From the NCBI GenBank assembly GCA_964016885.1, contig CAXHJY010000601.1, forward strand, positions 1 through 64,000: a stretch of DNA of 64,000 nucleotides. The letters are read 5' to 3'. Below are positions 1 through 64,000 of this stretch, one piece after another. The stretch's first letter is position 1. Every line of letters starts with the position of its first letter. Below the pieces are notes generated by a model, which saw only the letters and a list, made by a program, of their open reading frames with translations, did not search any database and had not been told where the DNA came from. The position numbers were made by a program, and so were the translations under genes. The stretch comes from Eledone cirrhosa (lineage: Eukaryota).

Positions 1-296
1 AGGAGTGAGGAGGAGGAGGAAAATGAGGTGAACTCAACCAAAAACAATAGACATAACAATAACAATGATAATAATCACCATTATCATTATCATTATCATC
101 ACCATCATCATCATTTATACTTTGAACTCTCCATGCTGGCATGGGTTGGGCAGGACTTTTTGAGGCAATGCTTTATTATGCCCTTTCTGACACTAACCCA
201 TTTAGTATACAGCATACCTATTCTACATAATTATAATAACAAATAATTAGGATGGTAATAATAATGATACAGATGATGAGATGGATGATGATAATT

Positions 297-330
<34 letters not shown>

Positions 331-428
331 CGATGACGATGATGATGACGATGATGTTAAGTTGACTGTGTATATTTATATTAATAGTTATTGTTGTTGT
401 CATTATTGATGTTATTTTTGTTGTTTAA

Positions 429-580
429 CCCTTTAGCATTTTTATCTCACATAATGTCGAATCTATGAGATTTTGATTTTATTTCTTTTGAGAACAACAC
501 CTTAACATCAGTATGGTCAGTTTGAACAAAAAGAGGCAAGAGAATTCTGGCCGGATACAGCCGGTTTAAATGCTAAAGGA
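429..580. mobile_element. piggyBac-like MITE
   Basis: TIRs CCCTTTAGCATTT / AAATGCTAAAGGA, TTAA on both sides (425-428, 581-584); internal sequence matches the copy at 6296-6503. Confidence 0.8.
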
Positions 581-1171
581 TTAACAGCCTAGGACAGTAT
601 TTCAGGAGCAGGTATCTGATGGAGTAGGGGCTGGATAGCCAGTGTAATATCTAGGATCAGTGTTTGATATTGTCGCAAATCAGCAGGGCTGTTAGGTCCT
701 TGCAGTATTTGTTCCATTTCTTTGTATTCAAATCTTGTTGAGGTCAACTTTTTCATTCATCTTTCTAAGGGCAGTAAAATAATGTACCAGTCAAATACTG
801 GAACCAATCTAATTGACTGCTCCCTTCCACTACATTTCTGAACTTGTCCCGATGTAAGAAATTGTTGTTATTGTTGCTATATCTGCTGATGTCTCAACTA
901 TTGTTTTACTGTTATTTCTGTTGTTGTTGTTGTTGTTACTGCTACTGCTTTGTAAAATGTATCAGGTAGAGGAAAATGAGGACCTAAATATGCTAAAATA
1001 TCTGTTATCATTTGATGCTCATAATGATGTTGCTTAGCTCCAGATCAATCCTGATCAAGGGGACATTTAATCAAAAGCACCCTAGCCATGAGCATTTGTC
1101 TTTTTATTTTTGGTGAGGGAATATGTTGAGATATATTATCTAATTTTTTATCTTCCTTTGAAATGATTTAA

Positions 1172-1408
1172 CCCTTTCATTACAATATTTCTAATGAAAG
1201 ATACTGCCTGTTATTTCCATATTATTTCAAATCTACGGTAATCAAATATTTTGAAATATTTAGTAATAAAACTAACTTCTCTCTATTTATCTGCTGTTTG
1301 AAACAAATTAACAAAGGTTTTTACATAAAAGTATGATGGAAGGTTTTAAAACAGACAGTTTTGTATTATAGAACAAGATGTAGCTTCAGGCTGTTTCATA
1401 TAAAACAT
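1172..1408. mobile_element. degenerate TTAA-flanked MITE (second family)
   Basis: TTAA-CCCTTTCATTAC left end; internal similarity to 16647-16849; right end decayed. Confidence 0.45.
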
Positions 1409-2054
1409 TTTAAGGGAGCATTTGTTAACCTTTTTAGCATTGTTTTGTGAAAAAGGTTACAAACTTTTTCTGGTTTCTTTCATATATTCTCAAATCATCT
1501 ATTGAAATAAATGCTCTTTTGTGAACTGTATTCAATGAGTTAGAAAACAAGATTTTGATATTTCATATGTAAATCAGCAATCTGGGTGATGTAAGAAATA
1601 TTTCACATTATTTTTGAGGAAGCCAATAATTTATTTGCATACTACATACTGTACATTTTTGAAGATATATCAGACATTTCAAAAATGATATTAATAAGGT
1701 ATAATACATTTAGAAAAGAAACAACAGATTCAAAATTAGTTAGAAGGAAAAAAAGAGAAGAGACATGGGTACATATTTACCCCTTATAAAACGAAATTTT
1801 GAAACAAGACAAGACACAATGTTGCATATGATAGCAAGGCTAAGGCTCAGAAATAGTCAAGTACTCTCATGACTATCACCTGATACTTCAGTAAGGCAAG
1901 TCCTTAACAATGACAAAAAAACCTCATTGGCAGCAGCCAAAAAGGTGATAGGTGTCACACACCCCAATCAATCTCTCATCATTGTTTTAGCAAATTTGTA
2001 TCTACTTTCCTGTTTCTTGAGTATACACTATTTCATCTGCATTAATGTATAATT

Positions 2055-2143
2055 TATAATACAACCATACACTACTACCCCAAGTATCAAGTATTCTGTT
2101 GAATAATAGTCTAACCAGTTTCAAACTGATTCCATCCTGATTT
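2055..2143 (+). mobile_element. 3' tail of PLE-derived non-coding element
   Basis: CTACTACCCCAAGTATCAAGTATT...CTAACCAGTTT...ATCCTGATT matches 54300-54382 (+) and 12541-12630 (-); ends at a (TA)n tract. Confidence 0.6.
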
Positions 2144-2212
2144 GTATATATATATATATATATATGATGCCACAGAATGGCCTCTGTCCAACAGCTGCAA
2201 CCAGTAAAATAA

Positions 2213-2267
<55 letters not shown>

Positions 2268-2899
2268 TGTGTGTGTGTTTGTGTACACATAAATATATAC
2301 ATGCATATATATATGCATATGTATACAAGCATATACATAAGCTTATACATAGGCATATGCATATGTATATGTATACACTATTCTAAGATTTATAGGCATA
2401 TACATAGGCATATATACATATACATATGTATACACTATTCTTACATGCATACACATACATACTCACACACACACATATATGTATAAAGGTATCATAGCTA
2501 GGGTTTCTCATTATTATTCTTATCATAAATCAGATAATCACATTTTATTTTTAATTTATTCTAAAACTAAAAAACACAAAGCATAAATGAAAGAAAGGGA
2601 AAACAGTGAGAAAAATACCATACATGTATTTTTTTTTTCTATTTCCTAAACCTTTAAAAATCCTCAATGATAGTAAATCACATAACTGTTTTTATGTTTG
2701 TAGCCATGCTATTGCCTAGTATAATATTTTTACACCTATTTATTTGACTGGTTGATTTACTTTTTTACAAGTATGTAATCATTTCCATACAATTGCTTTA
2801 AACAAATTCAATATCAACATTTTTTTCTTTCAATAAAGAGGAATCTCATTGTTAATTCTCCCTTGTAAAGTCTATGCTAAATATCTGGCAAAGAGATGT

Positions 2900-3900
2900 T
2901 GTAATATTACTGAGTCCAAGCTACCTGACAAACAATATGATTTTTGCCCCAGAGGCAGCACAGTTGACCAAACATTCACTTTGCAGCAGATTTTTGAGGA
3001 ATCGTAAGAGTATTGCCAAGTGGTATATGCTTCTGTCATGGACCTCAAAAAGGCATATAACTTTAATTGATGGGACTTGTGGAAGTTTCCGTAAAAGTAT
3101 GGGATCAATGGATAGCTTTTTGTTGCCTTGAAGTCCGTATATAAAAGCCCAGGTATTTGTGTTTGGATAAATGGAACTAAGTCATCATTATCATCATCAT
3201 TATCATCACAGACATTCGATGTGGGTATCAGAGTCTGCCAAGGATGTGTATTGTTACTTCTTTTCATAATCTTCATGGACAGGATTGACTTGTGCAACCG
3301 GGTTGGAAGTGATATCGAAACAGGTGGGTTACGATCAGTTGGCTATTTGCAGATGACCATGTTCTACTTAGCTCATTGAAAGATGATGATCAACAAACTG
3401 CTACCATTTATTGCATGACAAGAATGAAAATCAGTGCTGCAAAGACTGAGACACTTGAACTCTCAAGGAAGCCTGCACAGTGAGCTCTGCATGTGAGTAG
3501 AGTTACATTGAAACAGGTGGAGATGTTCAATTTTCTTGAGTCATTTTCATGAGTGATGGAAGGTAGAAGGCTGAATTAAATGCAAGAATTGCTGAAGCTG
3601 GAGCAATAAGGTGCTGCTTTCAGCAGTCAGTCATCAAAAGAAGAGAAGTGAGTGTAAACCAAAAGCTTACTATCTACAATTTGATGTTTTTTAACAACTT
3701 CACCTATGGTCATAAATCTTGGGCAATAGGACAGTGAACACAAGCAGTTGAAATGGGGTTCCTCTGAAGGAGTTTTGCATTAATGTTACTCAATAGGTGA
3801 ATAGCACAGAGATCAGGGAGTCACCCCATGTAGAACTGCTACTTCTCCACATCATGAGATCACAGTTCTGGATCTACAAACATGTTGTTAGAATTTTATA
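2900..3900 (+). pseudogene. decayed RTE-clade LINE reverse transcriptase fragment
   Basis: Frameshifted remnants of RT motifs: QTFTLQQIFE, MDLKKAYN (DLxKAYD), GIRVCQGCVL, LFADD, LKQVEMF; many stops and indels. Confidence 0.8.
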
Positions 3901-3975
3901 AACAAGCCAAATGAATTCATACTTATTAGAGCATTGGATGAAATTCCTTGCGTTTCTTAGTTACTGATATCAACT

Positions 3976-4077
3976 TTCTTCTTCTTCTTCTTCTTCTTCT
4001 TCTTCTTCTTCTTCTTCTTCTTCTTCTTCTTCTTCTTCTTCTTCTTCTTCTTCTTCTTCTTCTTCTTCTTCTTCTTC
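3976..4077. repeat. (CTT)n microsatellite
   Basis: Pure trinucleotide run. Confidence 0.98.
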
Positions 4078-4799
4078 ATATATGTTGGTCTCAAGTTGTT
4101 GTCATTTGCCTGATCAAGATCAGAGATCAGTGATCAGATTCCAGAGTTCATTGCCAGGAGGTTGACAAACTTGAGCCCTAAATTTCTTTTCTTCCTTCTA
4201 AAGTCGATAAAATAAAATACCAGTAAAATTTGTGGCCTTGTACATATGTAAGAAATTGTTATTATGTAATAAAAATTAAAAAAACTTCCTAAAAACGTTA
4301 TAATTTTTTTAATACTTTCAAAATGATGAAGTTAAAAACTTCTTTACGATACGAAGTTATCTTTAAAAAATTATTCCAATGCAAAAATACATAATCAGTG
4401 TCATATAAAAATATATAAGTTTATAGAAAATTCATTCTTTTAAAATAAAGTATTTCCTTGTAGTATAATCAATGATAGGGGAGACACAAAATTCGATGAT
4501 TAAATGATAGTCCTTCAATCCCAAAATAACAAATTCCTATATCTTCTCCCAGATGTTACCTGTTCATGTATGTATCTATTGTTCTTGTTAAGTCTTGTAA
4601 GCTTAAAAGCTGAATTTGCAAGCTGCTGTGGTGTTGAAAGCATTTTAATCAAGTTTCCAGTTTGAAGATACTTCCTCGATCCCACAAGTCTTGGGGACAA
4701 TAAAAAACATGGTCACTGCCCTTCATTCATTGAATGAACAGTACCACATACACACATATATATATAAACAGAGAGAGAGAGAGAGAATAATTTTGATTA

Positions 4800-5735
4800 T
4801 GGAAACAATGTTTGGAAACAAAAGGTCTGAGAGTAAACTTAGCCAAAACTAAAGTGCTTATGAGTAGGAAAGAAGATAGGACCCTGATTCCTTCAGGGAA
4901 GTGGCCCTCTCAATATGTAGAAAAGGAGTAGGCATAAACTCCATATGATGTACACAATGTAAATCTTGGGCACACAAGAGCTGTAGTTCAATAATGAGTA
5001 GACTAACGAGAAGGGAGGACTTTGAATGTAGAAGATGCACAGGAGAAATCAAGGGGAAGAGTACCAGTGTTATAAACCTTTTCCACTCACAAGAAAGGTC
5101 CATAGAAGTGGCTGATAACTTCTGAGATCTATGTGACTTAATTAGCAGCGGAGGAGGATGTGTTAAGAGTATAATAGCTAGAATAAGGATAGGATAGAAG
5201 AGGTTTAGAGAGCTACTCCCATTGTTGACAACAAAAGGTTTTTCCCTGTGTACAAAAGGACATCTGTATGATGTATGTGTGTGAAGTGTAATGCTGCATG
5301 GTAAGGAAACATGAGCTGTCACTGCAGAGGATATGTGTAAACTGGAGAGAAATGAAGCAACCATGCTTTGTTGGATGCGCAATGTAAGTGTGAAAAAAAG
5401 GCAGAGCTTTGATGAGTTGAGGGAGAAGCTGGGTTTAAGAGAAACCTGAGGTGGTGTGCAGGAGAGAAGACTGCATTGGTATGGACATGTGATGCACATA
5501 GACAATGGCCAATGGGAGAAGAAATGCCAGGAAATCCCAGTAGAAATGAAGCCACAGTAGAAGTAGACCATAAAAGACTTGGGCAGAGGTTGTCAGAGCT
5601 GACCACAAATTGCTAAGACTTGCAGAACAGATGACAAAGAAATGCAATGAGTGGAGAGATGCTGTGCTGAGAAAGACTTCTCCAACCCATGCAAGCTTCG
5701 AAAAAACAACATAAAACGATAATCATGATGATATT
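4800..5735 (+). mobile_element. RTE-type LINE, 3' fragment
   Basis: Remnant peptides ICRKGVG, CTQCKSWAHK, KRFRELLPLLTTKGFSL, LERNEATMLCWMRNV, RRLHWYGHVM; ends in a CCAACCCATGCAAGC...GATGA tail. Confidence 0.85.
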
Positions 5736-5770
5736 TATATTTGTGTGTGTGTAGAGAGAGAGAAAGGAGG

Positions 5771-5810
<40 letters not shown>

Positions 5811-6057
5811 GATGGCTAGATAAATAGATAAATAGATAAATAGATAGATAGATCTGTATGTGATGCTGATGGGTGTGAGAATGAGTTCGCAATATTGAAG
5901 TAGAGTTTAATAAGTCTTTATTATGGTGACATGATGAGTTTTGATACTCTGGAGTTTCACCTGTGTGTTCACAGGATCATAAAACAAGACTTTTATTTGG
6001 TAAACTTTTGCAGCTACACCTACAAGGGAATAAACTAACGACTTGACTAATGTCTAA

Positions 6058-6291
6058 CCTTTTTCTTAACAGCCCATCCACCCAGCACCAGCTCTTTACC
6101 TATGAAACATATTCCCCCATTTTAAAGACTTTTTATTTAAATCAAAATCTTCTAACATAATTTTATATATATGAATCATATGTCTTAGTAATAAAATAAT
6201 TTATAATTTTAATAAATCCCTCAAAATTCTTCATTAATTGATTGAAATGTATTGAAATGTGTATTTCATTAGAATTATGATCATAAAAGGG
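6058..6291. mobile_element. TTAA-flanked MITE (second family)
   Basis: Left end CTAA-CCTTTTTC, right end ATAAAAGGG-TTAA; shares TTAA 6292-6295 with the next MITE. Confidence 0.55.
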
Positions 6292-6295
6292 TTAA

Positions 6296-6503
6296 CCCTT
6301 TAGCATTTGCATTACTCTATATTTACTATTATATTTTCACAGTAAAGGCTTTACCTCACATAATATTGAATCTATGAGATTTTGGTATTATTTATTTTGA
6401 GAACAATACCTTAACATCAGTATGAGTGACCGGTTACAGTCAGTTTGAACAGAAAGAGGTGAGAGAATTTTGGCCAGATACAACTGATTTAAATGCTAAA
6501 GGG
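6296..6503. mobile_element. piggyBac-like MITE
   Basis: TTAA-CCCTTTAGCATTT ... AAATGCTAAAGGG; longer version of 429-580. Confidence 0.8.
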
Positions 6504-6566
6504 TTGTAGTTTGTTTTCTCTTTTCTGAGTGCTGTACATTTATTAACAATATTTAACCATCTAAGC

Positions 6567-6875
6567 CAGGCTCATACATTATCCTACATGCTCTAGTTAT
6601 TTTGATGAAAATAAAAATAAACTATGTTTCATTCTTGATCCATAGGATTTGTGTTCTTAACATTAAAACACACAAGAAATCTCATGAGATCCAACCTTGT
6701 AAGAGACAAGCTAAACTTATTCAGATTCATACATTATTCTACATGCTCCAGTTAACCTGACTGATATAAAAATGAACAAGCCTCATTCCTAATCTATAGG
6801 ACAGTGGTCATTATCGTTAAAATACCAGAAGAAATCTATGTGATTCAAGATCATGGGAGGCAAGCTAAATCTATG
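6567..6875. repeat. diverged tandem duplication, unit about 155 bp
   Basis: TCATACATTATYCTACATGCTCYAGTTA and CAAGCTAAA each recur about 155 bp apart. Confidence 0.7.
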
Positions 6876-7695
6876 CAGGTATGAGAGGTAACAACAACAA
6901 ACAAGAATATGATTCGTGGTTGATAGTAAAGAAACCTACATTCTCTAACAATTAACCCACATTGACTGGAAACAAATAATATAAAATTGGAAAAAATATG
7001 AATATTATAGATATTTAACAAACCTCATTAATTTTGTCACAAGTTTAGCCCATGAATTGTGTGGAATGTTGGAACATCAGATTTAACTCTTTCATTATCA
7101 TATTTATAATTGAATGTATTACCTATGGTTTGGAATTATTTTTTAAGATAATAAAAAAAAATGAGATATTTAGTAATATAACTAAATTTAATGTTATTAA
7201 GTTGGTATAACTTACAAATTTATAATGTAAGGTTTAAATTTGAACATAAATATTTAAAAAATAATTATTTTTAGAATGTTTCTATTTATTATTATATCAT
7301 GAATGCCAATGAAAGAATCATGATGGGTAGAGAAAAGGTGGAGATTAATAGGGTATGTATCTTAGATTTATACTTAAAAAAATGCATTAGTGAGTGGGTG
7401 GTGCAGAGAAATAGTTTCAACTTTGAATCTCAGAAATTCACATGAAAAATAAGTGAAATGCCTGTTTCACATGACAAAAACAGTGAAACACTTGTTTCAA
7501 CCCATCCCTTTCATTGCTCAACAGGTATTAAAACAACACCAATGTTGATGAATACATTGACGGTGATGATGATGATCATCAATCATGATGAGGATCATCG
7601 ATCATGATGAGGATGATGAGAACTTACACCTCTCTCTTTTGCTCTCTCTATCTCAATGAACATTCATCTCAAACAAATTGTAATTGGTAAACATT

Positions 7696-7786
<91 letters not shown>

Positions 7787-7788
<2 letters not shown>

Positions 7789-7938
7789 TTCAAGGAGACA
7801 ACAAACAAAGGTACAAAAAGTCTTAATAGTTTCATGCTTTATATGAAAAAGGGGAAAGAAAGTTCAACATGTCATGTGTTAGCCCTTCTTCAGGAGTACA
7901 AAATTAGAGATAGGATCAGGAACGAAATACAGAAAAGA

Positions 7939-7940
<2 letters not shown>
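7787..7940 (-). mobile_element. PLE-derived non-coding element (family B) with variant HHR core
   Basis: Homologous to 12190-12300 and 53328-53492; minus strand reads CTGAAGA-AGGGC...GACATGTT; (TA)n on both sides. Confidence 0.7.
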
Positions 7941-7989
<49 letters not shown>

Positions 7990-7993
<4 letters not shown>

Positions 7994-8182
7994 AAAATGT
8001 TTGACCCCAACAGCAGAGCTCAAGCCATTTCGACGGCTATTTCTGAACTCAGAAATAGCCGTCGAAATGGCTTGGGCTCTGTCATCGAGGTCAAACATTT
8101 TCCTATTACCCACTCTACTACCCTAAGTATTGAGTACTCTGGTGCGTTATGGTCCATCTGGTTCCTCACCACTCTTCCTTTG

Positions 8183-8185
<3 letters not shown>
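7990..8185 (+). mobile_element. fold-back element (family A): 116-bp palindrome plus tail
   Basis: 7990-8046 is the near-perfect reverse complement of 8049-8105; tail to 8185; homologous to 53091-53300; embedded in (TA)n. Confidence 0.85.
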
Positions 8186-8237
<52 letters not shown>

Positions 8238-8627
8238 AATAGATAAATAGAGAGATCGATAGATAGATAAATATGTGTGTGTGTGTATGTGTGCATGTGT
8301 GTGTGTGTCAGTGTGTACATATTTCAAACATAGAAGTACAGAACAAATAGATAAAATATGTAAATTACTACTGCCATAGCTTAGACACATATACACCGAC
8401 ATGAACTCACTCACTCATGCATACTCACACATTCATACACACACACAAACAAATCTTCAGAGATGCATTCACATACATGCATACACATACACAAACATAC
8501 ACTGATGGAACACATTTTGAATGTTTAGTCTTTTCAGTTTTCTGTTTTTCAAATACTAATCTCAAACTTAAATTTTTAAATGATGCATTATCATCATCAT
8601 CATTATCATCATTATTATTATTATTAT

Positions 8628-8862
8628 TGAGTTCAAATCCCGTCGAGGTTAACTTTGCTTTTCAGCCATACAGGGTCGATAAAATAAAGTACCAGTAATG
8701 CACTGGGTAATTGCTGGCCTTGTGCCTAAAGTAGAAACAATTATTATTATTATTATTATTATTTAGGTTGACTTTGCCTTTCATCCTTACGGGGTCGATA
8801 AAATAAAGTACCAGTAATACACTGGATAATTGCTGGCCTTGTGCCTAAAGTAGAAACAATTA
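8628..8862 (+). mobile_element. two tandem 5'-truncated SINE copies
   Basis: GAGTTCAAATCCC...GTCGATAAAATAAAGTACCAGT...GTAGAAACAA followed by (TTA)n; 3' part repeated. Confidence 0.85.
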
Positions 8863-9150
8863 TTATTATTATAATAATTCATTTTGAATACATGTAAAAC
8901 AATATCTCTGCATTTATGAATCTAACTATTATTTAACATTTTGTTTAAGCACTTAAGCATTTCCTTTAAATATTTTAATATTTTACATATAATTCTGTTT
9001 TCTAATTTTATTGGACTTTTTTAAATATTTTTTTATTTTATTTTTTTTTTTTTGTTAAACATTGTTAAAAATGTGTTAATATATTTTTCAACTAATATGA
9101 AATTTCTTTATAAGACCACATGTCCCAATGATTATATTTATTTCATTATT

Positions 9151-9205
<55 letters not shown>

Positions 9206-9389
9206 TATTTATTTCATTTCATATATTTTTGGTTAGATTCAAAATGGATTAAAGTTGATACGTTATATTAGATTGGCATCAGTTTGGATATCATTTCATA
9301 TTGTTTCACATTGTTTCATTTTTGTCTAAATATGGTTATATTAATCTACATGTCTTTTAAGTATAACCATATAGAAATAAGTAAAGGTG

Positions 9390-9670
9390 TAAAGCATAGT
9401 GTTTAGGGTGTTTGGTTCATGATCTTAAGGTTGCGGATTCAATTCCCAGAATGGGTGAGATACTGTGTGCTCGAAGAAGACATTTCATTTTACATTTCTC
9501 CAGTTCCTTCAACTGAAAATGCGTACCTGGGATAGCTGTTATCCCTATGATAGACAGGTACCCCATCCAGCATGAGTTTTTGAATCTGAGGTGATTAAAG
9601 CCCATCAATCTAGTATAAGCTCTGGGCTCTGTCAAGCTCATGCAAACATGGAAAAATTGACATGACATAA
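9390..9670 (+). mobile_element. tRNA-derived SINE (second family)
   Basis: tRNA-like head with B-box-like GGATTCAATTCC, decayed GTGTCCTTGAGCAAG-type core, RTE-like tail; similar to 37590 and 48857. Confidence 0.6.
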
Positions 9671-9780
9671 AGTAATGGCTCTAACTCTAACTTATACATA
9701 AAGAACAGATAAATATTAACTGAATGAGCACTCAATAATATAACAAAGTAAAGTATTTATTTTATAAGGAAAAAGTTGTT

Positions 9781-9826
9781 AGAGACTTTGAAGTTTCACA
9801 GGTGGAGTCAACTTCATCAGACAGCC
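9781..9826 (-). ncRNA. degenerate hammerhead ribozyme motif
   Basis: Minus strand CTGATGA-AGTTG ACTC CACCT-GT-GAAA-CTTCAAAG-TC; stem III ACTT/AAGT and GUC site present; stem I decayed. Confidence 0.5.
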
Positions 9827-11044
9827 AGTTATATTGATTATATATTGCTAAGATGGATATATATAGATATGATAATTGACTTAATTGTCATGTATGTATA
9901 TTATCATGTGGAAACATATTGGTTTTGCAATTTAAGTATCATCGGTGGTGATTTAGCAGAGTTGCTAGAGCACAGAAAAAAACACCACTCTAAGTTCAAA
10001 TCCCACCAAGGTCAATTTTGGCTTTCATACTTTCAGAGCATAAGATGAGATGCCTATATTTTCTAAGTTCATTCTTGCTGTTGTCTACTTAGTAGATTTA
10101 ATCTATTGCTTGGTTTAGCATCACCACTTGGCCCTTGGATGTCTTTAGCATTGTCTATTTTGTTGTAGCATTTGGACTAAGTCTTTGGTTTGAGAATGCC
10201 TCTCCTTCCAACAGTCTTGGAATCTGAGAAGGATTAGTGTCTCTGACTAAACAGTATATGATATGGCAAATATGCAGAAGAGTTAGAGCATCAAATCAAA
10301 ATGCCTTTTGGTAAGCTTAATTGTTCACACAATTTAACATCACCTTCAGACCATTGCACACCTTTAACTGAGTCCACTCATTTGCAGGCATTCAGGCAAA
10401 AATCTGTGTTCCAAGGACATTTTCCTTCCTCCCACCAGTCTCAGAGGTTATGAAAAAGGGTCATGAGCACTACTTGACCTAGCATTAAAAAGAAAGATAT
10501 TACATGGAATATAAGCCCATGCGAATTGTTTGAAATATGTATATCTCTTTAACAGTAAAGGTATATTAAATAATATATGTGGGGAAGGGGCAGTAGATTA
10601 TTGGTAAGTTATTTTGCTGATGGCTGTTTCTTATTGTTGTTATTGCTACCCCATGGAGAGGGGATGGGCTCTGCCAGGTTTTAAAACATGCCCTAGAAAC
10701 ACCATATATCAAGACAGTGTCCCTACGATTCCCTCGGGAGTTGCGGGTTGAAGATGTTTGCTACCCTGACTGAGCTAACATATAGTTAAACTGTTCCTGT
10801 TGTGATTATACTATCTTTATTTTATATTGATTTTGATTCTTTCATTTTTGAAACATAGTATAGTATATTATGTAAAACATTATGAGATGAATCTGGGTTT
10901 CTTTAAGATGTCAGTGTGTCAATTGAGGGATATTTGGCTGGTATTTCTAAAAGGCCAAATAATGATTTAGAGAAATCCCAATTTGTTTGTTTCAATCATA
11001 AAACTGTGAGTATAGTCTGAACTGAGTGAAGTTTCTTCATTTGT

Positions 11045-11460
11045 TTCCACTCACCATATTTCGAATGAGTGACTCTAAACAACAACCCTGAGCACCTGTT
11101 TGAATTCTCTGTGTGTAACACCTGTGAACTTGCTTACAAAACCAGAAAACAGTACAGCTCCCATGACTTTCGGAAATATTTTTTCACACTCAGAGTTGCT
11201 GAAGCATGGAACGAACTACCTGCATTGACTACTAGCTATCGGTACAATGCATTCTTCAAAATGTTTATGCTTCCCGAAATTCTCCAACACTACACCTGAT
11301 ATTCTGCCTCCATACGCACGCATGCATGTATCTGTGTATATCATGATACATACACTGTTCACTTTCCTGGCATTTGTACATTATGCTATGTACTATACAT
11401 ATCTTTGATGAATTGTAGTGCAGCTGAGCACTGTACACAATAATGTTCATTATTATCATT
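11045..11460 (+). mobile_element. CR1-like LINE 3' end
   Basis: ORF2 C-terminal signature AYKTRKQ...RKYFFTLRVAEAWNELP, then 3' UTR and (ATT)n tail. Confidence 0.8.
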
Positions 11461-12189
11461 ATTATTATTATTATAAATAAACTAATAGAAATGCACTGAC
11501 CCTATTTATGAATCAAAATAAGGAAAGTAATTAAGAATCAATCTTTTCATCAAGTTATCTCCCTTGCGAAAGAAATGAAGACACCCAATAAAAAAAAAAA
11601 AATTTAATAAAAAACAAAAATATATTAGGTTTATCTGAGATGAATTATTCAAAGAAATATTGTTTGCAAAAACATTTCTATTATCATTTCTCTTTATTCA
11701 AATATTATTTATTTACTTTATCAGGCAATTTCTTTCAAATATACTATGAATTAAATTACTTATTAAATCATTAAGCTTGGATTGATAAAAATATATTCAA
11801 GTGTGTAGTGTAGGCAAATGAATCATTCTGAACTTGCTTATTTTCTTATTCAATTTTCTTGTAGTTTCTCTTTCATATAGGTGCTTACATAGTTTATCTA
11901 TATCCCTGCATAGTTCATTAATGTCCCATTTATTTACCTATGTTCCCAGTTAAAACATATGCATACAGGCTTTGTTTCTTTATTTTATAAATAGATATTT
12001 TCAATTTAATGTTAAGTTTTATCCAACAATACATATGTTTTTTTTTTATATACATCAAGAAAAAATGTGTTTTTTAAAATGTGATTCTTCTCAAACAAAA
12101 TTATATTTTAGTTGCCAATATATAGCTACTTTTTTTAAAGGAATGGGTTTGAAAGGGTTATTAAGAATATTTTATAAATATATATATAT

Positions 12190-12300
12190 AGTGCAAGGGT
12201 ACAATAAACAGAGGTAGAAAAAGTCTTATTAGTTTCACACTTTATATTGGAAAGAGGAAAGAAAGTTATATGTGTTGGGCTTAAGCCTTTCTTCAGGAAT
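12190..12300 (-). mobile_element. PLE-derived element family B
   Basis: Homologous to 7787-7940 and 53328-53492. Confidence 0.6.
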
Positions 12301-12509
12301 ATATATCATCATCATATATATATGCTAAAATAGCAACCGAAGGCAAATTCTTTTTCTGTCTTATAAGTGCATTCACCTTATTTTATAAGCTATCTTTATA
12401 GCATTTCTGTGCTTGAGCACTTTCTTTATACTTATATATATATACATATATTCTCAATGCTTCAAAAAAAAATATATATATATATATCCAAACCCATGCT
12501 AGCGTGGAA

Positions 12510-12540
<31 letters not shown>

Positions 12541-12542
<2 letters not shown>

Positions 12543-12665
12543 CAGGATAGAAGCAGTTTGAAATTAATTAGACCATTACTCAACAGAGTACTTGATACTT
12601 GGGGTAGTAGAGTACGGTTATATCATAAAGAGTTGAAACCTGACGGCTGAGCTCCTGCCATTTTA
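12541..12665 (-). mobile_element. family A-related PLE-derived tail
   Basis: Reverse complement reads GAGCTCAGCCGTCAGG...CTACTACCCCAAGTATCAAGTAC, matching 54267-54382. Confidence 0.65.
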
Positions 12666-12701
12666 AAAATTAGCTCCAGGCTCTCTCTCTCACTCTACAT
12701 T

Positions 12702-12754
<53 letters not shown>

Positions 12755-13379
12755 TGTGTGTTTACATATATATATATAGTAGACATATAGTAAAGTGAAG
12801 ATGATAATAATCTATAGTTGGGGTTACTATGAGTCTATGATATATCATCAATCATTTCTAGCATGAAATTAGACAATTTATGGTTGAAGAGGGATCAGAG
12901 CGGTTATTAAGGATATAATCATATATACAGTGAAAATGGGGCTATTAATGATATATAATGTTGTGTGTGTAACAGGGGGAAAGTGTTGCTTTTGGCAAAA
13001 TATTAGCCAATTTTTGGTGAGGATGAGGTTGAAGGGCTTATTAGAGATGCATAATATAGTAATCACTCATTTATCCCATATTTTTATTTGGTCTTTCATT
13101 TTTTTTATTTGCCTATTTTTTTAATGAAATTTCTAAATTAGAATAATAAGTAGTAAAAATAAACAAACAAATAAACAAAAACGAAAAAAAACTTAAAAGA
13201 GAAAAAATATTATTAGCATATCATTATTAACATCATTATTATTATCATTGTTGTTATAGTAAACATGAATATTTAAATTAGCAAAGTTCATTATTTCTGT
13301 CTTTCATGTTTGCAAGTGTAGAGGAAATATAAAAAAAAATTAAAAGATGTCTCCTTCAAAGATGAAATCAATCAAGATG

Positions 13380-13411
<32 letters not shown>

Positions 13412-13695
13412 TATATAGATATACACACACATATACATATACATATACATTTTTATTATATATTTTTTATTTTTTATTATTTATTTTGTTTTGACCTGTT
13501 TAGCTTGATTTGGTTTTTGGCTTGGGTGGTTAATGCTTTCTTGACCACCTTTTCAGTTTTGTATGGCTTCTTAACACATTGTTTAGCTCTGGTTTTTAAC
13601 TATTGAGCACTTTGCCAGTATCATTTCTGATTTTTGCGTTTCGCTTCGCTTTTCCTGCCCGCCGAAAATGCGATTCTTGCTGAATCTTTATTTGC

Positions 13696-13789
<94 letters not shown>

Positions 13790-13825
13790 TTATATATATA
13801 TATATATATACACACACACAAATAC

Positions 13826-13932
<107 letters not shown>

Positions 13933-15499
13933 ATTTAACAATTATTATAATGGATACATGAATTATAAAAATATACATCATTGCTTTTTCTTACATTGTC
14001 AAATTGGGCAAAGCATTAGTACATTGGACAGAAAGCATTGTCGTACTTAATCCTTGTTTCTTGCATTCTCAGTTCAAATCTCACTAAACTAAATTTTGTT
14101 TTTCATCCTTCTAGGTTCAATATATAAAATTACAATTCTAGTGTGATGAAGTGGTAGAATCAATGGAGCCTTAGTTAGAAGGCCTTGGAGTATTTGTTTT
14201 GACCATTATCTTTCTGAGTTCAAATCCCACTTGGGTGGTTGTATTAATCTGTCATCTGGTTTCACACTATTACATTTCCCCTAAGTATTTTTAGGAAAGT
14301 CTATTCTGCTACAAAATTTGGGGCCAGATTTCCAGTTTGAAAATGCTTTCCTTTTTCCCTCTCCTCAAAGGCCCTGAAAAATGGATATGGGTAATTCTCT
14401 CCCTCCTGGCTATGTGGATAGGATTAAAAAAAAATACGAAGGATACAAAATATAAAGAAACATTTATATATGAGAAAAAAAATAAAGCCATCTAATCTCT
14501 CAAGAATGATTAAAAGAATGATCCCAAATTTATGAATTTTAAAATTATGAAAATGCGATTTATTAATTTTGTACTTTACATTTTTCCTCATCTTAGAAAA
14601 ACATGACAAAATTAAAAAGAATAAATATATTTAATACAAAGATACCAAAAAACATACAATATGCTGCCCCTCACTCCCCTTAAAAGTAAAAACAATTAAT
14701 ATAGAAATTTTATGAATTTAAATTATCAAATAAATCTTTTTTTCTTCATCTTGACATTCATCTTCTTTACCTTATTCCCTTCCTTGTCCTCCTCCTTCAT
14801 CTTTTTCTTCTTCTTCAGCATCATCATCATCCTCATCTTTTCCTTGTTTTTTTCTTTTCTTTGTTCTTCTCCATCTCTGCCCCCTTCCACCTCAACATCA
14901 TCACCATTTTCTTCATTATCAGCCTCTTCTTCATATTCTTCATTATCATCATCATCATCTTCTTTTTTTTTTTCTTCTTCTTCTTCTTCTTCTTCTTCTT
15001 CTGCTGCTGCTGCTGCTGCTGCTTCTTAAACAAATGATGTGTACATAACTCAAAGAATAAAATAATCAATACGAAAAACAAATCAAATTGAATGAAAACA
15101 ATTAGTAAAGTAAATTTATATATTTTAATAATTTAAACTTTATCAAATACAAAATATTTCTGTTTTTTTCATTTTTGCAATTTTTTGTTCATTTTTGAAA
15201 CACCACACAATTGCAAAGAATAAAGAAATGAAAAAAAAATGGTTTCAACAATATGTTGGATATATGTATATTTATTATTCAGTTATAAATTGTGAAAGAA
15301 AAACAGTAAAAATTAGACACAATGTGACTATTTTGCATTATATTTTTTAAGCCGGACAATGGCTTTTGTTAATTTTTTCTTTTTTCTTGCATCAAGTTAA
15401 ATTTGTCACCATCCTGTATATATGTATTATATATATATGTATTATATCTGATGCCTAATTTATATTATTTACAGTACTGAGTTTATATGAGAAATATTA

Positions 15500-16600
15500 T
15501 TTGTTGTTATTATCAACACAGTGCTGGTTTGATTTGGTAAAATTGCTATAGTTTCCAATACTGATTGATATCATAAATGCTATTTAGTATTGGCATTGAT
15601 AAAGGCAGTGGATTGGTGGTATCGGTAGAGCATCGGACAATATGCTTTATGGCAAAGAGTTTTGCACCATTACAATCTGAGTTCAAATCGTGCTGAGGTT
15701 AGCTTTTCCTTTCATCCTTACAGGGTCAATAAATGAAAGTACCAGAAATGTACTAGGGGGTGATTTAATCTACTTTCCCCTAAATCAGAAACCATTATTG
15801 ACATTGACAGAACAGTGATTTGATAAAATTGTAATTAATAGTTTGCAATATTGATTTTACATGATTATTTTATTGATTACAAGGGCAGTGGATTGGCAAA
15901 AACATCTGAGCATCAAGCAAATGCTCTTTGCGGCATTTGTGCGAGTTCTTTCTGCTCTGAGTTCAAATCCCACTGAGGTCTGCTTTGCCTTTCATCCTTC
16001 TAGGGTTGATAAAATAAAGTACCCATCATGTATTGGGATTGATGTCATCGACGTTGCTTTCCCCAAACATTTTGGCCTTATGCCTATGTTAGAAACCATT
16101 ATTAGCATTGAGAGAAAAGCTGTGGTTTATTGGTAAAATTATAAAGGTTTGCAATGCTGATTCTATATTAGAAATATCATTTATTATTGGCAGTGACAGA
16201 GCAGTGATTTGTTCTGTGTTCAAATCCTGCCTAGCTCAACTTTGACTTTCATCTTTCTGTGGTTGATAAAATAAAACACTAGTTAAATACCTGGTTTGGT
16301 AAAATAAAGTACCAATTGACCCTATTTGCCAAAATAATTGCTGACCTTGCATTTAAATTAGAAAGCGTTTTTAACTTTGAAACAGTAATTTTTTCATACA
16401 TTCATGTATTAGACAACATTTCTGGTAATGGCCCTTTACATAATGTGTTCAAATACTGTTGAAATCAAATTTTCCTTTCATCCTTCTAGTGTCGATAAAA
16501 TAAGTATTAGTTAAGTACTGCAGTCAAGACAATCGACTGTTGTTACCCACAAAAATATATATATATTTCTGTAGAATTGACAGAGTGGTGTTTTGTCAGT
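15500..16600 (+). repeat. tandem array of SINE-plus-spacer units (about 290-310 bp period)
   Basis: Four decayed SINE cores; spacer motif TGRTAAAATT...GTTTSCAATRYTGATT recurs near 15535, 15820 and 16130. Confidence 0.65.
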
Positions 16601-16646
16601 AGAACTGTTAAGGTGCCAGAAAAAAATGCTTTGTTATGTCCCTTAA

Positions 16647-16849
16647 CTATTTTGTTACCATATTTCTAATGACAGAACCTGCCTATGATTTCTAAATTAT
16701 TTTGAAAATAATCAAGATTTTGGGAGGATTTGGTAATATAAGTAACTTTTCCATCATTAAAATGGTGTTACATAAATATTGTTATTTTGAAATAACAGTT
16801 TTATATCATAGAACCCAGAGTAGCATACGGCAGTTTGATATAAAAAGGT
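16647..16849. mobile_element. TTAA-flanked MITE (second family)
   Basis: TTAA at 16643-16646 and 16850-16853; degenerate TIRs CTATTTTGTTACCA / TGATATAAAAAGGT. Confidence 0.6.
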
Positions 16850-17428
16850 TTAACATTCTGATTTTGTATACTTCTGAGAGTATCTTTACGTTTTCAATTG
16901 TCAAGTGTTGAGAAAATATGGAAAAACCCAGTGAAATACTTATACATGGTTTTATAGATGGCAGCCCTTAATAAACATGTGAAACTTGTTAATATTAGAA
17001 GTAATTATTAGCAATCTGATTTCATTAAACACTTGTTCTTTACATATTACTGTATCAAAGAGAACATCAATTAATATCCTACAAAGTCATTTGTTTAGCT
17101 ACAATTAGGGCTTTGTCAAGATTTTTTTTAATGGGAAAAAATTCATTTTTATCACAGTGTCTACTTGTTTTTGTTTTGTTTCTGTTTTTGCCTGAGAAAA
17201 TATAAAGAAAATAAGGCAAACTGATTTCACAAATGAAAGATCTTTAAAAAAAAATATTTTTTAAATTAAAAAAAAATTAAAAAATATGCACTCATATTTA
17301 GGATTATATATGGGCAAAGCAACAGTAGTGAGTTCATATTATTGTATATATATATGTATGTATGTATCCGTGAGTTATATACCGAATAACAATTTTCGAT
17401 TGCTTGCAAGCAAGCAGCCTCATTATGC

Positions 17429-17478
<50 letters not shown>

Positions 17479-20442
17479 TATATATCTCTCTCTATATATA
17501 TATACATATATATATGCACATATATATATGTATATATATATATATATATACATATATATAATTGTATATATATATATATACATTTATATATATATGTATA
17601 TCTACACACATATGCACATGCACACACACACATTCACACATGCGCATGTATATATTATGCATATACACCGGCTTTTAACTGGGAAAAATAACATGTTAGT
17701 TAAACATGATATAAAAATATAATATAAATAAAAAAACATAATTGTTGATTAGCCCCTCATCCCTATAATCATCCCTATCTTTAAAAAAAAATTAAAAAAA
17801 ATAAAACATAAAAAAAATGATTCAAACAGAACCCAATCAAGAAATTCCTATATAACTCAGCTTGTTTCATTTGTGTTTTTGCGTTTCAATTTTGTTTTTG
17901 TTTTGTTCTGTTTTTCCTTAGCTTGAATTTTTTTTTTCCCCTTTTGCTTTTTTGACTACTAATTTTTAATACATAACGCAATGTTTTGGCCACAAATTTC
18001 AATACTTCTTATGAATATTTTGTCTACTAAATTTTGGCTATTAAATTCAAGGACTTCTCAGTCTAGCAGTGTTAAAATTGATTTTATTCATACATTGTGG
18101 TGCTGATAATTTTATTGAAGATATATATTGTTTAAAGTTTCAATGCAACTAATTTGGAGCTCCTTGAACATTATCGGGGCTCCTGGTTGCAGTCACAAGT
18201 CAGCCATCTATAACATCCATAATGTGGTATTACCTGTCACTCAATACCCTAAGTAATTAATTAACTGTTATCATTATCTCATTGATTTACTTCCTATCAA
18301 TGACTGATAAAAGAAAGTGTAAAGTGATTAGCTAAAATTCTTCATGGTGTACCATTATGAAGCTTTAGATTCTGAGTTTAAAATCTCGCCATCATCAACT
18401 TTGTGTTTTATGCACAATGAGGTAGGAAGGAATCTCGATAAAATAAGTCCCAGTCAAGTACTGGGGTCATTCTAGCCAATTACTTCACTCCCTTAAGGTG
18501 TCTGCTTTATGTTAAACATCATTTTTCTTATCTCATCTTCATAATATACGCCTGTCCCCTCCATTCTTGATACTGAGCCCCATATGAAGAGGGGGTGCAG
18601 CTGGGTGGGTCATTTGGAATTGACATTTTATTTTAAAGGGCTTACTCACCATATTAGAGCCAAAGGGAAGATTTTGGTAAAGTATTACCTTTTTTTTATA
18701 TATTGTTCTAATTATTTTATTCTGTTCTGTTACTTGTAAGTATATTCATGTGCACTACATGTACATATATATATCTATAAGCCTTACATAAACCATATGT
18801 ATTTAGCATTGATTACTAAAATAACAAACAGTTTGAAATGAAACCTACAATGACTGAACATATTATCAGCTTTGCATGTGCCTGCACCTAACAACATCAT
18901 CATTACATTTTGAGTCAATGAGAGAGAGCTTTTACCCAGTCATGTGAGCTACACAGCCATCTTAAAAAGAAAAGGACACATTGACCAATGTAAACTTAGA
19001 TGAACAAAAAGACTGAATAGTTATGGTTGAAATGCCTCTGATCACAGTTCCTGTTCAACCAGATCTGATTTAGAGGTTAAACAACAATAAAATCAACATT
19101 ACAATGCTTTTTAAAAATTGTTTTACTCTTTCATGAATTTAAATTCTGTATAGTTCCCAGATATCTTTCTTCTTCTCTTCTCTACAATCCAAACAATATA
19201 TCCCACAACACCTACACTACCATCACCACTGCTTGACTTAAACAATGAGGTGAGTATTCTCAAATAAATTTCAATATGAATCATTTTGTTCATATGCATT
19301 TTATTTTGACTAAATATATTTTTCCTCTTTTTTTTTTATCATTTTAATATTTTCTTTATATGCTATTCTTTACACTTCCTCGTGTATTATTTATACATAT
19401 ATGTGTCTCTGTGAGTGAGTGAGTGAGTGAGTGAGTGAGTGAGTGAGTGTGTGTGTGTGGGGGGGGGGGTGAAATGTTTACGGCATGGAAAATTGGGAAG
19501 ACCATAGATCAGGGTAGTACTCAATGCATGTTTAGGTACAAAGTTGGCATAGTAATAAATAAAATTTCAACAAAGAGAACATTGCATTGCAGATAAACAG
19601 CAAGCTTGCAGGCTTGCAGGCTATTTGAAATGGAATGAGCTTTTTGTTTGGATTTTACTAATTTATTAAATATCTGGATTATTTTTCAGTGACATTATAA
19701 CTACTAGTTCCATCATAACTGATACATCAGATAATGATTTTAATCCACTTTAACAATTTAAGGTGAACTAAAATCATTGCTTAAATTGCTTGAAACCAAA
19801 TCATAGTGAAACAAGTATCTTGTATGTATGTTTGATATACCTTGTATTCGTATTTGTATTGCACACATGTATTATTGGATTTATTTGTCTAGAGGATGTG
19901 TGTGAGTGTGTGTGTGTGCATAATAGTAACAAATGATCTTACCTTCCAGGATCATGCACATGCTTGACATTGAGGTATGTCTTTTATATCCTTTGTCTAC
20001 ATGATGTAACAAGTTTAGTTTTTCAGTAGTAGTTTATAGGCAAGCATTAGATTTATGATCTCCTGCATTAAGTTTACGATCTGAATTTGAGCGGATTTCA
20101 TTCCCTGGTGTATGGTTTGGCCTTGTAAATTAAAAGGTGTATTTTTTCGTGTAGATTGTCATTTATAGCTCAAGTGTGACTTGGTATTTTTTCTGGGTTG
20201 CAAATGCTGTGCTGATGTTGGAAGAATATTGTTTTGAATTCACAGTTTGTGAGACATATTTTTGCTTTGTTGGAGCAGTTTTTCATCTAGATAACGTCCA
20301 AGAAGTCGATTTTATCAAATCCCACCAAAGTCCACGTTGTCTTTTATTTTTTCAAAGTCAATAAATATAGCACAATTTCAGTACAGCAGTTGATTATTCT
20401 ATACCTTTCTCATAAACACATACAAACACACTCTGTCACTGC

Positions 20443-20527
<85 letters not shown>

Positions 20528-20855
20528 CTTCTCTGGAAGAAATGGGTTGTGTTCAGATATAGAGACAGATTGGCTCTGCCAGGTTTAAATGCCCAAGACA
20601 GCACCACTACAAGTCAATCATGAGTTCAATCTATGGAAGGAAAAAGGTGATTAACCAGTAGACTAAGCATTACATTTTCACCAAAAATCTCTTCATCAAC
20701 TCTAGAAAATATCTATGTAACATAGCATACGTCAATAGATCAATTTTATCTATCACCACTCACTGAATTCTTATACTAAATTATTAGCTAAGTCTCTTCA
20801 GTTTCATTTTCAACTTCGTAAAATCTTATCTCTGTTCTGTTTTAAGATACATGTG

Positions 20856-20968
<113 letters not shown>

Positions 20969-21896
20969 TTATATATAGATAGATAGATGTTATAATTAAT
21001 ATATTTATATCAACTTCATTTTGTTTTTGATTTTATTCTCGAAAAATTGAAAGAAATAATTTATATAAAAATTCATAAAATATTATTTTATTGAATAGTA
21101 TATATATGATTACATTTTATTTGTATTTTGAATGGAATATCCTAGCAATACTCTTTCACATTATATGTGTGTATGGTCTCCAAATATTTTATAATTTCAT
21201 TCTCAGAACTAGACACCTTTCTACAGATTGCATTGTATAGTGTTTTTTGCCACAACATCATGCCTCATAGGTAGAATGTATGTATGTATATATGAATGTA
21301 TGTATGTATGTGTGTGTGTGTATGTGTGTGCATGTATGTATGGATGTATGGATGTATGCATGTGTGTGTGTGTGTGTATGTGTGTATATATGTGTATGAG
21401 TGTGTACCATATTTTTGTTATCTCTTATCAACCTCTTATTTCAGAAATGTTTTTCTTATTTTCAGCATTGTTGTTCTTTGTGTTTGTGTGCCTGTTTTTA
21501 TTTGATTATTTTTACTATTATTTCTCTCATAATTCACAATTAATGCTTTTCTACAGCATTTCAAATAAATTTTTATACAGAACAGTTTCTATTACTACTA
21601 CCACACTATCACTAACATTATCACCACGACCATCACCATCATAACCTTTACACCTGTTAACAATTCTTAATTCTACTCATATAGCTTCATATTATTTTGG
21701 TAGTATTAAAATATATTATTGCAGTCACTCTATATAAAATTTGAATAATATTTATTACTATTAAACTTCGATATTCTCTCATGCAGCTTCTATTTTATTT
21801 CTATGAATTTCTATATCTAACTGATGGCAGCATCAGATAGAAGGGTTGTCATGATCTGAGAATGACACATTAGATCTTGCTCTATAATTTTACTTA

Positions 21897-21958
<62 letters not shown>

Positions 21959-23102
21959 GTCATTCAGATTAAGTTAATTCTAGACCTATGGATAGAATCA
22001 GAGTTATTAAAGTAATATATTTTATGATATATATAAATCCTTCAAAAGATACATTTTCCTTCTATCACTCAGATTAAGTTAATTCTAGAACTGTGGATAG
22101 AATTAGAATCACTAGAGTATCAGATTAAATGCTTTATGATATTTGTTCTAACTCTCAGCACACCAAGTTCATATCTCATCCAAGTTAACTTTGCTTCTCT
22201 TTCTCTTAGAGTCAATAAATAATGAATGTGTAATGGATTTTTGGAATTGCTAGTGTCAGACATGATGCACTGCAGTCTCTCAATCAGCCTCTTGCATTTA
22301 AAACTGAACTCAGCACTAGAAATAAGATGATAAGTGTAAATTTATTAGCCATCCCAGTCTTAAACTACAGCTTCAACATAACAAACTGAAAGTTACATTA
22401 ACTGAAGAGCTTAAGCCAGGAAAATATTGACAGTGTTCTGAAGCCACAAATTCAAAGTTTAGAAAGAATGAATATACTAACCTACACAAAACGAGATGAG
22501 ATGTGTTACAGATGGAAAACTACCACAACATAGCAATAAGGAAACTAAAAATATACATAAGTGCAAACAGAATTAACAAACTGATTAAAGTAAAAGGATA
22601 TATGAAAAAAAAATATCTATATATCAGGAAAGAATTAAATACAATCTGGATATGATCTACTCTCACGAAACTATAAGCCCTTAAGTCACTGATGTAACTT
22701 AAAATAAAGTACCAGTAATGCACTGGGTAATTGCTCGCCTTGTGCCTAAAGTAGAAACAATTACTATTATATAGCATATATCACTCTACTCATGAAATAA
22801 AATATATTTCTTTTATTTCTCCCAGTTGCACATATATGAGGACGTTTGTATGAGCAACATCGAATACAAGTCAGTCTCCTCATCAAAAGCCTGCAATGCA
22901 TTAGAAATATATTACATAACAAAGGCATTGCTGTCTGAGGAAGTTGTGTTAGGGATTGTGTGATGGCAATATTACATAATTAATAACGCCACAGAAATAC
23001 GTATTACAGTGATTTGTGTAATAAAAAGATCTATGAATTATATATATATATATATGTATGTATATATCATCGTTTAAAATCCATTCTCCAGGGTAGCATG
23101 AT

Positions 23103-23181
<79 letters not shown>

Positions 23182-23455
23182 ATATACATATCCATATATG
23201 TGTGTGTATATGCATCTATGTATGCATGTATGTATATATGTATACATGTATGGTGAGAACAACAATATCCTGGTGAAACTATATAAGATAACAATGTATT
23301 GTAATGTCAAACTCTTAACAAAAGTTCGAAAATGAAATTAACACTAAATAAATCTATTTGATCTCATAATTATTCCATTAAATTTCACAAAGGAGAATAC
23401 TGTAAAGTCAATTTACTGTTTGCTGTTGTTGCCTTTTATTAATTTCACATATTAG

Positions 23456-23504
<49 letters not shown>

Positions 23505-23525
23505 ATTATCATTATTATTATTATT

Positions 23526-23689
23526 AGAGGGTCGGACGTCATACTTTTCACCAAAGAGTTACGGCCCTTTATGTTCTGAGTTCAAATCCCGCCGAGGTTA
23601 ACTTTGCCTTTCATCCTTACGGGGTCGATAAAATAAAGTACCAGTAATACACTGAGATAATTGCTGCCCTTGTGCCAAAAGTAGAAACA

Positions 23690-23692
<3 letters not shown>
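23526..23692 (+). mobile_element. SINE, slightly 5'-truncated
   Basis: B box GAGTTCAAATCC, conserved body, (TTA)n tail. Confidence 0.9.
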
Positions 23693-23750
<58 letters not shown>

Positions 23751-23936
23751 TTTGGTAAAGAGAACTGTTAAGAAAAATCAGCTAAATATGCATTTCCATT
23801 GTTCGCAGGACAAAAGAGAGAATAAAAATGTAGTTTCTGGGTCATGTGTTATTAAATTAACCACAGAGAAATTACTGAGAGCCGTACATCTATCTAACTA
23901 TATATATGCATGTACATATATATATATATGTATGTA

Positions 23937-23987
<51 letters not shown>

Positions 23988-24122
23988 TGGGGGGGGGGCA
24001 TGTCTGTGTGTGTGTGTGTATAGATATAGGTATATATATAGATACATATAGTTAGATTGATGCAGACATTAAATGATGATAATATATATATATGTATATG
24101 GAGTTAACAGTACATAAATATA

Positions 24123-24167
<45 letters not shown>

Positions 24168-24201
24168 ATGTGTGTGTGTGTATGTATATATATACATAAT
24201 G

Positions 24202-24284
<83 letters not shown>

Positions 24285-24291
24285 ACATATA

Positions 24292-24511
24292 TTAGAAAGT
24301 GAGGTTTTTTTACAAAATGAAAAAAAAAACGAGGTGTCCTACACAAGTGAAAGCATACGGAAAAAAGATGAAATCGAAAATGCCACTGGAGTCTTTTTTT
24401 AGAAAAATATATATTTATTTGGTTCCTTTACCGGTTTCGCAGTTCTTCTGCTTTTCAATAGAAGAATTGAGATGGAGGGTTTGTGAAACCATTTTGGATT
24501 TCATCATTTTT

Positions 24512-24515
<4 letters not shown>
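24292..24515 (-). mobile_element. PLE-derived element with degenerate HHR and short inverted end
   Basis: Minus strand 24423-24464 TTGAAAA-GCAG AAGAA CTGC-GAAA-CCGG-TA; about 24-bp inverted repeat 24359-24382 / 24490-24513; (TA)n on both sides. Confidence 0.6.
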
Positions 24516-24600
<85 letters not shown>

Positions 24601-25000
24601 TATATACATATATATATATCATCATCATTTAATGTCTGGTTTCCTTGCTAGTAAGTGTTGGATGGCTCGACATAGACTAAGTCAGAACTAAAGCAGGGCT
24701 ACTGACCTCCCAGCCAGGTCAGGGTGTTTGTATCTTGCTTACTTATTATTACTATCTCACATTCTACTAAAGGTACAGGAGATGTTTTCATGTCTACGAT
24801 ACAATTAAAGGGTCATCCCAACCCATTTTAGGCAAGCTTTGAACAACTTCTTATCACCAATCACTTTACTAGGGAGGCTGTCATGTTCTTGACATGACTG
24901 AACTGAAAGGTCTTTTTCTGAATATCTCCTTTTATCTGTCTCCAGGGGTAATTTACCCAATTTTCTCAATTATGTATAATGATCAACTATTATTATAGTT

Positions 25001-25220
25001 GGCAGTGGATTGGCAGTATCAGTAGAGAGTCGAACACCATGCTTTGCAGCATAGAGTTATGATCCTTTACAGTCTGAGTTCAAATCCCGCCATGGTTAAC
25101 TTTGCCTTTCATACTTACGGGGTCGATAAAATAAAGTAATAGTCATGCACTTGGGTTGATTTAATCGACTTTTCCCTCCCCCAAAGTTACTGGCTTTGTG
25201 CCTATATAAGAAACCATTAT
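25001..25220 (+). mobile_element. SINE, full length
   Basis: A box TGGCAGTATCAG, B box GAGTTCAAATCC, conserved body. Confidence 0.88.
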
Positions 25221-25484
25221 TATAGTCATCTAGATTTCTGCTAGTATATAATAATATATATATATTTGATATATATATATCATCATCATCATAATCATCA
25301 TGGACGTTAAATGGTGATGATGATGATGGTGATGATATTGATACATCAAATATATTAAAAGTAGCTAGAAGTTTCATCTTGGGCAGATATGCTATACACC
25401 CACACCCAAACACACACACACATATGCACACATATACATATATGCATCTGTCTGTATGTGTGTATGCCTATGCATTTATGTATG

Positions 25485-25525
<41 letters not shown>

Positions 25526-25642
25526 CAATGAAGATGGATTCAGTTTAAAACTGGTTTGACCATTACACATACTCACACACAGATATATATATATATATAC
25601 TATATATTATATATTATTTATATATATATATATATATTATAT

Positions 25643-25736
<94 letters not shown>

Positions 25737-25913
25737 CATACACACATATATATATATATATATATGATATACTTATATATATGAGTATGCGTATGAGCAT
25801 GTGTGTGCCATGTATGTGTATGCGTGAGATAAGATTTTTCAGTGTTTCACCAAAATAAAATTACAGTATTCCTTTACTTAATTATCCAATTTTACTCTGC
25901 TTCTCTCTCTTCA

Positions 25914-25977
<64 letters not shown>

Positions 25978-26027
25978 TCGACTTTGCTTGGCCACAGCCA
26001 AGGCTTCGATTTTACTAAGCTTCCACT

Positions 26028-26061
<34 letters not shown>

Positions 26062-26423
26062 TCTCTCTCTAACTCTTTCACTTCTTCTATCCAGATCATT
26101 AAATATTATTCATTCCTTCCCTCTGAAGATATAACATGTTACTCTGTTGCTGTTTTGCTTTCTTTCTCTTGTAATTTTTATCAATATTATTGTCGATATT
26201 ATTGTCGGTATTATTTTTGTTATTATTGCCTTTTTTGTTGTAGTTGTTATTACTTTGTTGTTGTTGCTATTGTTCTTATTATTTGTATTTAATTTGAGAA
26301 GAAGAATATATAAATTCTGAAATAGCAATTTTCAGTGAGAAAGACAAAAATTGCTGCACAATTTACTTTCCATTATTCTTTCTATTATCTCCAATTAGCT
26401 CAACCAATTATATGTGTGTGTGC

Positions 26424-26455
<32 letters not shown>

Positions 26456-26532
26456 TTGTGTGTGTGTGTGTGTGTGTTTGTGTGTGTATATTTCTGAACA
26501 TATATCTATCTAATATATCTATCTATCCCCCC

Positions 26533-26599
<67 letters not shown>

Positions 26600-26989
26600 T
26601 AGATAGATTGATAAAACATAATAAAAGGATGTTAAATGATGGGGGTGATGGTGATGATGATGAACATGATGATGATGATAATATTTTCACATCTATATGT
26701 TGCTCTTTACTTCTAAAAGCATCCTTTCCAGTACTTAGTTTCCCAACAAATCTCTTAATACTCTACCCGAAATGTATCAGGATTAAAACATTAACATCTT
26801 CGATGTTCCACAGGATCAAAGGTACAAGGATCAAGAGACTGTCTGTGTCTACTAATAATCTCTGGTGTCTCATTTTCTACCTCTTCCTTCTCTTCTTTAC
26901 CCACACTCACACCTCTCTTCTTCGATATCTGATTTTATGTTCTCAGTATTTACAACCCTTCTGCAATATAGCAGCTTCCAAATCATACA

Positions 26990-27255
26990 CACTGTAAAGT
27001 GGTTGTGTAGGTGACATGAAAAAATCACCCAGTCCACACTGCAAAGTGGTCGTGTAGGTGACACAGTAAAAAGGCTCCCAGTTCACACTGTAAAAAATGG
27101 GGTTGGTGTTAGGAAGGGCATCCAGCCATAGAAAAACTGCCAGAAATAGTTCTGTACCAGCAAGACATGGTCAACTAATCTTGCCTCAAGTAGGACAAAC
27201 CCATCCAACCGTTGCTAACATGGAAGATGGACGTTAAACGATGATGATGATAATG
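26990..27255 (+). mobile_element. RTE-related SINE/LINE 3' end with 3x duplicated CACACTGTAAAGTGG motif
   Basis: GTTAGGAAGGGCATCCAGCC...CATGGAAGATGGACGTTAAACGATGATGATGA; reverse copy at 38040-38195. Confidence 0.7.
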
Positions 27256-27274
27256 ACATATATACATATATATA

Positions 27275-27320
<46 letters not shown>

Positions 27321-27407
27321 TATATATGTATGTAAAAGGTAAACAGAAATAACAACACAGTATAGGGAAGGGATATATTAGGTTAACACTTGATATAGCA
27401 GGAAGAG

Positions 27408-27445
27408 GGTCTTAACGTTTCGGACGATAGTCCTTCATCAGAAGA
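27408..27445 (-). ncRNA. minimal type I hammerhead ribozyme
   Basis: Minus strand TCTT-CTGATGA-A-GGAC TATC GTCC-GAAA-CG-TT-AAGA: 4-bp stem I, 4-bp stem II, self-complementary AACGTT stem III. Confidence 0.8.
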
Positions 27446-27818
27446 AAGAATGAGAAATAAGATAGATTGAGGGGACGGGCGGGATGGAATTGGAAAAAAT
27501 ATCTTTAGATAAAAATAACAGGTCCATTCATGTTGACATCTTGGAGGAGTATATGAGTGCATATGTGTGAACATATTTAGTTCTAAATCTAATACAATGA
27601 AACTTGACTGGGACTTTGAATTACTAGCCACCAAAAGCCTAACACAGATTCCCAGTCAATCCTAGGTGGTGTTACAGATTTGATTCTACTATTAGTATTG
27701 AAACTTCCTATCAGTAAATGTTTCATGATGATGATGGTGAGAAGATGGAGTAAGAAGAAATTATTCACATAATTAATGACAAGAAATATTTCTTTTAATA
27801 TAATTATCATCATTATAA

Positions 27819-28008
27819 GAGTGATCGATTGGCAGTATCGGTAGAGCATCAGACACCATGCTTTGCAACATAGAGCTATAGCCCTTTACGTTCTGGGTTC
27901 ACATTCTGCCGACATTAGTTTTGCCTTTCATCCTTATAAGGTCGATAAAATAAAGCACCAGTAATGCACTGGAGTATTTGCTGGCCTTGTGCCAAAAGTA
28001 GAAACAAT
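27819..28008 (+). mobile_element. SINE, full length
   Basis: A box TGGCAGTATCGG, decayed B box, conserved body. Confidence 0.85.
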
Positions 28009-28927
28009 ATTATCATCGTTATTATTTTATTTCAGCTTTCAGGGATAGATGGGTTGTTATGAGTATTTATTCAAAGTTTTTTCTCTTCTAGGAAGTCCAG
28101 AAAAGTAAGTCTTGCTCATACATTCCAATTTCAACTGAAAATAATTTGCTTAAATTTTTATGTAAATTGCATTGTAACATTATTTCTATATACTTCAAAT
28201 ATATTTGAAATTGGATAGCTAATTTATGAGACATTCACAAAATATTAACACAGAGATTTATTGGAGAAATATATTACATAAAGTTACTTAAGGTGTCACA
28301 ATTACCATAGAATGAACATGTTCTGTATTATTTATAGCAATTTCTGAGTTTGTTTTCGAAATGTTTCATCTACAAAGGGGGTGTGGGAATCTTGTGACCT
28401 GCTTGGTTGTAGCCAAACCAACTATCAACTAATCATATTACATAAATTAAAATTGGTGACATAAAGGTGAGGAGAAGGTGATTGTACATAATGTACAATT
28501 TCAGTGACCTTTAGATCAAATATTTAGAAGCCCTAGTAACCTTTAAGACAATATCTATGTATTAATCTTTGTGTCTATATTTGTATAAACATATATGTGT
28601 GATGTATAAGTGTTATTAGCTATGTTATGTGTGAGGATGTGTACATGTGTGTGTCAGGAAGGGAGAGAATAGATTTGTGTTTAGTGCTAGATATGGTATG
28701 GAAGTGATAGTCCGTAATTCTATGTGACTTTAATTTTATGCAAATTATATGCATGTGGCCACCTACAAACATATGCAACAATGGATAATTGTTTCACTTT
28801 TGCATAATGGGATATCACCTATCCAGCAATTATTTAATTTGCTTGTCTATCTATCTTCATAAATCTCCCTCTCTCTCTCTCTCTCTATCTCTCTCTCACT
28901 CTCTCTCACTCTCTCACTCTCTCTCAC

Positions 28928-29052
<125 letters not shown>

Positions 29053-29136
29053 CATATATACATATATAACAGAAACAATAAAGAAAACAACACTGTAGAA
29101 TGAAGAAATATATTAGTTTCAAGCTTAAGAAAGAAG

Positions 29137-29171
29137 TCTCTATGTTTCAGACATAGTCGTTCATCAGAAGA
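29137..29171 (-). ncRNA. degenerate minimal hammerhead ribozyme
   Basis: Minus strand TCTT-CTGATGA-A-CGAC TAT GTCT-GAAA-CA-TA-GAGA; flanks resemble the 27408 element. Confidence 0.6.
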
Positions 29172-29270
29172 AAAAAGGAGAAATAAAAGATGAAATGGAA
29201 AGATAGAAAGTGAGAAGAGGAAGGAACATAACAACATAATTTGACGGAAAAAAATGTGTGTATTCAGTTA

Positions 29271-29336
<66 letters not shown>

Positions 29337-29505
29337 TATATACACATATATATATAAATTGTCCAACTCATGAAAGCATGGAAAAGCAGGCATAGAAATG
29401 AGGATGATGATGATGATAATATATATATATATATATATATACATACATATATATATGTGTACATCTATATACATATATATATACATATATATATACATAT
29501 ATATA

Positions 29506-29576
<71 letters not shown>

Positions 29577-30848
29577 CAATTATATACATATCTGTATACA
29601 TAAATTCATGCATACATACATATATATATTTATATATAGAGTGGGCTATTGTCGGAATTGTTTGCACATTCGACAACTTCTTTTGTGTTATTAATATTGG
29701 CTCCTTGCAGTCTCTAACTGAAGCCTACTTGGATAGTAAACTGAATTGATCTCCCAGTTTAACATCATCACCTGGTCCTTGAGTGCATTTAGCAGAGTTC
29801 ATTTTGTTATTAGTTTTCAGGCCAGGTTCTTGATTTAATGAGTTTTTAGTATATATATAGTAAAACACACTCACAGTCAGTGTGTTTTACTATAGATTTC
29901 TGGCAATATGTTTCAACACACGATTTCATATAAAAAACTTTGCAAAAGAAATATATATATATATATACATATATGATGTCGTCAAGTATGAAATTTGTAG
30001 AAATTTGTAGACAAAAACAAATTTCTACACATTTCATACTTCACGACCCAATATATATATACATATATCTATACATATATATATATATACAAACCTTAGA
30101 CATTTTATGATGACCATGATTGTGACTATGATGATAATGATAAGAAGAAACAGGTGTGTATGATAGTGAGGATGATGCCATGTTGATGATAACAAATATG
30201 GTGGTGATAGTAAAAGAATTGATGAGGATAATGGTGATGAAAACTGACTATATCAATGATGCAGATGATAATAATGGTTATGATTATACCGATGATGCGA
30301 CAACATATATTTATGTATATATGCATGAATATGTATGTGTATTTATGCATGGGAATATATATGTGTGTGATATATTTGATATTATTTCTATTCAATCTTA
30401 CTCCCTTCGCATGATTAAAGCAAATTTCATTTGGCTTTCGGATGACACATTTTATAACTACTTAGTAACCATACTTAGTACCATATTATTATTATTATTG
30501 ATACTCTTGTGGCTTTATCTCTAAATTATATGAAAAAATAATTCTTCTCCTTATTTACTTACACTTCTCTACATTTCAAGTAGGATATATATATTTATAT
30601 ATATATATATATCATCATCATCATCATCATCATCATCACTGTTTAAAATTTATTTTCCAGTGTTGATGATAATGATTATGATGATGATATATATTGATCT
30701 ATTAAACATACCAGGGAAAAGTATTCAGAACCTCTTACAAGTTGCAGATGCATCCAGCTATGAGTAGGATATATATAATATATATATATAGTGATATTCA
30801 TATATACCACCACAGAATCACAATAAATGCAGATATATATATACATAC

Positions 30849-30909
<61 letters not shown>

Positions 30910-30913
30910 ATCT

Positions 30914-30946
<33 letters not shown>

Positions 30947-31908
30947 GTATGTGTATACATAACTGCATTAATAATTTTTACAAAGGACAAAACATTTACA
31001 TCTCACACTCATACACATTTACATATATACACATACACAAGCACATACACACATATATTCGTATGCATATATATGTATGTGTAATGTATGCACTTAAATA
31101 TCTTTTATATAGGATACAGATCAAATTTTTATCACATTATAACAAAGAACTAAGGAACCCTCCACCATTGTTAGGTTATGGTAAGATCTCATGGGATGCA
31201 CTGTTTGCTTTGGTTGTTAGTATTACTGTACCTTGGACAACTCTTGACCCAACCGTAAACCCATACTACTCCATTCCAACAAAAAGGAAAAATATTAATA
31301 AACTTTATCAAAATGTACAGACAAAATGTCTTCAGATTCAATGTGCTGAACCATTTACTACTCTACATTACCATTTGGAACCTTACTATTATATAGTTCT
31401 CTTTTCCCTATTTTGTCAGACTGACAATTGAAATCAAGATTGTCTACACTGTAGGTGAATGACCTAATAGAAATAACATCTAAATTCGTTCAAATTACCT
31501 TCTAATATCTTTAAAATAAAAGAAAGACCCCCTTAAGCCAATGGTTCTAAGCTTTTTCTCTAAGCTTTACATGCCACATCTTCATGTCCCACATTGATAT
31601 AGAAACATGTTAAAAAGATATAAAGTAAAATTTTATAGAATTACCTCAAAAATATTCAAGTTTTTTCACTGTGGGTTAATCACCCCACACAGAAATATTG
31701 CATTATATAACATACTTTTAAATATATGTAAATGATTGAATGATCATTATAGGATGCCTTTAAACATATGTCTGTTTATAATCAGAGCAGACCTGGGGCT
31801 AAACAAAAATTAAACCCCACTTTTACTTCACTTTACAGCTGAATGGTAATGGTTAGCAGTAAGAAACAAGACAAATATATGTAAAAAAATATAAATTGCT
31901 AAAAAACA

Positions 31909-32005
<97 letters not shown>

Positions 32006-32391
32006 AAAGTTTCCATCCATGTTACTATGGCAATATGGATGAGAAACTTTAACCCCAAAAAATCTTTTAAGTAGCTTCAAAGCCTGAAAAACTAATGGAT
32101 AACAGGATAGGTTTTGTTTTTTTTTGCATATGTGTGCATGTGTGTATGTGTGTGCTTGTGAAAGGAGGGCAACATATGTGTGTGAATATGCAGTTTTGTG
32201 CTACTTATTCATGTTCTTGTTATTATTCTCGTTCTTGATCTTATTCTTAAGATCCATTATTCCTAGAATATTTGTTACCCTAGATTCTTCAATATTAATA
32301 TCTGGTTTTCATAAATATGCAAGTAAATGCAGTGTATCATGACATATCGTCATTCAATCTATATATTTATCAATATGTCTATCTATCTATC

Positions 32392-32448
<57 letters not shown>

Positions 32449-32848
32449 GCACATATGTAATTATGCTGCACTGCACAATCTATACTGCATGCCAAATTAT
32501 TATAGATAATTACAATTACTACTACTACTAATAATAATAATAATACTTCTACTACTACTAATACTACTACTACCACTAACTACTACTATTGCTGCTTATA
32601 TTGCTACTATTACCACTCTTACTAATACTACTACTAATAATAATGAAAAGTAAGTTGATATTAATACTGCACTTCATATATGTGCGCATGTGTGTATCTG
32701 TCTGTGTGCATGCAGGTATGTTTGTATACCTATATATATAACTGAGCAAGCAAGGCAAGTGTTGAGTTGTCAACTACTGTGAGACAAATAAGGACTCAGC
32801 CAGATTGAGTTTCTTTGAAACTAAAATTTTATAAAGATAGTATGACTG

Positions 32849-33379
<531 letters not shown>

Positions 33380-33926
33380 ATGTGTATATACATATATGCA
33401 TTCAAATCATTAGGAAAATATTTCAATTCTTGTAAATATGTGTGTATTTAAAGATACTTTTATGGCTATTATGAAAAGCATTAAAATACCTTTTAAAAAA
33501 AGTAAAGCTTGCTTTCTTGCTGTCAAAAATTTCATTGTATTTAAATAAAAGATAAAGATGATATATTATATCAACCGCATATGAATTATCATTGTGCCCT
33601 TTACATACACTAATGTGACATCCTTATGCATGTGATCAAAGTTTTTTGTAGTTTTCTCTTTTTTTTCTGTTGGGTTAAAAGAGAAATGTATGGATTTTTA
33701 AATATATTTTTAAATATCAGCAAATGAATGCCTAGGATTTAATATGTTATCCCTTTCAAATATAACTTTGCTTTTGTTTTTTTTTTCATAAAAATGTTCT
33801 AAAAATATTTTTGAAAATTATGATATTTTCAGAAAGGTACATAAACTTTACAACCCATGATGCCACAAATAAATGGTTAGGATTGGATTAGGATTTTAAT
33901 TCATTTGTTTCTAAATAAATGAATAA

Positions 33927-33969
<43 letters not shown>

Positions 33970-34322
33970 ATGAATAATAAATAAATGAATAAATAAATAA
34001 ATATGTATGTAAATAAAAAAAAAAAGAATGTTTGCATTGCTAGTATTATGAGAAATACAAAGAAATACTGCACAACCCTTCTGGTGATGCCTTAGCACAA
34101 AGATGTTTCAAGCATCAGGAAAATATAAGAAAGGATTATTATTGTTTGGAAAGTAAATAGAAATGTGGTGTTTGATGATCATCATCATAACTCAAGGTCT
34201 TTCTTCTTATAATTATTGAGGGTTCACAACTAGTTCTGGTATTGTATTTCATTCTTGATAAAAATAAATATTTCCAACTATACCGGACTTATAAATCTCC
34301 GTTATAACTTATCACACTTGAC

Positions 34323-34414
<92 letters not shown>

Positions 34415-34444
34415 TATATATATATATATATATATGCATATATG

Positions 34445-34475
<31 letters not shown>

Positions 34476-34530
34476 ATATATATGTATATACGTATATATA
34501 TGTATATATATATATATGTATATATGTATA

Positions 34531-34651
<121 letters not shown>

Positions 34652-35809
34652 CCTTTAATATGTTACAAAAACTAGTTTCATTATAGAAATCTTCTTTATC
34701 CTTTTTCATTTAAAAATATATTTGTCCTTCAATTGCTAGTAGTTAAAACCATCATTTTGTTGAAGATCTTTGGCCTACTACGCACCCCACCACAACTATG
34801 TAATATATTCATACGTCTTTGGAGTAGAAGTTTCAGCACATGGCCAAGCCTGTATTTTGTCTCTGGGAAACTTTTAAAGACCTAGAGAGCTTCTCTTGTT
34901 TAATTGTACGATACCTATAGGAATTCATAAATACATATATATATATATGATATATGTCTATACATGTATCTATATATCTATCCATCAATATATATATATG
35001 TTGAGATATATATATATATATATACATATTTGCCTTGTACATATGTATTATATTTATACTACATGCATGTATATGTGCCCATGTGTTTGGTTTGCATACT
35101 TGTCGATGTATTATAAGCTCCGCTCTTGCAAAGTTGCAACCAATTCTGCAGCTACTATTGAAATAATATATTCCAATATACTGCTTCTGTCCTTTAGTAT
35201 TTCAATTCCCTTTTATTTGGCTCAAACAAAATTATTTCAGCCATAATATGATGAATTGTTTCTCACCAGGCTTTGTTATAATGTCAGAGAGTATTTGTTT
35301 TGAGGTCAGTAAAGTATTTACCTTCTATTGTGATTAGTCTTGATGGGTTGTTCTTAAATTTTGTTTTTTTTTTGCTCTATGCCCCATTTCAACCCCTTAA
35401 AAATGTTTGGTGTAACTTTATTTATTATTATTTTGGGGAGTGGGGAGGTTTTGTAGGTCTGGAGTAAAGTGCAGTACTTACTTCCTTCACACACCCTCCA
35501 AGATATATTGTAAAATTTAGAAATTATAGGGTAAAATTGTTCCCCAGAATTACCAGTTGTTCCCCTCAGAGTAAGGCATGCGCCCTCTGTTCAGAATTCT
35601 TGGTCTAGACCCACGCTTTAAATCCCTTTCTCAGCAACTATTTTTTTTTAGAACAATATCCTATAAATGCATGTTATCATTGTTATCATTTAGAAACCAG
35701 TGGAATGTCATTTTTATATCATTTCAAAGAATGTAACCAAAGCAAATTATCATTTTTTTTTTAATATTTTAAAATTAATGAAAGATTTTTGATAAACAAA
35801 TACACCGGA

Positions 35810-35890
35810 TTTATAATAATAATGATAATAATAATAATGATAATAATGATGATAATAATAATAATTAAGAAGAAGAAGAAGAAGAAGAAG

Positions 35891-35960
<70 letters not shown>
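35810..35960. repeat. compound (TAA)(GAA)(TAG) microsatellite
   Basis: Consecutive trinucleotide runs. Confidence 0.95.
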
Positions 35961-36231
35961 TGTAGAGAAAAATCTGTACTACTGTGTCAAATCTGAAAAG
36001 CCAAATGAGTTTGTTAGTATAAGGAATCTCTTGTAGAACATTTGTTCCATGTTTGGTTGGCTGGTTGGTTGGTTGGTTGGTTTGTTGGTTGGTTGGTTGG
36101 GTGGCTGATATAGAATTCAACTCTGCTGTGTGGAGTTGTGTTCTGAAATCTCAATAGCCAATGGGTAATGAAATGGAAAAGAAGAGAATCTTGGAAAATT
36201 TATGAATGTGTCTTAATAGAAAAAGGCATAC

Positions 36232-36285
<54 letters not shown>

Positions 36286-36866
36286 ATGTTTGTGTGGGTA
36301 TGTGTATGCATGTGCGCGTGTGTGTCTGTGCATAGGCATCTGACTGGAAGAGCTCAAAACTGTGAGAGAACTCAATGTTGAGAGTAGACTTAAATATGAT
36401 CTTTACACTTTACTTTAAAGTATATACAAATCTTGGCAGAAAGTTCTATATTCTATCAAGGTTCAAATCCACTGATCTCATGAAACTTATGTAGCACTTC
36501 CATTTCTTAAGTACACAATAAAGATCATATAGATATGTGTGTGTGTATATATCTGTGGAGTGGGGTACAGATATAAATTATACATACATGTCTGCATACG
36601 TGTTCATTTGGGAGTGTCTGCATGCAGGCAAAATAATCATCATCATCATTACCATCAGTGTCATCATCAATACTATAATATAACTTTGATTGCAAGTAAA
36701 GAAATCAGTGATTTATAAAGAAACAAGGGAAATAATCAGTGACAGACTAAATCAAAATTTCAACAATAGTTTGTAGTATAAACATACTACAAAATTATGT
36801 ACGCTGCTGGAATATGCCTAATATTTCAGTTTTGAGAAAGAAATCAAAGAATTAAATGAAATAATA

Positions 36867-37008
<142 letters not shown>

Positions 37009-37259
37009 GTATGTGTGTATGTATGTGTGTACGTATGTGTGTGTATCATCATCATCATTTGACATCAGCTTTTACTGTTTGCAAAGGTGTTGTTTGGCTC
37101 TTCACAAACCAAGTCAGTACTTATGCAAGGCTACTGACCTTCAGATATATCACATGTTCACATCCTTCTTATATAAGGTCCCACACTCTACTGAGTGCAA
37201 TTTATTATGGCACCGGCACTTGACATGTGTCTTTGTCTTTGATATATACATATATTTGG

Positions 37260-37422
37260 CAGGGTCGGACGCCATGCTTTGCAGCACAGTTACGTCTCTT
37301 TACGGACTGAGTTCAAATCCCACCGAGGTTAACTTTGCCTTTCATCCTTACGGGATCGATAAAATAAAGTACCAGTAATACACTGGAATAATTGCTGGCC
37401 TTGTGCCAAAAGTAGAAACAAT
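37260..37422 (+). mobile_element. SINE, 5'-truncated
   Basis: Conserved B box and body. Confidence 0.9.
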
Positions 37423-37589
37423 TATATATATACATACATATATATATATATATATTTGAAAATATTGTAGTTTTAAAATACTATCCTTATGAACAGATAG
37501 AAACTGTAACACCTGAAAATATAAAATATAAATGTAAAAATTCCAGGAGGTCTAAGGAAGGGCTGATTATTTATTTTCTTTAATAAGTG

Positions 37590-37865
37590 GAGGCACATGG
37601 CCTGGTGGTAAGTGTGTTGGACTTACGATCATAATGTCATGGGTTCCATTCTTGGGTTGGGTTGTGTGTTGTGATCTTAAGCAAAAGATTTCATTTAATG
37701 TTGCTCCAGTATACTCAGCTGAAAATGAGTACCAGCAATAGCTGTGGGTTTAACCATGTGATGGATTGGTGTCATGTCCAGGGAGGAGTCTTGTACTCTT
37801 AGTCGCTCTACGCCATGAAACCAGGATAAACACTGTCCTTACAAGCCTTCTGGCTTAAGACAGAC
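37590..37865 (+). mobile_element. tRNA-derived SINE (second family)
   Basis: GGCACATGGCCTGGTGGT A box, GGGTTCCATTC B-box-like, GATCTTAAGCAAAAG core. Confidence 0.7.
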
Positions 37866-38755
37866 TTTAGATTTTAATATTATGCTTTCTTTACATTTTA
37901 TATTGTTGTCTCAAACTGATAACTTTAGAAATTGTACATTCTTCTTTGAATAGAATTTGCACTATATAGCATAACTATGAAATACAATAATATATGGGTA
38001 GCGATATATGATAATATGAAACTTTAGTCATATATCATCATCATCGATTAACGTCTATCTTCCACGCTAGCATGGGTTAGACAGGTCCTATTTTGAGGCA
38101 AGTTGTGTTGGGTCACCATGTCTAGCACATATAGGGGTGTTTCTGGCTATTTTTCAATGGCTGGATGCCCTTCCTAACGCTAACCACATTTACAGTATAA
38201 TATATATAGATATTACATATAAATATTGTCTGTGTTGTATTTTGCTGAGTGTTGTTTTATCTGTGTGTGTTTCTGAATGTATGTGTGTCTTTTGAATTGT
38301 CATTTGTTTTCTACATATGCATAAGAAATTAATTTATAAATCTGATTGAATGCAGTTGGTAGAACTCTTATCACAGGATCAGATTGGTTAGCTGCTTTTC
38401 TATATTCAATTAGATACCTTCTTCTTAAAGGTGCTGACTTTGTCATTTATCCTGTGACAGAGAGAGAAAGAGAGAGCATGTACATGTGTTGATGACAGAA
38501 TTTCCAACTCTATACAACAAAAAAACCTGAAGGGTCAGTTGTGTCTCATCTAATATAATCTAAACAAAAAAAGAAATTTAACATTTGGAAGATTGATCCA
38601 TTTCTTGGAAAACTTGAAAGTAACGAAAACTAACATGCACAAATGCATACACACAGCCACACAGACACACACACATATATATATGTATATATATATATAT
38701 TATATACATATATATATATTATATATGTATATATATAAGCATATAAATATATGCC

Positions 38756-38798
<43 letters not shown>

Positions 38799-39503
38799 CT
38801 TCTACTATATTAGATCTAGAACTTTGCTTCCTTCCTTTTATTTTCTTCTATTTTTTAATAAATTTATCTAACAGTTTTGTTATTGTCTTTCCTTTTCACA
38901 TGACAATTTCGGTCTAGAAATTACATCACGATTTTTTCAATTTTTTTTCAGTATGTATTTGTTGTGAATGTTCAGTAATAACATTGCTGCACTGTCATGC
39001 CATTTCTGAAAATAGCCTTGCATCATGAAACCTTTATTAAGAATTCTGCGTTATTCCTATATTTTGCATACTAAGCAATATCTTTTACATTTGATTGTTC
39101 CTAAAATCTATACTTGACAACATATAATATAATGTTGTGTATATCACTGTTGTTTTGGAGAACGCAACAGCATACTGAATTATATATATATATGTTGTCA
39201 AGTAGATTGGGTTTTTTGACAAAATATACAAAAATAACAAAATTCAAAAGCATCAACGCAAACGTTTTTTCGCACCTTTATTTATTATTTAAATTTGTTC
39301 CATTATTTTTTTATTTGAAAAACTTTGTTTTAATATCTTCTTTTATTTCAGTATTATTGTATATATCATATTCGATAGGCATATCATTCTTTGAAGAGTT
39401 GAAAAACAAATGTGATGCGCTTATGTATATATATATATAGAGAGAGAGAGACAGAGAATAGGGGGAGAGATACACACACACACACATATACATATATATT
39501 TAA

Positions 39504-39566
<63 letters not shown>

Positions 39567-39951
39567 GGTGTGTGTGTGTCCATATGTAAATATGTACATA
39601 ATCTCATCTATATGTACATACAGTCAACATTTTCCCTCTATTCACATTTATATATAGGAGAACATTTTCAAATATGTCAATATTATACTAATGTAAATAA
39701 AGTAAATTGCCAAAGCATAATACTGTTTACAGATCCTTTTGTATGGAGAACACAATAGGATCCATCAGTATATGCTATCAATGCAATTAATATTGTTATT
39801 GTTGTTGCTGTTAAGATGGTTTATTGGCAGATTATTTACAGCACAACACAATTTTTTGTGGTATTTGCTTAGTCGTTTAGGTTTTCCAAAGTCAATTTTG
39901 CCTCACATCCTACCAGAGGCTGATAAAATTCGTTATATAATTGACTATTGT

Positions 39952-39983
<32 letters not shown>

Positions 39984-40172
39984 TGTATGTATGTATGTAT
40001 GTATGTATGTATGTATGTATGTATGTATGTTAGATATCGTTTTTGATTACTATAGTTCAAGAGTTAGAGTAAATTTATCGAGGTCTGTTTCAGCATATTT
40101 TGGTTATTATTGACTCAATAAATGGGTTATTTCAGGAGGCCGCTGTATTGCTAATCTGTGTAAATCTTTCTC

Positions 40173-40272
<100 letters not shown>

Positions 40273-40325
40273 TATACTATAAGGATAAGGAACAAGGTTC
40301 AGTGTTGCATCATAACATATTTAAT

Positions 40326-40419
40326 AACATATTACATATGTTTCACTATCGATCAGCTCGAGGCAAGACCTATGATAGATCGAACCTGACTCTGTAATCA
40401 AAAGGTCGTCAGATATGCT
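40326..40419 (-). ncRNA. type I hammerhead ribozyme with extended stem II
   Basis: Minus strand AGCATAT-CTGACGA-(61 nt)-GAAA-CATATG-TA-ATATGTT: 7-bp stem I, palindromic ACATATGT stem III, GUA site. Confidence 0.75.
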
Positions 40420-40692
40420 TAGTATATATGTATATGTATATGTATATATACATTGGAAGTCGTTTGACATGGTGATCACCATTGTATGGAGAACACAATG
40501 GCCCCTATGTTAAATGCTACTAACTAAATAATCTTATATAAATGATTAGTAGGTATGCACAAGAATGTATACATTGACACACACACATAATTGGGCTTAA
40601 TAATTATATTCAAACTCAACCTATGGACTTCTGTTGATCTATACCTTGGATTTATTTACTACCTATTACTACTATATACATACACACATATA

Positions 40693-40758
40693 CAAATATT
40701 TATCATAAGTACAGATTAAACTTTAAGCAAAGAATTGCTTAAACTTTAAACTGTACTT

Positions 40759-40807
<49 letters not shown>

Positions 40808-41008
40808 ATGTATATAGTAGTAATAGTGTATATATATATATATATATTATAAGTACAGTTTAAAGTTTAAGCAATTCTTTGCTTAAAGTTTAATCTGTAC
40901 TTATGATAAATATTTGCTCTACTGGTTTTTATATATACTTTTTATATATATATATGTAATCCTTATGGAGCCCTCTTCAGATTTTAGTCTTCACATTTAT
41001 TATTACTA
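40693..41008. mobile_element. family C element with inverted duplication around a (TA)n/(TG)n tract
   Basis: 40693-40762 is the reverse complement of 40848-40916; the remainder matches 42781-42890, 45790-45935 and 60238-60400. Confidence 0.7.
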
Positions 41009-41017
41009 TATATATAT

Positions 41018-41190
41018 ATATTTAATATAGAAATGGGTTCTACAGCACTAGAACTGTTTCATTCGGAGGAAATCTTCAAGAAAGCAGTTCTAGTCCTGTA
41101 GAAGCCATTTCTATATTAAATATTTATACTCTGCTATGTATTGAGTACCTTACTTACTGCGGTTACCTACAATTGAACCTGGGATAAACA
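41018..41190. mobile_element. fold-back element: about 105-bp palindrome plus tail
   Basis: Arms 41018-41060 and 41080-41123; centre on the minus strand reads TTGAAGA-TTTC CTCC GAAT-GAAACAGTT; tail contains GTATTGAGTAC. Confidence 0.75.
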
Positions 41191-41196
41191 TATATA

Positions 41197-41246
<50 letters not shown>

Positions 41247-41431
41247 GTCGTCAACCTATTTGTATATATCGTTGTTGTGGTACAAGTATGGCCACTGCTT
41301 CTGGTCGCTTTTCTGGGTGTCACACTTTATTAATTTCTGTGTTTACTCTGAACAAAAATATTTCAACTTCTCACTCAATTGTGTGCTTTGTGACTGTTTT
41401 TTGTTCATATTCATAATCAACATCACTATTT

Positions 41432-41474
<43 letters not shown>

Positions 41475-41519
41475 ACATCATTATACTCATCATAATCCCT
41501 TTATGTATGTTTTCCTATG

Positions 41520-41830
41520 CCTGTATGGGTTGTACAGGTCTTCTCTAATGCAGGGACCTCCCACTTATTGTTGCTCTTTGTCATCTCATTCTCATATGAG
41601 ATTCAAACACATGAGTTTATCTTTAACCACTTTTTTCCATGTTTTAGAAGTTCCTTCCATATCCATCTGTTGATAATTCTTTAACAAACTGTCAGACTCC
41701 ATGTATATCATATGTCCATACCAGCTTAGTCTTCTTTTTCCTCTTATAACCAATTTTATGTTAGTTTATCATCTGTTCTAATATCTAACATTACATATCC
41801 AACAGAACAGTATAATTTCTTCCCAGCCGT
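41520..41830 (-). mobile_element. decayed RTE LINE fragment
   Basis: Minus strand remnant EKRRLSWYGHMI resembles 5460-5500; ends next to an RTE-like tail. Confidence 0.55.
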
Positions 41831-42477
41831 CACACATCCTTCATATTCAACTATAATACCAACTACAGAGTTAATCATGACAGACTAAGGTGAAAAGTCA
41901 TTAATTATGAATTAAGAGAAATTATGATAATGATGGTAAAGAAGGTTGAGGAACAAGAAAGGGTGAAGAAAGAGGATAATGTTGAGTAGCAATTAGGACA
42001 AGAAGTAGTGGTGAGAATTAATGACCTAAATCTAGTAGCTAGTGTTGATGATGTTGGTGATGATGATAATGATCATTATCATGATACCAATGTTGCTTTG
42101 AAGTGTAGATATAGAAGTGATTATTAGCATACACACATACACACACAATTACACACACATACACACACAATTCACCAGTACACATGCACATACATACATA
42201 CATACATATACAAACACATGCATATATAGTCATTTAGACATGCACACACGCACACACACACATACACACACACTTACACACACACGCACGCGCACGCATG
42301 CACACATATATATATATATATATATAATATTAATATTATAGTTATTATTAATGAATGTAATACTGACGTGAAATAAAGTGTCTTGCTCAAGGACATAACA
42401 CATCGCCTGGGAATCGAACTCACAACCTCATGCATGATTGCGAATTCAATTCTCTAAGCACTCAGCCACATGCTTTA

Positions 42478-42561
<84 letters not shown>

Positions 42562-42596
42562 CAAGTAAGTATGTTTTGATATATATATATATAGTA

Positions 42597-42773
42597 ATTG
42601 TTTCTACTTTAGGCACAAGGCCAGCAATTACCCAGTGCATTACTGGTACTTTATTTTATCGACCCCGTAAGGATGAAAGGCAAAGTCAACCTCGGCGGGA
42701 TTTGAACTCAGATCGTAAAGGGACGTAACTATGCTGGAAAGCATGGCGTCCGACCCTCTACCGATACTGCCAA
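42597..42773 (-). mobile_element. SINE, young
   Basis: Near-identical to 59089-59269; CpGs retained. Confidence 0.93.
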
Positions 42774-42888
42774 ATATATATAGTAATAATAATAAATTTG
42801 AAGACTAAAATCCAAAGAGGATCAGAAGATCCCATTAAGGGTGAAAGCACCGATTCTTTGCTTAAACTTTAATCTGTTATTTTAATAA

Positions 42889-42993
<105 letters not shown>

Positions 42994-43670
42994 TATATTT
43001 GTTTGAGGAAGATTTGATTGTTATTTCTAGGAGACAATATAACCCTATAGAGGCTTCCTTGTTGTTTGATTCATTGTAACATTGATGATTGGAGGTTGTA
43101 GTCATGTCAATACTTGTAATGGTGCTGGTTTTCCGTAACATTTCATTTATATTTTATTCATACATTTTTTATTTTAATTTTAAAGTGATTAATAGTATGT
43201 TGACAATAACGATGGTTATAAAGTGGGTGCATCTATGAATGTATTCATGTATATAGTCGTATGTATGCAAATATAGGTGTTTGTTGTATATATCTAAGTG
43301 AATATGAATATATGCTTGTATATGAATCATTGTACTTAACCATATATGGATAAATAGTCATTGGCATACATTTATAACTACATACATGCATGTATGCATA
43401 CATGCATACATGCATACATACATACATACATACATACATACATACATACATACATACATACATACATACATACATACATACATACATACATAAATACATA
43501 CTGAAATCATATGGAATATTACAAGCTCTATTAAGAATTAATTAGGAGAATATCTGAAATAATTATAATGAATTATTGCTAAAAAATCATCATTATACTT
43601 AAAGGTATGCATTCTAAGGTTAGTATTTATTTTGTAATTAATATTCATCTCAGAATGAGTGTATGGTTGA

Positions 43671-43888
43671 AAGGGATTGGTAGTGTTAGTAGAGCGTCGG
43701 ACAACATGCTTCATGGCACAGAGTTATGGCCCTTTATGATCTGAGTTGAAAACCTGCAGAAGTTAGCTTTACCTTTCATCCTTATGGGGTTGATAAAATA
43801 AAATACCAGTAATACACTGGGGTTAATTTAATCGAATTTCCCCTCCCCCAAAAATTACCGGCCTTGTGCCTAATGAAGAAATCATTAT
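43671..43888 (+). mobile_element. SINE, full length
   Basis: Decayed A and B boxes, conserved body. Confidence 0.8.
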
Positions 43889-45474
43889 TCAAGTATATTT
43901 TATTAAGGATAAAGGAATTCAGCACATGAAACTGGTTTAATTATTAAAAAATTAAATATAGTGAGAATTCACAAAAATTATAAAATTATATTTTCTATGT
44001 AGAGTCAGATACCATTCTTGAAAACTTATAAAAAATGTTGTATGGGTAGCAAATAGTTATTTGTTTTATACATATCCAAATTATTTACCTTATTTACAAA
44101 CACATATATATTCTCAATTACAGACACTCATTTAACAAGATAATATCCTATATACATATATTTATAAACACATACACATATTTCCTCACTTACTGAAGCA
44201 CACTAATTTTTCTGGAAGTATAAGAATTCCCCTACTGCCTCACTAATCCTTATATAATCCTCACCTTTATAAACTAATGCAGCCAACACAAGCACATGAT
44301 GCATTCAGCTAGCTACACATCCAAAAGAAGTAAATCCTAAGAACTTTGATTCTCTGAACAATAAGAATATCCTATCCACTATCCCTCAGACTCTTCTAAC
44401 TGGTAAATTCCAACAAAGATATAAACACCTTCACTAAGAATGCACTCTTTGTCTAAAGAAGTTCTTATGTAATCTTGTCAATAATAATTATATTATTCTA
44501 TGCTTCAACTATGCATGAGGTGGTATATACTAAGACAATATGTATTATTTCCAATCCAGTACATCTGTTGTCCATACAATAGTACAAACATCTCCCTGCA
44601 CCATACCCAGGCATGTGTGCAAGAACAGAATATTAGCCATATGTTCCTTATGTTCTGTATATTTGTCAAACATAAATTTCTTTACTATATGTCTGAAAAT
44701 GGACTTATTTCTTTATTTCACAAAGATTCGCACAGTTAAGGAAAAGATATAAATGTTTACATGTATGCCCAAGCATGTATGATAGTTCACCCAACAATAG
44801 TGTGAAACCCCTAGTCCAAGTCAGGAGATCATATTAGGAGAAGGAAAACCCTAATGTAAAACCTGTGACTCAATGATGGCCAAGGATATTGAACTGATCT
44901 TCTTTTGGGATATCTGTCACCCTTCTTCAGGGAGTAGGTTTGATCCAGTGCAAGGTCATTCTTCACTTCAAAAAGCTTCAAGCACAGGCATCACTTGATC
45001 TAAACATCTTTCACATGTATGGCTGACCATAATAAAAGAAACAAATTTTTTTTTCATGCCATGCAACCCATGTGTCGCAGGTGATCAAGTGATGACACCA
45101 CTCTAAACCAAGATGTGGATTAAGAAAAAAAATTTATGACTTAAATTATTTTTATATTATTATTTGTATTATTGTTGTTATTAGTGGCCTTGCTCCTATT
45201 TTAGAAACACTTGCTACTGTTGCAATCATTAATATTATTATCACCACCACCATCATCATCATCACTATTATCATTGTTTGGGCATTGACTTGGCAAAACT
45301 GTTTGAGCCTCTGACAATTGCTTTACAGTATTTGTTTCAGCTCAATGAGTTCTGAGTTCAAATCACACTGAGGCTAACTTTTCCTTTCATCCTTTTGGGG
45401 TTGATGATATAGCATACTATAAAAAATCCCGGCATTGTAACTAAATTGGAAATCATCATTACTATTATTATTTC

Positions 45475-45650
45475 AGTATTGGTAGAGGGTCGGACACCAT
45501 GCTTTGCAGCATAAAGTTACGGCCCTTGCCATTCTGAGTTCAAATCCCGCCGAGGTTAACTTTGCTTTCATCCTTACGGGGTCGATAAAATGAAGTACCA
45601 GTAATGCACTGGGGTAATTGCTGGCCTTGTGCCAAAAGTAGAAACAATTA
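45475..45650 (+). mobile_element. SINE
   Basis: Conserved B box and body. Confidence 0.9.
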
Positions 45651-45959
45651 TTATTATTTGATTTTGCTTTCTTTTCATATGAGTTATCACCAAGTCACAA
45701 CCATGGACCTCAAGAGACAACAACTTCCACTATCTTCTAAAATGGAGAAAATATATACACCCATATATATATATATATATATATATATTAATTATTTATT
45801 AAAATAACAGATTAAAGTTTAAGCAAAGAATCGCTGCTTTCACCCTTAACAGGATTTTCTAAAACTATATTTGATATATATTTATCCTTATCAAGCCCTC
45901 TTTAGATTTTAGTCTTCAAATTTATTATTATTACCATATATATATATATATTTAGATGT

Positions 45960-46340
45960 TTAAATAGTGAGATCAACAGAATTTTCCTGAGTATATGAGC
46001 AGTTCCCATAAGTAATATCTTTTGTATTTATTCTATCTGGAATTTGGGATAAGTAATCATTAGATTCCTTAGGTAATATTCTTAGAGTGCCCAAAAACAC
46101 TGATACTCTTTTAGTTCTCAACATCCACATTTTTCCAACCTTTTTCCTGGTTTTTATATTTGTGCAATTTTTCAAATGTTTTAACAGATACATTCTTGTC
46201 TAAAGGAACAGTCATATCAATTGACATGCATATATTCTGTTGGAAATCCTTCAATATTATATCAGGGCTATTTGCATCTATTTTCTAGTCTGTTTCAATG
46301 ATAAAGTTCCACAAAATTGAAATGTGTCCTTTTTCATTTA
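45960..46340 (-). pseudogene. restriction-like endonuclease (R4/Dong/NeSL-type) non-LTR 3' fragment
   Basis: Minus-strand remnants ILWNFIIETD, DANSPDIILKD, IDMTVPLDKN, FEKLHKYK, MWMLRT...VFLGTL match the PD-(D/E)xK RLE domain layout. Confidence 0.75.
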
Positions 46341-46944
46341 TTATTTTGAGTATAGTGGATTGGCAGAATAGTTAGAGCATTGAACAAAATGCTGAGTGCC
46401 TCATTTAGAAACCTATAACATTGTTGTTTTTGTTATCCTCAACATCAATGATATAATAAATAATAATAATGTGGATGATAATAATAATAATAAATAATAA
46501 CAATAATAATGTCTTTTTAGCCACAACACAAGGAGAACAAGCAACACAAAATAAGAGAAGAAAAATCAACAAAATTTGAATAGTAGATATAATAGGGCAT
46601 ATAATAATAACAATTATTATAATAAATAGTTATAATAAGAATACAACATTATAATAAACGTCAACTAGGAAACGATTTCTGGTAGAAGGGAAGAACTTTT
46701 CAGAGAAATTCCAGGAAAACACCCAACTAAAATCAACTGGGATACTCTATCATATAAGGACATTGAAAGTATCCCCTCCAAGTATCTTTCCTCCAGCTTA
46801 GAAAAACATAGTCAGAGTAAGCACATTCATTTTTATTTCCCCCATCTTCCATAAAACACACTAGATGGCGACACCACTTCTTTATCTCACCTTAATGATA
46901 GTAACAACAAAAACACCAGCAACAGTGACAACAACAACAAAAAT

Positions 46945-47095
46945 ACATCAACATTTAGACAAAGCAAATCCAAAAGACAATAATATATCTGTGAAAGAAT
47001 TGGAGAAAATATTCAAATATAAATTCATAGAAATAGAGATATCCAGAAATGTGGAGAGATTAAACACAGAGACCATCCCAACTAATAATAGACTG
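46945..47095 (+). pseudogene. second RLE non-LTR fragment
   Basis: PKDNNISVKELEKIFKYKFIEIEISR...NTETIP, the same RLE segment. Confidence 0.65.
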
Positions 47096-47451
47096 TATTT
47101 GACATAAGGAAGGATGCAAATAAATACATATAAAAAACCCTCAAGGACATGAAGGAAATAGCACTTCAAGGCATGTACATACATATACATACACACACAT
47201 GCACACGCACACACTGGCACACATGGGCACACACACACACACACACATATATATACACAAACACACAAATATACACACACACATATATATGCATATATAT
47301 ATATATATAGATATATATGTGCAGGCAACTAATAAATATGTATATTTATTGAAGTTCATTGTCAATAGAGCAAACATTACACATACCCACTAGGCAGATT
47401 GCAGCACTTTATTATGCAGCAAAAGCATGCAATGACAATAAAACTAACTAC

Positions 47452-47486
<35 letters not shown>

Positions 47487-47706
47487 CAACATCAACAACA
47501 AGAATCATATTTTTTATTGGCCTCGAATGTTCATGACGTTGGGAACCATACAAGAACAAAAATCAACATAAGAAGAGAAGGAAGAATGACAGTAATAATA
47601 ATAATGAGGATGGTGATGATGTTGACGATAATGATGATAATAACATCAACATCAACATCGACAACAACAAGAATAACAACAGTAACGATAATGACTAGGA
47701 TAATAA

Positions 47707-47923
47707 GCATTTCTGATCTAGGCACCAGGCCAGCAATTCTGGGAGAGGAGCAAGTCGATTAAATCGACCCCAGTCCGTGACTGGTACTTTATTTTATCGA
47801 TCCCGTAAAGATGAAAGGCAAAGCTAATCTTGGTGGGATTTGAACACAGAACGTAAAGGACCGTAACTCTGTGCCGCAAAGCATGCTATCCGACGTTCTA
47901 CCGATTCTGCCAATCCACCGTCC
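47707..47923 (-). mobile_element. SINE, full length with 18-bp TSD
   Basis: TAATGACTAGGATAATAA at 47689-47706 and 47924-47941; A and B boxes on the minus strand. Confidence 0.93.
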
Positions 47924-48856
47924 TAATGACTAGGATAATAATAAAATGATGATGACATAGATAATAGTGATAAAGGTGATGCTGAACAGGATGAGTAAGA
48001 GGAATAGGGTGAATATAATTGAAGGATATAAGTTAGAAGGATAGATTTTCTTAATAAAATATTTTACTTTAATGCTGAAGAAAAATATATTTATCATATT
48101 TTCTTTTTATTCCCAGTCAACTCTTCTACATAAGATAATATTATTTGATCATACTTTGTACCTGCCTTCACATGCCTCTTTTTTATTCTCATCTAAATAT
48201 CTAAATATCTACACACACACATGCATTCAAATTAACTCATAAACATCTTAACTCTCATATATATATATGTATGTGTATATATATATATATAGTCCCACCC
48301 TTGCAAGCAGGGAAAAGCGGACGTAAAATGATGATGATGATGATGATATACACATATTTATACACACACACACACACACACATACACACACACACACACA
48401 CACACATACACACACACACACACACATACACATATATATATTTTTAATTTTATTTAACTTTAAGCAGCTGCTGCTGGTTTTGTTTTTGTTCTGTCTTATT
48501 TCAGACTATTTGTAGGTTTGTTTAGTGGCAAAGTCTTAAAAATTGTGCTTAGTCACTTGAGGTCACTAATTGACCCTGCTATTCCTGTGAGATATTTTTT
48601 GCAACTACTTCCTAAATCCAAAGAATTTTACTATCTATAACAACACGAGTCACATAGTGCCAAGTTATTTCAGTGTTGATCAATTGGCTAAATGTTTATG
48701 CATTTGTTTTCTATAAGTATAATGATTCAAGTACATTTTCAAGATATGGTGATAGACAGGGTTATCAGATATCAGTTAGGGTTACTTATAGCTGATCATT
48801 TTTATTCCAGCAACTACATGCTAATTCTTTTTAATAGTGCTACTTGCTATTTTGAA

Positions 48857-49190
48857 GGCACATGACTTAGTGGTTAGAGCATTGGGCTTGCAATTGGAAG
48901 GTTGCAAGTTCAATTCTTGGACTGGGTGATGCTTTGTGTCCTTGAGCAAGTTACTTTATTTCATGTTGCTCCAGTTTACTCAACTGTAGAAATGAGTTGT
49001 GATGTCACTGGTGCCAAGTTGTATCGGCTATTACCTTTCCCTTGGACAACATTGGTGGCATAAAGAGGGGAGGCTGGTATGTATGGGCGACTGCTGGTCT
49101 TACACAAACAACCATGCCCAGACTTGTGCCTCGGAGGGAAACTTTCTAGGTGCAAATCCCATGGTCATTCATCACCGAAGGGGGGTCTTT
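48857..49190 (+). mobile_element. tRNA-derived SINE (second family)
   Basis: GGCACATGACTTAGTGGTTAGAGC head, AGTTCAATTC B box, GTGTCCTTGAGCAAG core. Confidence 0.8.
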
Positions 49191-49216
49191 ATGCTTTTTT
49201 TCGCTTGCTATTTTAA

Positions 49217-49446
49217 CACTTTTAGCATCCCAATTTCTATGATACAAAACTGTTTATTTTAAAGTGTTTACATTTATCTAAAACCATTCAATCATAATTT
49301 TATGTAAGAACTTTTATTATTTGATATGCCATTTTAATTAATTTGAAAGTTAATTATATTACTAAGTTAACTAAACTCATGTTTATTTTCAAACTTTTTT
49401 GAAAATCATAAGCAGTGTATTATTAGAAATATAATAAATGAAAAGG
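49217..49446. mobile_element. TTAA-flanked MITE (second family)
   Basis: TTAA at 49213-49216 and 49447-49450; degenerate TIRs. Confidence 0.5.
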
Positions 49447-50180
49447 TTAAAATTTTAATTTCTAAAGGTAAGAATTATATAAAATATATTAAATTATCAA
49501 CTAAATAAAGGCTATCTTTGTGTATATACAGTTTTAATTTACTAGCATCATTTTCATTTTAGCTGCTTTCAAATCCATTTTGAAGAGGTGAGTTATGTGA
49601 GTGTTCATGTTACTATATATAGATTTAGTAAATATGGCACTTGGACATATTAACACTCTAAGTTTCCCATAGGCTTTCAAGTTACATAACTCTGGACAAT
49701 ACTTTATTTTTAAGTATAATTCAAATACTTTAACACACACACTTATAGTGGTTTCTATTATTCAATAACAAGATCTTTCAATATTGAGTCATTTTTCAGT
49801 CAATTTAGAATGTTTTGAACATTATGTCATATTATCAACAAAACAAAATCAACAACAATAACAAAAGAAATATATATTATGGAAGACATCTTCTTCAATG
49901 AACTCAATGACTTAGTGAGCTTTGCATGGACATTTCTGCATGCTCAGTGTTCACCACTACCACTACCACTACCTCAAAGTACAATAGTAGGAAGCTTAGG
50001 AAGGGAAAGAGTGTACAGGCTCTGTGCCTACATTACCTCACCCTATAGTTGAAGGAGGTGTGTGGAAAAGTAATATTTCTCAGACTTCAGAATAATGGAC
50101 AACATAGATAAGAGAATAAAAAATTGAGACAGGACAATGAGCTGGAAAAATTGAGGTTAAATTGCCAATGCTGGTAAAAT

Positions 50181-50264
50181 GAAGAAGAAGAAGAAGAAGA
50201 AGAAGAAGAAGAAGAAGAAGAAGAAGAAGAAGAAGAAGAAGAAGAAGAAGAAGAAGAAGAAGAA
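50181..50264. repeat. (GAA)n microsatellite
   Basis: Pure run. Confidence 0.98.
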
Positions 50265-51302
50265 GATGATGATGATGATGATGATGATGAAGAAGAGGAG
50301 CAGGAGGAGGAGGTGGAGGAAGTCAGCTGAAAAATGATGAGAAGGAGTAATAAGAGGTGACAAATATTATATAAATGACGAAGGTACTGAAGCCTTCCAT
50401 TGGCTCAATATACTTAGTCACAAACAAGCAGGAAGCTGGTTCATTATACTTCTTTTTATAAGAAATGAGAAATCTGTAAATTGTGATGGCTTTTAAATTG
50501 ACCAGTGGTGGAGCTGTGCATCTCCAAATTCCACCCTGCGAATAACTAGTGAAAGCATTCCCTTGAATGGAGAGAGTCATCATGGATGGCTTGATTTCAT
50601 CAGGTTTGGCAGAATGCAAAAAATTGATTGCTTTTATTAAATTTCCGTGAAATCAATAAATATTTAATGGACTGTAGAAGAAATGTCATTTGAACTGAAA
50701 ACTTCATTGCTTCACTATATTTCTTTACTTCAAAACGAAGAATTTCTTTATTCTTTTATTGATTGATTCCTATAGGTTGCATGTGGGCCTAACTGTTACT
50801 ATCAATGCTAGAATTTTGGTAGATGTTCTCTCACGTTTCTTTTAAATATCTACTCTACTTGGAGCTCTGATACTCCAAAGTTAACACATTATTTTTTAAA
50901 ATGCCATAATGAAAAATAAAATAAAAATAAGAAAATGAATTATAATAAATATAAAAAGAAAAAAATTAATTAAATTATAAAAAAAAACATTCAAATGAAA
51001 ATATAAATTAAATTTAAAAAAAGTATTTAAAATAAAATATAATTTTTAAAAATGTTTGAAAAATAATTTTTTTTTTAAATCTGAAAATAAAAATATTTTC
51101 AGTGGTGGATGGCGGTGCCGCGGTGTGGTGATGTTAATTTCAAATTTGTGATCATCCGGATTCAGTTCCTAGATAGGACTGTTTCATTTTTATTACACAC
51201 TAAATATCAATGGGCAAGGCATGAGAACCACAATATCTCATATTTATATTTTTTTCTACACATATATATGCATGTGTGCATACACACAAAGGTATATATA
51301 TT

Positions 51303-51336
<34 letters not shown>

Positions 51337-51340
<4 letters not shown>

Positions 51341-51604
51341 GAAGAAGTCAGTAAGTAATAATCCACCTCATTTATTAATTACATAATCACTATTATACGT
51401 ATTTCCATGGTAACTCTTACATAAATTACCATCGAAACACGTATAACACCGATTGAGTAATTAATAAATGACGTAAATTCTAACCTATTGACTTCTAACT
51501 CATTACTATACCTATACTCCAGAGTACACAAACCTACATGTATACGATGTCGAGTGCTCTAGTACACTAGTGTCGGTTGATTAACTAACTCAAAATATGC
51601 CGAG

Positions 51605-51607
<3 letters not shown>
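51337..51607 (+). mobile_element. older fold-back element: about 170-bp imperfect palindrome plus tail
   Basis: Arms 51337-51413 and 51426-51505; right arm starts TTACCATC-GAAA-CACG-TA; tail homologous to the reverse complement of 59644-59735; (TA)n on both sides. Confidence 0.75.
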
Positions 51608-51686
<79 letters not shown>

Positions 51687-51688
51687 TG

Positions 51689-51719
<31 letters not shown>

Positions 51720-51820
51720 AAATATATATATACATATACATATATATATAATTATATAATTATGTATATAGGTAAATGTATATATATATAGAGAGAGAGA
51801 GAGAGATATAAATGTATATT

Positions 51821-51936
<116 letters not shown>

Positions 51937-51974
51937 CATTTATGTATATATATATATATATACATAAATGTATG

Positions 51975-52033
<59 letters not shown>

Positions 52034-52458
52034 TTATATCTCTCTCTCTATATATATATATACATTTACCTATATACATAATTATATATATATATATATA
52101 CACACACACTGAAAGTTCATGCCAAATTAATAGTTTGCTATAAATTCCACTTTGGTAAATTCGTTTGTTTCTTTTTTTTCATCAACAATGCGGAAGTTGC
52201 ATTGATATTTGTTATTGCTGTTGTTTTTGTTTTCCCCAAAATTATAGCGCCTGTACCATGCATCTACATATAACACATACATATTTTAAATCACATATAC
52301 ACTATATATACACATACACATACACACACTCTCTCTCTCACACACACTCACATATATATATATATATGTATGTATATATTATATATATATGCATATATAT
52401 ATATATGTATATATATAATGATATCTACATATATATGCATATATATATATATACATAC

Positions 52459-52500
<42 letters not shown>

Positions 52501-53038
52501 ACACAGAGAGACGCTCACACACATATATTTAAACAATCTTACATAGAAATGTATGTACGTACGTACATACATACATACACTCATACATACATACATACAT
52601 AAACCCATACATACATACACTCATACATACACCCATACATACATACACTCATACATACATACATACATACATACATACATACATACATACATACATACAT
52701 ACATACACACGTACCTTCTATCCTCAATTTGTTGCCTGGTATCACTCTGAAATCAAGAGATGTTGCTCGAAATAAAGGACATTTGCTTCTATTCTTCTTC
52801 GTGTTGGTTTTTATATATTTATCTATATCTATTTCATATTTCTATATACTTTCTTTAATGTTGCTAAGCAACTAATGTTGTATTTTCATGGGTTTTCCTT
52901 AATTTTTGTTTGTTGATTTTTTCCGTTTTACATTTACTTATTTCTAGTATTCGAGGATTTATGTAGGGTGTTGTGTTTCTTAGGAGAAAAGAGATTTTCT
53001 TATACGCACACACACATATCTATCTATCCATCTATCCA

Positions 53039-53090
<52 letters not shown>

Positions 53091-53092
<2 letters not shown>

Positions 53093-53297
53093 GGAACGAG
53101 TAAGACCCCGACGGCTGAGCTCAAGCCGTTTCGACGGCTAATTCTGGACTAAAAATTTTTAGTCCAGAATTAGCCGTCGAAACGGCTTGAGCTCAGCCGT
53201 CGGGGTCTTACTCGTTCCTATTACCCACTCGACTACCCTAAGTATTGAGTACTTTGGTTCGTTATGGTCCACCTTGTTCCTTACCACATTTCCTTCG

Positions 53298-53300
<3 letters not shown>
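53091..53300 (+). mobile_element. fold-back element (family A): perfect 130-bp palindrome plus tail
   Basis: 53091-53155 is the exact reverse complement of 53156-53220 with no loop; tail to 53300; (TA)n flanks. Confidence 0.92.
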
Positions 53301-53327
<27 letters not shown>

Positions 53328-53331
<4 letters not shown>

Positions 53332-53492
53332 CAAGGAGACAACAAACAAAGGTACACAACGTCTTATTAGTTTCACGCTTTATATGGATAAGGGGAAAGA
53401 AAGTTTGATGTGTCAGGCTTTAGCCCTTCTTCAGGAATACAACATTAGAGTCAGGATCACTAAAGAGAAACAGAAATAAAGGAGTCCAAGTA
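53328..53492 (-). mobile_element. PLE-derived element family B with variant HHR core
   Basis: Minus strand CTGAAGA-A-GGGC TAAA GCCT-GACA-CATC at 53403-53439; (TA)n flanks. Confidence 0.72.
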
Positions 53493-53502
53493 ATATATAT
53501 AT

Positions 53503-53530
<28 letters not shown>

Positions 53531-53533
<3 letters not shown>

Positions 53534-54250
53534 ATAGAAATGGCTCAGTAGTTGCTATTTAAGGTATCTTAAAATGGAGTGGGAATACGAAGAAAGCAAG
53601 AACGGGGTGGGGGAAGTTTTCCTTATCAGTTGTCTACTGGGGGGTCTCGGATATGTCTACGCTTTAAAAACAATATAACTCGCCCCAGGGCGTCAATAAC
53701 TGGACAAGTTATTGGGAAAACGGAAGAAGGAGGGAAGGAAAGCAAAAAGGAAGAAAAGAGAAAACAGTAACAAAACAGCGAAAAACAACAACTAACCGAG
53801 CCATGTGCGAGCAACTATAGGTAGGAAATCCAAGACTACTCGATAAGAGAACTTAAATTCAAGACTGAGTGGTCGAGAGGAAAGGGACATACGTCCAATC
53901 GCCGCAGTTGTAAGTGAGAAGAGAACAGCTAAAGGGTCAGGTGAAGGGGTGAAAGTGAGGAGGGGGAGAAAGGGAGAGGAAGAAAGTGGGGTAAGAGTAG
54001 ATAGGGAGAAAGGGAGGGGAAGAAAGAGGGGTGAGAATAGAAAGTAGCGAAATAGGTAGGTAGAAGGGGAGAGAAGAATGGTCACAGCGAAAAACATGAT
54101 GAAATATATGGAGAATAGAAATGGCTGCGTAGTTGCTATTTAAGGTAACTTAAAATGCAGTAGGAATACGAAGAAAGCAAGAACAAGGGGAGGGGGGTTC
54201 CTCATCAGGTGTCTACAGGCGGTCTATGATATTTCTACGCTTTAAAGACA
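53531..54250 (-). mobile_element. non-coding element bounded by about 140-bp direct repeats
   Basis: 53531-53670 and 54112-54250 are diverged direct repeats; CTGATGA / CTGATAA on the minus strand in each; microsatellite flanks. Confidence 0.6.
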
Positions 54251-54266
54251 TATATATATTGCAAAG

Positions 54267-54500
54267 AGCTCAGCCGTCGGGGTCCGACTCTTTATTATAT
54301 AACCAAACTGTACTACCCCCAAGTATCGAGTTCTCTGGGGAATAATGGTCTAACCAGTTTGTAACTGAATCAATCCTGATTTATATATATATATATATAT
54401 ATATAACGAAGGAATTGTGGTAAGGAACCAGATGGACCATAACGCACCAAAGTACTCAATACTTAGAGTAGTAGAGTGGGTAATTGGAACAAGTATGACC
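54267..54500. mobile_element. two family A-type tails converging on one (TA)n tract
   Basis: 54267-54382 (+) and 54403-54500 (-, reverse complement of 53203-53300). Confidence 0.75.
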
Positions 54501-55129
54501 CACATATGTGTGTGTGTGTATGTGTGTGTGTATTAACACTCAAAATTTAATATAAACAAGCACCCACACACAACCCAAACACAACATTTTCACTGAGAAA
54601 ACATTTCACTTAACATAAACAAAAGCACACCATATTTTACGGGAATACCCACACAACATTATGCACATGTTAGTCCACAGAGGATGTCATCCCATTACTT
54701 TTGACAGCTATAAATAGATCACCGCATGCCTGTAACAACAAAAGCACAAAGCTTCAAACGAATTTCTTATTACAATCTTATGATGAAGGTATATTAGCGG
54801 CGAAATATTAGCATAGATAAATGACAGGTGACACACTAACATCTCCGTTGCCTTTTTTCCAAAATATACCGTCCATTTTGAATTGGTATAAAATACTACT
54901 TTATATATCACCAACATCATCGACGTCGTAGTCGTTTTTATGTCAACCTTTCCATCGTGACATGGGATGGATATGCCCTTCTTCACAATAAATATTTTAA
55001 TCGCATCGTACGACACGCAGGGATGCAGTATGTGTGTGTGGGGGGGGGGAGGTATGTGTGTGTGTGTGCGTGTGTGTGTGCTTATATATATAAGAATCAT
55101 TAAGTTAATAAAATAAAACCACACTTTTT

Positions 55130-55455
55130 CACGGTCCCATAACTTCTGAGGGAATCGTAGGGGTGTCATATTGACATACGACGTTTCTAGGGCCCTTTTA
55201 AAACCTGTCGGACCCCATCTCTCCGTGTCTGAGTACAGCAGATTCCTTCCAGAGAATGATAGAGAGTGAGAGAAAGGAAGTGAGAAAGAGATATACAGGA
55301 AAATTAACCCCAGTACTTGACTGGTACTATTTTTATCCACCTCGAACGGATGAAAGGCAACGTTGACCTCAGCGGGATTTGAACGGAGAGCAGAGAGACG
55401 GAACGAATACCGCAAAGCATTCTATCCAACGTTCGAATAAATCTGCCAATTCGCC
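55130..55455 (-). mobile_element. SINE variant with long alternative 3' tail
   Basis: SINE head and body at 55300-55455; tail homologous to 57720-57880 and 61040-61207. Confidence 0.75.
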
Positions 55456-56006
55456 AACTTTATGTAAATATTATGTGTCTTAAATTGTGGTTTTATGTTT
55501 CAAACGGGAATATTAAAATATATAGCATAGTCCTGGATGCAGTTACATGTAAAGGTGGTAATAGGACCAGCTCATATGTCAAATGTAAGTCTCGTTTCAA
55601 ACTAATCATTAAGCATCTCAGTAATCAGTGCTCAAGACAAAAGTTTTTAAATAAACATACAGTATTTTATCAAATATACTATACGTACATTCATATATAC
55701 ATCGCTATTTTAGTGAACCTATACTAATTTCTAATTTTTGCTGGGCCGGTACCGGCTCTGTATGTTAATGAGTTTAAACAGCTCATAAACATAATTGGAA
55801 TTCTATAAGAATCCAGCTTCTATAACTCTCGGCAGAAGCGAAGGGGTATGAAGTCTTGGCAACCACAAATGAGAAACAGTACTACCGTCGATTACTCCAC
55901 TTTGCTTTTGCCGAGACTAAGTATGTAACGTAGTCACTACTTCAAAATTCATAGCGAAAGGTTTTCAAAATGTTTTAAAATAAACATACAGTATATTATT
56001 AAACAG

Positions 56007-56193
56007 GGCGGTGGATTGGCAGTATCGGTAGAGGGTCGGACGCCATTCTTTGCAGCAAAGAGTTACGGTCCTTTATGGTCTGAGTTCAAATCCAGCCGAG
56101 GTTAACTTTGCCTTTCATCCTTACGGGGTCAATAAAATAACGTACCAGTAATACACTGGGATAATTGCTGGCCTTGTGCCAAAAGTAGAAACA
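56007..56193 (+). mobile_element. SINE, full length with 9-bp TSD
   Basis: A box TGGCAGTATCGG, B box GAGTTCAAATCC; ATTATTAAA at 55995-56003 and 56194-56202. Confidence 0.95.
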
Positions 56194-56939
56194 ATTATTA
56201 AATATACTATACGTACATTCATATTTCAGAGGATCAATACTAATTTCTAATTTTTTTTAGATTTTTACTGCCTATAAACATGCATTGTTTTACAAAAATA
56301 TCTTCCAGAAACGCAGCATACATCTTATAAACACAAGTTTAGGGTTTGGGTCACAGGCAAGTAATGGTTCACGTGTCGCATTACTTACCTGTGTCTCAGC
56401 TGGTCATATACATACATGCCAGTTTCCCCTCTGCACACCAACACATCACCCTTGTTGTCCAAAGTAAAGGCTAAGGCCGACCTCCATTTGGCACCAGTGA
56501 TGTCACAACTCATTATTTTGCAGTTATGTGGATTGGAGCAACGATAATTTAATATGTTGAACACTCGAACTAGTGACTTTACGATCGTGAGCCCAACATT
56601 AAGTCATGCCCTTTCACTTAAGTTATGGTTGATGAGGAGTGCGTTAGTGCACACAGTTGCAACATTTTAAATTGCGGATGAAAATCCCACTATCGTCTTG
56701 TCTACCTTTTGATAAAAACGAGGGCGAAGGAAGCGAGAAAGGGAAAGTTCTTAAGAGAAAGAGATCACTGGTTTGAGATATACAAGAGCAGACATAGATG
56801 CTATTTTGGTGTCTATTGTGTCTTCAGAGTAGAATTATAAACGTGTCCACAAGCGCTGAACTTATGTCGGTTCCGAAAACGACGAGTGCACTAGTTGTTT
56901 TACCAATAGAAAAGTTTGCTTGCGAAACTAATAGTAAAT

Positions 56940-57175
56940 CGCCTAAGCATTCCACAGACACGTTCACCATTAATCTACTTCTCAGGGAGATTCAGCTGGA
57001 TATAGTGTGTGACAAGGCTGACCCATTCAAATGCAGGTAGAACTCAGTTAAGTCAGCTAAATGAACTGGAACCACGGGAAATAAAATGTCTTCCTCAAGG
57101 ACACAACTCGCCACTGGGAATCGAACTCACAACCTTACGATCGTAAGCCGAACACCATAACCACTAAGCTACGGG
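56940..57175 (-). mobile_element. tRNA-derived SINE (second family)
   Basis: Minus strand GTAGCTTAGTGGTTA...GAGTTCGATTCCC head, then GTGTCCTTGAGGAAGAC. Confidence 0.85.
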
Positions 57176-57219
57176 ATTTCACAGAAACGTAAGCAAAGCA
57201 AGAACCAATGTAGCTTTCA

Positions 57220-57570
57220 TTTTTTTTTCGTCTAGATTTAAATGTCTTTATTTACAATAGTTTATAACTTTGCCTATTAAACCATATGGTGAGCAAATGG
57301 GGTCCTACGTGCTGGCCTCCCCACAGCCCCGGCGGACAGAATGGAGAAGGCGTTTCCCCGGAGGATGGTAAGGGAGATGCCTTGGAAGAGCCAATCTAAC
57401 TCGCGAGGCTCACACCTGCATCTAGCCAGCTCAGCGCCTATGGAGGTGAATAAGGAGGTAGCCCTAGGGCCAAGGACACCAGAAGTCTCCACTGCCAAGG
57501 GCACGACCGCGAACCTGTCGGAGAGCGACCGGTACTTGGAGAGTTTGGCCTCCTCAGCCCGACGTGCAGC
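57220..57570 (-). mobile_element. CRE-like RLE non-LTR retrotransposon, 5'-truncated 3' end
   Basis: Open frame RAEEAKLSKYRSL...VVPLAVETSGVLGP...LFQGISLTILRGNA; stop, AATAAA (57247-57252) and poly(A) (57220-57228) on the minus strand. Confidence 0.8.
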
Positions 57571-57880
57571 GACGAATTGGCAGTGTCGCTAGAACGTCGG
57601 ACAGGATGCTTTGCAATATTTGCTTTGGCTCTCTTCTCTTTGAGATCAAATCCCGCTGAGGCCAACTTTGTCTTTCATCCATTCAAGATCGATGAAAAAA
57701 GTACCAGTTTCGTACTAGGATCGACTTTTCCTCTATATCCCTGTCTCACTCTCTATCCTTCTCTGGAAGAAATCTGCTATATTCAGACCTGCGAAGAGAT
57801 GGGCTCCGCCAGATTTTTAAAGTGCCTGAGAAACACCGTATGCAACACGGCGCCCAATGACTCCCTCAGAAGTCACGGGA
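57568..57880 (+). mobile_element. SINE variant with long alternative tail
   Basis: GCGACGAATTGGCAG head, GAGATCAAATCC B box; homologous to 55130-55455. Confidence 0.78.
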
Positions 57881-58533
57881 TCAAAATCAAAACAAAGGAA
57901 TTCTTACATAACAACCTCAGTTGAGAAGCAGTAGCTATGAGCAAGGATTGCGTGGAGTCGGAGGAGGGCCCATGAATATTTCACACACTGCTTAATAAAA
58001 CCCATTTGATTTTGAAATGAACTCGCATCCCACATTATGTTATAATGCTGTGGCTACATAAAGCACCAAGATGTATCTTAAATCTGAAAACTATTCATTC
58101 CACTGACGTCACTCCCAACTATAATTTAACACACTATATATTTTTCCACTCTTTGTATTACAATAATCTACACTCTAGTTCCATCAAAACGAACAGACAT
58201 TCACACATGTACATGTGTGTGTGCGTGTGTGTAAATATTTGGTTTCTACATTGCGTGTGTACATATATATAAACGGAAAAAATGAAACGAAATTTCATTT
58301 CCCACTCTTAGTACGGCTGTTACATAAATATAAGTATGTATACGTACATACATATATGTATACAGCGTACAGTAGTATGTATATATATATACATACATGC
58401 ACACATATATATATGTACGTATGGATTCACCGAACATTTATTATAATGCTCGGTGTGTTTGTAAACAAACATCCCGTATTAAGCCATAGTGTCTAGCAAC
58501 CATCGTTGCTCGTTTGTTCAACACTGACAAAGG

Positions 58534-58578
58534 AACGCTGTACTAGTTTCAAGCTTATTAGCTATTGTCAGCAACGTT
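58534..58578 (-). ncRNA. hammerhead ribozyme (left-arm copy, core CTGACAA)
   Basis: Mirror of 58812-58856 with a G8-to-A change. Confidence 0.65.
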
Positions 58579-58811
58579 TACCTTCCTGCCGGATGATTGA
58601 ACGTCTGAAAGTATATACTTTCCTTATGGATATTAACGGCTGAGTAGCCCAATTTGCATATCGAGTGGATTAATCAGCCGCGTGCACCGAAAACGATAAA
58701 CGGTGCACCCCGCCGATTAACCCACTCGATATGCAAATTGGGCTACTCAGCCGTTAATATCCACAAGGAAAGTATATACTTTCAGACGTTCAATCATCCG
58801 GCAGGAAGGTA

Positions 58812-58856
58812 AACGTTGCTGACGATAGCTAATAAGCTTGAAACTAGTACAGCGTT
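58812..58856 (+). ncRNA. minimal type I hammerhead ribozyme
   Basis: AACGTTG-CTGACGA-T AGCT AATA AGCT T-GAAA-CTAG-TA-CAGCGTT: 7-bp stem I, palindromic ACTAGT stem III, GUA site. Confidence 0.82.
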
Positions 58857-59088
58857 CCTTTGTCAGTGTTGAACAAATGAGCAACGATGCTTGCTAGACA
58901 CTACGGCTTAATACGGGATGTTTGTTTACAAATACACAGAGCATTATAATAAATGTTCGGTGAATCCATACGTACATTTATATATGTGTGCATGTATGTA
59001 TATATATATACATACTACTGTACGTCTGTATACATATATGTATGTACGTATACATACTTGTATATATATATATATACAATATATTAAT

Positions 59089-59269
59089 TGTCTCTACTTT
59101 AGGCACAAGGCCAGCAGTTAACCAGTGCATTACTGGTACTTTATTTTATCGACCCCGTAAGGATGAAAGGCAAAGTCAACCTCGGCGGGATTTGAACTCA
59201 GATCGTAAAGGGACGTAATTATGCTGGAAAGCATGGCGTCCGACCCTCTACTGATACTGCCAATCCACC
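59089..59269 (-). mobile_element. SINE, full length with 8-bp TSD
   Basis: ATATTAAT at 59081-59088 and 59270-59277; intact A and B boxes. Confidence 0.93.
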
Positions 59270-59329
59270 ATATTAATAAATGGAAACTATATTTATAAAA
59301 CCATAATTATTTTATTATATATATTTCAA

Positions 59330-59513
59330 GGCGGTGAATTGGCAGTATCGGTAGAGGGCTGGACGCCATGCTTTCTAGCACAGTTTCGTCCCTTTACGGT
59401 CTGAGTTCAAATCCCGCCGAGGTTAACTTTGCCTTTCATCCTTACGGGGTCGATAAAATAAAGTACCAGTAATGCACTGGGTAATTGCTGGCCTTGTGCC
59501 AAAAGGAGAAACA
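59330..59513 (+). mobile_element. SINE, full length with about 17-bp TSD
   Basis: ATTATATATATTTCAAG(G) at 59314 and 59514; intact A and B boxes. Confidence 0.95.
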
Positions 59514-59608
59514 ATTATATATATTTCAAGGGCAACCAAGGTAAATTATGGTGCGCTTTCATCAGATAAAATAAATATGTTGAAACCCAACAAATTAAAT
59601 ATAACCTC

Positions 59609-59647
<39 letters not shown>

Positions 59648-59794
59648 GAGTATATGTTGGTTATTTACCGACACCTCAGTATGGAGATTGGAGCACTCGA
59701 CGAAGTGCGCAGGTTGGTTTGGTTACTCCGGATTAATGTAAAATAAAATAGATAAGTCAAATATTTAAAATTTGGCTTCGTTTATTAAAGGTGT

Positions 59795-59849
59795 ACTGCT
59801 ATATATATTTTGGTTACAGCCATCCTTGGCTGTGACCTCTTCAGGCAGT
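59795..59849 (-). ncRNA. hammerhead ribozyme (left-arm copy, GAAA changed to AAAA)
   Basis: Minus strand ACTGC-CTGAAGA-GGTCACAGCCA AGGA TGGCTGTAACC-AAAA-TATATA-TA-GCAGT. Confidence 0.65.
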
Positions 59850-60065
59850 CCGAATTGGTGTGGTAGAGACAGGTACGCATGTTGTTGAGGTGTTTAACTC
59901 CGCCAATCCTCCGATATGCCCACTTCCTGGTCGGTTGTTATTTCTCTGAGGAACAGGAATCATATCAGAGAAATAACAACCCGACCAGGAAGTGGGCATA
60001 TCGGAGTCTTGACGGAGTTAAACACCTCAACAACATGCGTACCTGTCTCTACCACACCAATTCGG

Positions 60066-60120
60066 ACTGCCTGAAGAAGTCACAGCCAAAGATGGCTGTC
60101 ACCGAAATATATATAGCAGT
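60066..60120 (+). ncRNA. type I hammerhead ribozyme
   Basis: ACTGC-CTGAAGA-AGTCACAGCCA AAGA TGGCTGTCACC-GAAA-TATATA-TA-GCAGT: 5-bp stem I, long stem II, AUA site, AATAAA just downstream. Confidence 0.82.
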
Positions 60121-60169
60121 ACACCTTTAATAAACGAAGCCACATTTTAAATATTTGAGTTATCTATTT

Positions 60170-60237
<68 letters not shown>

Positions 60238-60241
<4 letters not shown>

Positions 60242-60395
60242 ATAATAATAAATTTGAAGACTAAAATCCAAAGAGGGCTCGATAAGGATAAATATATATC
60301 AAATATATAAGAACCGTAGAGCAAATATTTATTAAGAAGATCCCGTTAAGGATGAAAGCAGCGATTCTTTGCTTAAACTTTAATCTGTTATTTTA

Positions 60396-60400
<5 letters not shown>
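60238..60400. mobile_element. family C (TA)n-targeted non-coding element
   Basis: Homologous to 42781-42890, 45790-45935 (reverse) and 40905-41008 (reverse); always abuts (TA)n. Confidence 0.75.
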
Positions 60401-60434
<34 letters not shown>

Positions 60435-60460
60435 AAGAAACCTTATATATATATATATAT

Positions 60461-60978
60461 ATAAGGTTTCTTGGTGAGGAGGGTGACTTTGGACATCCTG
60501 CAGGACTAAAAACAAAACCTGTCAAAGGGCAAAGGAGCTCTTAAGAGTCAATGGCCATCCAAAATCACTGGGAGAGATGACCCCTTAGCCTTTGTCAAGG
60601 CAGAATTCTAGGAGAAGGAAAACTCTGATATAACACCTGCAACCCTGATGGTATCCAATGATGTTGACTTGTTCTTCTTTTTGGTAAATATCATCTTGGT
60701 TAAGAGAGTGGGACTGGCTTTGTGCAGTGCCTTTGCTCACTATAAAAGCTTCACAGCACAGGCATTGCTTTATATCTGGAGATCTCTCTGCACTTGCCGT
60801 CACATGGTACCATGGGCCCAGCACTATGTGTCAATAATTGTCACAAGTGTAGTGTTTGTACCAGAGTTTTCAAGTCGCTGGCTGGACTAAAAAGTCACAC
60901 TCGTTCAGCGCATCGGTAGGGGTTCTCCTACATGGATATAAAGTAGTGGCCGTACTCGAAAACGAGTTGGCAGCCACC
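60461..60978 (+). mobile_element. short internally deleted RTE-like element
   Basis: GGAGAAGGAAAACTCTGA motif (also near 44835) plus terminal C2H2 finger HKCSVCTRVFKSLAGLKSHTRSAHR-stop at 60842-60919, short 3' UTR and (TA)n. Confidence 0.55.
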
Positions 60979-61484
60979 ATATATATATATATATATGTTC
61001 ACACACAATGTAGAAACTAAATATTTACACAGTAAATATTACCAGTTTCGTACTAGGATCGATTCTTCCTCTATATCCCTTTCTCACTCTCTATCCTTCT
61101 CTCGAAGAAATCTGCTATATTCAGACCTGCGAGGAGATGGGCTCCGCCAGATGTTTAAGGTGCCTGAGAAACGTCGTATGCAACATGACTCCCTCAGAAG
61201 TCACGTGATATATATACATATATACATAAATACATGCATGCATGCATACATGCATACATACATACATACATACATACATACATACATACATACATACATA
61301 CATACATACATACATACATACATACATACATACATACATAGATTGATACACACAGAAATACATACACACAGAAATACATACATACGTAGAGATATATAAA
61401 TATATAATTTGTATATACACACACAAACACATTCTCTCTCTCTCGCACATACACACACACACTCTCTCTCTCTCTCTCACACAG

Positions 61485-61527
<43 letters not shown>

Positions 61528-61829
61528 AAAGCTAGGCAACAACGACACTCCGTACCATACGTTAAAAGAAATTAATACTGCGAAAACTGTGAAGAATACA
61601 GAAGGAAAAGATTGAAAAGAGAGAGAGAAGGATCTAATATGGCAGCTGGTTCTTCTTCCACCACAGCAACTTTATATTTCTTCTCAAGGAAGCAAATAAA
61701 GAATAATATAATACCTGAAATGATCTAACCATGGATGCACTCCTATCTTTACATGTCTGCAATCAATACGGAAATTTCTAAATAGTTGCTTCCTCTCTTT
61801 GATAGTTTATACACAAATAAACACACACA

Positions 61830-61900
61830 CATATATATATACATATATACATGTATATATACATATATATATACATATATATATACTGTATATATATATA

Positions 61901-61938
<38 letters not shown>

Positions 61939-61959
61939 TAACATATATATATATATATG

Positions 61960-61990
<31 letters not shown>

Positions 61991-62197
61991 ATATGTATAT
62001 ACATACATACATATGTGTATATATATATATTTATATATATATATTTATATATATAAAACATACATATATATATTTATATATATATACACGCATATATATA
62101 TATATATGCATGTGTATATATATATATGTATATATAAATATGTATACATATATATGTATGTTTTTTATATATATATATATATACATATATATGTATA

Positions 62198-62273
<76 letters not shown>

Positions 62274-62466
62274 TAGATATGCATGTGTATATATATATAT
62301 ATATATACATATATATATACATATATATATATACATACATATATATACATATATATATATATATATACATACATATATATACACATATATATATACATAC
62401 ATATATATACACATATATACATACATATATATATATATACATACACACACATATATATATATACAT

Positions 62467-62520
<54 letters not shown>
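61830..62520. repeat. very long (TA)n-based compound microsatellite
   Basis: About 690 bp; directly abuts the Penelope-like element. Confidence 0.97.
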
Positions 62521-62521
62521 C

Positions 62522-64000
62522 ATATAACTGTACATCAAACCTGTACACTATGGATTGTACTACATACAACAACTTCATTCGGAAAGAATTACATAAAAAA
62601 TATAGAAAAACGAGTGAAGTAACCCTTAAGCACATCAATGATGAGGCATGCGAAATAGTGAAAAATCTCGGAATCGAAGATAGGACAGGACCACTCTTAC
62701 CGGCGGTACCCACCTTCAATCTTAAGGACCACAAGGTAAACTTTGATAATGACCCTAAAATTAGATTAATCTGCCCCTCTAAATCAGATATAGGTAAAAA
62801 TAAGCAAATATATCTTAGATAGAATCATCCCCCAAATTAAGGCTAAGGTTAACATTAAACTCTGGGGGAAGACCCAAGAAGCAATAAGATGGTTTAATAG
62901 CATTAGCAATAAGAATAAATCTAAGTTTATCCAGTTTGATATCGATGAATATTACTCATCGATACCACCTGAAACTTTGAATAGAGCCATTAAGTTTGCT
63001 AAGGATAACTCTGACCTTACAAACGATGAAATTAAGATTATATTAGAAGCTAGGAAAACTATAGTCAAATTTGAGAACAGTTATTGGGTACATAAAGATA
63101 GACCCTCTAACTTTGACATAACAATGGGCTCTAACGATTCGGCGGAAATAACTGATATTGTGGGGTTATTTATCGCCTTTAGACTCCAGGAAAAATTCAG
63201 CAATCTCCACGGCGGAATATACCGCGACGATGTTCTCCTCCTAGCTAAAAACCTTAATAACCAAAAACTAGAAAAACTACGCAAAGATATAAGAAAACTA
63301 CTACTCGAAATAGGACTAACTATAACATATGAATACAACCTTAAAGTAGTTAACTTCCTGGATGTCACACTCAATTTAAACTCTGGTTTGATTAAACCGT
63401 TTCATAAATTGAATGAAAATCTCAAATACGTAAATGTTGGGTCTAACCACCCCATCTCTATAATTAAATCTATCCCTAAAAATATTTCCCTTAGAATCTC
63501 GGGTCTATCTTCTAACATACAAGTATTTAAGGAACACGCCGAGTACTACGATAACGCCCTTAGTAAAGCAGGCTACCTCAACAAAATAGAGTACATAGAT
63601 GGGAACAATCAAAACACCCAAAATAAATCCCACATAGGTAGATATAATAACACAACACCAAACCACACTTACTACCATAGTATGCACACCAGTAAACCAA
63701 CAAACAAAACTAATAGAAAGCGATGCAAAGAGTACTTATGGTATAACCCCGAATACAATAAAACACCAGAGCCAAAGAAATGTAACAACTTTAGCAGAAA
63801 AAGCTTGGACGCTCAGGGATAGCGATCAAAAGTTTACCCTAAAATGGGAGAAATTAGCTAAAACCCAAAGCTTTTCCAGGAGCCAAAATCTCTGCAAATT
63901 GTGTAATCTTGAGATTTATTACATAATCACACACAAGAAGAAACTGCTGAATAACAGAATTGAACGAACATTATTCTGCCGTCACAGAACTAAAACCCTT
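62522..64000 (+). mobile_element. Penelope-like retroelement, Naiad-type, 5'-truncated, runs off the window
   Basis: Motifs LKDHKx[39 protein letters not shown] (63220-63231), FLDVTLNL, SNHP, LWYNP, CKLC...LLN...CRH; inserted at (TA)n. Confidence 0.9.
62532..64000 (+). pseudogene. PLE RT plus partial GIY-YIG endonuclease ORF, disrupted
   Basis: Frame 3 at 62532-62798; +1 slip in the A5 run 62796-62800; frame 1 open 62800-63762; jump to frame 2 at about 63761 (KHQSQRNVTTLAEKAW...CRH) with the N-terminal GIY-YIG half missing. Confidence 0.85.

Follow-up and report, generated by a model that had tools for sequence, protein, structure and literature searches.

A perfect palindrome in an insertion with a one-sided tail

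In the window, by which we mean the whole 64,000-nucleotide stretch of DNA that was analysed, an insertion that we call copy A is flanked on both sides by (TA)n runs, the left one (53055-53089) being the target microsatellite and the right one occupying 53300-53328. Positions 53091-53220 form a perfect inverted repeat of 65+65 bp (65/65) with zero loop, as the original prediction had claimed, and the folding of this 130-bp palindrome (z = -20.5) was matched by 0 of 200 shuffles. The short inverted arm (53091-53155, minus strand) meets the direct one at an axis between 53155 and 53156, and its outer end, homologous to 53220, is an internal end found family-wide. Reading away from the axis on the plus strand, one passes the loop and 3' strand of a hairpin at the hammerhead stem II position (53156-53178), a hammerhead 3' half (53179-53201), a presumed stem I 3' strand with a spacer (53202-53220) and a 79-nt tail (53221-53299) that lies beyond the palindrome on the right side only and carries a CTC...GAGYAC motif at 53228-53252. 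In the table of reads and contigs, copies vary strongly at positions 53208, 53213 and 53214.

Each arm holds GAAA at 23 nt from the axis (53179-82 in the direct arm), then a 6-bp stem III closing on a 7-nt loop and a GUC triplet, which in the direct arm ends at C53201, and a motif scan found CTGANGA in neither arm; the claimed combination of GAAA with an absent CUGANGA box holds. These motifs make up a type I hammerhead's 3' half, GAAA, stem III and UH site all being present, and because the inverted copy replaces the 5' core box, copy A has no active ribozyme in cis. Among the best 150 of 251 Rfam matches listed there was no hammerhead family and none at gathering score, those listed being microsatellite-driven miRNA matches below that score.

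Inverted copies elsewhere in the window

Self-comparison of the window revealed 10 non-microsatellite inverted loci, of which six are head-to-head with hammerhead sequence in the arms (copies A to F) and the remaining four were viewed by eye. Four of the six turn at the stem II position (A at 53091, B at 7990, C at 41022 and D at 51337), and the other two, E and F, have their axes in different hairpins, whose loops measure 15 or 11 nt. A short inverted arm and a one-sided tail are common to A, B, C, D and E.

Copy B (7990-8184, plus strand) belongs to the same family as A, which has 6 copies in the window by self-comparison, and shares its arm end and its 79-nt tail. Its junction is slightly asymmetric, the short arm reaching the equivalent of 53161-62 and the long arm starting at that of 53164-65, with only about 1 nt of pairing. 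Across 56 positions, the two arms of B share 8 departures from A and disagree with one another at 6, every one a transition; because the eight are shared, each event would have built its arms anew on a single template, or a single master. Copy C (41022-41188, plus strand) is of another family and has a GUA triplet in its left arm, and copy D (51337-51610, plus strand) is decayed. The original prediction had placed the geometry of 53091 also at 7990, 41018 and 51337, and GAAA indeed lies 16, 9-10 and 14 nt from the centres of B, C and D, whose better arms have a stem III of 5, 5 and 4 bp and in which a motif scan found no CTGANGA; however, only A is perfect and loopless (arm likeness is 77-88% in the others) and only 7990 is of the same family. 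Such a motif (4-6 bp stem III) occurs within 30 nt of 1.1-3.7% of window positions, a figure that is a guide and not a p-value because the four loci were picked for the motif, and A and B are not independent since they belong to one family.

Copies E and F are counter-examples, and neither of these head-to-head inversions (59739-60176 and 58332-59059) figured in the original prediction. Copy E (59643-60176, tail on the left) has 196-nt arms with CTGAAGA in both and a complete hammerhead in the right arm, and its inversion at 59739-60176 has its axis 113 nt upstream of CTGAAGA. Copy F (58332-59059) has arms of about 360 nt and a complete Hydra-type hammerhead with CTGACGA at 58819, and its axis lies 124 nt upstream of CTGANGA. 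A strict hammerhead scan misses both, a relaxed scan returned F and two others, and E was reached via folding and a half-motif scan. The arms of F run symmetrically into the simple-repeat flank, and F, an inverted SINE-like pair (59078-59525) and E make three large inverted repeats in a row across 58332-60176.

Non-inverted copies and neighbouring repeats

One non-inverted copy of the A family (54406-54501, minus strand) is cut short no more than 1-2 nt from the predicted cleavage site; this one instance has a 5' end compatible with run-off on cleaved RNA. Non-inverted subfamily copies are truncated in the stem III loop (54258-54378, plus strand) or end just 5' of a decayed GAAA (12543-12690, minus strand), and a tail-only subfamily copy lies at 2053-2139 (minus strand).

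A second family (7788-7935, 12191-12301 and 53329-53476) has CTGAAGA on the minus strand with a decayed or variant GAAA box, and all three of its copies lie 30-242 bp from an A-family copy, in no fixed order, a proximity that probably reflects shared (TA)n hotspots. Two complete minimal hammerheads of one non-inverted family lie at 27441 and 29167 (minus strand), where shuffled windows give 0-1 each. An inverted repeat in tail-to-tail orientation at 40693-41005 (67 bp, 100%) spans a TA/TG microsatellite with each arm a hairpin, and is related to copies at 42783, 45790 and 60239. The repeat pair at 53534-53677 and 54115-54256 has CTGATGA on the minus strand in one copy, without a following GAAA box. 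A very common SINE-like repeat, which may resemble an octopus SINE, is present in more than 15 copies (8629-8858, 23527-23689, 42595-42793, 45452-45650, 56004-56200 and others), and two small AT-rich inverted repeats beside (TA)n, at 29853-29897 and 29952-30073, have no evident hammerhead parts.

Identity of the element

Copy A is a 5'-truncated, partly inverted insertion of the 3' end of a Penelope-like element (PLE). It has the PLE (EN+) layout, in which the 5' end carries an inverted, 5'-truncated copy and a tail is confined to one end, and its family is dispersed and multi-copy with frequent 5' truncation. The element probably belongs to the Hydra clade, an assignment made because of the (TA)n target, hammerhead sequence near the 3' end, the tail motif and a Hydra-like reverse transcriptase (RT) remnant. 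A-family copies are inserted in (TA)n as Hydra-clade elements are, and hammerhead sequence near the 3' end is a 3' half in A to D and complete in E and F, a complete form having been seen in no A-family copy. Inspection by eye showed the CTC...GAGYAC motif in each tail from A to E, in a multiple alignment, and, in similar form, at the ends of published Hydra consensus sequences; the match between the tails of A and C is weak when taken alone (4 of 500 shuffles reach its score), and an exact motif search of the available PMC8557442 consensus files gave zero matches.

The RT remnant (62794-63822) is frameshifted and has motifs in common, by eye, with Hydra-1_Obim; it is not linked to the A family. 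It lies within a 5'-truncated, frameshifted Penelope-like RT at 62530-64000 that follows a (TA)n run and leaves the window at its edge. Searches of the remnant against Pfam and PDB returned nothing significant, and we rejected its assignment to Naiad, as published alignments point to Hydra. Copy A itself contains no ORF, neither the RT plus GIY-YIG frame of PLEs (EN+) nor one that could show the RT/EN traits of the Hydra clade (RWK and DKT, with CCHH lacking). Pattern scans for A-family relatives in prokaryote genomes gave 0 and 0 matches, those in metagenomes (1) and viral contigs (0 and 3) were matches of the pattern only and were judged to be chance, and none of 10 candidates for the window RT in viral contigs was confirmed.

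Two other identities were rejected. A MITE or fold-back DNA transposon does not agree with the one-sided tail, the variable centre and the truncated and asymmetric copies. Non-LTR retrozymes are head-to-tail tandem units with a complete hammerhead in each, according to the portion available of bioRxiv 10.64898/2026.07.22.740005, whereas the copies here are dispersed and head-to-head.

Ends and strand-switch joints in public reads and contigs

Four public runs of 11 (X1, X5, X6 and X9) were compared at 80% likeness with a reference made of the 144 bases from the axis (53156-53299). The A family matched 14658 of 16517967 X1 contigs and 22246 of 12467656 X9 reads, with 2 and 3 matching contigs in X5 and X6, which come from other organisms. 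(TA)n stands behind 53221 in 3547 X9 reads and 104 X1 contigs; the outer end of the short arm is fixed family-wide, and copies B, D and E end at homologous sites.

The hairpin at the axis had been read as stem II. For copy D this is very probably right, judging by its sequence: downstream of the ribozyme, D and E share homology (score 82 vs 43 for the best of 500 shuffles), and in the multiple alignment the GAAA of D lies within 4 nt of the GAAA in the complete hammerhead of E. For the A family we infer the same from sequence features. Loose ends of other A-family copies (72 X1 contigs and 1 X6 contig) hold an imperfect native hairpin 5' of 53158, and CTGANGA does not occur in the best 16 of 325 rows of loose ends listed, 30 letters each.

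All 10 strand-switch joints listed have one end at 53156-53174, in the 3' strand of stem II, and none has an inner end at 53175-53201, a clustering with p about 1e-4 under a uniform null over the callable 53156-53201 if the rows are independent. The reference began at the axis, where joint ends farther upstream could not be listed plainly, and the count leaves out four rows, of unstated kind, with letters between the two sides. The listed joints are asymmetric in that only the inverted arm extends as far as stem II, the direct copy lacking 25-95 nt that this arm holds. In three joints the shorter side measures 61, 55 and 48 letters, which in each case is exactly the span between the inner end and 53221, and by this geometry it is the short inverted arm that gets as far as stem II. 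The direct copy starts at 53198-53259, and within 53215-53225 in 6 of the 10 (p about 2e-4), a cluster that may be inflated by an alignment break of a divergent subfamily, also at 53215. Symmetric palindromes are absent from the joint table, presumably hidden by restriction cutting at 53168 and by contig assembly. An apparent truncation hotspot at 53168 (7218 read ends) was rejected, as the only AATT in the reference lies there and the library is restriction-based, with a presumed enzyme.

A proposed mechanism: two primings with stalling and fold-back at stem II

We consider it probable, if well short of certain, that copy A arose when a Hydra-type PLE was inserted through two primings combined with stalling or fold-back at stem II. 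The target would be (TA)n, both nicked strands of which would prime reverse transcription, one at the tail end (53299) and the other at an internal site (53220/53221); this second priming site fits because the short arm stops at a family-wide site and is followed there by (TA)n. Internally primed cDNA would tend to stall in the long stem II hairpin, and a stalled strand joined directly to the other, shorter cDNA would give an asymmetric inversion, while one that crossed the hairpin loop would fold back, or anneal to a second cDNA that had also reached the hairpin. Fill-in would then leave (TA)n, inverted arm, direct arm, tail and (TA)n in that order, CUGANGA never having been copied. In L1 twin priming, likewise, an inverted upstream segment is joined to a direct 3' segment starting near the second priming site. 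Stem II would act here as the first strong hairpin met and not via catalysis, hairpins farther upstream doing likewise in E and F.

The original prediction went further, in that ribozyme structure was to set the inversion point and a nascent cDNA was to snap back and prime itself. All 10 listed joints do have one end in stem II, but the axes of E and F stand far upstream of the core box, and because these two copies turn elsewhere, stem II is one of several axis-setting hairpins, a hotspot that is supported and not universal. The fold-back itself may be correct, though the internally primed strand is its likelier substrate: one snapped-back cDNA is insufficient unaided because the listed joints are asymmetric, and this asymmetric class favours two priming events. 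Self-priming is also not new, since it was already proposed at junction palindromes of Penelope elements (PMC3846280, in the part of that paper available to us).

The closest rival keeps the single strand: one tail-primed cDNA would cross the stem II loop, snap back and copy itself, with second-strand synthesis resolved 79 nt short and the asymmetric copies produced by later deletions of the centre. Palindromes can lose their centres by deletion, and the scheme predicts the exact order of parts and the identity of the arms; the native imperfect hairpin of the loose ends speaks for it too. Earlier proposals include self-priming where junctions are palindromic and resolution of the tail by an endonuclease (PMC3846280, PMC8557442, as far as available). 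We nevertheless regard it as unlikely, given that in the listed joints the inverted arm has sequence that the direct copy lacks, that 6 of 10 direct copies start near the short-arm end, that the B junction offers next to no pairing, and that a fixed end at 53221 needs a separate reason. Improbable to a greater degree is a family that never had CUGANGA, that is, a non-autonomous mini-element, palindromic by nature or with half a ribozyme, that is propagated whole while conversion keeps its arms alike. That no upstream core box was seen for the A family among the loose ends listed (the best 16 of 325) and that A and B have both ends in common would suit it, as would the half-core Naiad cases noted in the available text of PMC8557442, though these have the first half present; yet the centres of A and B differ, many copies are truncated or asymmetric, the related element E has a full ribozyme, and the perfect pairing of A contrasts with the imperfect native hairpin.

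The position of the axis might also be incidental, truncation being biased to short products and any inversion centre looking like a hairpin. E and F turning elsewhere, non-inverted copies ending at four other positions and copies of family G passing a short stem II without inverting all agree with this, but shorter products would favour inner ends at 53175-53201, which includes the near-palindromic stem III, and 0 of 10 fall there, and stem II is the turning point in 4 of the 6 window inversions, so that we hold mere coincidence to be very unlikely. Least credible of all, to the point of being almost negligible, is an assembly or library fold-back artefact, which would account for arms that are 100% identical at 53091 alone, across whose axis no read was placed; the same architecture occurs with diverged arms at B, C and D, and the limit of the palindrome coincides exactly with the arm end seen throughout the family, the flanks on its two sides being different.

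Extending the two-priming account beyond copy A, we suggest only tentatively that in Hydra-type PLEs at large stem II is a stop and fold-back site for internally primed cDNA, and that twin priming together with ribozyme structure, not cleavage, makes their inverted ends, including very many short perfect palindromes genome-wide that would be dsRNA substrates when transcribed. How PLEs form tandem or inverted ends, and what role their hammerheads play, is described as unresolved in the available part of PMC8557442. If the host is an octopus, as its repeats and the Hydra-like RT would suggest, palindromes of the A type could be among the many loci there that are reported to form near-perfect dsRNA at a high share (PMC5625713, available in part). 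Being short and highly abundant, the A family offers thousands of junctions that can be placed on a single RNA structure, and such mapping could separate twin priming from snap-back without bench work.

Comparison with known systems

The likeness to L1 twin priming lies in a direct 3' part that begins near the second priming site; here, unlike in L1, that site is fixed, insertion is into (TA)n and symmetric palindromes are among the outcomes. A literature search, which included PMC6431247 and few subscription papers, found in the texts available no PLE inversion axes at stem II and no PLE twin priming; truncated copies in inverted orientation, tails and self-priming at palindromic junctions are already in print for PLEs.

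According to the portions available of Craig et al. 2021 (PMC8557442), PLE insertions have an inverted 5'-truncated copy and a tail of 30-40 nt at one end, and the Hydra clade combines (TA)n insertion with a canonical hammerhead near the 3' end. The elements studied here resemble those of the Hydra clade in hammerhead sequence close to the 3' end, in GAAA preceded by C or T and in base pairing within stem III, and differ from them in that only the last 144 nt are present, without a linked ORF, in a tail of 79 vs 30-40 nt, and in a stem II of at least 23 nt per strand and a stem III of 6 bp, against 3-7 and 3-4 bp.

In Adineta vaga Penelope, palindromes at inverted junctions led to the proposal of self-priming (Arkhipova et al. 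2013, PMC3846280), and copy A shares with these elements the head-to-head inverted pLTR, the junction palindrome and the one-sided tail. In the part of that paper available to us, however, its authors do not connect the palindrome with a ribozyme stem, an antisense template is argued for, and no fixed-end asymmetric class is discussed. For Poseidon PAc, two RT start sites bounding the tail were found in vitro, as were nicking and extension on each of the two strands (Frangieh et al. 2024, PMC11167929). An AT-rich target and a hammerhead in the pLTR are shared with that element, which belongs to another clade and whose ribozyme catalysis is dispensable for insertion, inversions not being addressed in the sections available. 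Minimal hammerheads in PLE pLTRs, including opposite-strand pairs 100-700 bp apart, were described by Cervera and De la Pena 2014 (PMC4209133), and, on the part of that work available, they are matched here by the type I layout, the G10.1-C11.1-type C before GAAA and the palindromic stem III region, with E and F resembling the opposite-strand pairs; copy A departs from them in that an inverted copy of its own 3' half stands in place of the 5' core box.

Follow-up and report, generated by a model that had tools for sequence, protein, structure and literature searches.

The inverted repeat at positions 58270-59077 of the window, the 64,000-nt stretch of Eledone cirrhosa DNA that was analysed, is read from its sequence as an insertion of an animal non-LTR retrozyme with Penelope-type ends, belonging to a family that was not found in the literature searched. 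It is probable (about 70%) that the palindrome is a single head-to-head insertion in a TA microsatellite made by a borrowed Penelope-like reverse transcriptase/endonuclease, likely by two-ended priming on the same RNA. The family has a defined repeat unit that occurs in tandem arrays and in thousands of copies, with a head-to-head layout, a short and a long end and variants shared between the arms of an insertion.

Two arms of about 360 bp with few mismatches around an 11-nt loop had been described in a first-pass annotation and are present. The arms are 96% complementary and gap-free over 58366-58689 and 58701-59024, 11 nt apart, and a gapped match extends to approximately 58321/59070 with 15 mismatches and one gap in 370 columns. 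The left arm (58270-58703, minus strand) contains a complete 428-nt unit and about 6 nt of the one before it, and terminates beside a TA-rich flank at what we call long end B, unit position 428 (positions 1070-1496 of locus L001 are unit 1-428). The right arm (58701-59060, plus strand) is 5'-truncated, covers unit positions 8-368 and stops at short end A, where it runs into a (TA)n target-side flank (59061-59077) in which a target-site duplication is not discernible. The loop at 58690-58700 is native unit sequence of the left arm and is closed by a 3-nt CCG/CGG overlap between the arms at 58701-58703. The start of the feature had been placed at 58271; the palindrome stands, but this start takes in 61 nt (58270-58330, minus strand) that lie between ends A and B and occur on the left arm only. 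We call this segment a tail, following the usage in the available portions of PMC3846280, PMC8557442 and PMC11167929. The microsatellite-like outer thirds of the arms, with degenerate TA/TG-rich tracts at 58331-58420 (minus strand) and 58971-59060 (plus strand), belong to the unit and not to the target site, being present in tandem monomers as well. An AATAAA follows each hammerhead, as annotated, about 100 nt beyond each cut site (58948-58953 on the plus strand; 58437-58442 on the minus strand, unit position 255). Rfam at its gathering threshold gave no match in the window, nor did ARAGORN over 57000-61000 or Pfam on two window frames.

Scanning both strands with a descriptor gave three type I hammerhead cores in the window, including the two outward-pointing motifs already noticed, one per arm; the third sits in an adjacent palindrome at 60071-60115. 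The right hammerhead (58800-58865, plus strand) has an extended, bulged stem I, CUGACGA and GAAA, and its core at 58819-58849 is predicted to cut after A58849 of the GUA at 58847-58849. The description of this core as intact holds for the conserved elements, since CUGANGA, GAAA and NUH are matched exactly in type I order, and calls for a caveat on the helices. A U.U pair underlies the 4 bp of helix II, and helix III consists of a single base pair with a palindromic CUAG loop, in place of the usual G10.1-C11.1 pair and a stable helix III. Both features have been described in active, dimer-dependent animal hammerheads, and hammerheads with such a helix III cleave poorly without a second copy on the same RNA, according to the sections available of PMC7229834 and PMC4209133; for axolotl retrozyme hammerheads the former gives weak monomer cleavage (6% and 22%) and much better cleavage of dimers. 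The left hammerhead (58525-58590, minus strand; core 58571-58541) carries the G8A substitution noted earlier, at 58566, and is predicted to be inactive. G8A is a CpG transition, and the resulting CTGACAA core is also found in 4 of 127 distinct family copies.

The hammerhead fold is well supported by the motif and at most modestly by covariation, and cleavage is predicted. The stem I pair 58816:58852 is U.G in some subfamilies and G.U or A-U in others; an outer pair of the same stem is A-U in some and U.G in others. The covariation analysis of 40 sequences gave 13 cells with two-sided change, in 2 pairs, a pair count not above that of shuffles (473/500) and one that speaks to stem I, as helices II and III are fixed by the sequence selection. 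The 76-nt hammerhead region folds no better than its shuffles (z -0.3). It is likely that the ribozyme would need a dimer partner that neither strand of the palindrome supplies. There is one sense core per strand at the palindrome; neither strand has two, and therefore no monomer could be released from this locus. Single-arm RNA could also fail to cleave even if the family is active. The palindrome copy is best explained as a dead end, with one sense hammerhead on each strand and the left one decayed.

A genome search with one arm returned 1,291 candidates, and the 40 that were scored showed 93-96% identity; around these scored matches the arm sequence recurs both head to tail and head to head. 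The unit was defined from 28 whole monomers (median 97% identity) as 428 nt with 38% GC, and its predicted cut falls after position 156. An exact 40-nt core occurs 4,687 times in the genome against 0 for the reversed control, and for a variant core the count is 14,795, a part of it from sister subfamilies whose units measure 466-538 nt. Head-to-tail arrays reach 11 and more units. Two consecutive intact units, the minimum that the available part of the preprint 10.64898/2026.07.22.740005 asks of an 'active' retrozyme, are absent at the palindrome and present at other family loci. Long arrays were seen at G000:C1:51775036-51793007 (L159-L161) and at L137, where the same variant is found in every second monomer (period 842), the pattern that repeated copying of a dimeric RNA or circle would give. 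AATAAA is retained in 123 of 138 unit copy matches versus 50 of 77 sister matches, counts in which loci overlap. Modelled as a circle, the monomer folds at z -7, with 0 of 100 shuffles as low, partly due to the TA-rich tract.

Arrays terminate at one of two fixed unit positions, 368 (short end A) and 428 (long end B), and usually run into (TA)n there; the window palindrome has one of each, with B and its tail on the left and A at 59060 on the right. These ends were counted in 70 loci, one per cluster from the first 100 listed core matches, a sample biased towards exact-core copies on one contig; overlapping loci, L159-L161 (an array of more than 18 kb) and BLAST pieces lying only in the microsatellite-like tract were left out. 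A head-to-head pair was present in 33 of the 70 loci, with 35 head-to-head junctions versus 2 tail-to-tail. The 34 pairs away from a locus edge (one edge pair in each set was excluded from the end-type counts) comprised 26 A+B, 1 B+B and 0 A+A, and 7 with one end elsewhere. Finding A+B in 26 of 27 pairs has p about 2e-7 against free choice of ends. Among 28 further loci, picked by similarity or by chance, 14 of 18 pairs were A+B and 1 was A+A. The palindrome combines an inverted 5'-truncated copy, a tail at one end and a (TA)n target, and the accessible text of PMC3846280 and PMC8557442 gives this combination as the signature of Penelope-like elements. In vitro, as far as the consulted part of PMC11167929 reports, a Penelope-like protein with a predicted dimeric form cuts both strands and extends them, and its reverse transcription starts at two sites that bound the tail.

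The simplest single account that we infer has one RNA copied into two cDNAs, one beginning at A and the other at B, which are joined at the points where synthesis ceased. Tandem arrays would be transcribed and then cut by dimeric hammerheads into monomers, possibly circles. A Penelope-type dimer would cut both strands within (TA)n, and cDNA would start at A from one DNA end and at B from the other, 60 nt apart. Both cDNAs would stop early and be joined by a few bases of microhomology or by filler; joining would leave the 5' ends central and the 3' ends outward. Of the 52 junctions, 22 overlap by at least 2 bases, 5 are near-blunt joins and 25 have a positive gap; these gaps are BLAST measurements that partly consist of unit sequence split off by the reference, and they weigh against joining by clean microhomology.

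The mirror arm could instead have been made by self-priming, in which the cDNA made first folds back on CCG/CGG and copies itself to the short end; the available part of PMC3846280 proposes an antisense RNA in this role. The window palindrome agrees with this, since its loop is native long-arm sequence closed by 3 complementary bases and its short arm is nested within the long one. A single fold-back requires one arm to be nested inside the other and is compatible with 13 of the 26 A+B pairs. The remaining 13 fit a single fold-back in neither direction, whichever arm is taken as template and even when slack is allowed, and in a second set of loci 5 of 14 A+B pairs were not nested and 9 were. 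Fold-back also gives no reason for a stop at A, and among the long arms of pair-free loci 13 of 38 likewise have their 3' end at A. Self-priming is for these reasons considered an unlikely origin, although it retains some weight.

Variants speak to whether one RNA was copied. In the 36 pairs (of 52) whose arms could be compared at 80 or more positions, non-consensus variants were shared at 41% within one insertion versus 20% between insertions (1,810 pairs), and rare variants were 8 times more often common to the arms of one insertion than between insertions. In the window, 6 variants (3 rare) are common to the two arms, which disagree at 11 of 265 positions. Shared rare variants are predicted by fold-back too; it is the combination of non-nested arms with shared variants that favours priming from both DNA ends on one RNA. 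Against a single-RNA origin, the arms still differ by 4.2% on average, and the shared variants might also stem from one source locus or from later gene conversion.

Two independent insertions, or later DNA repair or gene conversion, might also be invoked to account for the inversion. The family is abundant and targets (TA)n, which the unit itself resembles, and the 4% difference between the arms would be natural for separate events. However, 35 head-to-head junctions versus 2 tail-to-tail, the strict pairing of a short with a long end, a centre without spacer and the 3 rare variants common to the window arms all speak against it, and we regard this origin as very improbable. The possibility that the palindrome is an assembly or library fold-back artefact, the contig being an unplaced one of 92 kb, deserves slightly less credence again. 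Among the listed contigs and reads of 6 short-read runs no piece bridges the centre, as an artefact would predict, but this is a very high-copy repeat and the reads possibly come from other individuals; the unit family is present in these data. Fifteen sites, several of which are CpG transitions, distinguish the arms, only one arm has a tail, and the layout recurs with different centres on chromosome-scale contigs. Because of this divergence, the one-sided tail and the recurrence on large contigs, the palindrome is taken to be genomic.

The first-pass annotation had proposed that a transcript of the palindrome would face a choice between a long double-stranded hairpin and ribozyme folding, with the antisense arm made first and able to mask the hammerhead. 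The masking is borne out by the folding model, in which 145 of 150 right-arm bases of the plus-strand read-through RNA are already paired when the cut site appears. The choice is not, as there is no competition: the predicted hairpin has -618 kcal/mol, and in the full RNA the pair probability is 0.0 for stem I and 1.0 for the mirror pairing of the hairpin. Stem I reaches 0.13 in the single arm and 0.47 in the 66-nt motif. By this modelling the hairpin suppresses the hammerhead in read-through RNA and no choice is made; such RNA, if transcribed, would be one of many passive dsRNA substrates, in the form of a hairpin of about 360 bp. Since head-to-head pairs are seen at 33 of 70 loci, the layout of the palindrome is a routine product of insertion. 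A selected RNA switch between the hairpin and an active ribozyme with poly(A) signals would have the layout as it was described, and would fit the AATAAA kept in most family copies. Against such a switch stand the stem I probability in the full RNA, the one sense core per strand and the dimer-type helix III, the CpG decay of the left core and the frequency of AATAAA in the window at large (3.8 per kb). The same layout also recurs with different centres at those 33 loci, and the adjacent palindrome repeats it with another family. We find a selected switch scarcely credible.

That adjacent palindrome, at 59660-60179, is a second head-to-head hammerhead palindrome from an unrelated family (1,876 candidates). 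The core on the right, at 60071-60115, is intact and that on the left carries a G12A change at a CpG; a long tail is found on the left arm, and on the right the arm ends short in (TA)n, in keeping with the same short-and-long rule. Other inverted structures in the window include a perfect 130-bp palindrome at 53091-53220 and a related one of 118 bp at 7989-8106 (88%), both of which come after (TA)n and are followed by the same one-sided extension, and a small palindrome at 41013-41128 built from the terminal part of a further hammerhead family, one that L067, L071 and L078 contain as well. At 59085-59517 two repeat copies about 92% alike lie head to head, 58 nt apart; we take these repeats to be SINE-like. 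Close SINE pairs in about 1.09 Mb of DNA were tandem in 11 cases, head to head in 5 and tail to tail in 1, numbers too small to tie these repeats to the same insertion machinery. Over 4179-45650, 16 of 17 SINE-like matches are on the plus strand, a bias that might mark an intron.

Coding Penelope-like elements are abundant in the same genome, with 10,596 GIY-YIG candidates, and some of them form kilobase palindromes. Such palindromes with mirrored ORFs were seen at L067 and L077, the latter with one short and one long end. One family, which we label Neptune-type from its CX4CXXC motif before GIY-YIG and not from a tree, encodes reverse transcriptase, CX4CXXC and GIY-YIG (L065, L066, L069, L077) and has 5,674 exact cores. 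Across 25 loci examined it showed short and long ends in 6 of 6 pairs, and its hammerhead combines U.U at helix II with a helix III of 1 bp and a palindromic loop. It resembles the retrozyme unit in the short-and-long rule, in both hammerhead oddities, and in CTTA near the short end and CCGT.TA near the long end; it differs in having no alignable homology to the unit and a tail of about 40 nt. The Neptune-type family is only a candidate source of the partner enzyme. When 14 pLTR/3' regions of coding elements were aligned to the unit, no score rose above that of the best shuffle, and in 50 GIY-YIG loci and 30 loci of the element at 62500-64000 no unit homology was found beyond apparently separate insertions. 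No ORF for reverse transcriptase and GIY-YIG was found joined to the unit, the tblastn matches in 78 family loci having the look of neighbouring insertions. The window itself holds, from 62540 to 64000 and onwards, a damaged member of a coding Penelope-like family that is very young, its other copies having a reading frame of 785 aa still open and 98% identity. This family gave no Pfam match, its 3' region also has a microsatellite-like tract, and from its motifs it is presumably Hydra-like.

The palindrome locus itself is an ordinary, probably dead insertion and the interest is carried by the family statistics. The origin of the inverted ends of Penelope-like elements is stated to be open in the part of PMC8557442 available to us. 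The near-strict short-and-long rule, the arm lengths that exclude a single fold-back in half of the pairs and the shared variants together provide a testable model for these ends, and two-ended priming fits the two in vitro start sites in the consulted section of PMC11167929. In its general form the model would hold that head-to-head Penelope-type insertions, coding and non-coding alike, arise when a dimeric enzyme primes both cut ends on one RNA, with one subunit for each fixed start site and no self-priming, the retrozyme RNA being a circle that is read repeatedly; we give this generalisation an even chance. If two-ended priming is true, it ties the retrozyme to Penelope enzymes by mechanism and not by homology, and provides thousands of natural products of the reaction. 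Should hairpins be preformed in roughly half of many thousand insertions, these would supply long dsRNA in large amounts and in that case bear on what the accessible text of PMC5625713 reports for octopus, a high density of hairpins and hyper-editing.

In comparison with known systems, the unit has the properties of a retrozyme: a tandem unit within 150-450 bp, GC under 50%, one type I hammerhead per unit, many dispersed copies and, judged by the ORF lengths of the doubled unit, neither protein nor LTR structure (no long ORF, the longest being 49 and 102 aa). The closest relatives in kind are the animal non-LTR retrozymes of Cervera and de la Pena 2020 (PMC7229834) and of Li, Clavereau and Pollet 2026 (10.64898/2026.07.22.740005), which, in the sections available, are likewise non-coding tandem units of low GC occurring as monomers to multimers. 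Among the axolotl motifs presented there, Amex1 has a 1-bp helix III with a palindromic tetraloop and Amex2 has U.U at the base of helix II. The unit described here differs from what those sections contain in its length of 428 nt, at the top of the 150-450 bp range, in uniting both oddities in one motif and in its internal microsatellite-like tract; for the present unit the linear and circular monomer RNA characteristic of retrozymes is a possibility and cleavage a prediction. The head-to-head arrangement with fixed short and long ends, seen here at about half of the loci, was not found in the available text of PMC7229834 (in which 'inverted' occurs 0 times) or of the preprint (once). The parts of the literature that were searched contained no cephalopod retrozyme and no count of the short-and-long rule, though the supplements of PMC7229834 and of the preprint may list the family.

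The second known system is the inverted pLTR insertions of endonuclease-positive Penelope-like elements. As described in the portions at hand of PMC3846280, PMC8557442 and PMC11167929, these have the same 5'-truncated head-to-head copy and one-end tail, and they share the (TA)n targets, the hammerhead in the repeat and microhomology at the 5' junction. They differ in that the unit here has no ORF in it or linked to it and has a tail of 60 nt versus their 30-40 nt. In those portions the explanation offered is self-priming, where one is offered at all, whereas a single fold-back is excluded for half of the pairs here.

Follow-up and report, generated by a model that had tools for sequence, protein, structure and literature searches.

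Near the right-hand end of the window, by which is meant the whole stretch of 64,000 nucleotides of Eledone cirrhosa DNA that was analysed, lies a single palindrome of 438 bp (59739-60176), which self-BLAST aligns at 92.6% identity over 445 columns including its unpaired centre. As the initial annotation had described it, the palindrome carries a tail on one side only and is bounded by (TA)n (Table 1). The locus represents a single insertion into (TA)n of two pLTR copies, arranged head to head, from a high-copy Hydra-clade Penelope-like element (PLE). Positions along the pLTR sense are given here as q coordinates, q220 corresponding to both 60176 and 59739. The short arm starts approximately 16 nt inside the start of the long arm and the two overlap by 1 nt at their junction. 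Arm-to-arm complementarity is approximately 95%, with private changes in each arm and differences at approximately 5% of sites, and the predicted fold has a z-score of -37, with 0 of 100 shuffles equally stable. Each arm has one hammerhead and both face outward.

Table 1. Features of the insertion in the window
Feature	Position	Strand	Basis
Left (TA)n flank, target microsatellite	59611-59643	.	sequence
Long arm: pLTR plus 95-nt tail, from fixed family 5′ end (q-7) to long 3′ end (~q313)	59644-59965	-
95-bp tail, left side only; in full-length copies continues into 5′UTR, with ATG ~56 nt further on	59644-59738	-
Left type-I hammerhead with changes G12>A (59811) and C>A (59815); cleavage predicted after 59800	59795-59849	-
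Short arm: pLTR q9 to short 3′ end (~q220)	59965-60176	+
Right type-I hammerhead with change G10.1>A (60078); cleavage predicted after 60115	60066-60120	+
Right (TA)n flank	60177-60238	.	sequence

Other repeats are present close by. A 749-bp palindrome (58324-59070, 94.8%) with a hammerhead-like motif at 58819 (+), helix III of which is ACTAGT, is probably another two-armed element. Directly left of the 438-bp palindrome is an inverted repeat pair, which we take to be SINE-like, around hammerhead-bearing repeat pieces (59078-59610, core at 59565, -). To the right is a short (TA)n-bounded repeat (60239-60392) in two pieces, found in inverted arrangements at many loci. This repeat also flanks a family copy at another locus (L010), so families nest in each other's TA flanks. 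Further short palindromes of the window lie at 40693-40916, 53091-53220 and 7989-8106.

Structure of the hammerheads

The position numbers, the roles of positions and the cut sites are assigned here by the hammerhead numbering as we understand it. The right hammerhead has the stem I strand ACTGC (60066-60070) followed by CTGAAGA (60071-60077), then an A at 10.1 opposite a C at 11.1 (60103), an intact GAAA (60104-60107), a helix III of A-TATATA-T, H17 at 60115 and GCAGT (60116-60120). The left hammerhead, which reads from 59849 to 59795, retains the G10.1-C11.1 pair and has AAAA for GAAA as a result of G12>A, with an extra C-to-A change besides. The initial annotation had thus read both arms correctly, the A-C mismatch at the base of stem II included. 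The type-I core (CUGANGA, GAAA, UH and helices I-III) is present in the family and each window copy has one core change, while the family majority is intact at the window lesion sites, in agreement with the consensus drawn in that annotation. That consensus had been called a canonical hammerhead; its intact core is borne out, but helix III of the consensus monomer has only 2 bp, and Rfam scans gave no hammerhead model at E<=10, an intact family copy included, and only miRNA-like hairpin noise. Helix I differs between hammerhead families yet pairs, pairing being something that the scan itself required.

An intact natural copy was predicted to cofold as a double hammerhead with stem III exchanged, at -42.4 compared with 2 x -17.6 kcal/mol, and in this model the parent hammerhead would act as a dimer held together by an 8-bp (UA)4 helix III. 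In being type I, with a long helix II, a 5-bp helix I, a palindromic helix III and a predicted dimer, it resembles the PLE hammerheads described in the available text of Cervera and de la Pena (2014, PMC4209133). It differs from these in that its predicted fold leaves no additional base unpaired between positions 9 and 10.1 and that helix II has a conserved C-C mismatch.

The family and its parent element

Family members were sampled with four DNA queries on the 3.0-Gb assembly, the best 40 of 862-1867 candidates being scored for each; one of the queries gave 55 matches from the best 40 of 1867. The examined set comprises 154 loci (L-numbers), many of them overlapping, which is a small share of the family. 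As the loci are best BLAST hits, the sample is biased to young copies, and 30 of 150 loci come from the tail query, which forces one long end.

Family copies extend upstream into a 3′UTR and ORF, and the full-length elements ending in the palindrome sequence that the initial annotation had suggested looking for were found. Three RT-encoding copies (L036, L151, L154) have the layout pLTR plus tail, 5′UTR, ORF, 3′UTR and a pLTR with or without tail, and their pLTRs are 88-94% identical to that of the window. Continuation of the tail into the 5′UTR is seen in full-length L036 (3720-4085), L039, L047 and L151, there being nine read-on copies. A sister subfamily has the same layout, a pLTR 80-83% identical, a near-identical hammerhead and open 892-aa ORFs, while all six same-subfamily ORFs examined (6/6) have stops or frameshifts. 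Sister-subfamily members L039, L040, L046 and L047 are near-identical copies with long uninterrupted ORFs (892 aa in L039, counted from its first Met), and from their sequences this subfamily looks recently active. It has G-U at 10.1-11.1, with A-U there in L042.

The parent unit is approximately 4.1-4.3 kb and has a single ORF, which codes for an RT followed by a C-terminal GIY-YIG domain (892 aa with low-complexity inserts in L039/L040, the order being the same in broken same-subfamily copies). Pfam matched the GIY-YIG domain at E=1.4e-4 and 22.5 bits, just below the cut-off of 22.6, and gave no match for either of two RT pieces. The L039 ORF has RWK at 37, DKT at 120 and YRDD, without GxK[FY]; RW[KR] was also found in L153 and L154, and DK[TI]N in L036, L151, L152 and L153. 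There is a linker CxCX5C (C752-C754-C760), a CxxC (850-853) and a CxH (878-880), and by eye only one Cys and one His lie between the GIY-YIG half-motifs. RWK, the lack of GxKF/Y, DKT in place of DKG, CxCX5C, and CxxC and CxH on either side of conserved E and N belong to the definition of the Hydra clade, as does an endonuclease without the CCHH motif, whereas Naiads are described as having GIY-YIG before the RT and no canonical hammerhead, as far as the available part of that source goes (Craig et al., 2021, PMC8557442). With an RT, a C-terminal GIY-YIG and the Hydra motifs, the parent is, on its protein motifs, a Hydra-clade PLE and not a Naiad, Naiad identity being rejected on both the C-terminal endonuclease and the hammerhead. 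The link to a Naiad drawn in the initial annotation is accordingly dropped, and the 8 kb beyond the window contain no pLTR match. The neighbouring element at 62.5 kb, likewise taken for a Naiad, has a C-terminal endonuclease remnant and belongs to a different Hydra-type family. It is a broken element (window 62500-64000 plus L038 1-1000) in which a C-terminal CxxC..CxH remnant survives, is 45-51% identical to the sister-subfamily RT and has in its 3′ region a CTGATGA...GAAA core (L038:935) with no evident helix I.

The window family is like published members of the Hydra clade (Hydra-1_Obim, Hydra-2_Amil) in its RT-then-GIY-YIG order, its RWK, DKT, CxCX5C, CxxC and CxH motifs, its (TA)n target and the hammerhead in its pLTR, and published Hydra proteins have the same motif blocks when compared by eye (the available part of PMC8557442). 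Its unit is longer than the "generally <3 kb" given there for Hydra. Four probe strings of the window family were absent from the PMC8557442 supplement as available and the Hydra-1_Obim hammerhead differs, so the family looks uncatalogued in that supplement. A non-LTR retrozyme was also considered, this being a head-to-tail tandem array of small non-coding hammerhead units (10.64898/2026.07.22.740005, from the available text), and was rejected, since the locus has two inverted single arms and the unit forms the terminal part of an element with an ORF. Public contigs from three runs of one sample contain family alleles and none spans the locus, and no RNA record was listed for the family.

Two further arrangements were seen among the examined loci. 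L031 (G000:C5:94328500-94338400) is a 4.4-kb tandem duplication of a 5′-truncated copy, 98% identical, and in L034 (5411-7276) a family copy lies next to a second, distinct ORF for RT plus GIY-YIG, which contains YVDD.

Ends and pairing of insertions

The sample gave 199 distinct matches, from which 15 small upstream fragments and one copy cut by a locus edge were removed to leave 183 copies. Their 3′ ends fall into two main classes, 95 nt apart and approximately 60 and 155 nt downstream of the hammerhead cut site: 85 are long and 78 short, with nine reading on into the 5′UTR and 11 other. TA runs follow 77 of the 85 long and 70 of the 78 short ends (147/163). A bulged hairpin lies 8-9 nt behind the long end in three of six local folds and a plain hairpin in two more, while behind the short end there is only a simple 5-bp hairpin, in some local folds.

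There were 42 tight head-to-head pairs, of which five were set aside (three with an interrupted arm, two with a read-on arm) to leave 37. Among the matches listed, one long and one short end are combined in 36 of these 37 and in all 13 wider pairs, six of the latter coming from the sister subfamily, which gives 49/50 with none long-long. In the lone short-short pair (L138) the remaining tail follows after approximately 244 bp, its orientation unchanged. By eye, the seeming solo arms L102, L077, L112 and L119 are each accompanied by a very small inverted arm that belongs to the opposite class. Paired arms also resemble one another in sequence. They share derived sites at 49/4019 (0.0122), against 0.0034 +/- 0.0011 (maximum 0.0074) in 1000 re-pairings, and agree at 132 of 151 polymorphic sites, against 55 +/- 5% when re-paired.

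The 5′ ends are concentrated at one place, 50 of 130 in the sampled copies lying at q-12 to 0 and 25 of these at q-7. When the 104 copies holding the pLTR start are taken, 50 stop there and 54 continue into the 3′UTR; in 31/36 pairs at least one arm extends as far as q12 or beyond it in the upstream direction. The position q-7 is likely the transcription start, and an Inr-like TCA lies there. Among 21 cases that are neither templated nor (TA)n, an extra G precedes the fixed 5′ end in 10 (P=0.008 when 0.22 is assumed), or in 8 of 19 (P=0.04) once two cases explained by the partner arm are subtracted, which is a hint only of a cap signature; the idea reportedly comes from work on L1.

In one case (L065, 1394-1650) a short arm abuts a fragment of the 60239-60392 repeat with nothing in between, the whole being TA-bounded. 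It is possibly a chimera of two families and would as such speak for the use of two RNAs in an event.

Origin of the insertion and of the ribozyme lesions

The insertion was probably made by two-site priming on both nicked strands of the (TA)n target, the hammerhead lesions following as independent neutral mutations. The steps are read from genomic footprints. The element's enzyme would nick both strands of the target, and each nicked 3′ end would prime reverse transcription at one of two fixed RNA sites 95 nt apart, so that the long arm with its tail would stem from one target end, primed at the distal site, and the short arm from the other, primed at the proximal site. Both cDNAs would grow in the direction of the 5′ end of the RNA, which is likely the transcription start (q-7), and be joined by microhomology, having read the same RNA or else two RNAs transcribed from a single source copy. 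At the window locus the hammerhead would likely be copied passively. It is the one-long-one-short ends, together with the common variants of paired arms, which argue for two-site priming from one template. Long arms show no clear pile-up at the short site (q218-219; 2/36 in the sample), such as one-RNA twin priming might give. The proposed two-site priming resembles the twin priming of L1, and PLE RTs are not known to have RNase H. Gene conversion between the two arms could also account for the shared variants, and so could fold-back copying.

Fold-back copying, in which a long-arm cDNA would have turned back on itself at its 3′ end and so served as the template of the short arm, is the rival that survives best and is judged unlikely. 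Such self-priming has been proposed for head-to-head pLTRs in the available part of PMC3846280. At the window locus the short arm lies wholly within the long arm and the arms, mismatched at one polymorphic site, have two common variants absent from approximately 105 other sampled copies; the family also has a small palindrome at its fixed 5′ end. It could not, however, yield the 8/36 pairs without arm overlap, the fixed 5′ end is reached more often by the short arm (18) than by the long (12), and the constant short stop site is left unexplained by fold-back itself. Fold-back copying is thus possible at the window locus and not at the non-overlapping pairs.

The initial annotation had tied the (UA)n stem III to the target microsatellite, and hammerhead cleavage might expose a (UA)n 3′ end which anneals to (TA)n and primes insertion. 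Helix III is ATATATAT both in the window family and in several other hammerhead families of the genome, and L128 and L142 each have an arm ending near the motif beside TA. The tie is not upheld by the ends themselves, as among the matches listed only 3/183 3′ ends (at q145-175) and 3/130 5′ ends lie near the cut site. Other hammerheads in the genome use the palindrome ACTAGT instead, and a palindromic loop III was already known as a dimer helix (PMC4209133, available text), making cleavage priming very improbable.

Still less credible is that the two defective hammerheads form a functional pair complementing in trans. The two are damaged at separate positions, and one could draw a hybrid with stem II exchanged whose core is intact. 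The minimum-energy heterodimer of left and right arms nevertheless has the topology predicted for the intact-copy dimer, with helix III swapped, and each core would keep its own lesion; since this dimer core draws CUGAAGA, helix II and GAAA from one molecule, and both lesions lie in that catalytic strand, they would not rescue each other. In read-through RNA of either strand, moreover, CUGAAGA is predicted to be buried in a hairpin of -380 kcal/mol (P(unpaired) <= 0.03). The complementary defects, which the initial annotation had singled out, do not stand out from the family either. When G-U at 10.1-11.1 is scored as intact, 33 of the 123 sampled same-subfamily copies covering the hammerhead have a core change and 90 do not. 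Among 26 pairs with two hammerheads, one arm is hit in nine and both in three, where 1.9 would be expected (P(>=3)=0.29), and in each double-hit pair (L146, L068 and the window) the lesion sites differ. Core sites are not conserved above background, having changed at 51/1671 (3.05%) compared with 657/20808 (3.16%) for other non-polymorphic sites, and in the sampled copies G12>A occurs in 7/130 and G10.1>A in 6/130. The two window lesions are likely independent neutral mutations after insertion, i.e. ordinary decay. CpG decay was considered as the cause of G12>A and set aside as weak, with change at 5.0% of CpG against 3.7% of other G/C sites and, in a smaller set, at 3.0% against 2.8% of all other sites. 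No A-to-G hyper-editing was seen in the variant lists of the window arms.

An assembly fold-back artefact or a MITE-like DNA transposon deserves next to no credence, for although the palindrome is short, lies on a 92-kb contig and is spanned by no contig of the three public runs, its arms have diverged by approximately 5%, each with private changes, and dozens of loci on large contigs repeat this arrangement, with arms that vary in length and with RT ORFs attached.

Descriptions of pLTRs in inverted orientation, of tails on one side only and of hammerhead pairs on opposite strands have already been published (PMC3846280, PMC8557442, PMC4209133, in their available parts), the last of these mentioning dual opposite-strand motifs 100-700 bp apart. 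The window family is like published PLE insertions in its head-to-head 5′-truncated pLTRs and in a one-sided tail continuous with the element start, but the tail is 95 bp compared with 30-40 bp, and where it is optional in the available parts of PMC3846280 and PMC8557442, exactly one is present in 49/50 sampled two-armed insertions. The paired use of two start sites was not found in the non-subscription literature searched. In vitro, the Poseidon_Ac protein nicks and extends both strands, with RT starting at two internal sites which define the tail, and the hammerhead is reported to be dispensable (Frangieh et al., 2024, PMC11167929, available part). The window family agrees with it in its two putative start sites that bound the tail, in the presumed nicking and extension of both strands and in the absence of an accumulation of ends at the hammerhead cut site. 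However, the Poseidon_Ac sites lie inside the ORF rather than before the ATG, and this element of another clade showed no strand difference in start site in bulk, whereas in the window family the sites appear to be used one per end.

How PLEs, the sister group of telomerase, form inverted repeats and one-sided tails is stated to be an open question (PMC8557442, available part). Two-site priming can be taken further, and we tentatively put forward as a serious possibility that Hydra integration is obligately asymmetric, each half of an RT-endonuclease dimer priming on a different nicked (TA)n strand, invariably one at the distal and the other at the proximal RNA site. The palindromes would then be double copies of the capped mRNA 5′ end, the pLTR would run from the transcription start to the RT start site, and the hammerhead would be without a role in the ends. 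The useful part of the analysis is the family statistic, that is, the near-strict one-long-one-short rule, and not the complementary ribozyme defects. Together with same-template arms and a fixed 5′ end, this rule leads to precise expectations that the in vitro system already available could examine, and young copies with open ORFs are present in the genome in the sister subfamily.
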